DNA of 64,000 bases from Sumerlaeia bacterium (GTDB taxonomy: Bacteria > Sumerlaeota > Sumerlaeia > SLMS01 > JAHLLQ01): the NCBI GenBank assembly GCA_040219255.1, contig JAVJSW010000027.1, forward strand, positions 28,990-92,989, given 5' to 3'. The stretch's first letter is position 1, and each line of letters starts with the position of its first letter. Both the position numbers and the translations under genes were made by a program. The notes below the pieces were generated by a model. That model saw nothing but the letters and a program-made list of their open reading frames with translations. It made no database searches and was not told the DNA's origin. Of the stretch, positions 1-64,000 are shown piece after piece.

Positions 1-134
1 GCGATGGCTCGGGCATCACGCAGGCCGACACCGCCACCCTCTCCGGCGGCGAAGTGGGCACCGGCATCTTCGCCATCGCCCAGCAAGCCGCCGCCGCGGA
101 AGGAGATATCATCGACGTCCTCCTCACCCCCTAA
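1..134 (+). CDS. C-terminal part of phage capsid cement/decoration protein (DUF2190-like), truncated by window edge
   Basis: Frame from nt 3 reads DGSGITQADTATLSGGEVGTGIFAIAQQAAAAEGDIIDVLLTP*; the AxxxAxAxGDIIxVLL ending resembles DUF2190 cement proteins; lies directly upstream of the capsid gene. Confidence 0.65.
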   Translation, partial: DGSGITQADTATLSGGEVGTGIFAIAQQAAAAEGDIIDVLLTP

Positions 135-141
135 AACCAAG

Positions 142-258
142 GTAACACGGGCGTCCCGCCCGTGACCAGCCACCCCCAGCCCCCGGAACCGCCCCGCAGA
201 GAACAGCCACTTCTCGTCGGGAAATCGCCACCGATCACGGCCGAGACGGCCGTGCTAC
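142..258. repeat. Pair of GTAG-family REP-like palindromes
   Basis: GTAA-CACGGGCG-tcc-CGCCCGTG (142-164) and CACGGCCG-aga-CGGCCGTG-CTAC (236-258); first palindrome recurs at about 12053 and 29566. Confidence 0.7.
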
Positions 259-318
259 ACAGAAACCACCCTTCGGCTTATTTAGCCAAACCTACCAAAC
301 TTACCCAGGAGCAAACCC

Positions 319-1260
319 ATGCCTGATATCTCCACCGTTCACAACGACGTCGCCCTGACGAACGTCTCGGTCGCGTACCGCAATCCCATGCTGGCCGCGT
401 CCCTCCTCGCGCCGGAGGTCCTCGTCCGCCGGCAAAGCAACAAGTACTTCGTGTACGATCCGCAGCGCGAGACCGCTCGCCAGACCCGCGACGACCGCGC
501 CCCGGGCGCCGAAGCCAACGAAATCGATTTCGCCCTCTCCAGCGACTCCTACTTCTGCGGCGATCACGCCCTCGAATCGGTCATCCCCGATGAAGAACGC
601 GACAACGCCGACAGCCCCCTGGCCCCGGACGTGGATCGCACGGAATTCCTGACGGAGAAAATCCTCCTGAACCAGGAAATCGGGCTCGCCGAACTGCTGC
701 GCACCGCGCCGGAGATCCCCGGCGTGACCCTGGCCGGCAACGACCAATGGAGCGACAGCGCCAATTCCGACCCCGCGGACGACATCGAAACCGCCCGCGA
801 CGCCATCGCCGGCGCCACCCAGACCGTGCCCAACACCCTGATCCTGCCCCCAGCGGTGTACCAGAAACTGCGCCACCACCCGAAAATCGCCGAGCGCGTC
901 AAATACATCCGCCTCGGCATTCCGGGTCCGGCGGAGCTGGCCGAGTTCTTTGACGTCGAGCGCGTCATCGTGCCCCGCGCCATGGTCAACACCGCCGCCC
1001 GGGGCCAGGCCCCGGTGCTCGAGGACGTCTGGGGCAAGGACGCCTTCCTCCTCAGCGTCCCCAGCCGGCCGGGCCTGAAATCCATCGCGCCGGTCCTGAC
1101 CTTTGTCTGGGCCCGCGCCGAGGGCAGCCTGCAAGGCACCAGCGTCCAGACCTGGCGCGAGGAACGGCGCAAATCGACCATGATCCGCGTGCAGAAGTAC
1201 TACGACCAGAAGCTCGTCGCGCCCGCCGCGGCCTACGCGATCCGGTCGGCGGTGGCGTAG
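319..1260 (+). CDS. Phage major capsid protein (Mu-like / lambda gpE-like family)
   Basis: 313 aa, AGGAG RBS; motifs LTNVSVAYRN, APEVLV..QSNKYFVY, NDQWSDSANSDP..DI, PNTLIL...VYQKLRHHPKI resemble this capsid family; flanked by cement and gp36-like genes. Confidence 0.85.
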   Translation: MPDISTVHNDVALTNVSVAYRNPMLAASLLAPEVLVRRQSNKYFVYDPQRETARQTRDDRAPGAEANEIDFALSSDSYFCGDHALESVIPDEERDNADSPLAPDVDRTEFLTEKILLNQEIGLAELLRTAPEIPGVTLAGNDQWSDSANSDPADDIETARDAIAGATQTVPNTLILPPAVYQKLRHHPKIAERVKYIRLGIPGPAELAEFFDVERVIVPRAMVNTAARGQAPVLEDVWGKDAFLLSVPSRPGLKSIAPVLTFVWARAEGSLQGTSVQTWREERRKSTMIRVQKYYDQKLVAPAAAYAIRSAVA

Positions 1261-1262
1261 CC

Positions 1263-1634
1263 ATGAGCGCCCTCACCACCACCGATCTGGCCCTCGCCCT
1301 GTCCGGCGAAACGCTGGTGCAACTGACCGACGACGACCGCGACGGCTTTGCCGACGAGGCCGTTGTCGCCGAGGCGCTGGCCGGTGCGGAGCGGGAAATC
1401 CGCGACCGCACCGGCATGGCCGATGGCTCGCCGCTGGTGGGCGCCCGGCGCGATGACGCGGTGGCTCTGGCCGTCGAACGGCTGTTCCACCGCCGCCGCC
1501 AGACGCTCCCCAGCGAATGGGCCATCCGCGCCGCCGGAGCCCGCCAGCGCCTGCACCGCCTGCCCCACGGCACTGCCACCAACCGCACCCCGGACGACCG
1601 CGCCACGCGGCCCGGCAATCTGAACCGATACTAA
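1263..1634 (+). CDS. Mu gp36-like (DUF1320) head-tail adaptor
   Basis: 123 aa; LVQLTDDDRDGFADEAVVAEALAGAEREI matches the DUF1320 N-terminal pattern; follows the capsid gene. Confidence 0.75.
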   Translation: MSALTTTDLALALSGETLVQLTDDDRDGFADEAVVAEALAGAEREIRDRTGMADGSPLVGARRDDAVALAVERLFHRRRQTLPSEWAIRAAGARQRLHRLPHGTATNRTPDDRATRPGNLNRY

Positions 1635-1730
1635 ATATCGGAAATCACCTTTCGACCCCTGGGCATGGAAAGCGAACGAAGCCGTTCCGCTGTTTTCATG
1701 CCCTTTCCTAATTTTTGCAAAGGGTACAAA

Positions 1731-2747
1731 ATGCAAACCATCAATGAACGAAAGAGCGCCCTGATCGCCGCTCTTCAAACCCTTCTACCCGGCTGGCAAG
1801 TCCGCCCCGCCATGGGCGATCTCGATGCGGACAAACGCTTTGGTCTCGGCCACGCGCCGGAAATTCAGGTCGCCGCCGGGGGATGGAAACCGCCCGCTAG
1901 CGACCGCGGCCAGGGCGGCGGCACCGACCGCTGGCTGGTGCGCGTGGCGTCCGGCGATGTGCAGGGCGTGGACGATCGCCTCTGGGGCGCCGATGGGGTT
2001 CTGCCCGCCGCCGATGTCATCCGTCAAGGTCTGACCGGATTACAGTTAGCCACCGGCCACTCGCCTCTCCTGCCCGCCGGGGGCAAGCTCCTCAATGCCG
2101 GCCTGCCGGCCGTCTGGGAGGAGGTCTTCGAAGAAGCCCGACCCCTCGCCGGTCTGATCCGTGCGGCCTTTGGCGAGGGCCTGGAACTTCTCAACCTGAC
2201 CGGAGGCGCCGTCGCCCGGGGCGCCACCACTCTGCCCGATTTCGGCGCCGAGGTCGGCGATCTCGTGGGGCTCTACGATCTCTCGGGAGGCGCCATGGAA
2301 TTCCTCGGCGAAGTCCTCGCCAAAGACGCCGGCACCCTCACCGTCGAGCGCCCCACCGGCCAGGCCTTCAGCGCACTGGCCCAGGGCCTCCGCTTCGTCC
2401 ATCCCACGCGTCTGCCCACCGGCCCCGCCCTGCGCGGCGCCACCCGCCGCGAAGCCGCCACGCGCCAGGACTACACCCTCTCGGGCGCCAGCATCCGCAC
2501 CGTCCTCGCCCCCGCGCGCCAGGACCTCGATCTGACCTTTTCGCCCCTCACCGCCGCCATGGCGGACCCGCTCCGCGCCGCGTGGGACGCCTTGCTGGAC
2601 CAGCCCGAAATCGTCTGGGCCGATGGCGCAGGCGTCTTCCACCGCGCCGCCCCCCGCGCCGCCGCCGAGGTCTTTGGTCTCGGTCACAATCTCGCCGGAG
2701 TCCGTCTCGAAATGACGCTCCTGGGCACCCCGGAGGTAACCCCATGA
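1731..2747 (+). CDS. Mu gp37-like neck/terminator domain fused to a possible distal-tail-like C-terminal domain
   Basis: ATG at 1731; first ~135 aa (SALIAALQTLLPGW...RWLVRVAS...AADVIRQGLTGLQL) resemble gp37/DUF1834; C-terminal LDLTFSPLT...LRAAWDAL segment resembles Dit-like proteins (by eye). Confidence 0.5.
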   Translation: MQTINERKSALIAALQTLLPGWQVRPAMGDLDADKRFGLGHAPEIQVAAGGWKPPASDRGQGGGTDRWLVRVASGDVQGVDDRLWGADGVLPAADVIRQGLTGLQLATGHSPLLPAGGKLLNAGLPAVWEEVFEEARPLAGLIRAAFGEGLELLNLTGGAVARGATTLPDFGAEVGDLVGLYDLSGGAMEFLGEVLAKDAGTLTVERPTGQAFSALAQGLRFVHPTRLPTGPALRGATRREAATRQDYTLSGASIRTVLAPARQDLDLTFSPLTAAMADPLRAAWDALLDQPEIVWADGAGVFHRAAPRAAAEVFGLGHNLAGVRLEMTLLGTPEVTP

Positions 2748-5425
2748 GCACCGCTCTCCTGACCACCCTGACCGATTGGACGCTGACGGTGCGTTGGCTG
2801 TCCGACGATCTGACGCAAGTGTTCACCCCACAACACTTTGTAGCCCAGCCTACCTTTTCCGAATCCCTCTTCGCCCAGTGGCGCGATTCGGCCCGCACCG
2901 GCGTGCGCGGCGGGGGAGAATTCGTCCTCGATGGCGCCGCCGCTCCGGCGGCCGCGTTCCTGGCCCGCGCCCGGACGGCCGTGGCGGACACCGCCCAGGT
3001 CAGCCTCTCGCGTGGCGGAGAAACCGTGTTCTTCGGCCTGTTGGAACGCTGGGAAGCCGAACCCGGCCGCCTGACGATTCGCGTCAATCTCGAGGAACCC
3101 CTCGGCAACGACGCCCTGCTCTGTCGCGATCTGGCGGCGCTTGCCGAGGGCGCCGCCCTTGGCCTCGGCGAACCGCAATGGCTGCCCCAGATTTTCGGCC
3201 TTGCCGAGGGCCTGGAACTCGTGCCGCTGTTCCGGCCGCTGCGCGCCACGCTGCGGTCGAACTTGGGCGAGGCGGCCACCGAAATCCCACTCCGGGGCGC
3301 GGCCGCCGGGGAATTCCCCGCCACCGGCCGCGCCCAGATCGGCGAGGAAGTCGTCACCTACGCCAGCGTCCTCGCCGATCCGCCGCGCCTCGCCACGCTG
3401 ACCCGCCCCGCCGCCCGCGAGCACGAAGCCGGCGCCCCCGTTTTCCTGCTGCCTGCCGGCGATCCCGCCTGGGTCGCCGCCGACCACGGCGCCACCGTCG
3501 CGAACCTGCGCGCCGGGTCGCCATCGGGCGAAGTCATCGCCGGCGCCACCATCGCCCCGGCCACGATTTCCGGCCGCGACGCCACCACGGTTTCGCTGCC
3601 CGCCCTGCCCGTGACGCGCTTCGATGGGCCGGGCGAGCAAACATGGCTTGGCGCCTTGCGTCCGTCCGACTGGAACCTCGAAGCCCCCACCACCGCCACC
3701 TTCGCCGCCAACGCCTTTACCGGCGACGAAGGCCCCGGCGGCGCCAATCTGGCGGCTTCGACGAACGTGCTCGAAGCCACCTGGCTCCGCGATCTCGCCC
3801 GCACCAGTTTGCGCTTCTGGCAACTGCTCGACCTGCGCCTCCGCTTCCAGGTCCGCGCCCGTTCCACCTGGGGCGACACCACGAACCTGCGGGCCGAGGT
3901 CAGCCACGGCGCCAATAATTTCGTCCTCGATCTCGACAAGTTGGACGTCATCGTGTCCCAGCCCGCGCTCGACGGCGTCGCCGCGCTGGCTTCGCCCGCC
4001 GACCTGGCGCCCGCCCTGCCCGCGCCGGACCCCGCCATCGTGCGATTCGACGTCAGCACCGGCACCGACTCCAACGGCTGGGCGAACCGCCACTTTGCCG
4101 TTTCGGGCAATTTCGATCAGTGGGCCGTCTATGATCGCTCGGCGGGCGATAACATCGCGGGCAAGCTCACCGGCGTCGTCCATCGCACCGGCCTCGACCC
4201 CGATAAAGTCCTCGACCGCGTCAAGCTGCGGGCCCGCATTCGCGCGTCGTCCTTCAACCTGACGAACCTGAAAATCGTCGTTTCCGGCTTCATCAATACG
4301 AACGTCACCCGCTCCGTCTCCACCTCCTGGAGCACCATCGAACTGGACGCCGCGGCCAATGGCGCCACAGCGGCGGACCTGATCGGTGCGGCGTTCGAAC
4401 TCTATGAAGTCACTGGCGAGGATTTCGAGGTCGCCGGGTTCTGGATCGAGGCCACGCCGCTCGCCGGCGTTGGCTCCGCCGATCCCTACACGCCGGTCGA
4501 GCTCGCCCTCGCCGGCCAGGCCGACGCGCCCTCGGACTATCGCACCTTTGAAATCGACGTCTCCGCGCTTCTGCCGGCCGCCGACCCGTGGGCGCTCTTC
4601 ACCCCCGGCGGCGACGATCTGACGGTGCGCTTCACGCTGCAAGACGCCCCCTCCTATTTCGCCCTCGATCTGCGAGGCGTGCGGTGGGTCGGGCGCGCCA
4701 TCCCGCCGGGCAAGGCCGAAGCCACCGCCCGCCTCTTCGCCGACGTCACCGGCCGCCTCTCCGAACCCGATGGCGCCTGCGCGCCCGAGGCCGTGCTGGA
4801 AACGCTCCTAAGCGATGGGGATTTCCTGGCCCTGCCGGGCGACATCCTCGACAGCGCCAGCTTCATCGCCGCGGGTACCGAACTGGCCGCCCAGAACCGC
4901 CGCCTGCGGGCCGCCTTCGCCGAACGCCTCGCCATCCGCGACGCCTTCCGCCGGGCCCTCGCCGAGAGCTTCGCGGTCCTCGCGCCCTCCGCGGGCCGGT
5001 GGGCGCTGCGCGTTCTCGAAGCCACCGCCCTCACCCTGCGCGACGCCACAGAGGACGACCTCCTCCAATTTCCCGGCCCCCGCGCCGGCGCCCCGCCGCT
5101 CCTGCAAGCCGCCCGCCTCCGCTTCCTCGACCGCCACAGCGGCGCGCTCCTCGGCCAGGCCACCCGCCCGTCCGGCGCGGGCCAGGCCGACTGGACCGTG
5201 ATGTGGCTGGCCGACGGGTTCGCCGAACTCGCCACCGCCGCCTTCGCCCGCTTCGGCGTCCCCCACGAAGCCTGGACGGCGCCCCTCAGCCCCGCCTGGC
5301 TCGACCAATCCCTTGGAACCCATGCCAGGCTAACCGCCGAGGCCTGGGCCCTCGCCAACACCCCCGCCCCGATCATCGCAAGGCGCTTCGAGGCGGGGCG
5401 GCTGGAGGTGGAGGTTTTGGTGTAG
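2744..5425 (+). CDS. Large phage tail-tip/baseplate-hub-like protein
   Basis: ATGA overlap with previous gene; LPQIFG and IGEEVVTY...LTRPAAREHEAGAPV motifs recall tail-tip proteins; beta-rich central region. Confidence 0.55.
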   Translation: MSTALLTTLTDWTLTVRWLSDDLTQVFTPQHFVAQPTFSESLFAQWRDSARTGVRGGGEFVLDGAAAPAAAFLARARTAVADTAQVSLSRGGETVFFGLLERWEAEPGRLTIRVNLEEPLGNDALLCRDLAALAEGAALGLGEPQWLPQIFGLAEGLELVPLFRPLRATLRSNLGEAATEIPLRGAAAGEFPATGRAQIGEEVVTYASVLADPPRLATLTRPAAREHEAGAPVFLLPAGDPAWVAADHGATVANLRAGSPSGEVIAGATIAPATISGRDATTVSLPALPVTRFDGPGEQTWLGALRPSDWNLEAPTTATFAANAFTGDEGPGGANLAASTNVLEATWLRDLARTSLRFWQLLDLRLRFQVRARSTWGDTTNLRAEVSHGANNFVLDLDKLDVIVSQPALDGVAALASPADLAPALPAPDPAIVRFDVSTGTDSNGWANRHFAVSGNFDQWAVYDRSAGDNIAGKLTGVVHRTGLDPDKVLDRVKLRARIRASSFNLTNLKIVVSGFINTNVTRSVSTSWSTIELDAAANGATAADLIGAAFELYEVTGEDFEVAGFWIEATPLAGVGSADPYTPVELALAGQADAPSDYRTFEIDVSALLPAADPWALFTPGGDDLTVRFTLQDAPSYFALDLRGVRWVGRAIPPGKAEATARLFADVTGRLSEPDGACAPEAVLETLLSDGDFLALPGDILDSASFIAAGTELAAQNRRLRAAFAERLAIRDAFRRALAESFAVLAPSAGRWALRVLEATALTLRDATEDDLLQFPGPRAGAPPLLQAARLRFLDRHSGALLGQATRPSGAGQADWTVMWLADGFAELATAAFARFGVPHEAWTAPLSPAWLDQSLGTHARLTAEAWALANTPAPIIARRFEAGRLEVEVLV

Positions 5426-5515
5426 TGGCGCAGCCACAATTGGATTGCTACAACCCTTCCGGATCACAAGATTGTCATTAGAATATCTGGCGCGAGTCGT
5501 CTTAAGGAGGGGGCT

Positions 5516-8230
5516 ATGGAGCTTTCAATATTGAACGGAGAGACGGCTTCGCCCTGGACCAGGGCCACCCCCCTTGCGGTGGTGCTGCTGGCTGCCTTGG
5601 CGGTGCCACTCTGTGCCCAGGAATGGCGAGGTTTTCCGTTTCGAACCTTCGATGTAGGTGATTCGCCTGGAAGTATGATCACGGGGGACTTCAACAACGA
5701 CGGCATCACGGATCTCGCCACCGCCAATGGATTGTCCCACGATGTCACGGTGCTTCTGGGCAATGGGAGCGGGGGCGTCGGGGACTCCACTTTCGCCAGC
5801 CATGGTGCCTATGTCACGGGACGCGAGCCAGGTAGCGTGACGTCAGGGGATTTCAACGGCGATGGTATCACCGACCTTGTCACTTCCCATTTCGGTTCCG
5901 ATAACGTGTCGGTGCTACTGGGGAACGGGTCCGGTGGCGTGGGCGACGGGACCTTCGCCACCCATGTCGCCTATGACGCCGGCGATCAGCCGAACAGCGT
6001 GACCACGGGGGACTTCAACGGCGATGGCATCATAGACCTCGCCATCGCTAACCGACGTTCCGAGAACATCTCGGTGCTACTGGGCAACGGCAGCGGGGGC
6101 GTAGGTGACGGCACCTTCGCCGAACAAGTCACCTACGCCGCCGGAGACGCGCCCCGTAGCGTGGTGACAGGGGACTTCAACGGCGACGGCATTACCGACC
6201 TCGCCACCGCAAACTCCAACTCCGACAACGTCTCGGTGCTGCTGGGGAACGGCGACGGCACCTTCGCAACCCAGGTCACCTACGCCGCGGGGGATGGGCC
6301 CAACAATGTGACGACGGGGGATTTCAACGGGGACGGCATCACCGACCTCGCGACCGCAAACTCCGACTCCGACAACATCTCGGTGCTGCTGGGGAACGGG
6401 TTTGGTGGTGTGGGCGACGGCACCTTCGTCACCGATGTTGCCTATGGCGCCGGCGATGGGCCGAACAGCGTGACCACGGGGGACTTCAACGGCGACGGCA
6501 TCACCGACCTCGCCACCGCGAACTTGTATTCCGACGACGTCTCGGTGCTGCTGGGCAACGAGTCCGGGGGAGTGGGCGACGGCACCTTCGCCGCCGCAGT
6601 CAACTACAACGCGGCCAATGGGAACTTTAGCGTGGCGACCGGAGATTTCAACGACGACGGCATCACCGACTTCGCCATCGCGATCTCAAGCTCCGGCAAC
6701 GTCTTCGTGTTGCTTGGCAATGGCAGTGGGGGTACTGGTGATGGCACCTTTGTCTCTAAAGTTACATACGCCTCTGGGGCTTACCCCTTTAGCATCACAT
6801 TGGCAGACTTCAACGGGGATAGCGTCCCCGACCTCGCCACTGCGAACTCGTTTTCCGACGATCTCTCGGTGCTGCTGGGCAATGGGAGCGGGGGCGTAGG
6901 GGAAGGCACCTTCGCCCCCCCTGTCAACTATCCTGCAGGTGACTACCCATACAGCGTAACAACGGGAGACTTCAACGACGACGGTATTACCGACCTGGTC
7001 ACCGCGAATTTCTATTCCGACGAGGTTTCTGTGTTGCTGGGGAGCGGGTCCGGTGGGGTGGGCGACGGCACCTTCGTCCCACAGGTCACATTCGCCGCTG
7101 GCGACGGGCCTGTCAGCGTGGCGACGGGGGATTTCAATAGCGACGGCATCACCGATCTCGTCACAGCGAATTCGAGTTCCAGCAGTGTCTCCGTACTCTT
7201 GGGCAACGGGTCCGGAGGCGAGGGCAACGGAACCTTCGCAAGCCACACTACGTACGCCGTCGGGCACTCGCCCTGGAGCGCTACGACGGGGGATTTCAAT
7301 AGCGACGGCATCACCGATCTCGTCACAGCGAATTCAACCTTTGACAAGGTTTCGGTGCTGTTGGGCAATGGCTTCGGAGGAGTGGGCGATGGCACCTTCG
7401 CCACCCACGCCAGCTACCACGCCGGGAACTCACCAAGAAGCGTGACCACTGGGGATTTCAACAGCGATGGCATCACCGATCTCGCCACCGCGAATTACTC
7501 CTCTGAGGATGTATCGGTGTTGCTCGGCAACGGGAGTGGAAATACCGGAGACGGAACGTTCTCCGCCCCGATTTCCTACCCCGTCGAACGCGAACCCGTA
7601 AGCGTGATCACGGGGGATTTTAACAGAGATGGAATTACTGACATCGCCACCGCGAACAGAGGATCGAACAACGTCTCAGTACTGCTAGGCAATGGGCCCC
7701 GAGCCGTGGGTGACGGCACCTTCGCCGCCCAAGTCACCTATGCTACCGGAGATGATCCCATTAGCATAGCGGCCGGGGACTTGAACGAAGACGGACTCAC
7801 CGACCTTGTCGCTGCCAACACCCTCTCCGATAACGTCTCCGTGCTGCTGAACCTAGGATTATTCGAAGCTGAACCGGAACCGGACCCCGTCCTGACGCCC
7901 AACGCTCTGGTGTTCGGAAACGTCGAGGCGGGGTCCGGGTCGTCCAGCCTTCCCGTGGTGATCGAAGTCACGGGCGACGCGGATCTGATCTCGACTCCGA
8001 CTCTGACGAACGATGGCGGGGGTGTTTTCAGCATCACCGCGATCCCCGCTTCCCCTCTCGCGCAAGGGGCCAACGACACCCTCGAGGTGTCGTTCGCGCC
8101 TGATCGCCTCGGACGTTTTGTTGGCGAGGTAAGTCTCGCCACAAACGACCTGAGCAGCCCTGTTATCCTCATCCACCTTAGCGGCAGCAGCTTGGACCCC
8201 AGAGCTTCGACTGGCTGGTTGGCGAATTGA
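5516..8230 (+). CDS. Secreted FG-GAP/VCBS repeat protein (14 repeats) with C-terminal Ig-like domain
   Basis: AAGGAGG RBS, signal peptide (LAVVLLAALAVPLCA); 14 ~55-aa repeats TGDFNxDGITDLATAN...VSVLLGNG; LVFGNV...VSFAP...LATND Ig-like domain. Confidence 0.9.
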   Translation: MELSILNGETASPWTRATPLAVVLLAALAVPLCAQEWRGFPFRTFDVGDSPGSMITGDFNNDGITDLATANGLSHDVTVLLGNGSGGVGDSTFASHGAYVTGREPGSVTSGDFNGDGITDLVTSHFGSDNVSVLLGNGSGGVGDGTFATHVAYDAGDQPNSVTTGDFNGDGIIDLAIANRRSENISVLLGNGSGGVGDGTFAEQVTYAAGDAPRSVVTGDFNGDGITDLATANSNSDNVSVLLGNGDGTFATQVTYAAGDGPNNVTTGDFNGDGITDLATANSDSDNISVLLGNGFGGVGDGTFVTDVAYGAGDGPNSVTTGDFNGDGITDLATANLYSDDVSVLLGNESGGVGDGTFAAAVNYNAANGNFSVATGDFNDDGITDFAIAISSSGNVFVLLGNGSGGTGDGTFVSKVTYASGAYPFSITLADFNGDSVPDLATANSFSDDLSVLLGNGSGGVGEGTFAPPVNYPAGDYPYSVTTGDFNDDGITDLVTANFYSDEVSVLLGSGSGGVGDGTFVPQVTFAAGDGPVSVATGDFNSDGITDLVTANSSSSSVSVLLGNGSGGEGNGTFASHTTYAVGHSPWSATTGDFNSDGITDLVTANSTFDKVSVLLGNGFGGVGDGTFATHASYHAGNSPRSVTTGDFNSDGITDLATANYSSEDVSVLLGNGSGNTGDGTFSAPISYPVEREPVSVITGDFNRDGITDIATANRGSNNVSVLLGNGPRAVGDGTFAAQVTYATGDDPISIAAGDLNEDGLTDLVAANTLSDNVSVLLNLGLFEAEPEPDPVLTPNALVFGNVEAGSGSSSLPVVIEVTGDADLISTPTLTNDGGGVFSITAIPASPLAQGANDTLEVSFAPDRLGRFVGEVSLATNDLSSPVILIHLSGSSLDPRASTGWLAN

Positions 8231-8480
8231 ACCACCCTCAGCCCCCCCCCCGCCCGCCACCGTTCGAGCACGGTGGCGGGCGGGGGCTTGGGTTGGGGGG
8301 TCGCAGGCAGGAGTGCCTGCGCTACATCGGTTGATTGAGAAACATAAGGCTGAAATGTAGCACAGACTCTCCAGTCTGTGCCCAGCGGCGTTTTTCTCCG
8401 ACAAACCACCCTCAGCACTCGCAGCAAAAAGCCACCGTTCAAGCACGGTGGCGGGCGTGGGCGGGGGCTGAGGGTGGTGG
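8231..8480. repeat. Composite intergenic hairpin/REP cluster between convergent genes
   Basis: Two copies of GCCACCGTTC(G/A)AGCACGGTGGC bracket back-to-back REPs CGCAGGCA-ggag-TGCCTGCG-CTAC (8302-8325) and GTAG-CACAGACT-ctcc-AGTCTGTG (8357-8380). Confidence 0.75.
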
Positions 8481-8509
8481 GTGGCGGGCTGGAAGCCCGT
8501 GCTCCCGTC

Positions 8510-9388
8510 TTAGGCCTTCCGGAATCCGGCGCCGGAGAGGTCGCGGAAGCGGGCTTTGACGAATTGGTAGGCGCCGTAGGCGGCCACGCCGATGGCGACG
8601 ACTCCCAGCAGCCAGGGGCCGTAGCTGGTGGTGGCCAGGGTGTTCAGGGCTCCGCCGAGGCCGCGGGCTTCGTTGGGGTCCTGCTGGATGGCGGCGACGA
8701 TGAAGAACCCGCCGATGATGCCGAAAATCACGGCTCGCGAAGCGTAGCCCGCGCGGCCAAAGACCTTCACCGCTTTGGCGACTTTGTTGGTCATTTCGTG
8801 GCGCTTGAGTTTTTTCCAGAATTCCGCCTTCACCACGTTCTTGTAGAAGTGGATCAGCCCGACGATGACAATGATCGCGCCGAAAATCCCGACGAGCCAT
8901 TGGCCGAAGGGTTGGCTCATGAGCTTGGCGGTCCAGCCTTTGGCGCCGCCGCCTTGGCCGCCGCCGGAGCTGTTGCCGATGACGAGGGCGAAGGCCTGGA
9001 TCGCCAGACCGGTGTAGAGGACGGCGCTGGCACCGTGGTAGGCGCGCTTGACCCAGCCGGATTTGCCGTTGTTTTCGCGCTCGGGATCGAGGACCGCTTG
9101 GGCCGCTCGCCAAGCCACGTAGGCCACAAGGCCGATGCCCATAAGGACGAGCATGATCTGGCCAAAGGGTTCGTCGGCGATGGAGCTGATGGCGCCTTTA
9201 CTGCCGGTGACCTGGCCTTCGCCGCCGCCGGAGAAGGCGGCCTGGGCGGCGAGAACGCCGACGATCAGGTAAACGACACCTTTCGCCACAAAGCCGGTGC
9301 GGGCTAGGATTTCGAGAGGGGATCGGGAATCCCGGTTGGGCACCGCCTGGTCGGCGGCTTCGTGGGTCATGCCTTTCGCGTTCGCCAT
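8510..9388 (-). CDS. DUF1206 family membrane protein
   Basis: LARTGFVAKGVVY, PFGQIML, GRAGYASRAVIF, EARGLGGAL, YGPWLL repeated transmembrane motifs. Confidence 0.85.
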   Translation of the reverse strand: MANAKGMTHEAADQAVPNRDSRSPLEILARTGFVAKGVVYLIVGVLAAQAAFSGGGEGQVTGSKGAISSIADEPFGQIMLVLMGIGLVAYVAWRAAQAVLDPERENNGKSGWVKRAYHGASAVLYTGLAIQAFALVIGNSSGGGQGGGAKGWTAKLMSQPFGQWLVGIFGAIIVIVGLIHFYKNVVKAEFWKKLKRHEMTNKVAKAVKVFGRAGYASRAVIFGIIGGFFIVAAIQQDPNEARGLGGALNTLATTSYGPWLLGVVAIGVAAYGAYQFVKARFRDLSGAGFRKA

Positions 9389-9706
9389 GATTGTTGGTCC
9401 TCCAAAGGAAAAATCATAATTGGTTCCGGGAATCGCCGCGGCGAAACGGCCCAGTTCCCGGCGAAGTGATGTCTATGCGTGGACTTATCGGGTAAGCCCT
9501 GGGACCCAAGAGGCAACTTGCGGACCACGCCCGGCCCCATGGCGGGGGAGCGCCTGCCTGCCCGGTCCGGGCCCCGGCGCCCCGGCGAGGAAGCGTCGCG
9601 CCGCCGAACTTTCTGCCCCCCGCGCGGGAGCTTTCCGTTGCGGCGCGCGGGCCGGCTCTCCTACCTCGCTTTGACGCTGTCGATTCCCCAGAGGACGCCC
9701 CCTCCC

Positions 9707-12043
9707 GTGCCCGCTTTGCTTCGAAACATCCGCACCCTCCTGATCGGCTTCGCGCTGCTGGCGGCGGCTGTGCCCTTGGCGGCGCGGCAATTGCCGCTGG
9801 AGGGCGAGCCCATCGCCGACGTGGAAATTCGCGGATTGGATCGCTATCCGGAAGCCAACGTGCTCCAGGTGATGGAGCTCGACGCGGGCGACGCCTTCAG
9901 CGGCGCGGCCCTGCGGCGCGATCTCGACGCCATTGTGGGCCTCGGGGTGTTCGACCCGCTGTCCCTGCGCGCCGAATCGGAAGCCAACGCCCAGGGCGAG
10001 ACCGTGCTGGTCATCGTGGTGCGGGAAAACCCGGTGGTGAATTCGATCGGCTTTATCGGAAACGTGAAGTATTCGAGCGACCGGCTGCGGCGCGAACTCG
10101 ACTTCAAGGAAGGCGACATCCTGCCCGCGGCGGTGCGCACGACCGCCGCCCGCAACATCCGCCGGTTCTACGAAGGCGGGGGCTATAAAGGCGCCGAAGT
10201 CAGCGTCCGCGTCCGCGAGGCGGAGGGCGAAGCCTCCGGCGCCGACGTGACCATCACGATCGACGAAGGCCGCAAGATCCAGATCAAGGACCTGATTATC
10301 CGGGGCAACTCGGCGATCCCGGACTGGCGTCTCAAACCGGCCCTGACCAATTCCGGCTCCTGGCTGATTTTCAAGAATTACTACGACGAAAACGCGTTCG
10401 AAGACGACCTGCGCATGGTCGAACGCAAGTACGCCGACAAAGGCTACCTGGACGCGAAGGCAACGGCCGACGACCCGATCTATGACGAGGACGAGGCGAA
10501 AATCTCGCCCGTGATCGTGGTCGAGGAAGGGCCTCGCTATCGCGTGCGTGACGTGGAAATCGCTGGCAACGCGCTCTTTGGCGACGAAGAAGTCCGCAAG
10601 CCCTTCGCCCCGATGATCGGCGATGTGTTCGATGGCGAGGAAACCCGCGAGGCCTTCGCGAAACTGCGGCGCCTCTACGGCGATCAGGGCTACATCGACG
10701 CCAAAGTGGACGGCACCTTTGTGCGCCACCCCGAGGACGGGTCGGTCACCATCGACGTGGAAATCGTCGAAGGCGCCCAGGTCTTCGTCGGCGACATCCG
10801 CGTGCAGAAGCCTGACTACAGCGACGTTCCCCCGCCCACGAACCCCATCGCGCGGTTCCTGGAGAGCACGTCGCCGGGCGTGACGAACGAGGCCATCATG
10901 CGCGAGGTGCAACTCGAGCCGGGCGATGTGTGGCGCGACAAGGAAGAGCGACGCAGCGTGCAGCGCCTGCGCCGCCTGGGCTTCTTCCGCGACGTGCGTG
11001 TGCGCCGCGTGCCCACGGAAGACCCGCGCATCAACGACGCCGTGGTCGAGGTGGAGGAAGACGCCACGGCGGGCTACTTCGGCGTCAGCGCCGGCGTCGG
11101 CGAGCGGAGCGGCCCGGCCATCACGCTGTCCTATGACAACCCGAACCTGCTGGGCGACGCGCGCGACCTGTCGATCTACGGCACCGTCGGCCGGCGCTCC
11201 AGCGGCTTTGGCATCAGTTACCTGGACCGCTATCTCGGCGACAGCGAGAACTCGCTGCGCCTGCGGGCCTATCGCGACGCCGCGCGCTTCGATGGCATCG
11301 GCGAACGCATCTATGGCACCTCGGGCGAATTGGGCGTGCCGATGGAGCAGTTCGGTCCCTTCGACGAATACTGGACCTCGTTCATCCGCCTTCGCCTCGA
11401 ACAGGTGAACCTGATCCGCCGCGACCAGGACCTGGAAAGCCCTGTCGATGGGTACCACGTGGCGGCGCTGCGCACGATGCTGCGGCGCGATATCCGCAAT
11501 GACCTGCGCTGGCCCACGGAAGGCTACACCGTGGCCGGCGGCTTCGAAACCGGCTACGCCGACGGCTTCCTGCTCAAGGCGCTCCACGATTTCGAATGGT
11601 ACAAGGCGCTGGATGACGAGGAAGACTGGGTTTATGCCTACGAGCACACGGTCGGCCTGATGCCCTACGACATCGACGACATCGGCTACACGGAGCGCTT
11701 TTTCCTGGGCGGCACGAGCACGCTCCGGGGCTTTGAAGCCCGCGGCATCGGCCCCACGGACCGGGGCGACGACAGCACCCACATCGGCGGCGCGACCTCT
11801 GTGGCGCAAAGCCACGAACTGCGCCGGCGCTTCAACCGCTACTTCGCGGGCCGGGTCTTCGTGGACGCGGGCGTCCTGGAGAACGATCCCCTCGAATGGG
11901 GCACCCCGCGCGTCGGCACCGGCGTCGGCGTGACCTTCAACGCGGGCCCTGCGGTCGTGGACTTCGACCTCGCCGCACCGGTCGTGCGCGAGGACGACGA
12001 CGAACCGCAGGTGTTCCACTTCCGGCTGCGCGGCGGGTTCTAA
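9707..12043 (+). CDS. bamA: Omp85/BamA family outer-membrane protein
   Basis: Probable GTG start at 9707 with signal peptide; POTRA repeats (VRENPVVNSIGFIGN, YADKGYLDA, LRRLGFFRDV); FFLGGTSTLRGF loop motif; C-terminal beta-signal FHFRLRGGF. Confidence 0.85.
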   Translation: MPALLRNIRTLLIGFALLAAAVPLAARQLPLEGEPIADVEIRGLDRYPEANVLQVMELDAGDAFSGAALRRDLDAIVGLGVFDPLSLRAESEANAQGETVLVIVVRENPVVNSIGFIGNVKYSSDRLRRELDFKEGDILPAAVRTTAARNIRRFYEGGGYKGAEVSVRVREAEGEASGADVTITIDEGRKIQIKDLIIRGNSAIPDWRLKPALTNSGSWLIFKNYYDENAFEDDLRMVERKYADKGYLDAKATADDPIYDEDEAKISPVIVVEEGPRYRVRDVEIAGNALFGDEEVRKPFAPMIGDVFDGEETREAFAKLRRLYGDQGYIDAKVDGTFVRHPEDGSVTIDVEIVEGAQVFVGDIRVQKPDYSDVPPPTNPIARFLESTSPGVTNEAIMREVQLEPGDVWRDKEERRSVQRLRRLGFFRDVRVRRVPTEDPRINDAVVEVEEDATAGYFGVSAGVGERSGPAITLSYDNPNLLGDARDLSIYGTVGRRSSGFGISYLDRYLGDSENSLRLRAYRDAARFDGIGERIYGTSGELGVPMEQFGPFDEYWTSFIRLRLEQVNLIRRDQDLESPVDGYHVAALRTMLRRDIRNDLRWPTEGYTVAGGFETGYADGFLLKALHDFEWYKALDDEEDWVYAYEHTVGLMPYDIDDIGYTERFFLGGTSTLRGFEARGIGPTDRGDDSTHIGGATSVAQSHELRRRFNRYFAGRVFVDAGVLENDPLEWGTPRVGTGVGVTFNAGPAVVDFDLAAPVVREDDDEPQVFHFRLRGGF

Positions 12044-12189
12044 GAGGGTTGTGCGGGCGTCCCCGCCCGTGACCAGCGGCGTGTTGCCTCAAGGAAATGG
12101 CGCTCTTCTTGCCCCTTGCAATAATGGGAGGTTCGCGTTAGTTGACCCCAGACGATTTCGAAACGCACCCAAATGACGGGGCCCCAAAA

Positions 12190-12396
12190 ATGAACACCAC
12201 ACAGAAAGACCAGCCCATTCGAAAAACCCAGCCTCAGCGTGAAACCGCCAATTCGATGACGGAAGACGAGCACGCCGCGATGATGCGTTTCGCTGTCTAC
12301 ATGGAAGTTCTTGCAGGTACGGAGCGGATGGAGCGGAACTTGACCAAGATGGTGGAGCGCCAGTTGGGGCGCTCTCCGCGTCAGTTGCTGAGGTGA
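12190..12396 (+). CDS. Small hypothetical protein
   Basis: 68-aa ORF in a lower-GC patch, directly upstream of the next ORF. Confidence 0.4.
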   Translation: MNTTQKDQPIRKTQPQRETANSMTEDEHAAMMRFAVYMEVLAGTERMERNLTKMVERQLGRSPRQLLR

Positions 12397-12402
12397 TGGC
12401 CA

Positions 12403-12840
12403 TTGACTGAAAAGGATCAGGAGTCTCAAGACGCGGCTGGCGGCCATGAGGACCGCGGAATCGAAGAATCTCCCGCGCTTGAAAGGACGCTTCAGCAGCT
12501 TCCGCCGACAGCACGGCGGGTTGTCGAGGGGGTGATTTCCGCCCACTACTCCGGACCCATGCCAAATCCGCTGGCTCAGAAGTTGAGCCCGGAACACATC
12601 ACTCAAATGATGAAGAATGAGGAAGCGAACGAGGTGCGCAAGCATCAGCGATACCTCTGGACGCTCGCTGTGCGTACGATCACGATCTTCCTGCTCGTCG
12701 CTCTCTTGGTATTCTGTATCATTTACCTGCGAGAAAGCAAAGAACTGCTGACACATCTTATTACTGGCCTCATCAGCCTGCTTGCTGGCGCGTTTGGCGG
12801 CTACGGGTACGCCATGCAAAAGGGCGAACCAAAAGAATAG
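12403..12840 (+). CDS. Predicted two-TM membrane protein (DUF2335-like)
   Basis: HYSGPMPNP motif followed by a helical stretch and two hydrophobic segments. Confidence 0.55.
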   Translation: MTEKDQESQDAAGGHEDRGIEESPALERTLQQLPPTARRVVEGVISAHYSGPMPNPLAQKLSPEHITQMMKNEEANEVRKHQRYLWTLAVRTITIFLLVALLVFCIIYLRESKELLTHLITGLISLLAGAFGGYGYAMQKGEPKE

Positions 12841-12859
12841 CTTGATAAGATTTCGATAC

Positions 12860-12895
12860 AGAAACAAGAAGCGGCCTCCCATTCCGGGAGGCCGC
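12860..12895 (-). terminator. Rho-independent terminator of gltD
   Basis: GCGGCCTCCC-attcc-GGGAGGCCGC stem (12871-12895) followed on the minus strand by TTCTTGTTTCT. Confidence 0.7.
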
Positions 12896-12933
12896 GCCAG
12901 GTCTCGAAGCTCAATCTCGTCTCGGGACCCCCC

Positions 12934-14376
12934 TTACCCCGGCAGATCGCTTTCGCCCATCAGGTATTGATCGACGGCGCGGGCGGCTTTGCGGCCTTCG
13001 GCGATGGCCCAGACGACGAGGCTCTGGCCGCGGCGGCAGTCGCCGGCGGCGAAGATGCCTTCCTGGCTGGTCTGGTAATTGCCGTTGGTTTTGACGTTGC
13101 CGCGGGCGTCCAGTTCGCAGCCGGCCTGCTCGATGGGGCCTTCTTTTTCCGGGTGGACGAAGCCCATGGCGAGAAGCACCAGGTCGGCGGCCATTTCGAA
13201 TTCCGAGCCGGGGATTTTCTCGAAGCCCATGCGGCCGTCCGCACCCTTCTTCCATTCCAGGCGGACGCCGTGCAAGGTGGTGACCTTGCCGTCCTTGCCG
13301 CTCAGGTGGGTGGTCTGGATGCTGTAGTCGCGGATGCCGCCCTCTTCGTGGGCCGAGGAGGTGCGCAGCACCATGGGCCACTGGGGCCAGGGGTTACTGT
13401 TGTCGTCGCGCTTGGTGGGCGGCTTGGGCATCAGCTCGAACTGGTGGACGCTGGCGGCGCCGTGGCGGTGCGAGGTGCCCAGGCAGTCGGCGCCGGTGTC
13501 GCCACCGCCGAGGATGATGACGTGCTTGTCCTTGGCGCTGATGTGGCGGCGGGCAGCGGGGCGGTCGCCGTAGTTTTCCTCGTTCTGGGGCACGAGGAAA
13601 TCCATGGCGAAGTGCACGCCGTCCAGTTCCCGGCCCGGTACCGGCAGGTCGCGGGGCTTGGTCGAGCCCATGGCGAAGACCACCGCGTCGAATTCGCGGC
13701 GGATTTCGTCCATGGTGACGTCGAAGCCGATGTTTACGCCGCACCGGAAGCGGATGCCTTCCTCCTCCATGATGCCGAGGCGGCGGTCGACGACCTTCTT
13801 GTCGAGTTTGAAGTCGGGAATGCCGAAGGTCAGCAGGCCGCCGGCGCGCTGGGCGCGTTCGAAGACGGTGACCAGGTGGCCGGCCTTGTTGAGCTGGGCC
13901 GCGGCGGCGAGCCCGGCGGGTCCGGAGCCGATGACGGCGACGGACTTGCCGGTGCGGAAGGCGGGCGGCTCGGGGTGAATCAGGCCTTCGGCGAAGGCGC
14001 GGTCGATGATGCTGACTTCGCTGAGCTTGATCGTGACCGGCTCTTCGTACTTATTGAGGACGCAGGAGGCCTCGCAGGGCGCGGGGCAGATGCGGCCGGT
14101 GAATTCGGGGAAGTTGTTGGTTTTGAGGAGGGAAGCCAGCGCGTCGGCCCATCGGCCCCGGTAAACGTGATCGTTCCACTCCGGGATCAGATTGCCCAGG
14201 GGGCAGCCCTGATTGCAGAAGGGGATGCCACAGTCCATGCAGCGCGAGGTTTGATCGCGAACCAGCTTGTCGTCTGTGGGCGCATTGACTTCTTTCCAGT
14301 CCTGGATGCGTTCTTCGATTGGGCGGTAGGGGGGCTTCTCCCTGTCCAGCTCCATGAATCCAGTCGGTTTTCCCAT
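12934..14376 (-). CDS. gltD: Glutamate synthase small subunit
   Basis: MGKPTGFME start; [10 protein letters not shown]...CPLGN; [16 protein letters not shown]; GSGPAG; GGGDTGADC; [18 protein letters not shown]. Confidence 0.95.
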
Positions 14377-14750
14377 AGCTCGTATTCTTTCCACAGTAAG
14401 ATTCGCTACCCCCAAATGGGGTGCATGGGGCCGAACCTGTCAACGATTTGAGAGCGTTCCAGAAGCCCTATGAAACACTTTGTCAAGGAGCGCCCTTTTC
14501 AAGGCCCCCAAGAAAAACCAAGAAATCGCGCGGAGCCCCCGCACGAGCGTCGGCCACCAGCGGTTCGCCCCCCCCGCACCCCAGTTCCCCGTGGCGCCCG
14601 GGGCGAAGAATGAAGACCGCCGCCGCCCCGCCTCTCGAAAACGGTTGTGGACAGCCTTCTTTCGTGGTCTGACCAGCATCGAGGCGTTCACAGGTCCGGC
14701 ATGCAGGCGGCCACGTTGGACCAGAGCCGATCCCCGCGGAGGAAAGCACC

Positions 14751-15566
14751 TTGGGTCTTTTCAGCCACGCCACCTTTCTTCTGATCCCAAGCAAAGAGCA
14801 CGGCCGCCTCGTGGCCCGGTCCATGATGGAATCGTCCCATTCGCTGCTCTTCACGCGCCCCTACAAGCAGGAGGGCGGCAAGGACGGCGAGTTCTGGATG
14901 AGCGTCTATCTGCCGCTCGGGCTCGCCTACAAGGACGTGCCCGAGTTGCCGACGACCACGTCGCTCGAGATCGATTGCCTGGACGGCGACGGACTGAGCC
15001 TGAAGCTGTTCGCGAGCGACCGCGTGGCCTTCCATTTCGAGACCGGCGTCGGCGACGTGGGCGAGGAAGAGGACCGGCTGCTGGAACTGGCGGCGGAACT
15101 TTACACGGGCGAGAACACCGGCGCCTCGGACATCGCCGAAGGCGACGAGGACCCGGAAGCGCAGGGGTTCTGGGCGCAGGACGAAGAGCGGCAGAATCAA
15201 TACGTCGACCGGGCCCGGCGTTCGCCTCAATACCAAACCTATCTGCAGGAATCGCGCGGGGCCTCGGCCGTTCCGCCGATGGAGCCGCTGGCTCCTCTGC
15301 TGCCGGAAGGCCGCACCATCGACCAACTCGGCCGCCTGCTTCGGCTCGCCGCCTCGCGCCTGGAAGGCGCCCCCGAGGCGGAGGAGGACAAGGCGCTGCT
15401 GCGTGAGGTGATGGATGGCAAGGAGCATTCCGACAGCGCGGAAGATTTCGTTCGGGCGCTCGAGCGCTTCTTTGGCCTCAAAGGCGCCCTCCATTCTCAA
15501 GAAAGCCTGATGGAGCAACACAGCGGCGCGGTCGACGGCCGCATCGTGACCCTCCCGGAGACCTGA
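14751..15566 (+). CDS. Hypothetical acidic protein
   Basis: 271-aa ORF with host-like codon usage, GGAGG RBS, TTG start; operon-like spacing to the next gene. Confidence 0.7.
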   Translation: MGLFSHATFLLIPSKEHGRLVARSMMESSHSLLFTRPYKQEGGKDGEFWMSVYLPLGLAYKDVPELPTTTSLEIDCLDGDGLSLKLFASDRVAFHFETGVGDVGEEEDRLLELAAELYTGENTGASDIAEGDEDPEAQGFWAQDEERQNQYVDRARRSPQYQTYLQESRGASAVPPMEPLAPLLPEGRTIDQLGRLLRLAASRLEGAPEAEEDKALLREVMDGKEHSDSAEDFVRALERFFGLKGALHSQESLMEQHSGAVDGRIVTLPET

Positions 15567-15571
15567 ATCCC

Positions 15572-16057
15572 ATGAGTTTAGTCGAAGCTCGAATCACCGA
15601 ACTCGGTTACAAACTGCCCGCCACGCCCAAGCCCGTGGCGGCCTACATCCCCGCCATCCGGTCGGGCAACCTGGTCTTCACCAGCGGCCAACTGCCGGTC
15701 TTCAACGGCGAACTGGTCCGCCAAGGCGTCGTCGGCGACGGCACCGTCTCCATCGAAGACGCTAAGAGCGACGCGCGCCTGGCCTGCCTGAACGGCCTCG
15801 CGGCGATCAAGAGCGTCGTCGGCGACCTCGACCACATCGAAAAAGTGGTCCGCGTCGCCGTCTTTGTCCAGAGCACGCCGGACTTCTACGACCAATCGAA
15901 AATCGCCAACGGCGCCAGCGAGCTGCTGCTCGAGCTTCTGGGAGAAGCGGGACGCCACGTGCGCACCTCCCTGGGCATGGTGGCGCTGCCGCTGAACGCG
16001 ACGGTGGAAGTGGAATTGACGGTCCAGGTCCGCGAAGAGCAACCTTACTCCGTCTGA
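15572..16057 (+). CDS. RidA/YjgF/UK114 family protein
   Basis: LPATPKPVAAYIPAIRSGNLVFTSGQLP; ANGASELL; GRHVRTSLG...LPLNATVEVE. Confidence 0.9.
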   Translation: MSLVEARITELGYKLPATPKPVAAYIPAIRSGNLVFTSGQLPVFNGELVRQGVVGDGTVSIEDAKSDARLACLNGLAAIKSVVGDLDHIEKVVRVAVFVQSTPDFYDQSKIANGASELLLELLGEAGRHVRTSLGMVALPLNATVEVELTVQVREEQPYSV

Positions 16058-16065
16058 TTCCAGAC

Positions 16066-16842
16066 ATGGCCCCAGGCCCCGACACCCAGCCCCCTGGACT
16101 CCCCCTCATGCGTTCCTCCGGAACATACATCTACCGGTTCGCCGGCATCGAGGTGGGCCGCGAAATCTGGAGCATCCGCCCGGAAGGCGACACGTGGCGC
16201 TATCAGGCCGACGTGATGCGCAACCACGTGCGCACCGAGCTTCATCTCAATACCTTCACGGATTCGGCCCGGCCGCGCAACGCGGGCATCAAGCGCACCA
16301 CGCCGGACGGCCCCACCGCCAGCGCGGATTTCCACTTTCACGAAAACACCCTCCACACCGTGTACACGGACCGCAATTTCCTGCGGCGCGAGGCGGCGCC
16401 CCGGGAATGGCCGACGGAGGGGATTTTCCACCCGTTCGCGACGTGCTTGATGACGCACGTGCTGCGCTATGCGCAGTTGAACCAATCGGAGGACAGCGAT
16501 TTCGACTGTCTGTTTATTTCCTATAGTGGATTGAACTTGAATGGGAAAATCGGAAAGGGCCGCATCCGGCGCCTGAAGTCGCGCGACTTCGGCTCCGTCA
16601 CCGGCCTCATCACGGCGCAAATCTGGGAAGCCAAGTTCTCCTTCCGCCTGCCCATGTCGCTGCAATTGCTGCCGCACCGGTTGGTGTTCGACGCCCGGGG
16701 CATTTGCCATCATGTGTCGGCGGGGCCGTGGCGGGTCGAACTGGTGGAGCTGGAAGTGGCCGACGCGCAGACGCCCCTGCCGGTGCGTTCGAGCCGCGCC
16801 GATCCGCCGTCCTCCTACTCGGTCGGCAGCCCGTCGGAGTAG
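16066..16842 (+). CDS. Hypothetical protein
   Basis: 258-aa ORF continuing the operon; beta-rich; no recognised motif. Confidence 0.6.
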   Translation: MAPGPDTQPPGLPLMRSSGTYIYRFAGIEVGREIWSIRPEGDTWRYQADVMRNHVRTELHLNTFTDSARPRNAGIKRTTPDGPTASADFHFHENTLHTVYTDRNFLRREAAPREWPTEGIFHPFATCLMTHVLRYAQLNQSEDSDFDCLFISYSGLNLNGKIGKGRIRRLKSRDFGSVTGLITAQIWEAKFSFRLPMSLQLLPHRLVFDARGICHHVSAGPWRVELVELEVADAQTPLPVRSSRADPPSSYSVGSPSE

Positions 16843-17254
16843 GCGCCGCCGGGCCGTCAGGAAACCACTGAGGAGCCGCGGAGAACGCGGGAACGATCGG
16901 TGCCTTTGAAGTTGACCGGAAACATGGGCATGCCCCGGTTCTTCTGAAACACGAAAGCATAGCCAGGCAAGAAGCTCAAAGTGCCGCGACTTCTTGGGTA
17001 CTTTCAGGATGTGGGGCTTGAGAGTGGGTTGACAGAGCGCTTATTTGTTTGGACTTGGCTCAACAGGTTGTCGCTTCACATGACCCGCTTTGAAAGCTCT
17101 CTGTGAAACCTTTGTCTTCGGTGCCCGCCGTCGGGAACGATCGCGATGCCGGCCGAGGCCAAAAACGTTCGCGCTTGCGGCGGCCCGCTTCGCCTCGCAT
17201 GCTGGCCGCCGCACAAGGTCTTCCCACTTCCCCGAACCTGGAGTCCCGCACGCC

Positions 17255-18598
17255 ATGCCGCTGGAGCATTCCGAACCGTATTGGCTGGATCAACTCGCCG
17301 AACTGCGCGCCGCCCTCGCGGAGGGCCGCTACGCCGATGGGCTGAAAGCCTCCGACGCCGCGTTCCGTTCGATGCCGACGGCGGGCGGGCCGGATGTGCG
17401 GCTGGGGATTTTGTACCGCTGCGCGGGGGAAATCCTGCTGCTCTACTCCCACTTCGAGCCCGCCATCGACCTGGCCCGCAAGGCCTTGGCGATCTGCCAG
17501 GGAGCCGGCCACAAGGTCGACTGCACGGCGGAAATCGCTCGCGCGTTCCTGCTCCTGGGCCGGGCGCTGCAAAGCCATGGCGACGGGGATGAAGCGGAAA
17601 CCTACCTTCATCAGGCGACTTTTCTGGCGGAAGGGATTCGCGAGGCGGAATCGGCCCTGGCCATCGAAGCGGAAATCGCCACCATCATGCTCATGCTGCA
17701 GACCGGGCCGTTCTTCGTCGCCGAGAACCTGCTCGCCGATATCGCCGAGCGGGCCACGGAGATGCTTGGCCCGAACCACCCGGTCACCTGCCGCGTGCAG
17801 ATGGCTTACGCGGAGTGGGAACTGGCGGTGGGGGAGAACGAGTCGGCGCGCCAGCGCAGCCAGCGGGTGCTGCGGGTTCTGGAGGTGGAGAAGGGGCCGG
17901 ACGCTCTGTTGACGACGGAGGCGCGGCTGCTGGTGCAAGATTGCCGGGCGCGGTCTGGCGCGGGTCTGGAGGACAGCGAGATCGCGGCGGCGGAGGCGGC
18001 GCTGATCGAGGCGCTGGACGAAGACGCGCCGTTCCTCAACGCGCGATTCCTGCGGCTGCGTTGCCAACTCGAACGCCTGCGGGGCAACGAGGCGGGGATG
18101 GATCTGTTGCAGGATCAGGCGCTGGCGCTGATCCGCAAACGCTGGGGCGAGGAGCATGCGCTCGGCGGATTGCTCTATCGCGAGATGGCTCTGGAAGCGG
18201 GTCAGCGGGGGCATTTCGCGGAAGCGGGCCGGCTCGAGCGCCTCGCGCGCAACATCCTGGAGCGAACCATGGGCCCGGAATTTCCGGAGTTGGAGCCGCT
18301 GCTGATGTCGATGGCCTCGACCCACGCGGGCGAAGGCAATTACGAGTCGGCGGGCGAGTTCCTGGCGCGGGCCGTGGCGGTGAAGCGCAAGGCGCTGGGG
18401 GCCCGCTTCACCAAGCTGGGGCCTTACGGGGCGGTGCTGGTCTCTTGGGTGCGCAAGGCGGAGGCGGAGGAGCGGCTGGAAGACGCGCGGGCGCTGGCGC
18501 GGCGGGGCGTCTTGATCGCCAGGGGCGCCATCGGCCCGGAGGCTCGGGAAACGCGCGAACTCGAGGGTCTCCTCGGCACCGCCGGCTCGCCGGCTTAG
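17255..18598 (+). CDS. Tetratricopeptide repeat protein
   Basis: Helical repeats with LGPNHP, KGPDAL, WGEEHA, MGPEFP turns typical of TPR_10/12. Confidence 0.75.
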   Translation: MPLEHSEPYWLDQLAELRAALAEGRYADGLKASDAAFRSMPTAGGPDVRLGILYRCAGEILLLYSHFEPAIDLARKALAICQGAGHKVDCTAEIARAFLLLGRALQSHGDGDEAETYLHQATFLAEGIREAESALAIEAEIATIMLMLQTGPFFVAENLLADIAERATEMLGPNHPVTCRVQMAYAEWELAVGENESARQRSQRVLRVLEVEKGPDALLTTEARLLVQDCRARSGAGLEDSEIAAAEAALIEALDEDAPFLNARFLRLRCQLERLRGNEAGMDLLQDQALALIRKRWGEEHALGGLLYREMALEAGQRGHFAEAGRLERLARNILERTMGPEFPELEPLLMSMASTHAGEGNYESAGEFLARAVAVKRKALGARFTKLGPYGAVLVSWVRKAEAEERLEDARALARRGVLIARGAIGPEARETRELEGLLGTAGSPA

Positions 18599-18801
18599 AG
18601 GTCTGGCGGGGGGTGGTTCTTTATCGCCAGGGATAGACACAGTTGGCGCCGATGATGAGGGGCGGACGGGGGAGATGGCAGGCTCTTCTGAAGATCGCCC
18701 TATGGAACCGGAGTTTCTTGGGCATGCTTCAGTAGGTCGATCTGCTTTCATGCCCCATTTCATCTGTGCTCATCCGCGCCATCCGCGGCAAAAAAACCAG
18801 T

Positions 18802-19527
18802 TCAAAGCTTCGTCTTATCCTTGCGCACTTTGCCTTGGCGCCAGTGCTTGTAGCGCCGGTAGACGCCTTTTTTGAGCAAGCGGCCGAAGCGGAGGCTGGC
18901 GGGTTGGGCGGCGAGTTCTTCGCTTTCCTCCGCGCTCAACGCCGTTTCGCCCAAATACCAGCGCTTCAGCTTCAGGAACGTCAGGCGGTCGACATGAGCG
19001 GCGTGGAGGAAGACACGGCGCCCGATCCAGCCCTGGCGTTGTGGCGGGAAGGCGAGGGACTGGGCGAAATCGACCAGGACGGGGGCGCCGGTGCGCGCGT
19101 GGCGCATCAGGTTGCGGCGGCGCAGGTCACCATGGTTCAGGCCCCGGGCGTGGATGGCGCGGATCAGGCGGTCGAGTTCGTCGAAGTAGTCCCGGCCGAG
19201 ACCATGGCCGGTCTTGGTTTCCGGGACCGGCTCGGCGCTCAGCCAGGTCATCTCGACGGTCCAGGGTTCGGGAAAGCCGAGGAATTCGGGGACGCCGGGA
19301 AGGCCCTGGAGGTGCTGGAGGTTTCGGCCTTCGCGCTGGGCGATCCAGCGGCAGACGGTGGCGCGCAGGGGGGCGGGGCTTTCGCGGAAGGTCTTCCAGA
19401 CGCGGTCGGGCTGGAGGCGGTCGGCGGGCAGTTTCCAGACGTCGGGCTGGGTGGCGGAGGCGCCAGCCTTGAGCAGTTCGGCGCCGGGTGCGGGCGGTGT
19501 GGGCTGGCGCGGCGGACGTCGGGTCAT
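18802..19527 (-). CDS. Kinase-like protein (RIO/Kdo/APH-like fold)
   Basis: VWKTF lysine, REGRNL helix, HGDLRRRN catalytic loop, VDFA Mg-binding motif. Confidence 0.75.
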   Translation of the reverse strand: MTRRPPRQPTPPAPGAELLKAGASATQPDVWKLPADRLQPDRVWKTFRESPAPLRATVCRWIAQREGRNLQHLQGLPGVPEFLGFPEPWTVEMTWLSAEPVPETKTGHGLGRDYFDELDRLIRAIHARGLNHGDLRRRNLMRHARTGAPVLVDFAQSLAFPPQRQGWIGRRVFLHAAHVDRLTFLKLKRWYLGETALSAEESEELAAQPASLRFGRLLKKGVYRRYKHWRQGKVRKDKTKL

Positions 19528-19894
19528 GAGGGGCGGGAATGGTTTCGTGGGGCTGGCGGGTGTGCGACGGTGAATGTGTCGCAACGAACCGTCGCGCCGG
19601 GTTCTTGTGCGACGGAGGGCTATCGCGCCAAGGGCTTTTTTCGCTGGAAACAGGCGATTTGGGGTGGGATCGCGATGGCACCCATCTCGCGTAAGTTTCG
19701 CCTGAGCGCGGCGGCCGATGGGAATTCAATCAGCCTTGACCCGATTTCCGCCGCCTTTATCAAGAAGAAGGCACCGGCCCAATCGCGCGCCATGGCTTCG
19801 GGCAACTTGACGGCGGCGGAGCTTTGTGAGATTTGAAGATCGACGGGGTCTCCGACCGAGACGAGCCGCCACAGAAACCGAGGGGAGAGAGCGA

Positions 19895-20452
19895 ATGAAA
19901 AAGTGTGAGCGATGCGGCAAAGACGACGCGGTGGTCAAGCTCACGCGCATCGAAAACGGTCAGGTTTTTTCGGTCGTTCTGTGCCAGTCCTGCGCCGCCG
20001 AGCAAAGTCCCATCCAGAAGAAGATTTACCAGAAGCAGTCCACCAGCATCGACAGCCTGCTCAAGGAGTTGCTCAAAGGCCAGCACGCGGCGGTGATTTC
20101 CGAGGCGGAAGCGGCGGAACATTTCGACATCGCCCCTTGTCCCAAATGCGGGCTTGAGTTCGCCTCTTACAAGAGCACTTACATGCTCGGTTGCCCGGAA
20201 TGCTACATCGCCTTCGCCGAGCACCTGGAGGACGATCTGAAGAAGATGCACCACGCCACGCGGCATGTCGGCTCGGGGCCGCCCGGATCGTCCGAAGATC
20301 TGGTCCGCGAGCAGCGCCGCATCGAGGAACTGCGCGAGGAATTGAAGACCGCCGTGGAAATGGAAGATTACGAACACGCGGCCCGTCTGCGCGACGAAAT
20401 CGAGCGCACCGAGCATCAGCTCAAGGGCCAGAAGACCGAAGGCAAAACCTGA
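19895..20452 (+). CDS. mcsA: McsA protein-arginine kinase activator
   Basis: CERC, LCQSCA, CPKCG, LGCPECY motifs and C-terminal UVR motif (AVEMEDYEHAARLRDEI). Confidence 0.92.
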   Translation: MKKCERCGKDDAVVKLTRIENGQVFSVVLCQSCAAEQSPIQKKIYQKQSTSIDSLLKELLKGQHAAVISEAEAAEHFDIAPCPKCGLEFASYKSTYMLGCPECYIAFAEHLEDDLKKMHHATRHVGSGPPGSSEDLVREQRRIEELREELKTAVEMEDYEHAARLRDEIERTEHQLKGQKTEGKT

Positions 20453-20500
20453 TCCGCCCCACCCGGCGGACGCCACCCGCGAAACGCAAAGGACCCCCTC

Positions 20501-21565
20501 GTGAGCGACTACCGCACATTTGACGTCACCGACCGCTGGCTCGACGAAGACCGTGCGGAAAGCTACGCGGTGCTGACCAGCCGGGCGCGGTTCGCGCGCA
20601 ATCTGGAGGGCTTTCCCTTCGTGCCCCATTCCGGGCCCGACGTTCTCGAGCGGGTGGACGATTACGTTTCCGAACGCCTGCGTCAGTCGGACTATTTCGG
20701 AAGCTATGAGCGGATCGAATTGGCTCACCTGAGCGAAACGGACCGGGCTTACCTGAAGGAAAGCCGGCTGATTCCCAAGGAGATGGAGCGGGGCGCGCCG
20801 CATTCGACGGTGTTCCTGTCGCCCGACGGGATGGCTTCGATCCTGATCAACGAGGAAGACCACATCCGGGCGCAGATTCTGGCGCCGGGGCTCGATGTGG
20901 AGGGGGCGGTGTCGGCGCTCGGTGAGATCGACGACGAGCTGAGCAAGACAGTCGCCTACGCATGGTCCGAGAAGTTCGGTTACCTGACGGCCTGCCCGAC
21001 GAATCTGGGAACGGGCCTTCGAGCCAGTGCGATGCTGCACCTGCCGGGGCTGACGCTCTTGCAGGAGGTGGATCAAAGCCTGCGGGGTCTGACCCACTAC
21101 GGGCTGACGGTGCGGGGATTCGAGGGCGAGAACAGCGATTTCCTGGGGGATTTCTTCCAGATCAGCAACGAGGCCACGCTGGGTAAATCGGTGGACGAAA
21201 TCGTGGAAACGCTGGTGAGCGTGATCAAGCGGATCGTGGAACGGGAAGAGGAAGCGCGGGCGAATCTGTTCGCGCATCACGCCAGCGCGGCGGACGACGC
21301 GGTGTGGCGCAGCTACGCCGTGCTGCGGTACGCGCGCAAGATGGATACGAACGAAGCGCTGCGGCTTTTGAGCCGCCTGCGGCTGGGGATCGAAAGGGAT
21401 TATTTCCAGAACTTCACGCACAAGGATTTGAACCGGCTCGTCATCGAGGTGCAACCCGCGCATCTGGAACGAAAGAGGGACGAGTGGGAAAAAAATGCGA
21501 CCCGGGACGAGGCTCGTGCACGACATTTGCGCAGCCGTATGCAAGGGATCGTATTGAGCGCCTAG
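20501..21565 (+). CDS. mcsB: McsB protein arginine kinase
   Basis: SRARFARNL, INEEDHIR, GYLTACPTNLGTGLRASAMLHLP, QISNEATLG. Confidence 0.95.
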   Translation: MSDYRTFDVTDRWLDEDRAESYAVLTSRARFARNLEGFPFVPHSGPDVLERVDDYVSERLRQSDYFGSYERIELAHLSETDRAYLKESRLIPKEMERGAPHSTVFLSPDGMASILINEEDHIRAQILAPGLDVEGAVSALGEIDDELSKTVAYAWSEKFGYLTACPTNLGTGLRASAMLHLPGLTLLQEVDQSLRGLTHYGLTVRGFEGENSDFLGDFFQISNEATLGKSVDEIVETLVSVIKRIVEREEEARANLFAHHASAADDAVWRSYAVLRYARKMDTNEALRLLSRLRLGIERDYFQNFTHKDLNRLVIEVQPAHLERKRDEWEKNATRDEARARHLRSRMQGIVLSA

Positions 21566-21762
21566 CACTTAGGCGTAGCAAGCGGTCTAATGACCGAGGA
21601 ATCGCGAAAGGGCAGCCTTGACGGTCTGGCCCCGGTAGCACCAAACTTTCGGAGGTGGACGGCGTCTGGCACGCCGATCGAACGGGCGGATCAATCGCCG
21701 GTTTGGCGCGTCGAAGTCCAAAGCTTTCCGATCACCAGTCAAGTCTCTGGAGGCTTTTTGCC

Positions 21763-24276
<2,514 letters not shown>

Positions 24277-24305
24277 GGGTTTTCTTCGAGCGAGACAGAG
24301 TTCCT

Positions 24306-24348
24306 CCGCCCCGGTCTGCGCCCCGCAGACCGGGGCGGTTTCCTTTTT
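24306..24348 (+). terminator. Rho-independent terminator after clpC
   Basis: CCGCCCCGGTCTGCG/CGCAGACCGGGGCGG stem followed by TTTCCTTTTT. Confidence 0.85.
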
Positions 24349-24376
24349 GTGCCGAGCGCTTCGGATTCGGAGGCAT

Positions 24377-25498
24377 TCACGTCAGCGACGCCACCCCCTC
24401 CAGCGCCCCCCATTCGCGGGCCCAGCTTCGGACGCTGGCTTCCCAGCCGCCGGAGCCATCGGGCAGGATTTGGACATAGGTCAGGGGTTGGCGCATGGCG
24501 GGGGGCTGGTGGTCGTTCTCGAGAATGGCGACGGGGCGCCAGGTTCCGGTGTTGAGGCGTTCGGGTCCGGCTCCGGCGCGGGCGCGGAGGGCGTGGTGCG
24601 TGTGCCCCGTGAGAAAAAACCGCAGGTGGCTGGGGAGCGGTTCCGTGGTGGCGCCGCGCAGGGGCGAGAGGGCTTGGCGGACGCCTCGGTTCATGGCGGC
24701 GATTTCGCGCCCGGCGAGAGCCTGCCAGTCGGCGGCGGCTTCTTCTTCGCGCCAGGGTTCGACGGCCCGGACGAGGCCGTGGTCGCCGCGCAGGGCCTGG
24801 CGGAGGCGCTCCCAGCCAAAGCGAAGCCCCTCGCCGCCCAGGGCGGCTTGGGCGAGGCGGATGGTGTCGGCGACGGTTTCGCCTTTGTCGATCCAGGGAA
24901 ACTGGGGTTCGAAAGCGTTGACGAAGCGCCGGACGATGACGCGCCCCGCCGGATTGGCGGCGGGATTTTCGAGCGCCCGGACGCGATTGAACGGGTCCCA
25001 GCGATGGCCGTGCTCGGCGTAGAGGCCGAGGGCTTCGTCGGCGAGCCCATGGCGCCAGCCGCCGCCGTAGCGGGCGTTGACGGTGGGCAGGACTTCGCGC
25101 AGCAGCGCCCAGGCGCGCGGGTCCACCATGGGCTGGTCGTGGTTGCCCAGGACGTAATCGATCTGACCCCCGGCGGCGGACCACTGGCGCAGGCCGGCGA
25201 CCCAGCGGGGATGGGCTTCGAGGATGCGGTGGAGGGCGCCGGCGGGGCGTTCGCGGGGACGCTGGGCCTGCCACAGATCGAACACATCGCCGAGGAGCAG
25301 CAGCCTGGGCACGAGCCCGCAGGCCCGGGCCTGCTCGGCTTTGACGGCCAGGAACCGGGCGAAGGCGCCATCGAGCCGGTCGCGCGCGGCGGCGCGGGCG
25401 ATGCGGCCGCGTGGTCCCTCGGGACGCGGCCCCCACCACAGGAAATCTTCGAGCGACCCGCCGTCGCCCAGGTGCAAGTCGGAAACTACCAGCAGCAT
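24377..25498 (-). CDS. Calcineurin-like metallophosphoesterase
   Basis: SDLHLG, GDVFD, GNHD, EHGH, GHTH and NTGTW motifs. Confidence 0.88.
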   Translation of the reverse strand: MLLVVSDLHLGDGGSLEDFLWWGPRPEGPRGRIARAAARDRLDGAFARFLAVKAEQARACGLVPRLLLLGDVFDLWQAQRPRERPAGALHRILEAHPRWVAGLRQWSAAGGQIDYVLGNHDQPMVDPRAWALLREVLPTVNARYGGGWRHGLADEALGLYAEHGHRWDPFNRVRALENPAANPAGRVIVRRFVNAFEPQFPWIDKGETVADTIRLAQAALGGEGLRFGWERLRQALRGDHGLVRAVEPWREEEAAADWQALAGREIAAMNRGVRQALSPLRGATTEPLPSHLRFFLTGHTHHALRARAGAGPERLNTGTWRPVAILENDHQPPAMRQPLTYVQILPDGSGGWEASVRSWAREWGALEGVASLT

Positions 25499-25678
25499 GG
25501 TCTTTCAACCCCTTCGCGTGCGCCCTTGTGCGGGCGATTGAGATGGGGCGAGTGTGGCGCAGGCGCCGATTCCGTGCGCGTGACTAACTTCTGGGTTTCT
25601 TGTGGGTTTTAACGGTGTGGGGGCGGTGCGGGAGTGGGGCCTGGATGTCGATGGCTGAGAGGAGAGGATTTAATTCAT

Positions 25679-25828
25679 TCACCACCGAGCCACAGAGGGC
25701 ACCGAGGTGGGGGGAATGGCTGCGACTTCGGCTGGGGGGGCATGAGTGGGAGTCCGAGGCTGTATGTCGGTCGAAGCGGGAAAGGTTTAAGTTCAATAAT
25801 CTCTGTGTTCTCTGTGACTTTGTGGTGA
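25679..25828. mobile_element. MITE-like element with imperfect 28-bp terminal inverted repeats
   Basis: TCACCACCGAGCCACAGAGGGCACCGAG versus reverse complement of CTCTGTGTTCTCTGTGACTTTGTGGTGA, 22/28 identical, with 9-bp internal periodicity. Confidence 0.55.
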
Positions 25829-25924
25829 TTTCTCGAAGGTTCAGAGGGAGGCGTCGAAAATGTCGCTTCGCTGGCGGGACACCTGAAGAGGGACCTGCTC
25901 GTCGCGAGAGAGCGAAATGGCTGC

Positions 25925-26245
25925 TTACGCCTGGGACTCTTTTCGTTTCACGGATTCCATAACACTTCGCAGCGCCGCGTTGATTCGGGACTGATAGCCA
26001 GGTCCGCCCGACTTGAAGAACTCGATGACCTCCGCATCGAGTCGAATGGACACGGCTTGCTTGCGGGCTTTCGCGCTATTGAGCTTCGCCATCAACTCCT
26101 CGGCGCTCATGATGGGCGCGGCGTCTGGATCTTCTGCGACGGCCTTGGCGATTTGCTCGTCCGTCATGGCTTCCAGCCGCGCGTAGTCGGTGCGGTCCTC
26201 AAGAGGTGAATCGGGCGATGTGACGTTCTCAGCTTGGTCTCTCAT
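25925..26245 (-). CDS. BrnA-family antitoxin (no adjacent toxin)
   Basis: TDYARLEAMTDEQI..AVAEDPDA; KQAVSIRLDAEVIEFFKSGGPGYQSRINAALR. Confidence 0.88.
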   Translation of the reverse strand: MRDQAENVTSPDSPLEDRTDYARLEAMTDEQIAKAVAEDPDAAPIMSAEELMAKLNSAKARKQAVSIRLDAEVIEFFKSGGPGYQSRINAALRSVMESVKRKESQA

Positions 26246-26358
26246 GATTGTCAGCTCATGGGACTGCTTCAATTTCGAATCGTTGCCTATGTTCCAACGT
26301 TCGATCCTGCGACAAGGCAGGCGAAGAAATCGCAGATTTTCTTTCGGCTGTAAAGCCC

Positions 26359-28023
26359 CTAATACTCCACCGTCGCCCGGGGCTGGGGCGGTTCGGGGCG
26401 GGGGGCTTCGTCGAAGACGTCGCGGCGCAGGAAGACGTGGAGGAAGTAGCCGTCGTTGGGGAAGTCTTTGTGGGTCCAGGTGCCTTTGAGGGCGTAGCGC
26501 TCGTGGAAGAGGGGCGAGTCGTAGAAGTCGCGGTCGACGCGCCAGTTGATGGCGAGGCCCCAGCCCGGGACTTCGCGGCGGAGGGAGACGAGGACGATGG
26601 CTTCGGGGCGCATGTCGAGGACGACGTCTTCGACGGGGTAGCGGGCGTCGAGGCCTTGCTTGTGGATGACGCGGGCCCATTCGGGGTCGGCGAGGCCTGC
26701 CATGTCGATGATGGTCATTGAGGGGTTGTGATAGCCGAGGAGGCCGATGTCGGTGATGACGAAGGTGAGGGGTTCTTCGCGTTCGAGGGACCATTGGCGG
26801 GCCCAGAGGGCCATGGCTTCGTGGCCGTCTTCCCATCCGAAGTGGCGGGTGTAGCCTTCGAGGAAGGTGTGGGTCATCTGGGGCCGCATGGAGAGGAGGA
26901 ACAAGCCGCCGAGCGCGAGCGGGGCGAGGAGGGAGAGGGCGTAGCGGGCGCGGCCGGGGAGGTAGGCGAGGGCGCGGGCGACGGTGAATCCGGCGGCGAC
27001 GGCGACGACTCCCGCGATGGGGGCGATGAGGCGCAGGCCCGGCATCCAGTCGCCGCCTTCCCAGGCGACGACGGCGAGGTGGCCGGCGGCTCCGAGGAGG
27101 AGGACGAGGAGGACGGGGCGGGCTTCTCGGGCGATGAGGAGGCCAGCGGCGCCGACGGCGAGCAGCAGGGCGCCCTGGAAGCGGAAGAAGTAGTCGCGCA
27201 GGTAGCCCCAGCCGCTGGCGACGCGGCCGCCGGTGTCGCCGACGACCTTGGCGAAGTAGGTGTTGGGAACCGGGACGCCATAAATGGCGAGGCGAAAGGC
27301 GAGCAGCGCCGCGAACATGGCGAAGCCGATGGCGGCGGCGAGCAGGAGCGGGCGCCGGGGAAGGCGTTTCCATTGGGCGATGGCGAGGCCGCAGAGGGTC
27401 AGGCCGAGGAGCCAGGCGAGGCCTTCGGGGCGGGTCCAGGTGGCGAGGCCGAGGGCAAGGCCGGCGGCGATCCACTCAAGGCGGGGGGCGGGGGCCTCGC
27501 GCGGCAGAATCAGGCGGGTCACGAGCCAACTGGCGGCGGTGAGAAAGAAAGCGAAGAGGGTGGTTTCGAGGCCGGAAATGGCTCCCACCAGGAGCATGGG
27601 CGACTGCGACAGGATCAGGGGGGCGAAGAACCAGCGGGCGGGGCTGAGGGTGGCGCGGAGGTCGCCAGGTTCGCTGTGGCGCAGGAGATCGCGGGTGAAG
27701 AGGACCGTGATGGCGAGGGTGCCGAAGGCGGCGAGGGAGCCGAGGATTTTCGTGGCCAGCAGGGCGTTGCCGCCCAGCGCGTAGATGGCGGTTTGAAAGA
27801 GAAAGAGGCTGAAGTTGGTGAAGCCTTCCACGCGGGGGCCGCCGATGTTATAGACGAAGCCGTGGCCCTCGGCGACGTTGCGCGCGTGGCGCAGCGTGAT
27901 GTAGGCGTCATCCATCGTGATGGGCCAGATTGCCTTGAGCAGGGGAGCCATCATCGCAAGACAGAGGAGCGAGCAGCCGATGACGGTGAGTTTGCGAAGG
28001 GAGCGGCGGTCGGGCATTTTCAT
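26359..28023 (-). CDS. Polytopic GT-C-type glycosyltransferase (AftB-like)
   Basis: DDAYITLRHARNVAEGHGFVYN..RVEGFTN, SGLET, TRPEG, PNTYFAK, GGDWM, DMAGL; many TM segments. Confidence 0.8.
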   Translation of the reverse strand: MKMPDRRSLRKLTVIGCSLLCLAMMAPLLKAIWPITMDDAYITLRHARNVAEGHGFVYNIGGPRVEGFTNFSLFLFQTAIYALGGNALLATKILGSLAAFGTLAITVLFTRDLLRHSEPGDLRATLSPARWFFAPLILSQSPMLLVGAISGLETTLFAFFLTAASWLVTRLILPREAPAPRLEWIAAGLALGLATWTRPEGLAWLLGLTLCGLAIAQWKRLPRRPLLLAAAIGFAMFAALLAFRLAIYGVPVPNTYFAKVVGDTGGRVASGWGYLRDYFFRFQGALLLAVGAAGLLIAREARPVLLVLLLGAAGHLAVVAWEGGDWMPGLRLIAPIAGVVAVAAGFTVARALAYLPGRARYALSLLAPLALGGLFLLSMRPQMTHTFLEGYTRHFGWEDGHEAMALWARQWSLEREEPLTFVITDIGLLGYHNPSMTIIDMAGLADPEWARVIHKQGLDARYPVEDVVLDMRPEAIVLVSLRREVPGWGLAINWRVDRDFYDSPLFHERYALKGTWTHKDFPNDGYFLHVFLRRDVFDEAPRPEPPQPRATVEY

Positions 28024-28478
28024 GGGAGAAAGGGGGCAGCGTGAAGAGGCAATCGGTTGAGTCGTCGTCCCGAAAGGGCCCGGCAGGCTAGCACCGGCGG
28101 CCCGCGGACGCGCAAGCGGGAGTCCGAGACGAAGGCGGGACGGCGGGAGCCTTCAACCACAAAGGGCCCAGAGGACAGATTTTTTCCAGAGCTTGCCGAA
28201 CCGGGTGGAAGGGAAAATCCCGAATGGAACGGCGGGCTCCGGATGGTGTCACGATTTCCCCGCCCGCGCACGGCCTCTGGCCCGCCCTAACAGCCCGCCG
28301 ATACAGACCGCCGTGCGGTGCCGGCTCGGCGCCCTCCGCGGCCAAGGTTCTCCGCGCGGTCGTCAATGGGCGAATAATTAGCGAAACTTTCCCCTTGATT
28401 CGCCGCCCCGTTTCCCGCAAGCTCTCACCCAAGCCCCACGTTCCAAGCCCCCTCCCCTCCGACTCGAGGACTCCGCCC

Positions 28479-29525
28479 ATGGCCTCACCGAACCACAACC
28501 TCGATCCCCGGCCCTCCTCGCCGCAGGAGGGCGACGTCGACCGTGCCCTGCGGCCCACCGGCCTGGGGGAATTCGTCGGCCAGAGCCAGGCGGTGGAGAA
28601 CCTGCAGATCTTCATCACGGCGGCCCGCCAGCGCGGCGAAGCCCTCGACCACGTTCTGCTCTACGGCCCGCCGGGCCTGGGCAAAACGACTCTGGCGCAC
28701 ATCATCGCGACGGAGATGGGCTCGCAACTGCACAGCACGAGCGGCCCGATCATCGAACGCAAGGACGACTTGGCGGCGATCCTGACGGACCTCAAGCCCC
28801 ACGACATTCTCTTTATCGATGAAATCCACCGTCTCAATCGCACGGTGGAGGAATGCCTCTATCCCGCCATGGAGGATGGCCAGATCGACATCATGATCGG
28901 CGAAGGGGCCCACGCCAAGAGCATCAAGCTCGACGTCGCGCCCTTCACTCTGGTCGGCGCCACCACGCGCGCGGGTATGTTGACGGCGCCGCTGCGCGCG
29001 CGGTTCGGCATCACGCAGCGCCTGCAATTCTACAGCGACGAGGAAATGGCCAAGATTATCACCCGCAGCGCCCGCCTCCTGGCCTGCTCCATCACGACCG
29101 AGGCCATCGGCCTCATCGCCCGCCGCAGCCGGGGCACCCCGCGCATCGCCAACCGGCTGTTGCGCCGCGTGCGCGACATCGCCCAGGTCCGCCACGACAA
29201 CCACATCGATATCGGCGTCGCTGAAGACGCCCTGCGCCTTCTCGACGTCGATCAGCGGGGCCTCGATACGCAGGACCGCGCTTTTCTTTCCTCGCTCATC
29301 GACCGCTTTGGCGGCGGTCCGGTGGGGCTGAACACGTTGGCGGTGTCGCTGAGCGAAGACGAGGACACGCTTCTCGACGTGGTCGAGCCGTACCTGATCC
29401 AGATCGGCTTCCTGGCCCGCACCCCGCGCGGCCGCGTCGCCACCCGCGCGGGCTACGAGCACCTCGGCCTGAAAGCACCCCTCGACCTGGAGAGCGAACC
29501 TCTGGACATTTTCACGGCGGAGTAG
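28479..29525 (+). CDS. ruvB: Holliday junction branch migration helicase RuvB
   Basis: [58 protein letters not shown]. Confidence 0.97.
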
Positions 29526-29530
29526 GGGGA

Positions 29531-29584
29531 CACAGACAGGAGAGTTTGTGCTACATGTAAGGTAGCACGGGCGTCCCGCCCGTG
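29531..29584. repeat. Back-to-back GTAG REP doublet
   Basis: CACAGACA-ggag-AGTTTGTG-CTAC (29531-29554) and GTAG-CACGGGCG-tcc-CGCCCGTG (29562-29584). Confidence 0.75.
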
Positions 29585-29775
29585 ACCTGCGGCGATTTCT
29601 GGCAGAGACAAAACCGTTGTCCCCGCGCCCTCTACCAAAGACCAGCGTTCCGCCCGTGGCGGCGGGAGGGGCGGGGCGGATAGAGTCGACAGAGACGGCT
29701 ACGCGCAAGCGCCCCCGCTCTCCCGGTGTCAGAGAGCGGGGGCGTAGAGAAAACAGGCGCGGCACTTTCAACCCG

Positions 29776-30573
29776 TCAGGGGACTTCGGTGACCGCGTGT
29801 TCTCCCGTCTCCATCAGGGTTTTGAATTCTCTCAGGGCGTCTTCCATTTGCTGGCGCGGCTCCTCGCCGAAGAGCTTGGCCACGCCGGCGCCGATCTTGC
29901 CGGCGGGCGGTTCATAGCGCATGCGAACGGTGACTTCGGTGCGGCCGTCGCCGAGTTCGTGAAAGCGCACGGAGCCTTCGTTCTCCACGTGCGATCCCTC
30001 GACGCTCTCCCAGGAGATCAGCTCGTTCTCGCGGTCGTCCACGATTTCCGCGTCCCATTCGACGCTGATGCCCGCCGGGCCGCGGGCCACCCAATGGCTG
30101 CGCCACGCGTCGAGCGTCCGCACATCTTTGAGGTGCTTCATGAACTGGGGCAGATTTTCCAGGTTCCGCCAGAAATGGTACAGCTCATAGGCGGGGCGGT
30201 CGATGGTCAGCGTCTTGCGCACGCGAATGGTCTCGCGCATCATGGCGCGCACCTTGTCTTCGAGGGCGTCCGTCGCCCCGGCGGTGTTGATGCCTTGGCG
30301 CTCGTAGAGGTCGCAGTGGCCCGTCAGGCCGCGCTTGAGCAAGACGCCGCCGGCTGCCGCCACGGCGAGCCAGCCCCAGGACAGGCGCCGGATTCCGTAG
30401 AGGGCGAGGGCTCCGCCGATGGCGGCGGAGGCGGCCCGTTCGGACTCGCTGACATTTTGCCGCGCCCGGGGGCTTCTTGCACGGCTTTCCTCGGGCAAAT
30501 CGGGCCGTTCGGCCCGGGGGCGGCCGGTTTCCCGCGGCATTCCGGTATTCAGTTCCTGACTCGCAACAGACAT
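29776..30573 (-). CDS. SRPBCC (polyketide cyclase-like) protein with N-terminal DUF2892-like segment
   Basis: NVSESERAAS...RGLTGHCDLY; WRNLENLPQFMKHL; SHWVARGPAG..VEWDAEI. Confidence 0.85.
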   Translation of the reverse strand: MSVASQELNTGMPRETGRPRAERPDLPEESRARSPRARQNVSESERAASAAIGGALALYGIRRLSWGWLAVAAAGGVLLKRGLTGHCDLYERQGINTAGATDALEDKVRAMMRETIRVRKTLTIDRPAYELYHFWRNLENLPQFMKHLKDVRTLDAWRSHWVARGPAGISVEWDAEIVDDRENELISWESVEGSHVENEGSVRFHELGDGRTEVTVRMRYEPPAGKIGAGVAKLFGEEPRQQMEDALREFKTLMETGEHAVTEVP

Positions 30574-30717
30574 ATTGGTTCCTCTTTGGCAGAATTCTTA
30601 CAGACCACGTCGAACCGCGGCGCCAAAGAGTAAAGCATCGGCTATGCCACCGGGCTTTCGGCACTCATGAATCGTTGTCATTAGAGAAGATATAAACGCG
30701 GATTGGCCGTGCCGCGG

Positions 30718-31971
30718 TCAAATCCCGCCGGGGATCCCGCCCGCCAGTTTCAGCGCCATCCGCAGTTCGATTTCGATGCGGTCGACGCCCTTGCTCCAGG
30801 TGTGCTCGCGGGCCATCAGCACCCGCTTTTCTTCCAGCAGGGCGTGTTTGTCGGCCATGGCGACGCTGACCGCCGAGAGGAATTCCATGGGCGAATCGGC
30901 GGTGCGGATGGCGCCTTCGTACACCGATTCGCGCACCGTGCGGGCCACTTCGGAGATGTTGGTGCTGACGATCGGCCGGCCCGAGGCCAGGTATTCGTTC
31001 AGCTTTTCGGGGTACATGGCGTTGGTGAAATCGTTGCGCTTGTGCGGAATCAGGAGCACGTCCGCTTCGCGGTAAAGCGCCGGATAGCAATGGTGCGGCA
31101 CATCGCCGAGGAAATGCACCCGGGGATTCTGCGCCACTTCGCGGTCGAAGACGGCGTCGAAGGAGGGGTCCTTCTTGCCCAGGAAAACCAGGTCGCCCAC
31201 GGGCAGGTACTCGATCAAGGCCCGCAGGATGTCGGGGTCCAGCCGATGATCGACGACGCCGCCGTAAACGAATCGGGGACCCGGGATCGCCTTGATCCGG
31301 TCGAGGTAGTTCTTCGTCTGCGGGTCGATGGGATAGGGGCGGCTGGGTTCGTACAGGTAATAGTCGGGAACGCAATTTTCCAGGAGGAATGGCCTGGGCG
31401 AGATGTCTTCGCGGCGGTCGAATTGGGGCTGGGATGAGCAGAACGCCACGGCGCAGGACCGCAGCAGTTCACGCTCCCACGCCCACAGGAGGGACTTCTG
31501 CAATTCGTTGAAGGCGGGACTGACGGCAAGTTCGTCGTACACGTGGCAGACGGAGACGACGTCTTTCGGCAGGTGCTCGAGGATTGCCATATGCCACGGC
31601 GCGCCGAACCAGTAAACCTGTGGCTTCCACTTCAGCGAATTGGCCGCCCGCAGGCCGCGCTTGGCCAGTTCGCGCCCCGCCAGGCCGCGCAGATTTTCCC
31701 CCAGGCCCCTGCTCTTGACCATCCGCACGCCAAAGGGCGTGACGCGCGCGGGGGTCACGACCTGGAAGGGGCGGTCCGGCGCGGTCCAGGTGCTGCCGAG
31801 GGCGTGGAATCGGACGGGCGGTTCGACATAAACCACGGGCCATCCGCGCCCCGCCAGATTCCACAGGTGATAGCGGGTTGAGCCGTACACCTCGGGCCAC
31901 CGCCACGTTCCCGCCGCGAAAGCGAGAATGGCCGGGTTGGTGGCGGGTTGGGAATTCTGGTCGCTGCTCAT
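30718..31971 (-). CDS. GT-B glycosyltransferase (TuaH-like)
   Basis: VVYVEP, YDE, YGGVVDHRLD, VHFLG, PEKLNEYLASGRPIVS. Confidence 0.85.
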   Translation of the reverse strand: MSSDQNSQPATNPAILAFAAGTWRWPEVYGSTRYHLWNLAGRGWPVVYVEPPVRFHALGSTWTAPDRPFQVVTPARVTPFGVRMVKSRGLGENLRGLAGRELAKRGLRAANSLKWKPQVYWFGAPWHMAILEHLPKDVVSVCHVYDELAVSPAFNELQKSLLWAWERELLRSCAVAFCSSQPQFDRREDISPRPFLLENCVPDYYLYEPSRPYPIDPQTKNYLDRIKAIPGPRFVYGGVVDHRLDPDILRALIEYLPVGDLVFLGKKDPSFDAVFDREVAQNPRVHFLGDVPHHCYPALYREADVLLIPHKRNDFTNAMYPEKLNEYLASGRPIVSTNISEVARTVRESVYEGAIRTADSPMEFLSAVSVAMADKHALLEEKRVLMAREHTWSKGVDRIEIELRMALKLAGGIPGGI

Positions 31972-32056
31972 GGAAATCTTGCTCGTTTGGGTCGAACGCC
32001 CGCTCCGTGATGGAGGCATTTGACAGGTCAGAGATGGCTGGGCGTCAACCCTCGGC

Positions 32057-33643
32057 TCACTCCGCGGCGCCGCTTTCGCGTTCGCCGCTCCGGCGCCAGC
32101 CCACTGTCAGGTTCGCTGTCAGGTGCCGCCACTCGGGACGAAGCAACGGCCACCAGGCAGCCGCGCAGATCAGCAGAAACACCGCCGCCGCACAAGCCAA
32201 ACAACCGGCCCACAGGACGGGCCGATCGCTTTCCAGCCAGGGAGTCAAAACCCCCCGCAATGGCCAGAACGCTCCCCCCAGAAGGGCGCCGAAGGCAAAA
32301 GTTCTCGCACCGGTGCGCAGCAAATCCCGGTCGCGCAGCAGCGCCGGCGCCACCAGCGCCGCCAGGACCAGCACCTTCACGAACGCCACCAGCGAGGTCG
32401 CCACCGCGATGCCCAGCAGGCCCGCCACTCGCACCAGCGCGGCGTCCGCCACGGCGTTCAGCACCACCAGCCCCACAATCAGCACGACGACCGCCCAGGC
32501 CTTCTTCCTGGCCAGCGCCGCGTTCACCAGCAGCGGCGCGATCGTCAGCGCCGGAATCGCCACCCCGTAGCCCCGCAGCGCCGTTGCCGAAAGCTCCACC
32601 GCCTCCACCCCGAACGCCCCTCGTGCCAGCAAGAGGCCGATGATGGGCTCGGCGAAGAACCCCAGCCCGATCGCGAGCGGCACCCCGACCAGGAGCAGGA
32701 CCCGCACGCCCAGCAGCAGTTCGCGCGCGAAGCCCGCTTCGTCGCCCGCCGCCACGGCCCGGCTCAGCCGCGTGAACAGCGGCGCCGCCAGCGCCGTCCC
32801 CACCAGCCCCACCGGCAAGTTCAACAGCTTGTCGGCATAGCTCAGCGCGGCGATGGCGCCCTCCGGCAGGCTGGAAGCGAAGGCTCGGTCGACCGCCAGG
32901 TTCGCTCCCGTGGCCACGCCAATGACCGCCGCCGGGGCGAAGACCGCTTGGACGGTGCGCCAGGAATCGGCGCCGCCCGTTCGCGAAATCGCGCCCGCGA
33001 TGGCGCGGACGAAGGGCCACTGCCAGGCCACCTGCACCCATTCCGCCAGCAGCACCGCCATCGCCAACGCCAGTGCGCCGAACCTGGGTGCGAGCAGAAG
33101 CAACCCTCCGCACACAATCAGGTTGTAGACCGCTGGATTCAGCGCCGCCGCCGCATGCCGGCCCTGCGCGTTCAGAAGCCCCACGGTGAAGCCGCCCAGT
33201 GCCCCGCCCAGGAGCGTCAGCGCCGCCATGATCGCTGACAACTCGACCAAGCGCCCCGGCAGGGGGTCGTCGCCCAGCATCAAGTACCGCACCCACATGG
33301 GCGCGCTCGCCGCCAGCAGCACCGAAGGCGCCGCCAGCCACAGCATCAGCCGCACCGTTCCGTGCCTCAGCAACCCGCCGAGCCGCTCGCCCGCGAGCGC
33401 CGAGCCCGCCGGAACGGCCGCCCTCGCCAGCCCCCCGCCGAGTCCCACCGTCAGCGCCATCGGCACCGCCAGCCCCAAATAGACCGCGTCCAGATCGGCT
33501 CCCACGCCGAATTGCTGGGCGATCAGGATTTCCCGCGCCAACCCCACCACCCGCGACAACAGCCCAGCCAGCAACACGCCGCTGGCGGCGCGGCGCAGGC
33601 TGGGCAAGGCGGGGAGCGAAGAGGAAGCGGCCATGGCCATCAC
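32057..33643 (-). CDS. murJ: MurJ/MviN family lipid II flippase
   Basis: LSRVVGLAREILIAQQFG, DRAFASSL..GAIAALSYADKLLNLP, LLARGAF; polytopic. Confidence 0.85.
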   Translation of the reverse strand: MMAMAASSSLPALPSLRRAASGVLLAGLLSRVVGLAREILIAQQFGVGADLDAVYLGLAVPMALTVGLGGGLARAAVPAGSALAGERLGGLLRHGTVRLMLWLAAPSVLLAASAPMWVRYLMLGDDPLPGRLVELSAIMAALTLLGGALGGFTVGLLNAQGRHAAAALNPAVYNLIVCGGLLLLAPRFGALALAMAVLLAEWVQVAWQWPFVRAIAGAISRTGGADSWRTVQAVFAPAAVIGVATGANLAVDRAFASSLPEGAIAALSYADKLLNLPVGLVGTALAAPLFTRLSRAVAAGDEAGFARELLLGVRVLLLVGVPLAIGLGFFAEPIIGLLLARGAFGVEAVELSATALRGYGVAIPALTIAPLLVNAALARKKAWAVVVLIVGLVVLNAVADAALVRVAGLLGIAVATSLVAFVKVLVLAALVAPALLRDRDLLRTGARTFAFGALLGGAFWPLRGVLTPWLESDRPVLWAGCLACAAAVFLLICAAAWWPLLRPEWRHLTANLTVGWRRSGERESGAAE

Positions 33644-33907
33644 CGTCTGGGGCGCCCCCTCAGGCGCAAGGCCACAGTTGCTTCCCAGTCCACTCAGAGC
33701 GGCGCCCCTTGAGGGGGCCAGAGGATGGAGTGTTCATGGAGATCGACCGCAGACTTCCCCAGCCTTCCCAAAGCAGATCGTCTCACCCCTTTCCGCGGAA
33801 CGCCTTACGCATGTTGCGGGTCGGTGCGCCGGATGGGCCCTGAAGCTTCGAACGGAAGTCCAATGATACCAAGTATCTCTGTGTCTCTTGTGGACGCTGA
33901 GGCGATT

Positions 33908-34453
33908 TCACTCCAAGAGCAGGAGGGCGAAGAGCTGCATGGGTTCGCCGGCTTCGCGGACGAGCAGTTTTTGCCAGTGCAGCATGTCGAAGGTGTCTTT
34001 GAGTTCGATGCCGAGGGATTCGAGGGTGGGCCGTGACTTACCCGGGTAGTCGCAGGGGCGCAGGGAGTCGTCGTGGTGGAGCGCCAGGCAGTTGCCGATG
34101 GCGATGGCGAAGGCGCGGCTGTAGCCGCGGGTGAGGCATTCGGCTTCCATGCCCATGATCTGCTGGTAGAATTCGCGCCAGACTTGGCCGGCGTCGCGTT
34201 CGCCAAAGGGTTCCTCGCGGCGGATCATGAGGCCGAATTTGTATTCGTCGAGGATTTCGCGGGCTTCCGGGGCGGTGGGGCAGTGGGGCGGCACGGTGTC
34301 GGACTGGCGGGTCATGGAGCAGGTGTACTGGCACCGCAGTCGGGTGGCGCGGGTGGTGAAGACCTGGGGGGTGTGGATGAATTTGATTTCGGACAGGCCG
34401 ATGGAGTCGGGTTTGTTGATGAGCCGGGCGACGTAGCGTTCGCGGACTTCCAT
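33908..34453 (-). CDS. DUF2284-like predicted metal-binding protein
   Basis: RLRCQYTC, PPHCP, GNCLAL, CDYPGKSRPTLESLGI. Confidence 0.75.
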   Translation of the reverse strand: MEVRERYVARLINKPDSIGLSEIKFIHTPQVFTTRATRLRCQYTCSMTRQSDTVPPHCPTAPEAREILDEYKFGLMIRREEPFGERDAGQVWREFYQQIMGMEAECLTRGYSRAFAIAIGNCLALHHDDSLRPCDYPGKSRPTLESLGIELKDTFDMLHWQKLLVREAGEPMQLFALLLLE

Positions 34454-34458
34454 GGGGG

Positions 34459-34920
34459 TCAACTCCGGCCCGCGGGCTTGCGGGGGGTCTTGGCGTCTTT
34501 GCGGCCGAGGTTCTGACAGACGCGATCGAGGACGCCGTTGACGAAGCGGGCGCTGTTGGTGTCGCCGAAGCGGCGGGCCAGTTCGATGTATTCGTTGATG
34601 AGGACGCGCACCGGGACGTCGGGCATGGCGAGGAGTTCGCCGACGGCGACGCGAAGGACGGCTCGGTCGGGAGCGCCGAGGCGGTCGAGGGTCCAGCCGG
34701 TGAGGGCATCGACGAGGATGTCTTCGATTTCGGATTCGCGCTCGTCCATGGCGGCGAGGATAGCGCTGGCGTAATCGTCGGCGACGCGCAGGCCTTCTTC
34801 GTCGCCGTGGGAGCCGAGTTGGCCGACGAGGGTGAGGGTTTGCGGCAGGTCCGCTTCGGTGAATTCTCTGGCGTAAGCGACTTGCAGAGCGGCTTCGCGG
34901 CTAATCCGGCGCTTGCCCAT
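34459..34920 (-). CDS. nusB: Transcription antitermination factor NusB
   Basis: RRISREAALQ, W.LDRL..PDRAVLR, VLINEYIELARRFG, FVNGVLD. Confidence 0.95.
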   Translation of the reverse strand: MGKRRISREAALQVAYAREFTEADLPQTLTLVGQLGSHGDEEGLRVADDYASAILAAMDERESEIEDILVDALTGWTLDRLGAPDRAVLRVAVGELLAMPDVPVRVLINEYIELARRFGDTNSARFVNGVLDRVCQNLGRKDAKTPRKPAGRS

Positions 34921-35043
34921 GGGTGGTTGGCTCGTTGGTGAGTTGGCGGCGTGGGGAAAAGAGAAACCTCCCGCACCCGCGGATAAAGACCTTGGGGCGG
35001 GAGGCTGGGCTTTGCAACGGAAAGTCCGGGTGCGGGCGGGAAG

Positions 35044-35067
35044 CACAGACTGGAGAGTCTGTGCTAC
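35044..35067. repeat. GTAG REP palindrome
   Basis: CACAGACT-ggag-AGTCTGTG-CTAC, exact reverse complement of 8357-8380. Confidence 0.8.
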
Positions 35068-35078
35068 ACTTGGGGTAC

Positions 35079-38000
35079 TCAGTCCTCGAACGTCATCCAG
35101 TCGTGCTCGCTGGCGGTTTCGATGCCGATGTACCAGTCGGAGAAGGCGGTGATGCCGGTGACGGTGACGTCCTGGGCCCCGAAGGTGACGCCGATGGGGC
35201 CAGAGGGCAGTTCGGTGACGGAGCCGCCGTTGTCGCGGAAGACGCGGGTGGGGCTGAGGCCGTCGAGGCTGGAGGTTTCGTAGGTCCAGTTCAGATCGGC
35301 CGTGCCGGCCGTCAGCACCCCGGTGATGGTGAGGTACTCGTCGATGATGTCGTCCGCGTCGTAACCGCCGGGGGCGGCGTCGGCGAAGATGCGCTGGATG
35401 CGGATGGGGCCACCGCTGGCGCCGGCGGAATAGGTCAGGGTCAGGACGCGGCTGTCGGTCATGGGGTAGGAGACGGTGGAACTGGGAACGACGGCTGCGG
35501 TGAAGTCGTTGGCGGTGTCGCTGTAGAGGACGGAGTCGTCGCCTGAGGTTCCGGAGGTGGGGGCGGCTTGCGCGTTGCCGACGGTGTCTTGGGCAGTCAC
35601 GAGGAATTCATAAGTGCCGGTGGCCGGGGGCGTGTAGTTGAAGGTTCCGGAGAGGATGCTGCCGGCGGGCAGCCAACTGCCGATGCCTTCTTCGCGGGCG
35701 TAAAGCGTTGCGGAGGTGATGGCCGAGCCGGAGTCGCTGAGGCCTGTCGCGGTAACGGCGACATCGCCGGTGACCTTGTAGGTGGCGGCGACGGCGGCGA
35801 CGGCGATGGGGGCGTCAAAGTCCACCAGCACGGAGTCGTCGGCGCTGCTGGCGAGGGCGTTTCCCGCCAGGTCCTGTACGTCGGACGAGGTGGAGACCGC
35901 GAGCTGAACCGTGCCAGTGCCGCCGAGGCCGTTGAGGGTCACGGTGTACTGGCTTGGTGTGGTTTGACTGATGGAGACGAAGGACGCCGTGGCGGTGCCG
36001 CCGGTGGTGATGACCACATCGCTGGCGTTGTTGAAGTTCTGCACGTCTTCGTCGAAGGTGACGGCGAACTGGACGGTGCTGGCATTGGTGGGCGAGGAAC
36101 CGCTAAGCATGATGCCGGTGGCATTGGGGGCGGTGACGTCGGCCACGCCGGCGAAGAGGTAACGCACGGCATCCATGTTGAAGCGGTTGCCAGGAGCGGC
36201 ACTGGCGCCGTCGCCGTCGAGGTTTTCGAAGGTGATGGTGGAGGCCGAACCGGCCGCGCCCGCCGCGATGGCGATGGGGGTGGCGGTCAGTTGGAGCCAG
36301 GAGTCGTCGAGGGCGGCGACGCCCTGCTCGATATCAACGTTGCCGGTCTGGGTGCTGTCGGCGTTCGAGGTCAGGGTCCAGTCCGAATTGGCGATGGCGC
36401 TCGGATTCGTTCCGAGGTCGCCGTCGATGGTCAGATAGACGTGATAGAGGCCGCCTTCGGCGATGGCGGGTGAGAAGCTGGCCGTGTTGCCGATGGTGGT
36501 GCTGAAGCGCGAGCCGCTGCCGGTGAGGCCGGGAGCGGCGCTCTTGGCCGTGGTGTTGGAGAAAGAGCCGGTCTCGGCATAGGCCGGCGCGGCCGTCGTG
36601 GCGGCACCGGAGGTGCGGGACTCGACGATCAGTTCGGGGATGTTGGGCGTCACGGGTCCGGCGGTGTTCGAGGTGCCCTTGTTGTTGTAATCGTCCACGG
36701 GCACAACGAGGTAGTACTTGTCGCCGGGGGTGAGGCCTTCGTCGAGGTCGTCAACGAAGCTGGTGCCGGTGATGTCGAAGTCCTTGTTCACCAGGTTCTC
36801 GTAATACGGGTTCACGGTGGGCGATTCGGAGCGGTAAACCAGGTAGCGCACGGCGTCGGTGGCGGCGGACCAGGTCAGGGTGTTCTCGCCGAGGCCGGTG
36901 CTGCTGGCCATCAGGTCGGAGATGTTACCCGGATCGGCGCTGTCCCAGCCTGTCTTGAGGGTGTAGTCGAAGGGCGCGACGGAGGCGGAGAGGACATCGG
37001 TGCCGCAGGGGGTGGTGTTGAAGGCGCGCAGATCGGTGAGGAACTGGCCGCTGCTGGCCTGCATGCTGGAGGAGGAGAAAATGCCGAAGCCATCCATGCC
37101 GTACTGGCGCATGTCGCAGATGTTCTGGGCGACTTCGTCGCCGGTGGTGCCGGCCAGGAAGGAACCGAACGTCGCCACGTGGCCGACGTTGCTGGTGTCG
37201 GGAACGATGAGACCCATCAGCGTGTCGTTGTCGGCGGGATCGATGCGGTAGTACTGGGGCATGACGACGTCCACGACGCCGAGGCCACTGCTGTGGATGG
37301 CGGTCGATGTGGCGCGGGAATTCCACTCGGGGATGTCTTGATAGACGAAATTGTAGGTGTCGCCGGTGGAGGTGCCAAAGACAACGGGCGTGGTGCCGAC
37401 GATGACCCAGGGCTTGAGGGCGTGGATGGCGGCCTGGGCTTCTTCGAGGAAATCGGTGACGGCGTCGCGGCGGGCTTCCAGGAAGGTGGAGTCGTTGGGG
37501 ACGGGATCGGTCAGGCCATAGGCGGCGAGGGCCGTGGGGTTGTAACCGAAGGTGCCGCTGCGGCGGGGGAAGCTGTCGCCGGGATAGCGGACGCGGTCGA
37601 AGATGATGCCGTCGACATCGTAGTTTTCGAGGAAGTCGAGAGTGACATCGAGGGTGTAGTCGCGAACGGCGCTGACGCCCGGATCGATCCAGAGGCCATC
37701 GCCGCCGGCGTCGGCGGCGATCATCTGGCGGGGAAAGCCCGGGTCCGGATCGTAGGTCGAGTCGTCGGTGCCGCCCTGGTAGTAGTGCTGGAGCCAGGCG
37801 CTGTCGATTACGGAGGGGATGGTATCGGAGCCGTCGGTGACGATGAAGCAGGACCAGGCGGCGTAAACGCGCATGTCCTTTTCGTGGGCTTTGTCGATGA
37901 CGTACTGAACGGCGTCGGTGTTGGTGAAGCGGCGCGGTTCGGCGTTGGGGTATGTGGTGAAGTCGCGGTTGGGGATGTAGAGGGCATCGGCGCGATAGCG

Positions 38001-38192
38001 GGCCAGGATGCTGATAGCGTTGAAGTTATTCGCTTCCGCGAAATTGATCGCGGTATCGAGGGCGGCCTCGCTGGAGGGGCTGTCGCCGATGGAAATCCAG
38101 AAGACGCGGTCTTCGGCGTGGGCGCTGGCGCCCAGGGCGGTTGCGGCCGCGATGGCAAGGGGATAGGCCAAATTCTTGAGAATTTTAGACAC
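35079..38192 (-). CDS. Secreted GHL10 (DUF187) glycoside-hydrolase-like protein with FN3, golvesin-like and Ig-like domains
   Basis: GTG start with GAGG RBS, signal peptide ending ASAHA; RYRADALY, YDVDGIIFDRVRYP, VVMPQYY; YLVYRS FN3; MDAVRY; FAVTFDEDV..VQDLAGN Ig-like. Confidence 0.85.
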   Translation of the reverse strand: MSKILKNLAYPLAIAAATALGASAHAEDRVFWISIGDSPSSEAALDTAINFAEANNFNAISILARYRADALYIPNRDFTTYPNAEPRRFTNTDAVQYVIDKAHEKDMRVYAAWSCFIVTDGSDTIPSVIDSAWLQHYYQGGTDDSTYDPDPGFPRQMIAADAGGDGLWIDPGVSAVRDYTLDVTLDFLENYDVDGIIFDRVRYPGDSFPRRSGTFGYNPTALAAYGLTDPVPNDSTFLEARRDAVTDFLEEAQAAIHALKPWVIVGTTPVVFGTSTGDTYNFVYQDIPEWNSRATSTAIHSSGLGVVDVVMPQYYRIDPADNDTLMGLIVPDTSNVGHVATFGSFLAGTTGDEVAQNICDMRQYGMDGFGIFSSSSMQASSGQFLTDLRAFNTTPCGTDVLSASVAPFDYTLKTGWDSADPGNISDLMASSTGLGENTLTWSAATDAVRYLVYRSESPTVNPYYENLVNKDFDITGTSFVDDLDEGLTPGDKYYLVVPVDDYNNKGTSNTAGPVTPNIPELIVESRTSGAATTAAPAYAETGSFSNTTAKSAAPGLTGSGSRFSTTIGNTASFSPAIAEGGLYHVYLTIDGDLGTNPSAIANSDWTLTSNADSTQTGNVDIEQGVAALDDSWLQLTATPIAIAAGAAGSASTITFENLDGDGASAAPGNRFNMDAVRYLFAGVADVTAPNATGIMLSGSSPTNASTVQFAVTFDEDVQNFNNASDVVITTGGTATASFVSISQTTPSQYTVTLNGLGGTGTVQLAVSTSSDVQDLAGNALASSADDSVLVDFDAPIAVAAVAATYKVTGDVAVTATGLSDSGSAITSATLYAREEGIGSWLPAGSILSGTFNYTPPATGTYEFLVTAQDTVGNAQAAPTSGTSGDDSVLYSDTANDFTAAVVPSSTVSYPMTDSRVLTLTYSAGASGGPIRIQRIFADAAPGGYDADDIIDEYLTITGVLTAGTADLNWTYETSSLDGLSPTRVFRDNGGSVTELPSGPIGVTFGAQDVTVTGITAFSDWYIGIETASEHDWMTFED

Positions 38193-38315
38193 GGGTGGAC
38201 CTCGTGAAGATGAGTCTGACTCATCAGTCTTCGCCCGTGTCATAGAGTCTGCGCAAGCGGGTTCTTGCAACAATTTGCAAAAAACTTCAGAGCACTACAA
38301 AAGCAGTCGCCCGGC

Positions 38316-38975
38316 TTAGCGGGTAAACTTCTGGCCGAGCGTGTCGACCTGGGTCCGCAGGATCATGCCGGAGGAGACGGTGCCGTTGGTGGCGTCGTAG
38401 ATCCAGCCAAGGGTGGGGTCGGCGGTGCCGATGGAATTGAAGAGGCCGTCGGGTCCGAGGCTGAACATGCGCCACTCGCCATAGTCGCGCAGATCGCCAT
38501 CGCCCCAGGACGGCGGGCCGATTTCGTCGACGTACTGACGGATGTTATGGTAAACGAAACCGAGGTCGAGATCGTTGCCGGATTCGAAGGAGCGGCCCGC
38601 GTCGGGGTTGAAATTGTTGGGTTTGCCGATTTTGAACACGTCGGAGACGGAGCTGGTGATGTAGGCGATGGGGGTGGTGACGTTGTGGGGCACGGTGCGC
38701 CAGGCGAAGGCGCGGATGGAGCCGTAGCCGTTCTGGCGATTGAGCGGCTGTCCGGGGTTCTGGCCGAGCATGGGGGGGTACTTGTTCGTGTCCACCCGGT
38801 AGGATTCGAGGGCGGTGGTGATGGTGCGCATGTCAGCGCGGGCTCGGGAGACTTTGGAGCGGACTTGAGCTTCGAGGAAATTGGGGACGGCGATGGCGGC
38901 CAGGATGGCGATGATGGCGACGACGATCAGCAGTTCGATGAGAGTGAAGCCGCGGGAGCGTGCGTGGATTTTCAT
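38316..38975 (-). CDS. Type IV/T2SS prepilin-like protein (GspG-like)
   Basis: G|FTLIELLIVVAIIAILAAIAVPNF cleavage/methylation motif; SLGPDG and YDATNGTVSSG C-terminal motifs. Confidence 0.92.
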   Translation of the reverse strand: MKIHARSRGFTLIELLIVVAIIAILAAIAVPNFLEAQVRSKVSRARADMRTITTALESYRVDTNKYPPMLGQNPGQPLNRQNGYGSIRAFAWRTVPHNVTTPIAYITSSVSDVFKIGKPNNFNPDAGRSFESGNDLDLGFVYHNIRQYVDEIGPPSWGDGDLRDYGEWRMFSLGPDGLFNSIGTADPTLGWIYDATNGTVSSGMILRTQVDTLGQKFTR

Positions 38976-39087
38976 AGGCGGGCAGTTATGCTTTCGGCGA
39001 ATTGACTCGCTTGCGTGATGCTCCAAGCCTTTTCGTGCAACCAAAAAGTTTTTTCGAACCGGGAACCGAGTTTCGGTTCCTTCGGGG

Positions 39088-39837
39088 TTATTGGCCGATC
39101 AGGGTCTGGAACGCGGCCATCAGCAGGACGGAGACGGTGGCGGCCACGGCGGCTTTGCGGGGCGTGGTTTCCTGAAGGGACTCGGGCACCAGTTCGGAAA
39201 ACACCACCCACACCATGGCCCCCGCGGCAAAGCCCAGGCCGATCGGCAGGATCGGCCGGAAGGTCTCGACGAACCAGAACGCCGGGACGGCCATCAGCGG
39301 TTGCGGCAGGCTGGTGACGATGGCGAGCAGGATCACCTTCCAGACCTTCATGCCTTTGGGAATGAGCACGAGGCCGACGGCGAGGCCCTCGGGGATGTTG
39401 TGGACGGCGATGGCGAGGGAAATGACCAGGCCGAACTGTTCGCCTTCGCCAAAGGCGACGCCGACGCCGATGCCTTCGGCAAAGGAATGGACGGTCATGA
39501 TCGCGACGAAGAGGAGCGCCTTGAGGGCGCTGGCGCCTTCCAAGTCGCCGATTTCCAGATGATTGCGGTTCTCGAGGAACTTGCGGCTGAGGAAAATGAA
39601 GACAACCCCGAGGGCGCCGCCGATCAAGGTGCGGGCCTCCGAGTAGGCGTTGCCTTCGAAAATGAGGCCGAAGCTGGCCGTCAGCATCAACCCCGCGGCG
39701 ATGGCGTTGCCGATGCCGAGCCACTCCTTCGTCACGTTACGGAAAAAGAGGAACGGGATGGCGCCGAGGCCGGTTGCCACGGCGGTGAAGAGAGCGAAGA
39801 CGAAGACGTCGAAGGTGGGGGATTCGATTCCAAACAC
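39088..39837 (-). CDS. ZIP family metal transporter
   Basis: HSFAEGIGVG, AIAVHNIPEGLAV, GFAAGAMVWVVFSELVPE. Confidence 0.92.
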   Translation of the reverse strand: MFGIESPTFDVFVFALFTAVATGLGAIPFLFFRNVTKEWLGIGNAIAAGLMLTASFGLIFEGNAYSEARTLIGGALGVVFIFLSRKFLENRNHLEIGDLEGASALKALLFVAIMTVHSFAEGIGVGVAFGEGEQFGLVISLAIAVHNIPEGLAVGLVLIPKGMKVWKVILLAIVTSLPQPLMAVPAFWFVETFRPILPIGLGFAAGAMVWVVFSELVPESLQETTPRKAAVAATVSVLLMAAFQTLIGQ

Positions 39838-40168
39838 GGGGGCAATCCATCGCGAAGCGTTGGAAGAGACTGCCTCGGAGGAGGCTCTCTTGTGAAGGGG
39901 AAAGTTGCTGGAAGTCGTGGAAAATCAAATGTCTATGTGTGTATGCCAAACGTTTGTTGGCGAGTCCAACGGGCTTTTCGGGTCGGCTTTCTTCAGGCGT
40001 GAATGTAAGTGGGACGCCCCAAGGAGCAAGGCCGAGGAGGCGGCGTCGGCAGGAGGTCGGAGGGAACGGTCAGATTCTTCTTTCCTTTGTTCGCGGCGGG
40101 ATGGTGGGAAGGGTGCGACTTATGGATTGGGGAGGATCGGCATGACGCGGCCCTGGAAATGGAAGACG

Positions 40169-40738
40169 ATGCGGCGGAGCCTTCAGGCGTTGATTTTGTT
40201 GGCGTTGGTTTGGGCGGGAGGCGGGTGCGCGTCGATGACGACGACCCGGAATTACGGCATTCCGCGCACGATGGACGCGACGAAGAAGTCCACCTGGGTG
40301 CTCTATCCCATGAACCGGGTGATGGACCTGGGCGATACGGTGAAGGGCGGGATCATGTTCGGGCCGGGTCTGAACGCCCGGGTGCGGGCGACGAAGTACC
40401 TGGACATCACGGAACCCTACGACAGCTATGGGCTGGAGCTGGGCTGGAACATCCACTGGTACGATCCGATTCCGCAGAGCACGCCGGGATACCTGTTCCG
40501 GCGCTATTCGCCATGGAAGTTCGGGGCGCACGGCGGGCCGAACGTGAACACGTCGCAGAACATCGCCGACAGTGGCGAAATCTGGAACAGCCCGGACACG
40601 TTCCTGATCGGCGGGCACCTGGGGATCGTCGGAGGAGAAATCGGCGTCCGGCCCATCGAGTTCATCGATTTCCTGACGGGGTTCGTGCTGCTCGATTGGC
40701 ACCAGGACGACGTGGTGTGGATTCCGGTGCAGCGCTAG
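40169..40738 (+). CDS. Putative lipoprotein
   Basis: MRRSLQALILLALVWAGGGC lipobox-like signal; C-terminal RPIEFIDFLTGF. Confidence 0.65.
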   Translation: MRRSLQALILLALVWAGGGCASMTTTRNYGIPRTMDATKKSTWVLYPMNRVMDLGDTVKGGIMFGPGLNARVRATKYLDITEPYDSYGLELGWNIHWYDPIPQSTPGYLFRRYSPWKFGAHGGPNVNTSQNIADSGEIWNSPDTFLIGGHLGIVGGEIGVRPIEFIDFLTGFVLLDWHQDDVVWIPVQR

Positions 40739-41886
40739 ACGGCCAGGCCCGATTCCAGGTTGGCCAGGACCGTTTCCGCCGCCTTGACTTTGGCGGCGAG
40801 TTCTTCGCGCGTCGGAGCCAGCAGAGTCACGTGGCCGCGTTTGCGGCCGGGGCGGGGGGACTTGCCGTAGTGGTGGGCGTGGGCGTCGCCGATGGGGGCG
40901 AAGGCCTGGGCGCTGGGGATGTGGCCGGTGGCGGGGGCGCCGATCAGGTTGACCATGGCGCTGAACTGGCGCGGGGCGGTGTTGCCGAGGGGCCAGCCCA
41001 TAACGGCACGCAGGTGGTTTTCGAACTGGCCGCAGACGGTGCCTTCGATGGTGCCGTGGCCGGAGTTGTGGACGCGGGGAGCCATTTCGTTGACGAGGAG
41101 GCGGCCGTCCTGCTCGAAGAATTCGATGGCGAGGACGCCGACGTAATCGAGCGCCGCGAGGGCTTCGCGGGCGATGTCTTCGGCCTGGGCCTGGAGCGCC
41201 TGGCCGGAGGGCGAATCATGGCCCGGCGCGGGCATCAGGGAGAGGCGCAGGATGCCATCCGAGTGGTGGTTTTCGGCGAGGGGATAGAAGGCGGTGCGGC
41301 CCTGGCGGTTGCGCACGGCGAGGAGCGAGACCTCGCGTGAGAACGGCACGAAACCTTCCAGAATCAGAGGATATCCACCTAGGTCCTTCCAGGCGTCGCG
41401 AGCGTCGGCTTCGTTGCGCAGAACGCGCTGGCCCTTGCCGTCGTAGCCGAAGCGGCGGGTTTTCAACACGCAGGGATAGCCGAGCTGGGCCGTGGCGCGG
41501 TCGAGGTCCCCGGAGGATTCGACACATTCGAAGGGCGGCACGGGAGCGCCGACGCGGTCGCGGAAGAAGGTTTTTTCCAGGAGGCGGTCCTGCGCCGTTT
41601 CCAGCGCGGGGGCGCCGGGGTGAACGGCCAGGCGCTCGGCGAGCCAGCGGACGCTGGAGACCGGGACGTTCTCGAATTCGTAGGTGGCGACGTCGATGCC
41701 CTTGGCGAATTGGGCGAGGGCGGGAATGTCCTCAAAGGGATCGCAAAGGCGCTCGGCCAGGGGGTCGGTGCTGGCGCTGGGGGCGGGATCGAGAAAGCGG
41801 AAGCGCAGCCCGAGCGGATAGCCCGCGAGGGCGAGCATGCGGCCAAGCTGGCCGGCGCCGAGGATTCCGATGGCGGGGCTGCTCAT
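40735..41886 (-). CDS. purK: N5-CAIR synthetase
   Basis: [59 protein letters not shown]. Confidence 0.96.
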
Positions 41887-42398
41887 GCCGGCGGGTCCTG
41901 GCTGGGGTCAGGGTCGGCGAGCACGGTGGCGGTTTGCTTCTCGCGATAGGCGGCCAGGGCGTCGCGGACGGCGGGGTACTTGCGCCCCAGAATCGCCGCG
42001 GCCAGTAGCGCCGCGTTGATGGCTCCGGAGGTCCCGATGGCCAGCGTGCCGACGGGGATGCCCTTGGGCATTTGGACGATGGATAGGAGGCTGTCCATGC
42101 CCTTGAGCGCACGCGATTCCACGGGCACGCCGAGGACGGGGAGAACGGTCTTTGCGGCGGCCATGCCGGGCAGGTGGGCGGCGCCTCCGGCCCCCGCGAT
42201 GAGCACGTCGAGACCGCGCGATTCGGCTTCGGCGGCGTAGCTCATCAGCAGATCGGGGGTGCGATGGGCGCTGACGACTCGGGTTTCATGGGGAACACCG
42301 AGGGCGGCCAGGGTCTCGGCGGCGTTCTTCATCGTGTCCCAGTCGGACCGGGACCCCATGATGATGCCGACCACGGGCGTTTGCGGGAGGTCTGTCAC
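41883..42398 (-). CDS. purE: N5-CAIR mutase
   Basis: [39 protein letters not shown]; start position approximate. Confidence 0.96.
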
Positions 42399-42577
42399 GG
42401 CGGCGGGGCGTCCTCTCTCGGCGGGTGTAGGCTCAGGAGGAAGCCCGGGGCGGGGGCCGGGTGCAAGGCGAAGGTGGGGGCGCGCCGACACAAGGTGCGA
42501 CGTCCAAAGTTCAAGGTATGGGGAGAGGACTCTTGAAGCCGAACTGAGAAGCGCTTTGGATGGCCCAAAGACGACTG

Positions 42578-43654
42578 CTATGCCGTCACCGTTCCGTCGA
42601 TCGTTTCGCCGGGGACGGTGAAGTCCACGCGGTTACGGCCGCGGGCTTTGGCGCGGTAGAGCATGCGGTCGGCGCGGACGAACATGGATTCGACGTCGTC
42701 GGTGGGGCGGAGTTCGGTGCCGCCGATGCTGATGGTGAAGGAGATGCTGACGCCATCGAGTTCGACGGGGCTGGATTCGACGGCTTTGCGGATGCGCTGG
42801 GCGCAGGTTTTGGCTTCGTCGTAGTTGGTGCGGGGCAGGACGATGGCGAATTCTTCGCCGCCCCAGCGGGCGACGAGGTCGGAGGTGCGGCATTGCTGGC
42901 GGAGGAGGTCGGCCAGGTACATGAGGACCTTGTCGCCAGCGTCGTGGCCGTAGCGGTCGTTGACCGTCTTGAAGTGGTCGAGGTCGAGGAGGAGGAAGTG
43001 GGCGCTGCCGCGGCTTTGCTGGATTTGGGAGAGGAGGTAGCGGAGGAAGCGCGTCAATTGGCGGCGGTTGAAGAGGCCGGTGAGACAATCGCGGGTGGCG
43101 GAGGCGATGAGGGATTCGTCGTGGTTGAGTTCGGCTTCGTCGCGGACGAAGTAGCCGATGATGGTGGAACCCACGAGGATGCGGTCGCGCTCCTGAAGTT
43201 CGTAGGGTCCTTCAATGATGTGGCCGTTGACCTCGGTGCCGTTGCGCGACCCCATGTCCTCGATGATGCAGCGGGGCCGTTGATCGGGCCGTTCCTGATT
43301 GACGTAGGTGAGTTTGGCGTGGCGGCGGGAGGCGGAGGAGTCGGGGAGATTCCAGTCGACCTGGCTGGAGCGGCCCAGGACGACTTCTTTGCCGTCGAGG
43401 ACGCGGCGCTGGCCGCGGCCGGGGCCGGTGAGGCAGATGAAAACGGGGTACAGCAGGCTGGGATGGGCGGTGCTGGGGACGCGGGTCACGAGGCGCCGAT
43501 CGAGCATGTCGGTGCGATTGGCGACGCCCTGGGTGGTTTCCAGGGGGCTGCGGGTGGCTTCCTTCTCGGCGGAGGAGTGGTCGGCGCTTTCGCTGAGCGG
43601 AAAGGGGAAACCGGTGTCGTTTTCGTGATCGGAGGGAATAGAAGACACGCCCAA
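42578..43654 (-). CDS. FHA-domain diguanylate cyclase
   Basis: FHA (LGRS, SRRHA, SRNGT) plus GGDEF domain ([19 protein letters not shown]-site, RWGGEEF). Confidence 0.92.
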
Positions 43655-43837
43655 TCCTAAAAGGGAGAATTCTCGGCCAGGGGGAAGTTCACATGGTATG
43701 GCAAGTGCCAGAAGGGAAGGTCCGTGAGGCGCGGGGTTGGCGGGTTTTCGAGCCGCCGATTCGCGAAAAACCTCCTTGGCATTGTAAACGGAGAGGCTTT
43801 CAATCCGTCAATCCTGTTTGGAGATGAAATGCAACCA

Positions 43838-45310
43838 ATGAATCGACGGGAGTTTTTTGCGCTGATGGGGGCGGCCCTGGCCGCGACGGCGATGGGCCAG
43901 ACCGGGGGCCTTGGGCGGGACACGCCGGGTCCGCCTGATTTGGAGTGGAGAGGGGTCTGGATTTCCCGGTTCGAATGGACATCCGGTGATGGGTCGGCCA
44001 TTACCCAGCGCCTCCGTGACATGATGGCAACGTTGCGCTCAGGCAATCTCAATGCCGTTTTGTTCCAGGTGCGCGGTCAGGGGGATACTCTTTATCCCTC
44101 GCGGACGGGCGAACCGTGGTCTGAAATGATTTCCCAGGCGGCAAGAACCATTGATCCCGTAAGCGTTGCGGTGCGCGAGGCGAAAGCCGCCGGGATCGAG
44201 TTCCATGCGTGGCATAATTTATCGGTGATCTGGCAGTCGGCCAGCGAGCAATTCCCCAAGGATACCAGCCATCCCTTTTATCGCTTCGCCCATCCCAAGG
44301 AGCCAGGCCGTTGCCGCGGCGTGATTTACGGCCCGGATCGGAAGCCCAAGTTCTTTGGGGAATCGGGTTACACATGGTTGACCCCCGGTAACCCGGAGGT
44401 GACAACTTATGTGCGCCAGCAGATCGCGGCGTTCCTGGACGCCTACGAGGTGGATGGTCTTCATTGGGACGATCGGACCGGGTTGCCCCATGGGGCGAGT
44501 CTCGATCCGGTGTCGCTGGAGCGTTTCCAGGGCCGGGGCAACCCGGAGCGGATTCAGGATTTGGAGGCGTGGCAGCGGGATCAATTGGGCCGGATGTTGT
44601 CGGATATCCGGGTGGTGGCGCGGGCGCGCAACCCTCGGTTGCGGATTTCCATGTCGCCCTTTGGGATCGCGGACAAGACGCGCATTCCCGGCTACAACCG
44701 GTTCAGCGACGCTGTGCGGGACTTTGGCGTCGAGCCGGAGAAGTGGCTGGCGATGGGGCTTATCGACGCGTTGATGCCTCAGATTTATTGGGACGAGGCC
44801 GATCCGGCGCCGAACTACTCGACGCTGGTGCGCGACTGGATGCGGCACAATCGGACGGGCCGGCCGATCTGGCCGGGGTCGGCGCTGAAACCGTGGCCGG
44901 GCAAGCAGGACCTGCTCGGGCAGCAGCAGGTCAACATCGCGCTGACGCGGGCGTTGGGGCTCAACGGCAACACGTTCTGGAGCTACGGCGCGGCGAAGCC
45001 GGAGGAGTGGCGGGCGTTGAGCCGCAAGGCCTACACCAACGTGGCCAAGGTTCCTCCCTTGGCAGAGGACGGCAAAGGCCAGATCATGGGCTCGGTAACC
45101 CTGAACGGGAAGCCGGTTATGGATGGGCATGTGTGGCTGGAGGGGCGCGACCAGGTGTATCTGACAGGAGCCGACGGTTTCTTCGGCATCCCCGCGGTGG
45201 AGCCGGGTGAGGTGCGTCTGGCGCTCGATGTGCCGGGCGTGAGCCGGTCGATCACGAAAGTGACCGTGCCCGTGGACAAGACCGCCGTGGTGCGGTGGCC
45301 GCTGGGGTAG
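43838..45310 (+). CDS. Tat-exported GHL10 (DUF187) glycoside-hydrolase-like protein
   Basis: MNRREFF twin-arginine signal; EWRGVWISRF, FQVRGQGD, FHAWHN, YEVDGLHWDD, MPQIYW. Confidence 0.88.
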   Translation: MNRREFFALMGAALAATAMGQTGGLGRDTPGPPDLEWRGVWISRFEWTSGDGSAITQRLRDMMATLRSGNLNAVLFQVRGQGDTLYPSRTGEPWSEMISQAARTIDPVSVAVREAKAAGIEFHAWHNLSVIWQSASEQFPKDTSHPFYRFAHPKEPGRCRGVIYGPDRKPKFFGESGYTWLTPGNPEVTTYVRQQIAAFLDAYEVDGLHWDDRTGLPHGASLDPVSLERFQGRGNPERIQDLEAWQRDQLGRMLSDIRVVARARNPRLRISMSPFGIADKTRIPGYNRFSDAVRDFGVEPEKWLAMGLIDALMPQIYWDEADPAPNYSTLVRDWMRHNRTGRPIWPGSALKPWPGKQDLLGQQQVNIALTRALGLNGNTFWSYGAAKPEEWRALSRKAYTNVAKVPPLAEDGKGQIMGSVTLNGKPVMDGHVWLEGRDQVYLTGADGFFGIPAVEPGEVRLALDVPGVSRSITKVTVPVDKTAVVRWPLG

Positions 45311-45328
45311 GGAAGGGGGCTGGGGGAT

Positions 45329-47593
45329 TCAAGAGGCGAGGGCTTGCTCGATAAGCCATTGGGCGGCGCGCTTCGAACCGTCGCCGCTTTCGAGGCGGGG
45401 ACCCACGCAGGCGGGGCAGCCGCCTTCGCAGGGGCAGTGGCGGACGGCGTCGAGGCTGGCGCGCAGGACGCGGCCTTGCATCGCGTGGAATCGCCGGGCC
45501 AGACCCATCCCGCCAGCGAATCGGTCCCAGACGGTGATCGCCGGCAGGCGGTCGTAACGCGCGCGGAGTTGCGGCACGACGCCGATGTCGCGGGGGTCGC
45601 ACATGACGTGGACGGGAACGGTGATACGCAGGAGGTGAGCCACGCCGCGCAAGCCGGCGGCGATGTCGAGGCCGAGGGCTTTCATGCGCGCCTCGGCCTC
45701 GGGGCGGAAGGTGAGCCATGCGGCCTCGGTCTGGATTTCGAGCTGGGGCACGGAGACCGGTCCGTAGCCGATGCTTTCCTGGGTTTCGAAGCGCACCTTC
45801 TTGAAGCGCGTGATCGATTGGGTGACGGAGACATCGCCGAAGCGGCGGAATTCAAAGGCAGACGCGGTGGCGCCGGGTTGCTCCTGATCGACGGTCAAGA
45901 CCTGAATGTTGACGCTCATTTCCGCCTCGGTGAAATAATCCAATCGCTTTTCCCGAACGTAGGCGGTGCGCCGGTCCCAATCGAGTTTCTCCACATAGTA
46001 AGTCCGCGCGTTGTGGATATAGGTGGCGTGGTCGTGGAGAAGATAAGGAGCGGCGTTATAATCGACTTCGCCGATGACCGCGTTGTCGTTGCCGGTGTCG
46101 AGGATCACGAAGTTCTGGGCGACGCCTTCGCGCAAGCCGACCATGTCGGCGGGATAGGAGTCTTCGCTGTAGTGCCAGCGGCCGCCGGAGTGGCGCAGGA
46201 CTCGCTCGTCCTCGAGGTATTGCAGGATGGGCGAGGGGTTGGCGGTGCCGAAGTTCTCGCCTTCCTCAAAGGGCAATTCGAAAGCGGCGCATTTGATATG
46301 GCTGGCCAGGATCGCCAGGTTGTCGGGATTGATGATCGCTTGTTCCGGTGAACGACCGAAAAAGAACCCAGGGTTTTGCATAAAGAATTGATCGATGGGG
46401 GAATTCCCGCCGACGTAAATCACCAGGCTGTCGGTGGCTTTGCGCCCGGCGCGGCCGGCCTGTTGCCACGCTGAAGCGATGGAGCCGGGAAAGCCGCTGA
46501 GCACCGAGACGTCGAGCCCGCCGATGTCGATGCCGAGTTCGAGGGCGTTGGTGCTGACGACGCCGAGGATTTCGCCGCGTTTGACGCCTTCTTCGATGCG
46601 GCGGCGTTCGCTCGGCAGGTAGCCGCTGCGATAGCCGCAAACGCGGTCGGGGTCGCGATTGAGCCGCGCCACGAACCGCTTGAGGTGGGTGGTGACGACC
46701 TCGATGAAGGTGCGGCTGCCGCCGAACACGATGGTCTGGCGGCCGCGCGCCACGAATCGCGCCGCGACCCTCGCGGTCTCGGTTCGAAGGTCGGTGCGGA
46801 CGTTGAGTTGCGGGTTGGACGCCGGCGGGTTGTAGAAAAGAAACGTTTTCTCGCCCATGGGGGCGCCGCTCTCGCCGACGACTTCGAAGGGTGCGCCGGT
46901 CAGTTCCTGGGCTAACTCGCCCGGATTTGCGATCGTGGCGGAGCAGCAGAGAAACGTGGGTTTCGATCCATAGAATTGGCAAATGCGATTCAGGCGGCGC
47001 ATCACGTTGGCCATCTGGCTGCCGAAAACCCCGCGGTATTGATGAAGCTCGTCGATGACGATATAGCGCAGGTTCTCGAACAACTTGATCCAGTTCGTGT
47101 GGTGCGGCAGAATGCCGGTATGGAGCATGTCCGGGTTAGTCATGACGATCTGGCCGGCGCTGCGGAGGGCCCGCCGGGTGTGGGGATTCGTGTCGCCGTC
47201 GTAGGTGAAGACTTTGATGTCGCCGCCCGCGGCGGTGGTCAGTTTATACAGCTCGCGATATTGATCGTGGGACAGGGCTTTGGTAGGAAAGAAATAGAGC
47301 GCTCGAGCTTGCGGATCTTCGAGAATCTTCTGCACCACGGGAACATTATAGCATAGGGTTTTGCCGCTGGCGGTGGGAGTCACGACGACGGTGTGGCGTC
47401 CGGCCAGGGCGTGTTCGATGGTCGCGGCCTGGTGCGTGTAGGGTCGCTCGACGCCATAGGCGGCCAGGGCCCCGCGGAGCCGCGGGTCCAGGTTGGCTGG
47501 CCATGCGCCATATTGCGGCGGCTTGGCCGGCAAACGCTCGACGTGCATGACGCCCCGCGAAAATTTCGGATGGTGCAGGAACTCGTTGACCAA
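45329..47593 (-). CDS. DEAD/DEAH-box helicase with DUF1998 zinc-binding domain (MrfA/YprA/Hrq1-like); start uncertain
   Basis: PTASGKT, DELH, SATIANP, STNALELGIDIG, QQAGRAGR, C-terminal CPCEGGCPAC. Confidence 0.92.
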   Translation of the reverse strand: MVNEFLHHPKFSRGVMHVERLPAKPPQYGAWPANLDPRLRGALAAYGVERPYTHQAATIEHALAGRHTVVVTPTASGKTLCYNVPVVQKILEDPQARALYFFPTKALSHDQYRELYKLTTAAGGDIKVFTYDGDTNPHTRRALRSAGQIVMTNPDMLHTGILPHHTNWIKLFENLRYIVIDELHQYRGVFGSQMANVMRRLNRICQFYGSKPTFLCCSATIANPGELAQELTGAPFEVVGESGAPMGEKTFLFYNPPASNPQLNVRTDLRTETARVAARFVARGRQTIVFGGSRTFIEVVTTHLKRFVARLNRDPDRVCGYRSGYLPSERRRIEEGVKRGEILGVVSTNALELGIDIGGLDVSVLSGFPGSIASAWQQAGRAGRKATDSLVIYVGGNSPIDQFFMQNPGFFFGRSPEQAIINPDNLAILASHIKCAAFELPFEEGENFGTANPSPILQYLEDERVLRHSGGRWHYSEDSYPADMVGLREGVAQNFVILDTGNDNAVIGEVDYNAAPYLLHDHATYIHNARTYYVEKLDWDRRTAYVREKRLDYFTEAEMSVNIQVLTVDQEQPGATASAFEFRRFGDVSVTQSITRFKKVRFETQESIGYGPVSVPQLEIQTEAAWLTFRPEAEARMKALGLDIAAGLRGVAHLLRITVPVHVMCDPRDIGVVPQLRARYDRLPAITVWDRFAGGMGLARRFHAMQGRVLRASLDAVRHCPCEGGCPACVGPRLESGDGSKRAAQWLIEQALAS

Positions 47594-47696
47594 ATCCGAG
47601 AGCGGGCGAATATCTTGCGCGGGTCGGCTTGTGGCGGCATGGGCGGAGCGGGTGGGCACGGGGGGAAACCTCGAAGGAACGAAATCGACGGAGCGA

Positions 47697-49007
47697 ATGA
47701 TGACCATCGCGGGAAAATGTTCAAGCCTCAATTTTCGCCTTCTGTTCGTCGGCCTGATCGTGGCCCTGCCCTTTTCCCTCTCCGCGGGATATGAGGAGGA
47801 TCTGGAACGGAACACCGTTTTGGTGAACGTGATGAACGGTTCGGGAGCGCGTGTGGGAGCCGGAACAGGTTTCTTGATGGACAATGGCCGAATTGTCGTT
47901 TCCAACGTCCATGTTGCGGGAACGGTGCAGTTGAGAGAGTATAAACAAAGCAACAGCGGAGCCGTCAGCGGAGAGTGGTATCCTGTCTTTTTGAGCGCGG
48001 ATGAGGAATTGCAAGTTCTGCCGGGATCGCGCCAGATGCGAAAGTGGGATATTACCGCTTATCGCGTCCATCGGGGGGAACAGACGGGTTTCAATAAATT
48101 TCGTCGCATGGAAGATCTGAAGGAGGGCGAGAAGGTTTGGACCCGCGGCAACGCCAATGGTGGCGGTCTTCGAATGTCCGACGGGAAAATCGTGAAGGTG
48201 CTCAATGGCCTGAGCAGCGCCGAGGACCGGCGGGAAATCGACACCTTGCTGGATAACCTGAGCAAGAAGAATGCTTACATGGGACGAACGAACCGTTACG
48301 ACCAAGTCATCGTGACGACCAGTTTTCTCGTCCCCGGCAATAGCGGTGGTCCAATCGTCGACAAAGACGGCAACTTGATTGGCATGGCATGGGCGACAAG
48401 TTCCAAACAGTCTTATGTCATTCCGGTCGAGTATGTGTTTCGCGTCTTGGGTATGGCGATTCCGCGGAGCCAGAGAACCGAGACGATGCAAACCTCGGTC
48501 ACCGTCGGCGCGAAGGTGGAAAACGCGCCGCGAAGAGCTGGCGATACCATCGTTCTCGGCGGCAATTCCTTCGTTTCCATGGAGTTCAACGACTCCGGCG
48601 CGGCCGACAGGTTTCGCGGGGAAAACACCGTGATGCTTGGTTCCACCTTTGAGATGAAAATCCCGGCGCGGCGCCTCGGGCCGGAGGTGAACTTTCCGGA
48701 AAAGGTCGATGCCGCCCGGGATTGGCAGCGGGAGACAACCGGGCGCGAGCCGACCGTGGTGGTTGTCGAAGCCGCCCACGATGTGCTCGAAGCGACCTTT
48801 CGCGTTCGAGGTAAGTCGAAAGACGGCAGTCTTGTCTTCGACTATGAGAGCCCCGATTTCAAGCGCGCGGAAGTCTTCGCCCATCCCGAGCGGGGCCGCT
48901 TCGAGTGTCTCGTGCTTCTGCGCGGCGATCTCGCGGGCGTGGCGGAACTCCAGTTTCTCCAGCCCGACGGCTTCCTGATCCGGTCGCGTCTCAGCCCCGA
49001 GAATTGA
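47697..49007 (+). CDS. Secreted trypsin-like (S1) serine protease with C-terminal domain of unknown function
   Basis: Hydrophobic signal; GTGF, SNVHV, WDI, PGNSGGP catalytic triad motifs. Confidence 0.85.
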   Translation: MMTIAGKCSSLNFRLLFVGLIVALPFSLSAGYEEDLERNTVLVNVMNGSGARVGAGTGFLMDNGRIVVSNVHVAGTVQLREYKQSNSGAVSGEWYPVFLSADEELQVLPGSRQMRKWDITAYRVHRGEQTGFNKFRRMEDLKEGEKVWTRGNANGGGLRMSDGKIVKVLNGLSSAEDRREIDTLLDNLSKKNAYMGRTNRYDQVIVTTSFLVPGNSGGPIVDKDGNLIGMAWATSSKQSYVIPVEYVFRVLGMAIPRSQRTETMQTSVTVGAKVENAPRRAGDTIVLGGNSFVSMEFNDSGAADRFRGENTVMLGSTFEMKIPARRLGPEVNFPEKVDAARDWQRETTGREPTVVVVEAAHDVLEATFRVRGKSKDGSLVFDYESPDFKRAEVFAHPERGRFECLVLLRGDLAGVAELQFLQPDGFLIRSRLSPEN

Positions 49008-49010
49008 CAA

Positions 49011-49040
49011 TTGACGGGCGCGGCGTCACGTCCCTAGCCT
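49011..49040 (+). promoter_or_regulatory. Putative sigma70 promoter of tRNA-Arg
   Basis: TTGACG, 18 nt spacer, TAGCCT, ending 11 nt upstream of the tRNA. Confidence 0.45.
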
Positions 49041-49051
49041 ACGAACAGCGT

Positions 49052-49128
49052 GCGCCCGTAGCTCAGGTGGATAGAGCACAGGATTCCTAATCCTGGGGTC
49101 ACAGGTTCGAGTCCTGTCGGGCGCGCCA
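49052..49128 (+). tRNA. tRNA-Arg (anticodon CCT)
   Basis: Acceptor stem GCGCCCG/CGGGCGC, D-arm, anticodon loop TTCCTAA, GGTTCGAGTCC T-arm, encoded CCA. Confidence 0.97.
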
Positions 49129-49132
49129 TGAG

Positions 49133-50605
49133 TTAGCGCTTCCGCCGCCGGGCTTTTCCCTGGGGCTTCGGCGGCGCGATTGCTGGCTGGGCGGGATGTT
49201 CATCGAAAGGCCCGGCGGTCGGCGCCTCGACCAAGCGAATTCGGATCTCAGCCAACCAAACCGGCACGGCCAGGATCGTGAGCAAAGCCAGATATCGAAT
49301 CAGCAGGGTAATCGGCAAGTGATGGCGTTCGATTTCGACGCTGTCCGCCAAAGTGACAACGGCCGACTGAGTGGCGGCCCCGATCCCGAAGAGAAGAATC
49401 GTCCATCCCAAGGCTGAACAATCGGGGCGCCCGGCGGTGAGGGCGATCAGCAAACCGATACTCGTGCAGGCAATCAAGAGCAGTTCCCCATAGCCGCCAA
49501 ACCTGGGAAAGGCCTTGTGTTCCAGCCATCGCACAAAGCGCAGTTCGCGTCCTTTGTCTTTCGTGTAATTCGGGACGAAATTGTCGATGCTGGACCGATA
49601 GCCCCGAATTGAAAGATCCAGCGACCATTGGGGATGGGTCAGAATGTAACGCTTGAAGCTGCTGAGGCCGTGTTCGTTAAGCCAGTCGATGTACGGGGGA
49701 TGATGAATGATCGTGCGGTTGAAGGACCAAACTGGCTCGGCGGTCCATTTGAGAATGGTCTCGTCCAGTGGCAGCCCGTACTCTTTGTTCCAATGGCTCT
49801 TCGCGTCTGTGTTGGGTAGAATACGCATAAAAATGACATTCGATAAATTCGTCTTCCATCGCCCTGAAGCTTTGTTCATCTGGCTCGATATAAAGAAGAG
49901 TAAGAAAAGCAAGAAGATCGTTCCCGCGAGAGTCCAAAGGGTACAACGGTGGCGTGCCTCATCGCCTTTGCGAGACGCGAATGCCGAGCCGGCAATGGTT
50001 GCCGCCAAGAGAGGAGCGAAATACATCCAATGGTCACGGGTTAAAATGAGGAGCGCAAGCGTCCCGATCAAGCTTGCCGAACTGAGCGGTAACCAGCGCC
50101 AATGGAGGCTTGGTTCGGATATTGCGCGGAATGTGAGCAAGACCAATCCGAGGAGAGTCAACAACAAGGAAAAAGCGACCGATTCGGAACGGGCCACAAT
50201 CGCCCACGCGCTCACCTGTGGAGAAAGGCTGAGAAGTAGAATCCCGATGACGCCCAGCAAACCGAGCAGTCGCCTTCCAAGAACGATGAACGCACAGGCA
50301 GAGAGAATGAGAGTCGCAAAAACATGGATCGTCAGTTGCCATCGAAAGATCGAAACATGTTCCTGTCCCGCCAGTTTGTGAACGAATGGCACAACAGGCG
50401 GGCGGCCTCCCAGCCAGAAATTCTTGCTGAAGAAGGGTTCCTTAGCGAGATTGTAGAAGGCGCCTTGGTCCCCGCTTTCCACTAAGGCATCCACGGTGCC
50501 GAACGTCTTAAATGACAACGCGAAGTAAATCAGGCAAAAGAGGGAGGCAGCGAGTCCGTAAAGATGAATCGGCTTGAATGGATAAGCTTTGAGTGCGTTC
50601 ATCAT
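49133..50605 (-). CDS. Polytopic membrane protein, probable GT-C glycosyltransferase
   Basis: Many TM segments; acidic GDQGAFY loop, RPPVVP, ARSES, ERH motifs; visibly lower GC. Confidence 0.6.
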   Translation of the reverse strand: MMNALKAYPFKPIHLYGLAASLFCLIYFALSFKTFGTVDALVESGDQGAFYNLAKEPFFSKNFWLGGRPPVVPFVHKLAGQEHVSIFRWQLTIHVFATLILSACAFIVLGRRLLGLLGVIGILLLSLSPQVSAWAIVARSESVAFSLLLTLLGLVLLTFRAISEPSLHWRWLPLSSASLIGTLALLILTRDHWMYFAPLLAATIAGSAFASRKGDEARHRCTLWTLAGTIFLLFLLFFISSQMNKASGRWKTNLSNVIFMRILPNTDAKSHWNKEYGLPLDETILKWTAEPVWSFNRTIIHHPPYIDWLNEHGLSSFKRYILTHPQWSLDLSIRGYRSSIDNFVPNYTKDKGRELRFVRWLEHKAFPRFGGYGELLLIACTSIGLLIALTAGRPDCSALGWTILLFGIGAATQSAVVTLADSVEIERHHLPITLLIRYLALLTILAVPVWLAEIRIRLVEAPTAGPFDEHPAQPAIAPPKPQGKARRRKR

Positions 50606-51492
50606 TTCCTCTCCAACTGAAGTTCTCGTTTAGCGAAATAAGCAGCTAGCGCAATGGAGGGAAAGATGGACAAAGCAGGAGTTAAAAAGGCTTTTCCGGC
50701 CAAGGGAGACATGTTCTCAAAGACGCACTGCATTCCAAGCGCCAGAACGAGCAACATTGCCTGCTGTGTCACCGAGCGCTTCGAGATTAGTCCAGCCGAT
50801 ATCACCACAAGAATGATCGCGATGCTTCCAGCGAGATATCGCAGAACCGGCACGCCCGTGTCCCTGAGCTGCATTCGGACACGATCCAGGGACAAAATCG
50901 CGTTTGGATGATTGGTTCTGGCCTCATATCGAATGTGCGCCACTGATGCCGGTGAGGAAGCGTCGAGGCTGATCGGCCGCTTGTCTTGGTCCGCGAAGTT
51001 CTGAAGAATCAAATCTGCATTGCCGTCTTTGTCAAAGACAGTGACGGTTGTTTGTAGTACAGGCGCGGCGTAGTTGTAGAAGTAGAAGTCTCCACTGACT
51101 CCGGTTCTCTTGGGGATTCTAAAATCCATCACCAGGGGCCGTTCCCGGTTTGTAGCCAATCCATATGGATTGTGGTCAAAATTGGATGGATCGGATTGAA
51201 GAAATTTTCCCACCGTCTCAAAGTTGCCCTCGTTCAACTGGTCGATGAACTGATGGTCATAGGGCCGCAGCGCTTGAAAGGCCCCGCAGAGGATAAAGAA
51301 GAACGACAGGGCCGCGGCGATTGCCAATTGATCCCGGCGTGTTGACCGGTCGATGGCACGCTGCAGACGTTCATGAAAAGGGGTCAAAGCCAAGTTTAAA
51401 CCTCGCATGCAATGTCGACTCAGTTTTCGAAGCAGACAATGACCGGGCAACGGAAATCCGGACGCCGCCCCGGGGCCTTTGCCTTGTTTCAC
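50602..51492 (-). CDS. Hypothetical membrane protein with extracytoplasmic domain (true start probably downstream)
   Basis: N-terminal TM, soluble domain, about three C-terminal TMs; overlaps next gene by 4 nt; lower GC. Confidence 0.55.
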   Translation of the reverse strand: MKQGKGPGAASGFPLPGHCLLRKLSRHCMRGLNLALTPFHERLQRAIDRSTRRDQLAIAAALSFFFILCGAFQALRPYDHQFIDQLNEGNFETVGKFLQSDPSNFDHNPYGLATNRERPLVMDFRIPKRTGVSGDFYFYNYAAPVLQTTVTVFDKDGNADLILQNFADQDKRPISLDASSPASVAHIRYEARTNHPNAILSLDRVRMQLRDTGVPVLRYLAGSIAIILVVISAGLISKRSVTQQAMLLVLALGMQCVFENMSPLAGKAFLTPALSIFPSIALAAYFAKRELQLERK

Positions 51493-51611
51493 TGCTTAAC
51501 GGCATGAACCCGCTTGAACGAAGACCATTGGCTAGGCCATGACTTTGCAATCGGCGGCGGAAAGTCCAACCGCCCCCCCCCCCAGAAATTTCGCCCCCCA
51601 AAGCCCCCCTC

Positions 51612-54242
51612 ATGCCTTCCTCCACCCCCGAAACGCTCTCCCTAGCCGCCCAGCTCAAAGCCGAAGTGGACGCCCGCCCGGCGCTCGACGCGGCGGATGA
51701 CGCCCCGGCCACAGCTCTCGTCCGCCCCGAAATCCTGGCTCCCGCCGGCGACGAAGAGATGATGCGGGCGGCCGTTGAAAACGGCGCCGACGCCGTCTAT
51801 TTCGGGCTCCAGGACTTCAACGCACGCATGCGGGCCCAGAACTTCCACCGCCGCGAACTGCCCCGGGTGGTGGCGTGGCTGCACGAACGCGGTGTTCGGG
51901 CCTATGTGACGCTGAACACGTTGATTTTTCCCACCGAACTCGGCGCCGCGCGCGATTGCCTGCTGGCGTGCTCGCGGGCCGGGGTCGATGCGGTGCTGGT
52001 CCAGGACACCGGCGTGGCGATGCTGGCGCGCGATCTGGTGCCGGAGCTGCCGCTGCACGCCTCGACCCAGATGACCGTCACCGGAGCCGAGGGCGTCGCC
52101 GCGCTGGAAGCCATGGGGTTGCGCCTCGACCGCATCGTGGCGGCTCGCGAAATGAGCCGCACGGAATTGCGCCGTATGCGCCAAGCCAACGCCGTCGTCG
52201 AAATCGAAGTCTTCGTCCACGGCGCCATCTGCGTCGCCTACAGCGGCCAGTGCCTCACGAGCGAGGCCCTCGGCGGCCGCAGCGCCAACCGTGGCGAGTG
52301 CGCCCAGGCCTGCCGCCTGCCTTACGACTTGGTCGTCGATGGCGAGGTGAGCGACCTTGGCGACGTGCGTTATCTGCTCTCGCCAAAGGACTTATCCGGC
52401 TACAGCGACATCGCCGATCTGGCCCGCATGGGCATCGTGAGCCTGAAAATCGAGGGGCGCTATAAGTCGCCACAATACGTCGCCGCCACCGTCGCGGCCT
52501 ATCGCAAGGCGGTGGACGAAGCCATGGCGGGAGCCGACCGCCCCGAGCCCGATCAGGCCACGGCCGAGACCCTGGCGATGACTTTCAGCCGAGGCTTCAC
52601 CGGCGGATACCTTCACGCCACAGACCATCAGGCCGTCGTCGAGGGGCGTTTCCCCAAGAAGCGCGGTCTGTACCTGGGGCGGGTCGCCGAGGTGCGCGGC
52701 AACGATGTCATCGTCCACCTGGAAGGTCCTCTGAAGTGCGGCGACGGCGTGGTGTTCGACGCCGGGAAGCCGGACGAGGACGAGGCCGGCGGCTTTGTTT
52801 TCGGTCTCAGGGTGGGGTGGAAGTCGATGAAGAGCGTGGAGATGGAAGACCTTGCGCTGCACAACTCCGTCACCGTCGTCTTCGGTCACGGCCGGGTCGA
52901 TCTGCGAAACGTCAAGCCCGGCGACCGCCTCTGGAAAACCAGCGACCCGAAACTCGATTCCGCCCTGACCGCCAGCTTCGCCGGCGAAGGCCCCCGCTTT
53001 CGCCGCCCGGTCCGGGCATTCGCCGTCGCTCGCGCGGGCCACCCGCTCAGTCTCGCCCTGTGGGACGAAGACGGGTTCCACGTGGAAGTCACCGCCGAGC
53101 AGCCCCTCGAACCCGCGCGCAAGCACCCGGCCACGGAGGCCGTCATCCGCGAGCAAATCGAACGGCTCGGCGGGACCCCGTTCGCCCTGGACCGGCTCGA
53201 CTGCGTCATCGAAGGCGAGCCGATGGTGCCCAAGAGCCTCCTCAACGATTTGCGGCGCGATGCCGCCGAGGCGCTTGCCAAGGTGCGGCGAACACGCGGC
53301 CTGGATCGCTCCGATGACCCAAGCGCGCTCGATCGTCTGCGCGCCGAACTTCTGCCCCAGCGCGAAACCCCTCCGCCCCCCGCCGAGTCGCGCCTTTCGG
53401 TTCTCTGCCGCACCCTCGAACAGGTCGAAGCCGCCGTCGCCACCGGCCTCTGCGACACGATCTACACCGATTTCGAAGACATTCGCCTGCACCAGGAAGC
53501 CCGCCGCCTGATTCCGCCGCGGGCCGACGGCGGCCCCGCCTTCGCCCCCGCCGGGCTGCGCATCGTCAAGCCGGGCGAGAGCGGCTTCGTCCGCGTTCTC
53601 CTGCGCAGCGAACCCGACGCGCTCCTCGTGCGGAACCTTGCCTCCTGGGACATTCTGCGGCGCGAGCGACCGGACCTGGAAATCCGGGGCGATTTTTCCC
53701 TCAATGTCGCCAACGAACTGACCGCCGCGCTCCATCGGCGCCACGGGTTCTCCTGGCTCACGCCCAGTTACGACCTGAATCTCGAGCAGCTAGAAGGTCT
53801 CCTCCGGGCCGCGCCGCCCTCCTGGTTCGAAGTCACCATCCACCAATACATGCCCATGTTCCACATGGAGCACTGCGTTTTCTGCCGCTTTCTCTCCGAT
53901 GGCACCGACTACACCAATTGCGGCCGGCCGTGCGAAAAACACACCCTCGCGCTGCGCGACCGCGTCGGATACGAGCACGCCGTCCTGCCCGACGCCGGAT
54001 GCCGCAACACCGTGTACAACGCCGTCGCCCAAAGCGGCAGCGAATCCCTCGGCCGCCTGCTCACCGCCGGAGTCCGCCGCTTCCGCATCGACCTCCTCAA
54101 CGAAACCGCCGCCCAAACCCGCCAAGCCCTCACCGCCTACCACCCCGCGATATGCGGGAAATCAAGCGGCGAAGGGCTCTGGAAGAGGCTCAACGCCCTG
54201 TCTAAGCTGGGAGTGACGCGGGGGAGTTTGGATCATGGGTGA
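51612..54242 (+). CDS. U32 peptidase-family protein with DUF3656 (RlhA-like 23S rRNA hydroxylase family)
   Basis: PEILAPAG, GADAVYFG, HASTQM, HGAICVAYSGQC, SANRGECAQACR, KIEGR, C-terminal MEHCVFC..CGRPC..GCRNTVYN. Confidence 0.92.
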   Translation: MPSSTPETLSLAAQLKAEVDARPALDAADDAPATALVRPEILAPAGDEEMMRAAVENGADAVYFGLQDFNARMRAQNFHRRELPRVVAWLHERGVRAYVTLNTLIFPTELGAARDCLLACSRAGVDAVLVQDTGVAMLARDLVPELPLHASTQMTVTGAEGVAALEAMGLRLDRIVAAREMSRTELRRMRQANAVVEIEVFVHGAICVAYSGQCLTSEALGGRSANRGECAQACRLPYDLVVDGEVSDLGDVRYLLSPKDLSGYSDIADLARMGIVSLKIEGRYKSPQYVAATVAAYRKAVDEAMAGADRPEPDQATAETLAMTFSRGFTGGYLHATDHQAVVEGRFPKKRGLYLGRVAEVRGNDVIVHLEGPLKCGDGVVFDAGKPDEDEAGGFVFGLRVGWKSMKSVEMEDLALHNSVTVVFGHGRVDLRNVKPGDRLWKTSDPKLDSALTASFAGEGPRFRRPVRAFAVARAGHPLSLALWDEDGFHVEVTAEQPLEPARKHPATEAVIREQIERLGGTPFALDRLDCVIEGEPMVPKSLLNDLRRDAAEALAKVRRTRGLDRSDDPSALDRLRAELLPQRETPPPPAESRLSVLCRTLEQVEAAVATGLCDTIYTDFEDIRLHQEARRLIPPRADGGPAFAPAGLRIVKPGESGFVRVLLRSEPDALLVRNLASWDILRRERPDLEIRGDFSLNVANELTAALHRRHGFSWLTPSYDLNLEQLEGLLRAAPPSWFEVTIHQYMPMFHMEHCVFCRFLSDGTDYTNCGRPCEKHTLALRDRVGYEHAVLPDAGCRNTVYNAVAQSGSESLGRLLTAGVRRFRIDLLNETAAQTRQALTAYHPAICGKSSGEGLWKRLNALSKLGVTRGSLDHG

Positions 54243-54506
54243 GTTTTTGGTGGGCCACGGGGCGAGGCTCTCGCAGCATTCTGGCTATTCTGCCAGTAAG
54301 AAGCGAGATCGCCACGATGAAAGCTCTCCTGGAACTCACGTACACCCCGCGCTCCGAGTGGAGCGACAAAGCCCGCGATGCCTTTTCAAAGGATTTGAGG
54401 GAGCGTTATCCTCGGGTCAGTGACCTGACCGACAAGAAGAACGACGAGAAGCGATTCCAGTTGCGCGTCAACGGCGACGCCAAGCCCGGGGCGGTTCCCT
54501 ATGCGG
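54132..54506 (+). repeat. Copy 1 of the U32-3'-end/mcrB-5'-end junction repeat
   Basis: Aligns over about 370 bp with 60716-61091 and over 97 bp (54162-54258) with 59160-59256. Confidence 0.92.
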
Positions 54507-54739
54507 CTGAGTGGACGATCCTGGGAGCGGAGAGCGCGGCGGCTTTCGGCGAATGGGCGGGGGCGCTGGAGGGGAACTGCTTCGTCGATGGGATGGAATT
54601 GTCGCTGGCCGACGGGACGACGAAGGCGCCGTTGGAATTGCTGATTCCAGGGTACGATGCGTGGCTGATGCGCCCGCAAATCTTGCTGACGGAGCGGGGC
54701 GTGGACCAGGGTGTCTCGCACGGACAAACTTTGGCTTGA
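54317..54739 (+). pseudogene. Truncated mcrB 5' fragment fused in frame to unrelated sequence
   Basis: First ~64 codons (MKALLELTYTPR...GAVPYAA) nearly identical to McrB at 60902, then abrupt divergence. Confidence 0.8.
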
Positions 54740-54799
54740 TTGGAGGGGCCGAAGGCGGTATGCGGTAAGGCTATTGAATTGCAAGGTTGCTCGAAAAAT

Positions 54800-57700
54800 A
54801 TGGCACGTGTATTGGCCCTCTTCGTAATTTGCGCTCTCGGCGCGGTGTTGCCTGCCCCTATGTGGGCCTTATGGCCGGGACCGGGAGGGCCTTCCACTGA
54901 TGTGTACGCGGGTGGGACGAGGCCGCTGTTGCCGCTGGAGCCGAAGAGCCTCTTTCTCGATCCGTTGGCGTTCGGGGTGGGCGAGTTCCGGGCCCAGAAC
55001 GACGGTTTGGTCCATGTCCGGCTTGCCCCTGGCGGGGCCATCGAGGTCCAGCGCTGGCCACGCCAGGATGTATTGAACGACGCCCCGTCGGTTTATCGCA
55101 TGGAGCCCGCGGGTGAAGGGTCCTCACTCGTTCCTTTCCAACCGTTTTACCTGGACCATACGGGTTCTATGTATTTCGGCTACGATTATAACATCCAACG
55201 CGGATTGTCGGACCAAACGGCGGTCGGCATCCAGAAGGTGGGCGGCGATGGCTTGGAACTGCTCAGGGATTGGGAACTGCTTCCCTGGCAACTGGGCCGG
55301 TTTCAGTCCATCAATCAAATGCTGGTGACGACCCTTCCCGGCGTTGTCGCCGTGGGCCAGGAGAACAGACAAAACTTCCTTTGGTACGCCTCCAGCTTGG
55401 GCTCGATCGGTCGTCTGGCCGATCTGGGGAACTCATCGCGAGACTATTTGTATTTTTCGATGATCCAAACGAGAGAGGAGCAAATCGCTTTTGTGGAGTC
55501 GGTGGATTTGGAGGAGTACACAATCCAAGTCTGGAACCTGCGCACACTCTCCCAGGAGTGGCAGCGCCCTGCACCGGGGACGCTCAACGGGCCGCAAGTG
55601 GGGCGGGGGATCGATCTGGCGGCGGTGGGCGACCGGCTCGTCGTTGGCTTCGAGGACGGCGTTGAGGTGCTGACTCTGGGAGGGACACCGGTTTGGGAGG
55701 CGGACTTGGCATTGGGCGACATCGCCACTTCGTTATTCAAACCGCACATGGCCACCGACGGACAGACGTTGCTTGTGCACCACGGTTCCTCCCAATTTTT
55801 CCAGGATGAGCCAGCGCCCGGCGCATTGGCCCCGGACGCGCCGCTGGTCGCGTACGATCTGGAGACGGGGACGGAATTGTGGCGCAGGACTTTCGACGCG
55901 GTCTCTGTTGGGCCCTGGCTGGGTCAGAATCCCGGCGCCGCGCCGCCCTATCTGCGCGGTGCGGTGACGGTCAACCCGATCATCGTGGGGGATAAAATCG
56001 CGCTGGCGGGGCTGAGGGCGCCGGAAGCGGATCTGGACGGCGAGCCGCTGCGGACGCTTACGATCCTGGATTTGGCCACGGGCGCGACGGAGGCCCAGAT
56101 CACCAGCGAGGACGGCATCGTTTTGAAGGAGATCACCGGTCTGATGGCTTCGCAAGCGACCATTTTTCTGACCGGTCTGATCCAGCAGGGAGAGTTCGCC
56201 GGAGCCGCCGACCGGCGCGCCGCGGCTCAAGGTTTCGGTGCGGTGGCGGCGGAGTTGGTCACCTCGCTGGCGGCCCGCTCGGCCATCGAGGGGTGCGGCG
56301 TCACGGTGGGGACGCCGGTGAGGTTCGAAGTCGAGGTGGCGAGCACGGGGAAGGGCCCGGCGCAAGCCCCCCGTCTTGAGGTGGTCACCTCACTGAGTGC
56401 CGATATCGTCATCGGCTCGGACCCCGAATGCCGATTCATCGCCTCCGCGGTGGGGACGTGTGTGCTGGGTGGGCTCGAAGCCGCCGCGGAAGACGGCGAG
56501 CCCAACAGCCGAACCGTGGAAGTGACCGTGATTCCGCAGGTTCCCGGGTCGCTGACGGTGAAGATGCTGACAGCCGATGACGAACGCGGGGGGGCGAACT
56601 CCGTGGCGGCGACCTTCGACCTGGAAGTCTTCCCCGCCGCCGCGAACCTGGAACTGACAATCGACGCCATCGAGGTCACTCAAGGCGTGCAGGACTTGAA
56701 CAACAGTGTGCCGCTCGTAGCGCGGAAACCGGCTTTGGTGAGGGTGTACCTGGGGACGAACGGCGCGCGGGTCACGGGGGTCGTGGCGACGCTGGAGGGC
56801 CGGCGCGGGGGGCTAAGCCTGGGGTTCGCCGAGCAACTGAACGGGTGTCTGACGCTTGGCACCGGTGGCTCGGATCGCGCCGACCTGACGACGACGGCGA
56901 ATTTCCTGCTGCCGCGCACTTGGCTGCTAGAAGATTTCGAATTGGTGGCCCGAGTCGATCCGGAAGACTTGGTCATCGAAGCCAACGAGGGCAACAATTC
57001 CCGCACCGCCGCCGTCAATCTGCACCCCATGCCGCCGGTCTGCACGGTGTCTTATCCTCTGGTGGTGCTCGACAGCAACGGAGAGCCGGTGACAACGGGC
57101 CTGATCGACCCCATCGCCTCGGGTCAGACGCGGCCGGTACAGTCCGTCCGGGCTTTGTCCCTGCTGCCCATCCATCGCTTCGACAACGTCAACATCTTCG
57201 AAGCTTTGAAGCCGAGATTTGGTGAAGCGTGGGACTTAGACCTGGACCCGTTGAACGCGGACACGGGGGAAGGCGGCAAGATTTTGGATCGGCTCGAGCG
57301 AATCCGCGCCCTCTCCCGCGATCCCAACGATTGCGATGCGGGCTCGATCTACGCCGGGTATTTCTCCCAAAACGCACGGTCGGACATGGGTGGCCTGGCT
57401 CGCACCCCGGGTCATGTTCAGATCAATGTGTCGAACAACGATTACAACTCCAACTTCCCCTTCGATACTCCTTTCGGAGGTCTGGTCCGAGCCCACGAGA
57501 CGGCGCACAACTATGGCCGTGTTCATGTCGATTGCGGGATCGGCGGAGTCGGCGCGGGCTCCATTCTGGACATGAATTACCCCCATCCGCCCTGCCAAGT
57601 GGCGGCAACCGGGACCGGTACCGAGTGGGGCCTAGACTTCGCCGATCCGACGCTGATTTCGATTATCCAGCCGAAGGACGCCGCGGACATGTTGAGTTAC

Positions 57701-58963
57701 AACAGCAACCGATGGATTTCGGGATATCAATGGCGCCGGCTGATGAATGAGATCGATGCCGGGAATCGTGGAAAGTCGAGCCTTGGAACCACGATCGAAG
57801 AGGCTGGGGGCACGGTTTGGCCTCCAGAGGTCATTCCGCCCCTGAGGGATACGGCCACCGGTGAGGCGCAGGTTGCAGAGGAGGCGGTGAAAATCCTCGG
57901 CGTCTCGCAGGTGGCGCTGGCCTTTGGCGGGGCGGAATTGGCGGAAGACGGTTCGCTGGATTTGGATAGCGTGGTTTTGCGAAGCGGGGAGTTGCTGGCG
58001 GGCGAGGTTCCCGCGCCGGACCCCATGAGGCGGCTCTACGCCGAACACCGGCGGGCCGCGCTTGGCGTCGCGGCAAAGGGACTGGCGACGGACCTGCGCG
58101 TGGAGGTGCTCGCCGCGAACGGCCAGGTGCTCGCCAGTGAGCCCGTCGTCATGGCGTTCGACCTGAGCGAGGCGGCTCCGGCGGCATCGTTCACGCTGCT
58201 GGTTCCAGCCGGGCCCGGTGCCTCGGCGGTGCGAATCGTGGACGCGGACAATGCCGAACTGGCGCGCTTAGAGGCCTCGGCGAACGCGCCCGTCATCGGG
58301 CTGGTCCAGGTCAGCGCCAACGATGCGGACCGCACCATCACGGCCTCATGGTCAGGGGCTGACGCCGATGGCGATGCGATCTCGTACACTCTCCTCTTCA
58401 GCGATGACGGAGGCGCCACGTGGCAGGTCATCACGGAAACGGAAGCGACCGAGGCGAGTTTCGACGCCACCAGTTTGCCCGGGACCGCTGCGGCCCGCGT
58501 GCGAGTTCTGGTGAGCGACGGCTTCTTGACGGCGTATGCCGACTCGGTGGCGTTCACGGTGGCTCCCCGAGAACCGCAGGCGCGCATCCTCTCGCCGGGG
58601 GAAGGAGCGGCTTTCCCATTCGGCGCACTCATCCGTATGCAGGCAGAAGCCTTCGACCCCGAGGAGGGGTCGCTGCCGGACGAAGCCCTGGTCTGGGAGG
58701 TGGACGGTGCGGCAGCGGGCTCGGGCGAAGTGCTCGACTTCCGTGGGCTGGCGGCGGGCACGCGGACGGTGACCCTTCGGGCCACGGACAGCGACGGCAA
58801 AGTCAGCGAGGCGGCGACCTCCTTTGTGGTGGGCCAACCCTTGCCCACCCGCGGGGCCGCCATTGCGGCGCTGCTGGGGCAGGCCTCCGCGCAAGCGCCC
58901 CTGGCGGACCGGGACGGCGATGGCCGGGTGGACGCCGCGGACCTACTGGCCCGGCCGAAGTGA
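54800..58963 (+). CDS. Large secreted mosaic protein: PQQ-like propeller, DUF11/CARDB-like Ig domains, zincin metallopeptidase, Ig-like domains, dockerin-like tail
   Basis: Signal peptide; LVAYDLETGTELWR; IEVTQGVQ, VDPEDLVIEANEGNN; AHETAHNYGRVH; SDDGGATW; DRDGDGRVDAADL. Confidence 0.85.
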   Translation: MARVLALFVICALGAVLPAPMWALWPGPGGPSTDVYAGGTRPLLPLEPKSLFLDPLAFGVGEFRAQNDGLVHVRLAPGGAIEVQRWPRQDVLNDAPSVYRMEPAGEGSSLVPFQPFYLDHTGSMYFGYDYNIQRGLSDQTAVGIQKVGGDGLELLRDWELLPWQLGRFQSINQMLVTTLPGVVAVGQENRQNFLWYASSLGSIGRLADLGNSSRDYLYFSMIQTREEQIAFVESVDLEEYTIQVWNLRTLSQEWQRPAPGTLNGPQVGRGIDLAAVGDRLVVGFEDGVEVLTLGGTPVWEADLALGDIATSLFKPHMATDGQTLLVHHGSSQFFQDEPAPGALAPDAPLVAYDLETGTELWRRTFDAVSVGPWLGQNPGAAPPYLRGAVTVNPIIVGDKIALAGLRAPEADLDGEPLRTLTILDLATGATEAQITSEDGIVLKEITGLMASQATIFLTGLIQQGEFAGAADRRAAAQGFGAVAAELVTSLAARSAIEGCGVTVGTPVRFEVEVASTGKGPAQAPRLEVVTSLSADIVIGSDPECRFIASAVGTCVLGGLEAAAEDGEPNSRTVEVTVIPQVPGSLTVKMLTADDERGGANSVAATFDLEVFPAAANLELTIDAIEVTQGVQDLNNSVPLVARKPALVRVYLGTNGARVTGVVATLEGRRGGLSLGFAEQLNGCLTLGTGGSDRADLTTTANFLLPRTWLLEDFELVARVDPEDLVIEANEGNNSRTAAVNLHPMPPVCTVSYPLVVLDSNGEPVTTGLIDPIASGQTRPVQSVRALSLLPIHRFDNVNIFEALKPRFGEAWDLDLDPLNADTGEGGKILDRLERIRALSRDPNDCDAGSIYAGYFSQNARSDMGGLARTPGHVQINVSNNDYNSNFPFDTPFGGLVRAHETAHNYGRVHVDCGIGGVGAGSILDMNYPHPPCQVAATGTGTEWGLDFADPTLISIIQPKDAADMLSYNSNRWISGYQWRRLMNEIDAGNRGKSSLGTTIEEAGGTVWPPEVIPPLRDTATGEAQVAEEAVKILGVSQVALAFGGAELAEDGSLDLDSVVLRSGELLAGEVPAPDPMRRLYAEHRRAALGVAAKGLATDLRVEVLAANGQVLASEPVVMAFDLSEAAPAASFTLLVPAGPGASAVRIVDADNAELARLEASANAPVIGLVQVSANDADRTITASWSGADADGDAISYTLLFSDDGGATWQVITETEATEASFDATSLPGTAAARVRVLVSDGFLTAYADSVAFTVAPREPQARILSPGEGAAFPFGALIRMQAEAFDPEEGSLPDEALVWEVDGAAAGSGEVLDFRGLAAGTRTVTLRATDSDGKVSEAATSFVVGQPLPTRGAAIAALLGQASAQAPLADRDGDGRVDAADLLARPK

Positions 58964-59159
58964 GCAGGCTCAGCCGGCCCCTCAAAAAACGCCGGGGAAA
59001 CTCGCCCGCAAGCCACGTCCCCACAGTAGCTCCCTTGGCCGACTTGCCGCCCTCCCCGGTGAGGCCCGTATCCAAGCGATAAACGACGGATAATCCGAGA
59101 CTTGTGCTCGGTAAGAAGCCCCCGCCCACAACCCTCTGACCTCCCGCAGCCCCGGCCAG

Positions 59160-59256
59160 TCAAGCGGCGAAGGGCTCTGGAAGAGCCTCAACGCCCTGTC
59201 GAAGCTGGGGGTTACGCGGGGGAGTTTGGATCATGGGTGAGTTTTTGGTGGGCCAC
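59160..59256 (+). repeat. Copy 2 of the U32 3'-end repeat
   Basis: 97 bp with 4 mismatches to 54162-54258, three of them synonymous in the U32 frame. Confidence 0.92.
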
Positions 59257-59263
59257 TACCCCC

Positions 59264-60571
59264 TCAATAAAACACCCACTGCTGAGTCGTCGGGGGCGGC
59301 AGGCCGTGGGGGCCGGGGCCGGTGGGGCGTTTGGTGTGGCAAATGCGGCAGTCCGAGAGGGTTTTCGCGGTGCCCTGCAGTCGCAGCGCCTGGTAGTTGT
59401 CGCGGGGCTGGACGGTAGGGTATTCGGCGTGGGGGCTGCCATGGCAGGCTGTGCAGTAGAGCCCGCCGTGGCCGATGCTGTTGCGGTAGAGCTTGCCGGG
59501 GTTCTCATCATAGCCCGCGTGGCAGCTTCCGCACTTCGGTTCGTCGATCCATGGACGCCGGCCTTCTTCGATGCTGCGGGCGACTTGGCGAATCGAGCCG
59601 TGGCAGTCCTCGCAGCTTTGGCCCGCTTTGTACATGGCCCCGCGCAGGCACTGGGTCTGTTGGCCGGGATGGCACGCATAGCAGTTCATGGTGGGGAATT
59701 CCTCGCCGTGCTTCTCGTGGATCGCTTGTGAAAGGCTCTTTACCCCCGGCCGGCCTGTGGTCCCCAGCGCGTTTGAGGAGTGGCATTCGGCGCAGAGCAC
59801 CGGTTGCTGGTCGAGAAGCGAGCGGCCATCCACCTCGTCGTGGGCCTCCAGCACGCGTTCCACGGCTTCAATTTCACCCTTTGTCACTTCGCGGAAAGTG
59901 ATCAGATCGCGCAGGCTCTTGTAACCGGCTCCCGGCTTGCTTGTCTGCGGCCAGATCGAGACGTCCTTCGCTCTGGATTTGTCGTCGTCTTCGCCAGAGT
60001 GGCAGGTGTTACAGTGGATTTCCGTCGAAGTCGGCACGACCACGTGGGCTTGATCCAGAACCGGTCCTCCGGTCGCCTGGCGCAGAGTCACTTCGGCGAG
60101 TTGGTAGGGCTGCTCCACGGTGGGATTGGCGTCGGTAAAGGGGGTGATCGGAACACCGGTCACTTCCCACGCCGAGCCATTCCACTCCAACGTCCCCGCC
60201 AGTCCATGGCCCGTCAGGCCGATGTCTTCGGGTAAATCCACACCGAACAGCTTGTCCTCATGCTCCCAAAAGTTGACCTTGTTTGCGCTCGTTGTGTTCT
60301 CGGGGAAACGGTACTCGAGCACCATGTCTGAGGAAACGAGCTGGGGCGGATTCCCGCGCTTCACAATCTGCGCCCACAGGTTGTTGTACGGCGGCAGAAT
60401 CACCCACTCCGAGTACTCGCCGTTCATGCAGTGCATCCCCAGGTCGTTCCACCCGATCACAACGTAGTCTCCCAAGTCGGTGCGGGATGGGGGTTCCTGG
60501 ATCTGGGCCGCCACTGTGCCGACCAGACAAAGGGAGATAGACGTGAGAGTGAGTTTGCGGGCAGAGAACAT
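59264..60571 (-). CDS. Secreted multiheme c-type cytochrome (7 CxxCH)
   Basis: Signal peptide; WNDLGMHC; CNTCH, CAECH, CYACH, CEDCH, CGSCH, CTACH, CRICH. Confidence 0.92.
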   Translation of the reverse strand: MFSARKLTLTSISLCLVGTVAAQIQEPPSRTDLGDYVVIGWNDLGMHCMNGEYSEWVILPPYNNLWAQIVKRGNPPQLVSSDMVLEYRFPENTTSANKVNFWEHEDKLFGVDLPEDIGLTGHGLAGTLEWNGSAWEVTGVPITPFTDANPTVEQPYQLAEVTLRQATGGPVLDQAHVVVPTSTEIHCNTCHSGEDDDKSRAKDVSIWPQTSKPGAGYKSLRDLITFREVTKGEIEAVERVLEAHDEVDGRSLLDQQPVLCAECHSSNALGTTGRPGVKSLSQAIHEKHGEEFPTMNCYACHPGQQTQCLRGAMYKAGQSCEDCHGSIRQVARSIEEGRRPWIDEPKCGSCHAGYDENPGKLYRNSIGHGGLYCTACHGSPHAEYPTVQPRDNYQALRLQGTAKTLSDCRICHTKRPTGPGPHGLPPPTTQQWVFY

Positions 60572-60601
60572 GGGATAAACCGGAGAGCAGAAGTCTAATT
60601 T

Positions 60602-60629
60602 ATACTAATTATTTCGACCGTAAAGTCAA
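60602..60629 (-). promoter_or_regulatory. Putative sigma70 promoter of the cytochrome gene
   Basis: Minus strand TTGACT, 16 nt spacer, TAGTAT in an AT-rich patch about 30 nt upstream of the ATG. Confidence 0.5.
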
Positions 60630-60715
60630 GACGAATTCCGAGCCGTCCCAAGATGAAGCAGTTGAACTCACCGGTAAGAACAGCTTACGGGTGTCACGGT
60701 CTGCACCAGACACCA

Positions 60716-61091
60716 ACCGCCTGCCACCCCGCGGTGTGCGGACACACGAGCTGCAAAGGCGTCTGGAAAAAGCTCAACGACCCGTCGAAGCTGTGGGTGA
60801 CGCGGGGGAGTTTGGATCATGGGTGAGTTTTTGGTGGGCCACTGGGGGTGGGCTCTTGCAGAGTCCTGGCTATTCTCCCAGTAAAAAGCGAGATCGCCAC
60901 GATGAAAGCGCTCCTGGAACTCACGTACACCCCGCGCTCCGAATGGGGCGAAAAGGCCCGCGATGCCTTTTCAACGGACTTGAGGGAGCGTTATCCTCGG
61001 GTCAGTGACCTGACCGACAAGAAGAACGACGAGAAGCGATTCCAGTTGCGCGTCAACGGCGACGCCAAACCCGGGGCGGTTCCCTATGCCG
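60716..61091 (+). repeat. Copy 3 of the junction repeat (decayed U32 tail plus 5' end of intact mcrB)
   Basis: Translates TACHPAVCGHTSCKGVWKKLNDPSKLWVTRGSLDHG* versus the functional tail TAYHPAICGKSSGEGLWKRLNALSKLGVTRGSLDHG*. Confidence 0.9.
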
Positions 61092-62386
61092 CCCTCATTC
61101 CGCCCGACCAGGATTTGTCCGGCGGCTATGGGGGGATGAGTTTCGTGATGTTCCCGGCGGATGAGGACAACGGCTTGCCGAGTTTACTCGCCATGGTCGT
61201 TGGCACCAATGGATTGGCCCCCGACGAGATGGTCCTGGGCCGCCCGGGTCATGGACGGAAGTGCGCCGCTATCGCGTCGTATCTGAACCAAAAGCTGCCC
61301 GGATCTACCTGGGCCAAACGCGATCCGGTGCGCATCGACTTGGACATGCCACGTTCGCTCAAGCAGCAACTGGATGCCTGGTCTGGGTGCTGTCAGAAGT
61401 ACGGGCGCGTGCTCTACGCAATGTTTGTCCCTCCCACTCAGCGGACGGTGGAATCGGACCAACTGGTCCTGCAAGCTGTTACCGCCTTTGTGGATTTGTT
61501 CTTTGACGAGCGAGAAATGGCCCCGAAGAAGGCTTATGAGCAGGATATGGCTGCTCTGAGGCGCAACTGGATGGCTCAGGTTCTGCCGACAGCCACGGAC
61601 GACCAAGTCGCTGATGTGCTCGGGCGGCGGCGGTTTGCCATTCTGGAGGGACCACCTGGCACCGGAAAAACCGAGATGGCGCGTCGTCTGCTTACAGAAG
61701 TATATGGCGGCCGTGGAACCGTCATTCAGTTCCATCCTGGAACAACCTACGAGACCTTTGTCGGCGGCCTGGCGCCTCGCGACGGAGGAGCTCTGGGCTT
61801 CACCTTTCATCCGACGCCTGGGCATCTGATGAAGGCCGCTCAGGCTGCTGCGGATTCTCCGGAAAAGCCCTATCTACTGGTCATTGACGAGATCAATCGG
61901 GCTGATCTCTCAAAGGTTCTGGGCGAGGCGATCTATCTGTTCGAGCCCGATCAGCCGGATCGCGAGGTCCAACTGCCTTTTGCATTCGACGGATTTGGAG
62001 ATCGCCTCCGGCTGCCGCCGAACCTGCATGTTTTGGGGACCATGAACACGGCCGACCGCAGCATCGCCATTTTGGATGTGGCGGTCCGACGTCGCTTCGC
62101 CTTCATCCCGCTCTGGCCTCAGCTTGAGGTCGTGGAGAAGTTGGCTGGAGAGCAGATGCGCGACAGCTTTCACGAGTTGCTGACCTTGTTTATCGAACAC
62201 GCCAGCGAGGACGCTCTTCCCTTAACCCCAGGGCACGCCTATTTCCTGGCCAAAGACGAGGAGGCTGATAGTCGCCTCGGAACCAGTGTCCGGCCTCTTT
62301 TGGAAGAGTATCTGGCTCAAGGGTACGTGGCCGGATTCGCCGATGAAATCCGCGCTTACATCGCCCGCTTGGGGCAGGGCGCCTGA
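60902..62386 (+). CDS. mcrB: McrB-like AAA+ GTPase subunit of a type IV restriction system
   Basis: GPPGTGKT, IQFHP..TYETFV, IDEINRADLSKVLGE, GTMNTADRSIA...RRRF. Confidence 0.92.
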   Translation: MKALLELTYTPRSEWGEKARDAFSTDLRERYPRVSDLTDKKNDEKRFQLRVNGDAKPGAVPYAALIPPDQDLSGGYGGMSFVMFPADEDNGLPSLLAMVVGTNGLAPDEMVLGRPGHGRKCAAIASYLNQKLPGSTWAKRDPVRIDLDMPRSLKQQLDAWSGCCQKYGRVLYAMFVPPTQRTVESDQLVLQAVTAFVDLFFDEREMAPKKAYEQDMAALRRNWMAQVLPTATDDQVADVLGRRRFAILEGPPGTGKTEMARRLLTEVYGGRGTVIQFHPGTTYETFVGGLAPRDGGALGFTFHPTPGHLMKAAQAAADSPEKPYLLVIDEINRADLSKVLGEAIYLFEPDQPDREVQLPFAFDGFGDRLRLPPNLHVLGTMNTADRSIAILDVAVRRRFAFIPLWPQLEVVEKLAGEQMRDSFHELLTLFIEHASEDALPLTPGHAYFLAKDEEADSRLGTSVRPLLEEYLAQGYVAGFADEIRAYIARLGQGA

Positions 62387-62389
62387 TCC

Positions 62390-63853
62390 ATGGCGAAGCG
62401 CGCTCGCTTTCCAGTCTATCGGCGCTTACCGGCGGCACGCGTCGTTGCGGGCTCGCGAGCTATTCCCGACACCTCCGATTGCTTTGTTTCTGTCCTGGAC
62501 TGGCTGGGTGGGGAAGGGGCCGATGCAGCCTCCTCAGCCGAGCGGCGAGCCGAGCACCTTCTCGGCGCAAACGAAGGTTTGCTGCGTGACATGGCAGTTC
62601 GGGCTGATCCGATGCGACGGGGAGGCGTGCCGGGCATCCGATTTCAGACCGCCGCCAGGGTCGGTGCCGTGCCGCTCCTCTCGCCGGTCACGGGGCGTCC
62701 TGATTTCGGTTTGGTCATTGAGCCTCGCTTCGCCTGGGCTTCTGCAGGGGATATGCTCGCTGGCATGGGATTTCGTGTGGTTCCCGAGTTCCTGCCCTTG
62801 CCAGAACTCCCGCAGTCAGAGCGCCGCGTCCCGCCCTGGGTCCTTTCGAGTGTGATTCTCAAACGGCTCGAAGACTTGCTGAATTCGCTCCAGCGGCGGT
62901 CCGCGACGAGTCAGGCGATCCTGTCGGCTCCTAGGGGCCAAGTCGATTGGACAGACTATGCGACCCGACGTTTTGCCCGTGGACGAGCTTTGGATGTGCC
63001 ATGCCGCTTTCCCGATTTGCGCGATGATGAAGAGCTCCGCGCCGCCATTCATTGGGTCGTCCGCCGCCACCGGGAATCTCTGCTGAGCCAGATGAACGCC
63101 GGTCTCGTGGTCCATCGACTGCTGGCGCTTTGCGATCTTCTGCTATCGAAGCTTTCGGGCACGCCGCCTCGCATGCCTATCGAGCGCGATCGTTCTGCCT
63201 GGAATCGGCGCCCCCTGCTGCCCAAGGTCTTCCGCGAAGGCCTCCAGGCCATCGACTGGACGGTGGATGAACGTGGCTTGGCGGGGTTGTCGGATTTGTC
63301 TGGTTTATCTTGGAGGCTCGACATGGCGGCCTTCTTCGAGGCTTGGGTCGAGACGATTGCGGAAAGCGTAGCGCGCCAGGTGGGAGCCACCCTCCGTAGC
63401 GGGCGACGCCAGCAAACTCGCGTTCCGATGGACTGGCTGCCCCCATCTTCGGGCAGCCAACGCTCGCTCCTGCCTGATGTCGTTCTGGAGCGGGAAGACG
63501 TTGTGGTGGTGCTGGATGCCAAATACAAGCGGCACGCGGAAGACATCGAGCGCCTCGGTTGGAGCAACGCCGACGAAGCACTCCGAGAGCAGCATCGCAA
63601 CGATGTCTTGCAGGCGTTGGCCTACTCCACGTTGTTCAACGCGCCGCGCGTCGTCTCTTGTCTTGTCTATCCGATAGCCCCAGAGAAATGGGCGGAACTT
63701 CGGCGCCGGGGGCGGACACTGCACCGTGCCCAAGTCCGCACCGGCGAGCGCCATGTGGAAATGGCCCTGCTGTCCGTACCGCTCTCGGGCGACCCCCTCG
63801 GGGCTGGTGAGGACTTGAAGCAATTGGTCAGGCGCGGACTCAGCGAGATATGA
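62390..63853 (+). CDS. mcrC: McrC-like PD-(D/E)xK nuclease subunit
   Basis: Directly follows mcrB; PRGQVDW, FFEAWV, LLPDVV, VLDAKYK, DVLQALAY, LVYP. Confidence 0.88.
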   Translation: MAKRARFPVYRRLPAARVVAGSRAIPDTSDCFVSVLDWLGGEGADAASSAERRAEHLLGANEGLLRDMAVRADPMRRGGVPGIRFQTAARVGAVPLLSPVTGRPDFGLVIEPRFAWASAGDMLAGMGFRVVPEFLPLPELPQSERRVPPWVLSSVILKRLEDLLNSLQRRSATSQAILSAPRGQVDWTDYATRRFARGRALDVPCRFPDLRDDEELRAAIHWVVRRHRESLLSQMNAGLVVHRLLALCDLLLSKLSGTPPRMPIERDRSAWNRRPLLPKVFREGLQAIDWTVDERGLAGLSDLSGLSWRLDMAAFFEAWVETIAESVARQVGATLRSGRRQQTRVPMDWLPPSSGSQRSLLPDVVLEREDVVVVLDAKYKRHAEDIERLGWSNADEALREQHRNDVLQALAYSTLFNAPRVVSCLVYPIAPEKWAELRRRGRTLHRAQVRTGERHVEMALLSVPLSGDPLGAGEDLKQLVRRGLSEI

Positions 63854-64000
63854 TCGTCGCCTTTAGCCCAACTTCGACAGTTGTGAGGCGATGTTTCTTG
63901 CAATTGCTGGAGTTACGTTTTTTGGACCGTTGAAGTCGCCACTACATTCTGGAAGCGTTTTGGTCGGTTGGGGAGGCGAAGCTTGAGGGCGTGGAGCAGG

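Follow-up and report, generated by a model that had tools for sequence, protein, structure and literature searches.

A vertically inherited head, neck and tip gene cluster of Mu-like ancestry in Sumerlaeota, the probable core of a domesticated particle resembling a gene transfer agent

The stretch of DNA analysed here, which we call the window, comprises 64,000 nucleotides of a Candidatus Sumerlaeota MAG (G000); the Sumerlaeota are an uncultured candidate phylum, so far seen in metagenomes alone. Its first 5,425 positions (1-5425) carry the downstream part of a seven-gene, operon-like cluster in the order portal, protease, cement, capsid, gp36 adaptor, gp37-terminator::distal-tail fusion and hub. 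The first two of these, the Mu-type portal (C27:25748-27238, 496 aa) and the protease (C27:27503-28285, 260 aa; phrog_976 4.3e-40), precede the window and read in the same direction as the cement/decoration gene (C27:28440-29123, + strand, 227 aa), of which only the last 134 bases, the 3' end at 1..134, fall inside it. There follow, all on the + strand, the major capsid gene (319..1260, 313 aa), a Mu gp36-type head-tail adaptor (1263..1634, 123 aa) that starts 3 bases past the capsid stop codon, a gene for a fusion protein of a terminator and a distal-tail/tube-fold domain (1665..2747, at most 360 aa), and the gene for a baseplate hub or tail-tip protein (2744..5425, 893 aa), whose ATG overlaps the fusion gene's stop codon. 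An earlier note had described the five genes of the window as intact and closely spaced, and all five were recovered in position. The true start of the fusion gene is perhaps the ATG at 1698 or that at 1731.

On both sides the cluster gives way to host DNA. Beyond the portal there is a 670-base gap and then host genes (a glycosidase and LeuRS), and family searches of the upstream contig beside the portal and protease found no terminase, transposase or replication genes. The earlier observation that phage-like genes stop after the tip gene holds as well: between 9.4 and 64 kb there are 34 gene calls, which, with two further genes for an FG-GAP and a DUF1206 protein, are host-type (among them BamA, ClpC, RuvB, MurJ, NusB and PurEK) or without a family match, and none of them matched a phage family. 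Six loci were compared, this one and those of five annotated relatives. Each has its own set of host genes on its flanks, and beside none of them is there a terminase, an integrase, a transposase, or a gene for replication or lysis. The Mu transposase C-terminal domain gave no match, in a search whose control also gave no signal. The composition of the module is host-like, as had been proposed, with GC3 of 0.78-0.89 against 0.76-0.90 in neighbouring host genes. The spacer between cement and capsid genes is indeed occupied by a host REP-like repeat (134..274), which has two short GC-rich hairpins and 43 further matches on many contigs of the genome; three of these 43 lie in the same module, two in the portal-protease spacer and one in the protease-cement spacer.

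The head proteins are of Mu-like ancestry. At the Pfam-A limit of 0.01 the sole match of the portal is PF06074 (Portal_Mu, 3.7e-98). The capsid matches phrog_1005 (5.6e-73) and, of the Pfam-A families, only PF03864 (1.6e-07) and, weakly, PF09950, and the phage capsids nearest to it share at most 35% identity with it. In the N-terminal 100-120 residues of the cement protein, the homologues of relatives match the cement families PF09956 (2.6e-06) and PF22758 (6e-05), and the copy of the window's own genome matches phrog_673, "head scaffolding" (1.3e-07). The adaptor matches PF07030 (1.3e-05) and also phrog_195, its homologues in relatives reaching 8e-29.

The gp37-like fusion and the tail-tip-like gene were both borne out by predicted folds. 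In the AlphaFold model of the fusion protein (pLDDT 90), residues 22-165 form a tail terminator, matching that of Mu (9khy_1, Z 15.7, rmsd 2.8, 131 aligned) and lambda gpU (Z 12.2), and residues ~161-357 adopt a tube/distal-tail-like fold, with Z ~8 to the T1 tube, JBD30 8rk3_D and Chi 8vjh_B; taken by themselves, these Z ~8 matches suggest that the C-terminal half is a distal-tail domain. Family f5 encodes the two halves separately, and there the gene for the first half matches PF08873 (Phage_Mu_Gp37, 2.7e-18). The hub model (pLDDT 88) resembles the tail tips of Sf11, T5 pb3 and lambda gpJ (Foldseek E 4e-10 to 9e-09), reaches VIA Z 15-17 against VgrG, T4 gp27, T5 pb3, JBD30 and RcGTA 6tba_8A, and bears an insert at residues ~427-573 with a CBM/lectin-like jelly-roll fold (Z ~10 to CBM32/lectinolysin).

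The cluster as a whole corresponds to the late region of a Mu-like siphophage minus defined pieces. In the transposable Mu-like siphophage JBD67 (Beetrevirus/B3-like) the genes run TerS-TerL-portal-F-G-protease-scaffold-capsid-adaptor-gp37-tube-chaperone-tape measure-tip, and with this phage and Casadabanvirus JBD30 (PDB 8RK3) the Sumerlaeota cluster shares the order portal-protease-capsid-gp36-gp37-distal-tail-hub; its hub and the C-terminal half of its fusion protein match chains b and D of the JBD30 baseplate. In contrast to these phages, the cluster has no adjoining TerS-TerL, no gpF/gpG homologues, no tube, chaperone, tape measure or lysis genes and no transposase; its capsid is only ~30% identical to theirs, and it is fixed and vertically inherited, not mobile. 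Where a Mu-like prophage would carry TerS-TerL before its portal, there are the host glycosidase and LeuRS, and gp37 and the distal-tail domain are fused with nothing between them. This order of the tip genes shows that the loss of tube, chaperone and tape measure was not a random deletion, and that they were removed through the fusion of the terminator to the distal-tail protein.

The particle system is not terminase-less, since an intact TerL is encoded at a second locus, on another contig of the same genome (584 aa, G000:C49:89382-91136, phrog_38 5.4e-76). This locus too is host-flanked, by hisI/MgtC on one side and Fe-S/ProB genes on the other. TerL is kept in 37 of the 41 relatives, and its Walker A, its Walker B and Glu and its nuclease Asp residues are invariant across 25 sequences. 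A small ORF upstream of it, without any family match, is conserved at 20 of 25 TerL loci; in family f13, two separate ORFs make up TerL. Neither this ORF nor any other gene of the system could be assigned to lysis, regulation or a small terminase. The scattering of parts is plainest in a complete genome (G033), where four loci hold the head genes (147-151 kb), gp36 (462 kb), the hub (5606 kb) and TerL (5643 kb).

Across the phylum, 62 of 75 species genomes carry the capsid gene, nearly always as a single copy and without internal stops, and so do 35 of the 41 relatives; it was not found in the other 13 of the 75, eight of which are at least 90% complete, which suggests that the system can be dispensed with or is lost at times. 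The profiles used detected neither hub nor gp36 in the two genomes of family f7, one of which is complete. The more distant the taxon, the lower the identity to the window's genome, and LeuRS behaves likewise: for the capsid it is 62-70% in the family, 55-64% in the order and 54-61% in the class, for TerL 52-62%, 50-56% and 39-46%, and for LeuRS 65-75%, 61-71% and 42-48%. Trees of capsid, TerL and LeuRS from 23 genomes have 11-13 of 20 bipartitions in common (shuffled mean 0.3, maximum 4), and their patristic distances correlate with Spearman coefficients of 0.79-0.83, a level reached by none of 999 Mantel permutations. Module genes have dN/dS of 0.02-0.3, well away from 1; in unsaturated pairs the values are 0.02-0.06 for the capsid, 0.08-0.11 for the portal, 0.09-0.14 for TerL and 0.17-0.21 for the hub, with LeuRS, the control, at 0.06-0.14. 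For pairs within the window's own taxonomic order dS is saturated, and dN/dS is hence unreliable there. Module dS is similar to that of LeuRS, being 0.10-0.21 against 0.23 in one genus and 0.43 (capsid) and 0.47 (TerL) against 0.54 in another.

The earlier note had left two readings standing, a reduced particle maintained by the host and a prophage remnant with a deletion, and inheritance and selection favour the first and contradict the second. A remnant would be a Mu-like prophage from which tail tube, tape measure, terminase and transposase were deleted and whose other genes are decaying neutrally. The cluster is indeed a subset of a Mu-like late region, and contig C49 of the same genome holds a patchy, myovirus-type (Mu-like) tail/baseplate remnant, which, with a separate phage-like contig, indicates that phages do hit this genome. 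This remnant is, however, outside the conserved system, its tape measure being present in only 3 of the 41 relatives. Single-copy spread and co-divergence with the host are unlike the patchy, strain-level distribution of a mobile prophage, and neutral decay is at odds with the intact reading frames, the congruence with LeuRS, the low dN/dS at LeuRS-like dS, the co-inheritance of an unlinked TerL with invariant motifs, and the host REP elements sitting in three spacers among undamaged genes. We reject the decaying prophage as contradicted by conservation, tree congruence and dN/dS, and regard a remnant of any such kind as extremely improbable.

Hardly more credence attaches to a satellite-like element akin to capsid-forming phage-inducible chromosomal islands, which would build its own heads and take tails from helpers, for example Mu-like myophages such as the source of the C49 cluster. 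Capsid-forming islands carry an integrase, att sites and a regulatory/replication module beside their head genes and are not known to have tail-tip genes of their own. A head-plus-connector set lacking tube and sheath does resemble such islands, and a Mu-like tail/baseplate cluster is at hand in the same genome; yet the flanks of the six loci hold no integrase, regulatory or replication module, the cluster encodes its own hub and distal-tail protein, inheritance is vertical with parts spread over several loci, and the supposed helper's tape measure is confined to those three relatives. We consider this reading very unlikely.

We suggest instead that the cluster is probably the structural core of a vertically inherited, domesticated particle derived from a Mu-like siphophage, resembling a gene transfer agent (GTA), with its packaging enzyme, TerL and the small ORF before it, at a separate, host-flanked locus. 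These virus-derived genes are kept like ordinary chromosomal genes, and Sumerlaeota hence probably make a virus-like particle of their own, perhaps used in moving DNA between cells. Gene content, folds, intact catalytic motifs, vertical inheritance, purifying selection and the scattering over several loci are observed, and from them we infer the label GTA-like. For assembly, stoichiometry, packaged DNA, release and delivery we infer the following course. The capsid would be processed by the protease and stabilised by the cement protein, TerL would fill it with DNA through the portal, and the gp36 adaptor would close the portal. Where a tail would sit, the fusion protein would form a hexameric double ring, with a terminator layer and a distal-tail layer, connecting the head directly to a trimeric hub, whose lectin-like insert may bind glycans on the cell surface. 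The outcome would be a short-tailed particle lacking tube and tape measure that carries DNA from cell to cell in the manner of a gene transfer agent.

In T7- and P22-like phages, a functional analogy, the head likewise ends in a short adaptor-plus-hub structure, with neither tube nor tape measure; the Sumerlaeota parts, in contrast, are homologues of long-tail proteins (terminator, tube-fold ring, gp27-like hub) and not of a podovirus adaptor or nozzle, and no ejection proteins were identified in the system. Counting against transfer, a particle without tube and tape measure has no demonstrated route for DNA across the envelope.

The same conservation would fit a domesticated particle with a purpose other than transfer, whether glycan-binding killing or adhesion, an anti-phage decoy or a container for host cargo, TerL then having another role or packaging DNA as a by-product. 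The hub, fast-evolving and with its lectin-like insert, is what one would expect of a surface-recognition protein; tube and tape measure, which long-tailed phages use for DNA delivery, are missing; and some families seem to retain only head genes and TerL. Such a particle is harder to reconcile with the intact ATPase-nuclease TerL, which keeps invariant motifs under purifying selection and co-diverges with the capsid, and with the conservation of portal and adaptor. TerL argues that DNA packaging is the selected activity, and we judge a non-transfer purpose unlikely, though worth serious consideration.

Returning to the GTA-like particle, the closest parallel is RcGTA of the Alphaproteobacteria (Rhodogtaviriformidae, PDB 6TBA), in which phage-derived head, neck and tip genes likewise have a fixed place in the chromosome, pass down vertically under purifying selection, are unaccompanied by replication and integration genes, and are spread over more than one locus. 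The likeness to RcGTA chains is at fold level and concerns terminator (6tba_4A, Z 11.8) and hub (6tba_8A, Z 15.2) only. The Sumerlaeota system differs in phylum and probably in its phage ancestry (Mu-type portal PF06074, gp36, gp37 and phrog_1005 capsid), the RcGTA head genes presumably belonging to Pfam families other than those matched by the Sumerlaeota portal and capsid. It also differs in that TerL is unlinked from the portal, tail tube and tape measure are lacking, and terminator and distal-tail protein are fused. As the definition of a gene transfer agent or viriform has it, phage-derived structural genes lie in the host chromosome, at six loci flanked by host genes and not by genes for replication, integration or transposition, and are inherited vertically under purifying selection; the definition also calls for random host DNA to be packaged, in pieces too small for the encoding genes, and delivered to recipients.

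Few gene transfer agents have been demonstrated by experiment, and these in no more than a handful of lineages; a phylum-wide, vertically inherited, Mu-derived particle system would extend them to Sumerlaeota and supply a concrete hypothesis for DNA exchange among these bacteria. We found no published account of a Sumerlaeota particle system. A bolder proposal, which we advance tentatively and with rather less than even confidence, is that Sumerlaeota make a previously unknown gene transfer particle, with a Mu-derived capsid, a tail pared down to the terminator::distal-tail double ring and a glycan-binding hub, neither tube nor tape measure, and a separately encoded terminase that fills it, and that it is the main vehicle of gene exchange in the phylum. 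If true, nature would here have turned a long-tailed virus into a short-tailed device for DNA delivery that belongs to its host. The seven-gene cluster and TerL are compact enough for expression and imaging, and the idea is thus directly testable.

The neck-tip variants would, moreover, form a natural series of a long tail reduced to a stub, which speaks to how short-tailed morphologies arose and to the fewest parts that can join a head to a receptor-binding hub. One family has a separate gp37, three small genes and the distal-tail protein; in the order to which the window's genome belongs, terminator and distal-tail protein are fused; and in other lineages the distal-tail protein comes directly after gp36. 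The neck and tip genes diverge fast; within the family they share ~31% identity, the capsid 69%.

The evidence gathered here supports the view that the phage-like genes at the start of the window belong to a domesticated particle system older than the radiation of the class Sumerlaeia. The source assembly (5.35 Mb, 83 contigs, 92% complete) provides 28,989 bases of contig C27 ahead of the window, and the cluster genes were called there by third-position GC and scanned against Pfam and PHROGs. The cluster is preceded by the leucyl-tRNA synthetase gene (LeuRS; C27:20420-23323, +; 967 aa, matching class I tRNA-synthetase and LeuRS editing-domain families) and a GHL10/Golvesin glycosidase gene (C27:23468-25078, -; 536 aa; PF25275, PF02638), and a gap of 670 bases separates the latter from a Mu-type portal gene (C27:25748-27238; 496 aa; PF06074, 3.7e-98). 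There follow a head protease (C27:27503-28285; 260 aa; phrog_976, 4.3e-40), the cement protein (C27:28440-29123, ending at window 134; 227 aa), which was assigned through relatives whose 124-132-aa versions match PF09956 and PF22758, the capsid (window 319-1260; 313 aa; phrog_1005, 5.6e-73), the gp36 adaptor (window 1263-1634; 123 aa; PF07030), and two proteins of 360 aa (window 1665-2747) and 893 aa (window 2744-5425) that match no Pfam or PHROGs family.

Directly after the last of these lies a gene for an FG-GAP repeat protein (window 5516-8230; 904 aa; PF13517, PF01839) with 13 FG-GAP/VCBS repeats and an Ig-like domain, a neighbourhood that is not kept in relatives. Beyond it, a DUF1206 gene (window 8510-9388, -; 292 aa; PF06724) is followed by 34 gene calls, to 64 kb, among which no phage family was found; they are housekeeping or unmatched, and include BamA, McsB/ClpC, RuvB, MurJ, NusB and PurE/K. 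At window 134-274 lies a REP-like repeat with 43 more matches elsewhere in the genome, 3 of them in the portal-protease and protease-cement spacers, so that host repeats have settled in three spacers of the cluster with no gene harmed. A promoter and terminator scan of window 1-5700 gave no signal exceeding shuffles, an inverted-repeat scan returned one weak palindrome, and a search of sequencing runs for the locus listed one DNA run, with 0.35 of the words, and no RNA run.

The capsid gene was found in 35 of 41 relatives, which cover 14 families, and a profile search across 75 genomes of the phylum recovered it in 62 (35 of the 43 with at least 90% completeness and at most 5% contamination), with no match in the two genomes outside the class Sumerlaeia. 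It is nearly always single-copy, and internal stops were never seen. Among 62 loci matched by the capsid profile, 51 bear the name Candidatus Sumerlaeota, Sumerlaeia, Sumerlaeales, Sumerlaeaceae or BRC1, and 5 lack a taxon label. The remaining 6 come from Poribacteria (3), Chitinophagaceae (2) and Chloroflexota (1) and are 34-40% identical. Identity to the source genome falls with taxonomic distance: 62-70% within the family, 55-64% within the order and 54-61% within the class for the capsid (one outlier at 45%), against 52-62%, 50-56% and 39-46% for the large terminase (TerL) and 65-75%, 61-71% and 42-48% for LeuRS. Trees of the three proteins were built for the 23 genomes having all three sequences, a missing sequence being the sole reason for dropping rows. 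They have 11-13 of 20 bipartitions in common (label shuffles: mean 0.3, maximum 4), and their patristic distances correlate at a Spearman coefficient of 0.79-0.83, a value reached in 0 of 999 Mantel permutations; because kin are not independent, these statistics describe congruence and carry no probability.

Neutral decay of the module is excluded by the evidence gathered. In unsaturated pairs (dS 0.1-0.6), dN/dS by the NG86 method is 0.02-0.08 for the capsid, 0.08-0.11 for the portal, 0.03-0.27 for gp36, 0.05-0.24 for the cement protein, 0.12-0.30 for the protease, 0.13-0.26 for the distal-tail protein, 0.17-0.21 for the hub and 0.09-0.14 for TerL, with 0.06-0.14 for the control, LeuRS. Module dS lies close to LeuRS dS within the same pairs, at 0.13-0.20 versus 0.23 (G025-G034) and 0.43-0.47 versus 0.54 (G032-G038). 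Within the window's own order the ratios (0.08-0.6) are unreliable, since the available pairs are saturated (dS 0.7-1.8).

Structure models built from two alignments of relatives, one of 27 rows and one of 29, reached a pLDDT of 90.3 for the 360-aa protein and 88.3 for the 893-aa protein. Residues 22-165 of the former resemble the Mu terminator (9khy_1; Z 15.7, rmsd 2.8, 131 aligned), the pyocin collar (Z 13.7), lambda gpU (Z 12.2) and a chain of RcGTA (6tba_4A; Z 11.8), and in the model this part is a tail terminator. Residues ~161-357 find the Chi tail-tip chain B (Z 8.5), the T1 tube (9l0f_G; Z 8.2) and the JBD30 baseplate chain D (Z 8.1), a weaker assignment to a tube-fold or distal-tail type. 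The earlier note had called this gene a gp37-like fusion, and the modelled pairing of a terminator fold with a distal-tail-like fold bears it out. Its tail-tip-like gene likewise agrees with the 893-aa model, which is that of a baseplate hub or tail-tip protein: Foldseek matched the Sf11 tail (4.1e-10), T5 pb3 (6.9e-10) and lambda gpJ (8.8e-09), and VIA gave Z 15-17.4 to VgrG1, T4 gp27, T5 pb3, the MuSo2 43-kDa tail protein, JBD30 8rk3_b and RcGTA 6tba_8A. An insert in the hub at residues ~427-573 resembles CBM32, CBM16 and lectinolysin lectin domains (Z ~10). A word-based search for homologues of the hub recovered nothing but the hub itself, and tblastn against 50,697 phage records returned zero matches.

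Gene order was surveyed with our own profiles over 76 fetched loci and the window's contig, and it is constant across the surveyed loci. Matches were found in 76 sources for the capsid, 73 for the cement protein, 72 for the protease, 59 for the portal, 53 for gp36, 41 for the 360-aa protein and 36 for the hub, counts to be read knowing that about 12 loci are duplicate genomes and that many are cut by contig ends. Three neck layouts were seen. The first, in the window's order, carries the fusion of terminator and distal-tail protein. The second, in family f5, has a separate gp37 (PF08873, 2.7e-18), a 178-aa Ig-domain protein (phrog_2175), ORFs of 111 and 151 aa, a 203-aa distal-tail protein and an 1128-aa hub, with no gene of tape-measure size in this neck. 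The third lacks gp37 and runs from gp36 to a distal-tail protein of ~205 aa and then the hub. Because the terminator is fused to the distal-tail protein in the first layout, and gp36 abuts the distal-tail protein in the third, we infer a particle without a tube. One fold is common to tube, terminator and distal-tail proteins, which stack on each other; in the assembly that we envisage, a long tail's two ends would meet directly, with no tube between.

The three small genes between gp37 and the distal-tail gene (178, 111 and 151 aa; L031:10744-12130 in G025, and loci L062 and L096) occur at f5 loci only and may represent remnants of a tube and of chaperones. The five f5 neck proteins found no match in the source assembly by tblastn, and as this search was blind even to gp37 and the distal-tail protein there, it does not establish that the three extras are lacking. 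The cluster is also dispersed in places. In some families the locus ends after the capsid, in f12 the portal and hub lie on contigs separate from the cluster, and in f7 the queries used detected neither the hub nor gp36. G033, a complete genome, carries its head genes at 147-151 kb, gp36 at 462 kb, the hub gene at 5606 kb and TerL at 5643 kb.

No terminase adjoins the portal, and searches of the source assembly with PF03354 and PF20441 gave no match. PF17289 recovered a lone TerL on another contig (C49:89382-91136, -; 584 aa; phrog_38, 5.4e-76), with hisI/MgtC at one flank and an Fe-S assembly gene plus proB at the opposite one. Across 25 sequences its motifs are invariant or at least 96% conserved, namely Walker A (P93-R94-G95-x-A97-K98), Walker B (D198-D199 and E201), G237-T238 and the nuclease residues D393 and D534/D535/D538, in the numbering of the source genome. 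The gene is present in 37 of 41 relatives; its distance from the cluster is 6-10 kb in G001 and G019, and 132 kb in the complete genome G036. In family f13, two genera have it divided at one and the same position into an ATPase ORF and a nuclease ORF (L153, G033:C1:5638000-5649800; L155, G039:C101:1-9000), which could reflect a frameshift, a functional split or decay. A 145-aa ORF (C49:91051-91488, -; L042:9051-9488) overlaps the TerL start, and a profile search found its counterpart directly upstream of TerL at 20 of 25 loci (24 genomes; two matches weak). It matches no known family, and an Atlas look-up gave weak small-terminase leads (0.83; TM 0.50/0.40); by its position we would guess at a candidate small terminase or specificity factor.

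An intact TerL diverges in step with the capsid, and on that ground packaging of DNA is probably the selected activity. With packaging probably selected, a gene-transfer-agent-like role becomes the leading hypothesis, one that we rate as slightly probable on balance. Other uses of the particle by the host rank next, and we regard them as rather unlikely. Literature searches combining Sumerlaeota, BRC1 or Sumerlaea with capsid, gene transfer agent or prophage found nothing relevant, and the words phage, capsid, viral and terminase are absent from the main text of a comparative-genomics paper on the phylum (PMC8092238).

Against phage records the capsid gave 170 matches, all below 60% identity and the best at 30-35%. 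IMG/VR holds two fragments of 4-6 kb with 59-62% capsid identity and the Sumerlaeota gene order, and none of the remainder exceeds 35%. The ancestral order can be seen in the Mu-like siphophage JBD67 (TerS, TerL, portal, gpF-like, Neck1, protease, scaffold, capsid, adaptor, gp37-like, major tail protein, chaperone, tape measure, tip proteins); compared with it, the Sumerlaeota cluster keeps the same order minus defined pieces, and TerL has moved away. A search of the source assembly for the Mu transposase C-terminal domain (PF09299) gave no match, its control being likewise silent.

Other phage-like DNA is present in the source assembly. Contig C78 (49,462 bases; L013/L014) is a phage-like genome of its own, with no relation to the conserved module, and encodes a portal (phrog_3753), a DnaG-type primase, DnaB, a class II RNR, SSB, MazG, a ParB-like protein and a methylase. 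PF03237 matched the source assembly on this contig alone; the TerL concerned belongs to that phage-like genome and was rejected as the module's own. A search with PF10145 found one tape measure (C49:14542-17025; 827 aa) within a myovirus-type tail and baseplate cluster (C49:11000-26100; L191, L195) that includes a tail protein (phrog_52), a hub/lysozyme (phrog_430) and wedge proteins (phrog_43 and phrog_6), with no sheath, capsid or terminase beside it in the ORFs scanned. The tape measure has homologues in only 3 of 41 relatives, and in G005 a second capsid gene, only 30% identical to its conserved counterpart, stands on the same contig, in what looks like a real Mu-like prophage. This tail cluster was therefore rejected as the module's missing tail; it is patchy and looks like a prophage or tailocin remnant. 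Outside the phylum, portal-protease-capsid(-gp36) modules occur in Poribacteria (L109-L111) and Chitinophagaceae (L107-L108), with capsids 38-40% identical to that of Sumerlaeota. No TerL of the Sumerlaeota type lies within ~7 kb upstream of the portal at the Poribacteria loci, and in both groups the modules may represent either ordinary prophages or additional cases of a head-only module.

Follow-up and report, generated by a model that had tools for sequence, protein, structure and literature searches.

Three direct copies of a U32-family gene end in a Sumerlaeia bacterium, possibly scars left by successive insertions anchored on homology

The 3' end of a U32-family gene is present in three direct copies, interspersed with accessory genes, in the 64,000-nt stretch of Sumerlaeia bacterium DNA analysed here (the window; positions are counted from its first letter). 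The leading, though tentative, reading of this locus is that it carries the scars of successive homology-anchored insertions, which displaced older junction copies downstream. For the three-copy array itself, successive insertions at one spot are most likely, rather than a new gene-capture machine, and the locus is a variant of known repeat-flanked insertions, not a new mechanism. The initial annotation had proposed successive integration of small circles; the succession is consistent with the direct repeats over the stop codon, the accessory cargo and the stronger decay of the older copies, while the circles are considered below with the read data. Three points are new, namely a chimeric ORF, the end of the contig within a repeat, and a gradient of decay away from the U32 gene.

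The U32-family gene (51612-54242, plus strand) encodes a protein of 876 amino acids with Peptidase_U32 (PF01136, E 1.3e-86) and DUF3656 (PF12392, E 3.2e-25) domains; its best NCBIfam match is TrhP, under the family cut-off. The gene is intact, its 3' end is the part that is repeated, and orthologues with 57-70% identity occur in 11 relatives' loci. The previously given gene order, namely U32, zincin, U32 tail, cytochrome, and U32 tail with mcrB and mcrC, was found to be correct. The restriction genes are both intact: mcrB (60902-62386, plus strand) encodes the AAA_5 GTPase subunit of a type IV restriction system (AAA_5, E 5.7e-17; NCBIfam McrB, E 3.9e-35, under the family cut-off), and mcrC (62390-63853, plus strand) matches Pfam McrBC (PF10117) above the cut-off, with E 8.3e-8.

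An exact-match scan of the window located the 43-bp core of the repeats at 54216-54258, 59214-59256 and 60800-60842, all on the plus strand, with no matches in 100 shuffles, in agreement with the earlier claim of three direct gene ends sharing an identical core across the stop codon. The first core comprises the last eight U32 codons (TRGSLDHG), the stop codon and 16 nt beyond. The genome search suggested in the initial annotation yielded only these three copies in the whole 5.35-Mb MAG, all at the U32-mcrB locus, and a relaxed-mismatch scan of the MAG with either core half found no recurrence outside it. By local alignment, copy 1 (54132-54507, plus strand) and copy 3 (60716-61092, plus strand) have 377 nt in common, with a start-to-start spacing of 6585/6584 nt. 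Copy 1 consists of the live U32 tail (54132-54215), the core, an intergenic segment (54259-54316) and mcrB', codons 1-64 of mcrB (54317-54507), while copy 3 consists of a decayed U32 tail (60716-60799), the core, the intergenic segment and the start of the intact mcrB. Copy 2 (59160-59257, plus strand) comprises a U32 tail fragment (59160-59213), the core and a T in common with copy 3; its local alignment to copy 1 covers 97-98 nt (95.9% over 97 nt), its likeness to the others stops at the right edge of the identity block, and its right end lies 6 nt from the stop codon of the cytochrome gene. To the left of 59160 no significant extension was found at the DNA level, 82/300 and 218/500 shuffles equalling the observed score; tblastn chains the copy 2 tail back to U32 residue 810, through two stop codons. 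Neither tail 2 nor tail 3 is preceded by U32-like DNA. Outside the core, likeness extends over 54 nt (copy 2) and 84 nt (copy 3) in the left arms, and over 249 nt in the right arms of copies 1 and 3.

The decay of the copies rises with distance from the U32 gene. The tails of copies 1 and 2 differ at 4/54 positions (three synonymous changes, one missense) and those of copies 1 and 3 at 19/84 (seven synonymous, 12 missense), whereas the core shows 0/43 differences, which bears out the earlier description of copy 2 as mostly synonymous, copy 3 as rich in missense changes and the core as invariant. Missense changes in the copy 3 tail affect positions conserved in relatives, e.g. KLGV to KLWV. Between copies 1 and 3 the intergenic segment has 9/58 differences plus one 1-nt indel, and the mcrB' stub differs from the start of the intact gene at 9/191 positions (six synonymous, three missense). 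The stub has thus diverged less than the tail (9/191 versus 19/84, Fisher P 1.9e-5), and the probability of three or fewer missense changes among nine is 0.01. The few differences and their synonymous bias argue that the stub gained its changes while part of a functional gene of another lineage, and not by decay at its present position.

This observation bears on an origin in place, in which the U32-mcrB junction was duplicated locally, foreign DNA came between the copies and unequal decay followed, short-tract gene conversion keeping the core and the mcrB start alike. Such an origin requires no donor, and would be consistent with the equal extent of copies 1 and 3 (377 nt) and with their patchy identity, in runs of 46, 89, 32 and 24 nt (the 89-nt run lying inside mcrB), as conversion between direct repeats could give. 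However, a dead mcrB stub should decay like a dead tail, which is contradicted by the comparison given above; in addition, the boundaries of copy 2 differ, and the conversion tracts would need common edges in three copies. An in-place origin is therefore considered improbable.

If insertions were instead anchored by homology, the locus would be a small mosaic islet within variable DNA just behind the U32 gene, formed by at least two recombinational insertions anchored on homology of the U32 3' end. Each incoming piece would be DNA of a related lineage with its own U32 end plus the DNA behind that end, and could enter by Campbell-type integration, in which a circularised fragment undergoes one crossover, or through a homologous left end combined with an illegitimate right end. 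Each insertion would leave the U32 gene intact and shift the previous junction copy downstream, where it would decay; copy 1 would be the live end, copy 2 a recently displaced end, and copy 3 the oldest displaced end, remaining in front of mcrBC. The repeats, their pattern of divergence, the chimeric junction and the accessory character of the cargo are directly shown, whereas the sequence of insertions and the part played by homologous recombination we infer. Homology-anchored insertion is favoured because likeness runs beyond the core in every copy, unlike the att block of contig C77 described below, because the copies decay progressively away from the U32 gene, because the mcrB' stub diverged as a working gene and not in place, because the joint of mcrB' with a Hint fragment, described below, reveals illegitimate joining in the islet, because the 93-kb contig has no mobility domain and the cargo is patchy, and because documented insertions of restriction systems have long target duplications without mobility genes (PMC2853133). 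Against it count the perfect 43-46-nt block amid flanks about 20% diverged, which is not predicted by homologous insertion alone, the ending of copy 2 at the block edge, and rare core codons unlike those of relatives; the model also places one earlier event in an unseen donor.

The first interval contains an annotated chimeric ORF (54317-54739, plus strand; 140 amino acids), which comprises McrB' residues 1-64, an in-frame fragment of a Hint-toxin gene and 29 unrelated codons. Its N-terminal part is the same as McrB at 61/64 residues. The Hint homology (54501-54651) has 41/50 residues in common with a Hint ORF on contig C67. The best-known feature of the latter ORF is a match to 8w20_A, the chain of an intein C-terminal splicing domain (E 2.3e-5); its neighbour matches Rhs_assc_core. 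Since the joint between mcrB' and the Hint fragment lies at a 4-7-nt microhomology, ATGC(G/C)GC, illegitimate joining has acted in the islet; mcrB' in copy 1 may be the stump of a second mcrBC, fused to the toxin-gene fragment by such an event. The right edge of copy 1 was also considered as the edge of a portable junction and was ruled out, being the edge of this illegitimate fusion. The earlier view that each interval holds exactly one intact gene is valid for the zincin and cytochrome genes, but interval 1 has the 140-aa ORF in addition.

The main rival explanation, judged rather unlikely, takes the repeats as att scars of a tyrosine or serine integrase acting at the 43-46-bp block, the enzyme being now lost, encoded beyond the contig end or supplied in trans. 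Elements stacked in tandem would have supplied the last U32 codons, E1 extending from mcrB' to the zincin gene, E2 carrying the cytochrome gene, and possibly E3 beginning with mcrBC. An identity block over the 3' end of a conserved gene, between diverged flanks, would be expected of such scars, and the homology of copy 2 does stop at the block edge. The perfect block has a probability of 8e-5 if all sites are free to vary, and of about 0.003 for 26 near-neutral sites after coding constraint is considered, so that its invariance is only moderately improbable once this constraint is allowed for. The codons of the block also agree with att scars, as they are rare in this genome (AGT 0.04, TTG 0.09, CAT 0.17) and unlike those of relatives: the encoded motif is conserved there, but with other codons and unrelated DNA downstream, and the serine codon is AGC in 11/12 relatives' loci matching the motif. 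The live tail contains 7/36 rare codons versus 62/840 in the body of the U32 gene (P 0.015, post hoc); codon usage was tried as a marker of origin and set aside, its signal being too weak to decide which of the tails is native.

The arms of the repeats speak against att scars. The two internal left arms are homologous to the U32 tail, and the right arm of copy 1 matches that of copy 3, whereas the arms of a classical attP differ, as at a tRNA-Pro site on contig C77 of the same MAG, where a sharp 51-nt block has unrelated flanks and recombinase genes inside. No dyad symmetry was seen in the core by eye, and the units, of 1.5 and 5 kb, have no mobility gene. No integrase, resolvase or other mobility domain was found among the 39 window ORFs scanned against Pfam, as the initial annotation had stated for a recombinase, or across the 93-kb contig C27; the 19 PF00589 and two PF00239 matches of the MAG, which the att-scar explanation could invoke, all lie on other contigs. 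The 92%-complete MAG has no further core. A codon-degenerate core pattern had no matches in metagenome_contigs, genome_contigs or viral_contigs, and a 27-nt sub-core had none in viral_contigs. A search for a tRNA-Arg att duplication at the upstream low-GC islet found none.

Contig C27 (92989 nt) stops at the last base of the window, 147 nt past mcrC, within a multi-copy, IS-like repeat that begins at 63860 (63860-64000, no strand assigned); 134-141 nt of it occur at 100% identity on other contig ends, and its interior is absent from the MAG. On C17 the distance between the repeat and one contig end is at most 4 nt; judged by coordinates, the repeat probably also lies at ends of C28, C40 and C7. 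Because the contig ends inside this repeat, the absence of a recombinase applies to the assembled DNA only, and on the att-scar explanation the DNA past the contig end could hold a recombinase and a fourth copy.

The public runs cover the locus at about 3x only, as k=31 contigs. The copy 1 junction is spanned by one X1 contig (54044-54459), and an X3 unitig (59227-59312), spanning core 2 to the end of the cytochrome gene, is the only cover within 59071-59321 among X1, X3 and X6. These three runs leave 54553-54803, 55306-55556, 58820-59070 and 60828-61300 without cover, gaps to which no weight is given here, and tail 2, tail 3 and the mcrB start are uncovered in them. Run X2 covers only 58615-60948, contiguously and with sharp ends bearing 6-7 unmatched letters each; it may not be independent and was not counted as such. 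One further X1 contig departs at 60654 into 233 unlike letters, whose 30-nt consensus is absent from the MAG. The thin cover, the MAG source, the uncovered tails, the departing contig and the doubtful independence of X2 are all compatible with an assembly chimera of strain haplotypes differing in the DNA behind the U32 gene. Such a chimera is nevertheless very improbable: overlaps of up to 141 nt between contig ends suggest a final k of about 141, far above the 43-46-nt exact repeats; the junctions at tails 2 and 3, with no U32-like DNA on their left, cannot result from a switch between U32 haplotypes at a common k-mer; and the copy 1 and core-to-cytochrome junctions are seen in X1 and X3, respectively.

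Excision junctions and circles were not seen in these k=31 contigs, and the MAG has no second core site, so the small circles of the initial annotation gain no support. The direct repeats would allow RecA-type loss of either or both units, although no such product was seen. It is quite improbable that the core at the U32 stop codon still recombines, gaining and shedding units of one gene each (the secreted zincin, the multihaem cytochrome and perhaps mcrBC) as circles, with the help of a recombinase whose gene lies elsewhere or of RecA working on the conserved block. If the site were live, it would be a recombinase-less accretion site on a housekeeping gene, akin to dif modules or rhs arrays but with unrelated cargo; if the units move, bacteria would have a means of collecting single accessory genes beside a defence locus without an element-borne recombinase, and the example would be from a barely sampled lineage.

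The U32 C-terminus was found at 11 loci in metagenome contigs, with 70% identity at best, and the cytochrome-based search of genome_contigs gave no close relative. For all six proteins no other protein was found within 90% identity, the zincin cluster adding only a second gene call on the same contig. The U32 loci of seven relatives have zero neighbouring genes in common with this locus, and none of 15 loci that encode a homologue of the cytochrome, McrB or zincin has an adjoining U32 tail. Neither an empty site nor a second locus was found in the MAG or the collections searched, where no close relative was found; the want of a relative in which an empty site could be seen counts against homology-anchored insertion. 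A literature search returned no paper linking peptidase U32 with integration sites or genomic islands, or yegQ with an integrase attB.

Furuta, Abe and Kobayashi 2010 (PMC2853133), citing an earlier H. pylori report as reference 37, describe restriction systems, type IV included, inserted with long target duplications, i.e. direct duplications of 46-423 bp, some over the 3' end of a gene, without mobility genes. By the criteria given there, the direct duplication exceeds 30 bp and the insert is shorter than 20 kb and free of mobility genes; the mechanism is called unknown. The present locus, with 377-nt repeats spaced by 6585/6584 nt and no mobility genes, agrees with that description in repeat, size and gene content. 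However, the restriction genes of such insertions lie inside and the two copies are near-identical, whereas here mcrBC is found on the right-hand side of copy 3, with a 64-codon stub inside the repeat pair, and there are three copies, 4-23% diverged.

Integrase islands at the 3' ends of tRNA or protein genes resemble the locus in having direct repeats that restore the 3' end, accessory cargo and tandem internal copies, but here no integrase lies between the repeats, the units are single genes, and homology continues for 54-84 nt in the left arms and 249 nt in the right arms, unlike the unrelated attP arms exemplified by C77. In rhs/cdiA orphan arrays, partial copies of the conserved 3' region of a main gene lie behind that gene, each leading different DNA; the older copies are displaced and decaying, and the cargo consists of toxin tips with immunity genes. 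The formal architecture is alike, but the anchor of those arrays is a toxin gene, and here it is a housekeeping U32 gene with zincin, cytochrome and mcrBC cargo, although a Hint-toxin fragment occurs in the islet. Integrons are characterised by IntI, attC imperfect hairpins and promoterless cassettes of the same orientation. The rejection of a classical integron in the initial annotation stands, given the absence of an attC-like fold and of an integrase and the mixed orientations: the six folds of the three units on both strands gave z from -0.61 to +0.56, none attC-like, no PF00589 match to an IntI-type recombinase was found in the 39 window ORFs or on C27, and the cytochrome gene lies on the opposite strand with a weak promoter-like site. 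Xer-dependent dif modules (PMC6449649, PMC13141974) are units of one or a few genes between repeated 28-bp sites. Like these modules and integron cassettes, the present units are small, separated by a repeated site and devoid of a recombinase; they differ in that each repeat is homologous to a gene end over 97-377 nt and no dif-like dyad was seen by eye. Inspected by eye against the dif consensus, the core shows direct GAGTTT(TT)GG repeats and no dyad. The locus may serve to illustrate the graded scars that remain when insertion recurs at the end of one gene, and the fusion of a restriction-gene stub to a toxin-gene fragment at a hotspot of this kind, which could be used in annotating islands in MAGs.

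The first cargo gene (54800-58963, plus strand) encodes a secreted zincin-type protein of 1387 amino acids, whose translation has a signal peptide, a HETAH motif and a dockerin-like C-terminal end. Its homologues cover only about residues 480-1387, with 27-41% identity by segment, and a paralogue with 32% identity is encoded on contig C65 of the same genome. The second (59264-60571, minus strand) encodes a secreted multihaem cytochrome c of 435 amino acids with seven CxxCH motifs (Cytochrome_C7, E 1.1e-12). A promoter of its own, as earlier supposed for this gene, would correspond to one consensus match upstream of the gene at 60602-60629 on the minus strand (TTGACT-16-TAGTAT, 9/12), inside an intergenic spacer of 47% GC, for which shuffles give 0.8 expected. 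The earlier notion of a cassette-accretion site for surface proteins agrees with the accessory nature of the cargo, but rests on two genes. With this MAG counted, the cytochrome gene occurs in 3/25 genomes of the order and, across the class, McrB in 7/73 and the zincin C-terminal part in 23/73 genomes; the cargo genes are accessory and have a patchy distribution.

The U32 gene (51612-54242, plus strand) is followed by genes for a secreted zincin carrying the HETAH motif (54800-58963, plus strand) and a secreted cytochrome containing seven CxxCH motifs (59264-60571, minus strand), and then by mcrB (60902-62386) and mcrC (62390-63853), both on the plus strand, in the order and with the identities proposed in the initial annotation. 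The 43-bp core, which covers the U32 stop codon, was likewise recovered as three exact direct copies, at 54216, 59214 and 60800, all on the plus strand, with no match in 100 shuffles. The suggested search of the genome (5.35 Mb, 83 contigs, 92% complete) returned these three copies only, all in the U32 locus, and a relaxed mismatch setting brought up no further site in the assembly for either half of the core. In local alignment, repeat copies 1 (54132-54507, plus strand) and 3 (60716-61092, plus strand) have 377 nt in common, while copy 2 (59160-59256, plus strand) shares 97 nt with copy 1 and one extra T with copy 3.

The copies have diverged unevenly. Left of the core, the U32 tail of copy 2 differs from that of copy 1 at 4 of 54 positions (3 synonymous, 1 missense) and that of copy 3 at 19 of 84 (7 synonymous, 12 missense), with no difference in the 43 bases of the core in any copy, as had been described. 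Some missense changes in tail 3 hit sites conserved in relatives, e.g. KLGV to KLWV. To the right, copies 1 and 3 differ at 9 of 58 intergenic positions, with a 1-nt indel, and at 9 of 191 positions in mcrB codons 1-64 (6 synonymous, 3 missense). This mcrB stub has diverged less than the tail (Fisher P 1.9e-5), and its changes are skewed to synonymous ones (P 0.01 for at most 3 missense of 9).

Nucleotides 1-27 of the core are the final eight U32 codons (TRGSLDHG) and the stop codon; the other 16 are non-coding. SKLGVT(R/K)GS(L/M)DH forms the U32 C-terminal end in 10 of 11 relatives' loci, with a variant in the 11th. A regular expression for the motif matched 12 of 14 relatives' loci; codons there differ from those of the core, serine being AGC in 11 of the 12, and the DNA past the stop is unrelated to the core's in all 12. 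Action of a site-specific integrase at the core, a possible but rather unlikely origin, is suggested by the block of identity, by the homology of copy 2, which stops at the block edge, and by the rare codons within it (relative usage in this genome AGT 0.04, TTG 0.09, CAT 0.17). With flanks 19.7% diverged, 43 identical bases have a probability of 8e-5 if all sites are free, or about 0.003 with about 26 near-neutral sites. The longest exact run around the core between copies 1 and 3 is 46 nt; the same copies share an exact run of 89 nt inside mcrB, and therefore uneven conservation is not peculiar to the core.

An internal control is provided by contig C77 (29744-35921), where exact 51-nt direct repeats of the 3' half of tRNA-Pro(GGG) surround a 6.1-kb interval with serine and tyrosine recombinase genes. 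The flanks of the 51-nt block are unrelated, and this is an ordinary integrated element. Unlike it, the U32 array has no recombinase, its units measure 1.5 and 5 kb, and homology reaches into the repeat arms, every copy sharing the left one and copies 1 and 3 the right one as well. No attC-like fold was found in the array, which is therefore not an integron; the earlier rejection of that class holds. Further local direct-repeat families of 300-600 nt and 85-95% identity (C80:2801-9631, C19:2612-7729 and C64:2918-3553) could be paralogous modules or else encode repeat proteins.

The mcrB-like piece of copy 1 does not end as a portable junction would; it continues into a stretch (54501-54651) that is 86% identical to part of the 2.5-kb contig C67. 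The two are joined in frame in a chimeric 140-aa ORF within the first interval, and its parents overlap at ATGC(G/C)GC, the fusion point; thus, a microhomology-mediated illegitimate event truncated a second mcrB copy here. C67 (2573 nt) is a fragment of a polymorphic-toxin locus, paralogous to the piece fused to mcrB in the window, and holds, besides a small ORF, one with a Hint domain and one with an Rhs-associated core, both of which also have a C-terminal module. The Hint ORF hits 8w20_A, a chain of an intein C-terminal splicing domain (E 2.3e-5), and, below the cut-off, Pfam PT-HINT (E 0.007); the Rhs-associated core is TIGR03696 (E 1.5e-10).

The graded series of gene-end scars, with single accessory genes between them and mcrBC beside them, is real. 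The initial observation is upheld, and its interpretation as cassette accretion is supported in part. Arrays of displaced modules downstream of rhs and cdiA genes have a comparable layout. Because of the contrasts with C77, the decay gradient, the signature of selection in the mcrB stub and the illegitimate junction, we tentatively favour homology-anchored insertion, in which incoming DNA from related lineages would enter at the U32 end, each insertion shifting earlier junction copies downstream. As a variant of the known insertions flanked by repeats, the array resembles in outline the 'insertion with long target duplication' catalogued for restriction systems (PMC2853133). No evidence of present mobility was found. 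In-place duplication with gene conversion is improbable, and this origin and an assembly chimera are both less likely than homology-anchored insertion or an integrase.

That a chimera produced the locus order is very improbable. Tails 2 and 3 are preceded by DNA that does not resemble U32, so those joints cannot have arisen by switching between U32 haplotypes, and contig-end overlaps of up to 141 nt suggest that the final k greatly exceeded every exact repeat at this locus. The last base of the window is the last of its contig, and a repeat starting at about 63860, 7 nt past the mcrC stop, and running to 64000 also lies at or near the ends of contigs C28, C17, C40 and C7 (134-141 nt, 100% identity). 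Its interior is absent from the assembly; this repeat is probably an IS or something comparable, and the array adjoins unassembled multi-copy DNA. Public sequencing runs were available as k=31 contigs only, at about 3x depth. A contig of run X1 spans copy 1 (54044-54459), and X3 unitigs lead from tail 1 to the core, from the core to the intergenic DNA of copy 1 and from the core to the cytochrome end; X1, X3 and X6 cover no tail 2, tail 3 or mcrB start and at this depth are uninformative there. Run X2 belongs to another study and agrees with the window throughout 58615-60948, the 44-nt core being a node of higher depth; it covers nothing beyond, ends on either side in a few unmatched letters and was not counted as independent. 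One X1 contig departs from the window at 60654, 83 nt upstream of the cytochrome start, with 233 unlike letters whose printed 30-nt consensus is absent from the genome; this may be a second context of the cytochrome gene in the community.

Comparison covered 25 species genomes of the order and 73 of the class. U32 orthologues in these genomes, at 57-70% identity, share no neighbouring genes with the locus described here. The cargo genes are patchily distributed: counting this genome, the cytochrome occurs in 3 of the 25, McrB in 7 of the 73 (best identity 44%) and the zincin C-terminal part in 23 of the 73. No U32 tail was found beside cytochrome, McrB or zincin homologues in relatives. The proposed search for the core beyond this genome gave neither it nor a close relative in the metagenome, genome and viral collections scanned (pattern and protein scans), and among 15 billion sequences no other protein lies within 90% identity of the six locus proteins; the only other entry in the zincin cluster is another gene call on the same contig.

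Homologues of the zincin, including its own paralogue on contig C65, align with no more than about residues 480-1387. For the 480 residues at the N-terminus, no relative turned up among the 73 genomes of the class; GC along the gene swings from 0.575 to 0.72. Upstream of U32, tRNA-Arg(CCT) (49052-49128) is directly followed by a two-gene islet of 54% GC on the minus strand (tract 49052-51492); it lacks an integrase, and the tRNA end is not repeated. U32 therefore has accessory DNA on either side. One islet ORF is weakly similar to the glycan hexose transferase WsfD (E 6.8e-7, below the cut-off); the second is without a family match. At the window start, an ORF at 286-1260 weakly matches phage major capsid protein E (PF03864, E 1.6e-7).
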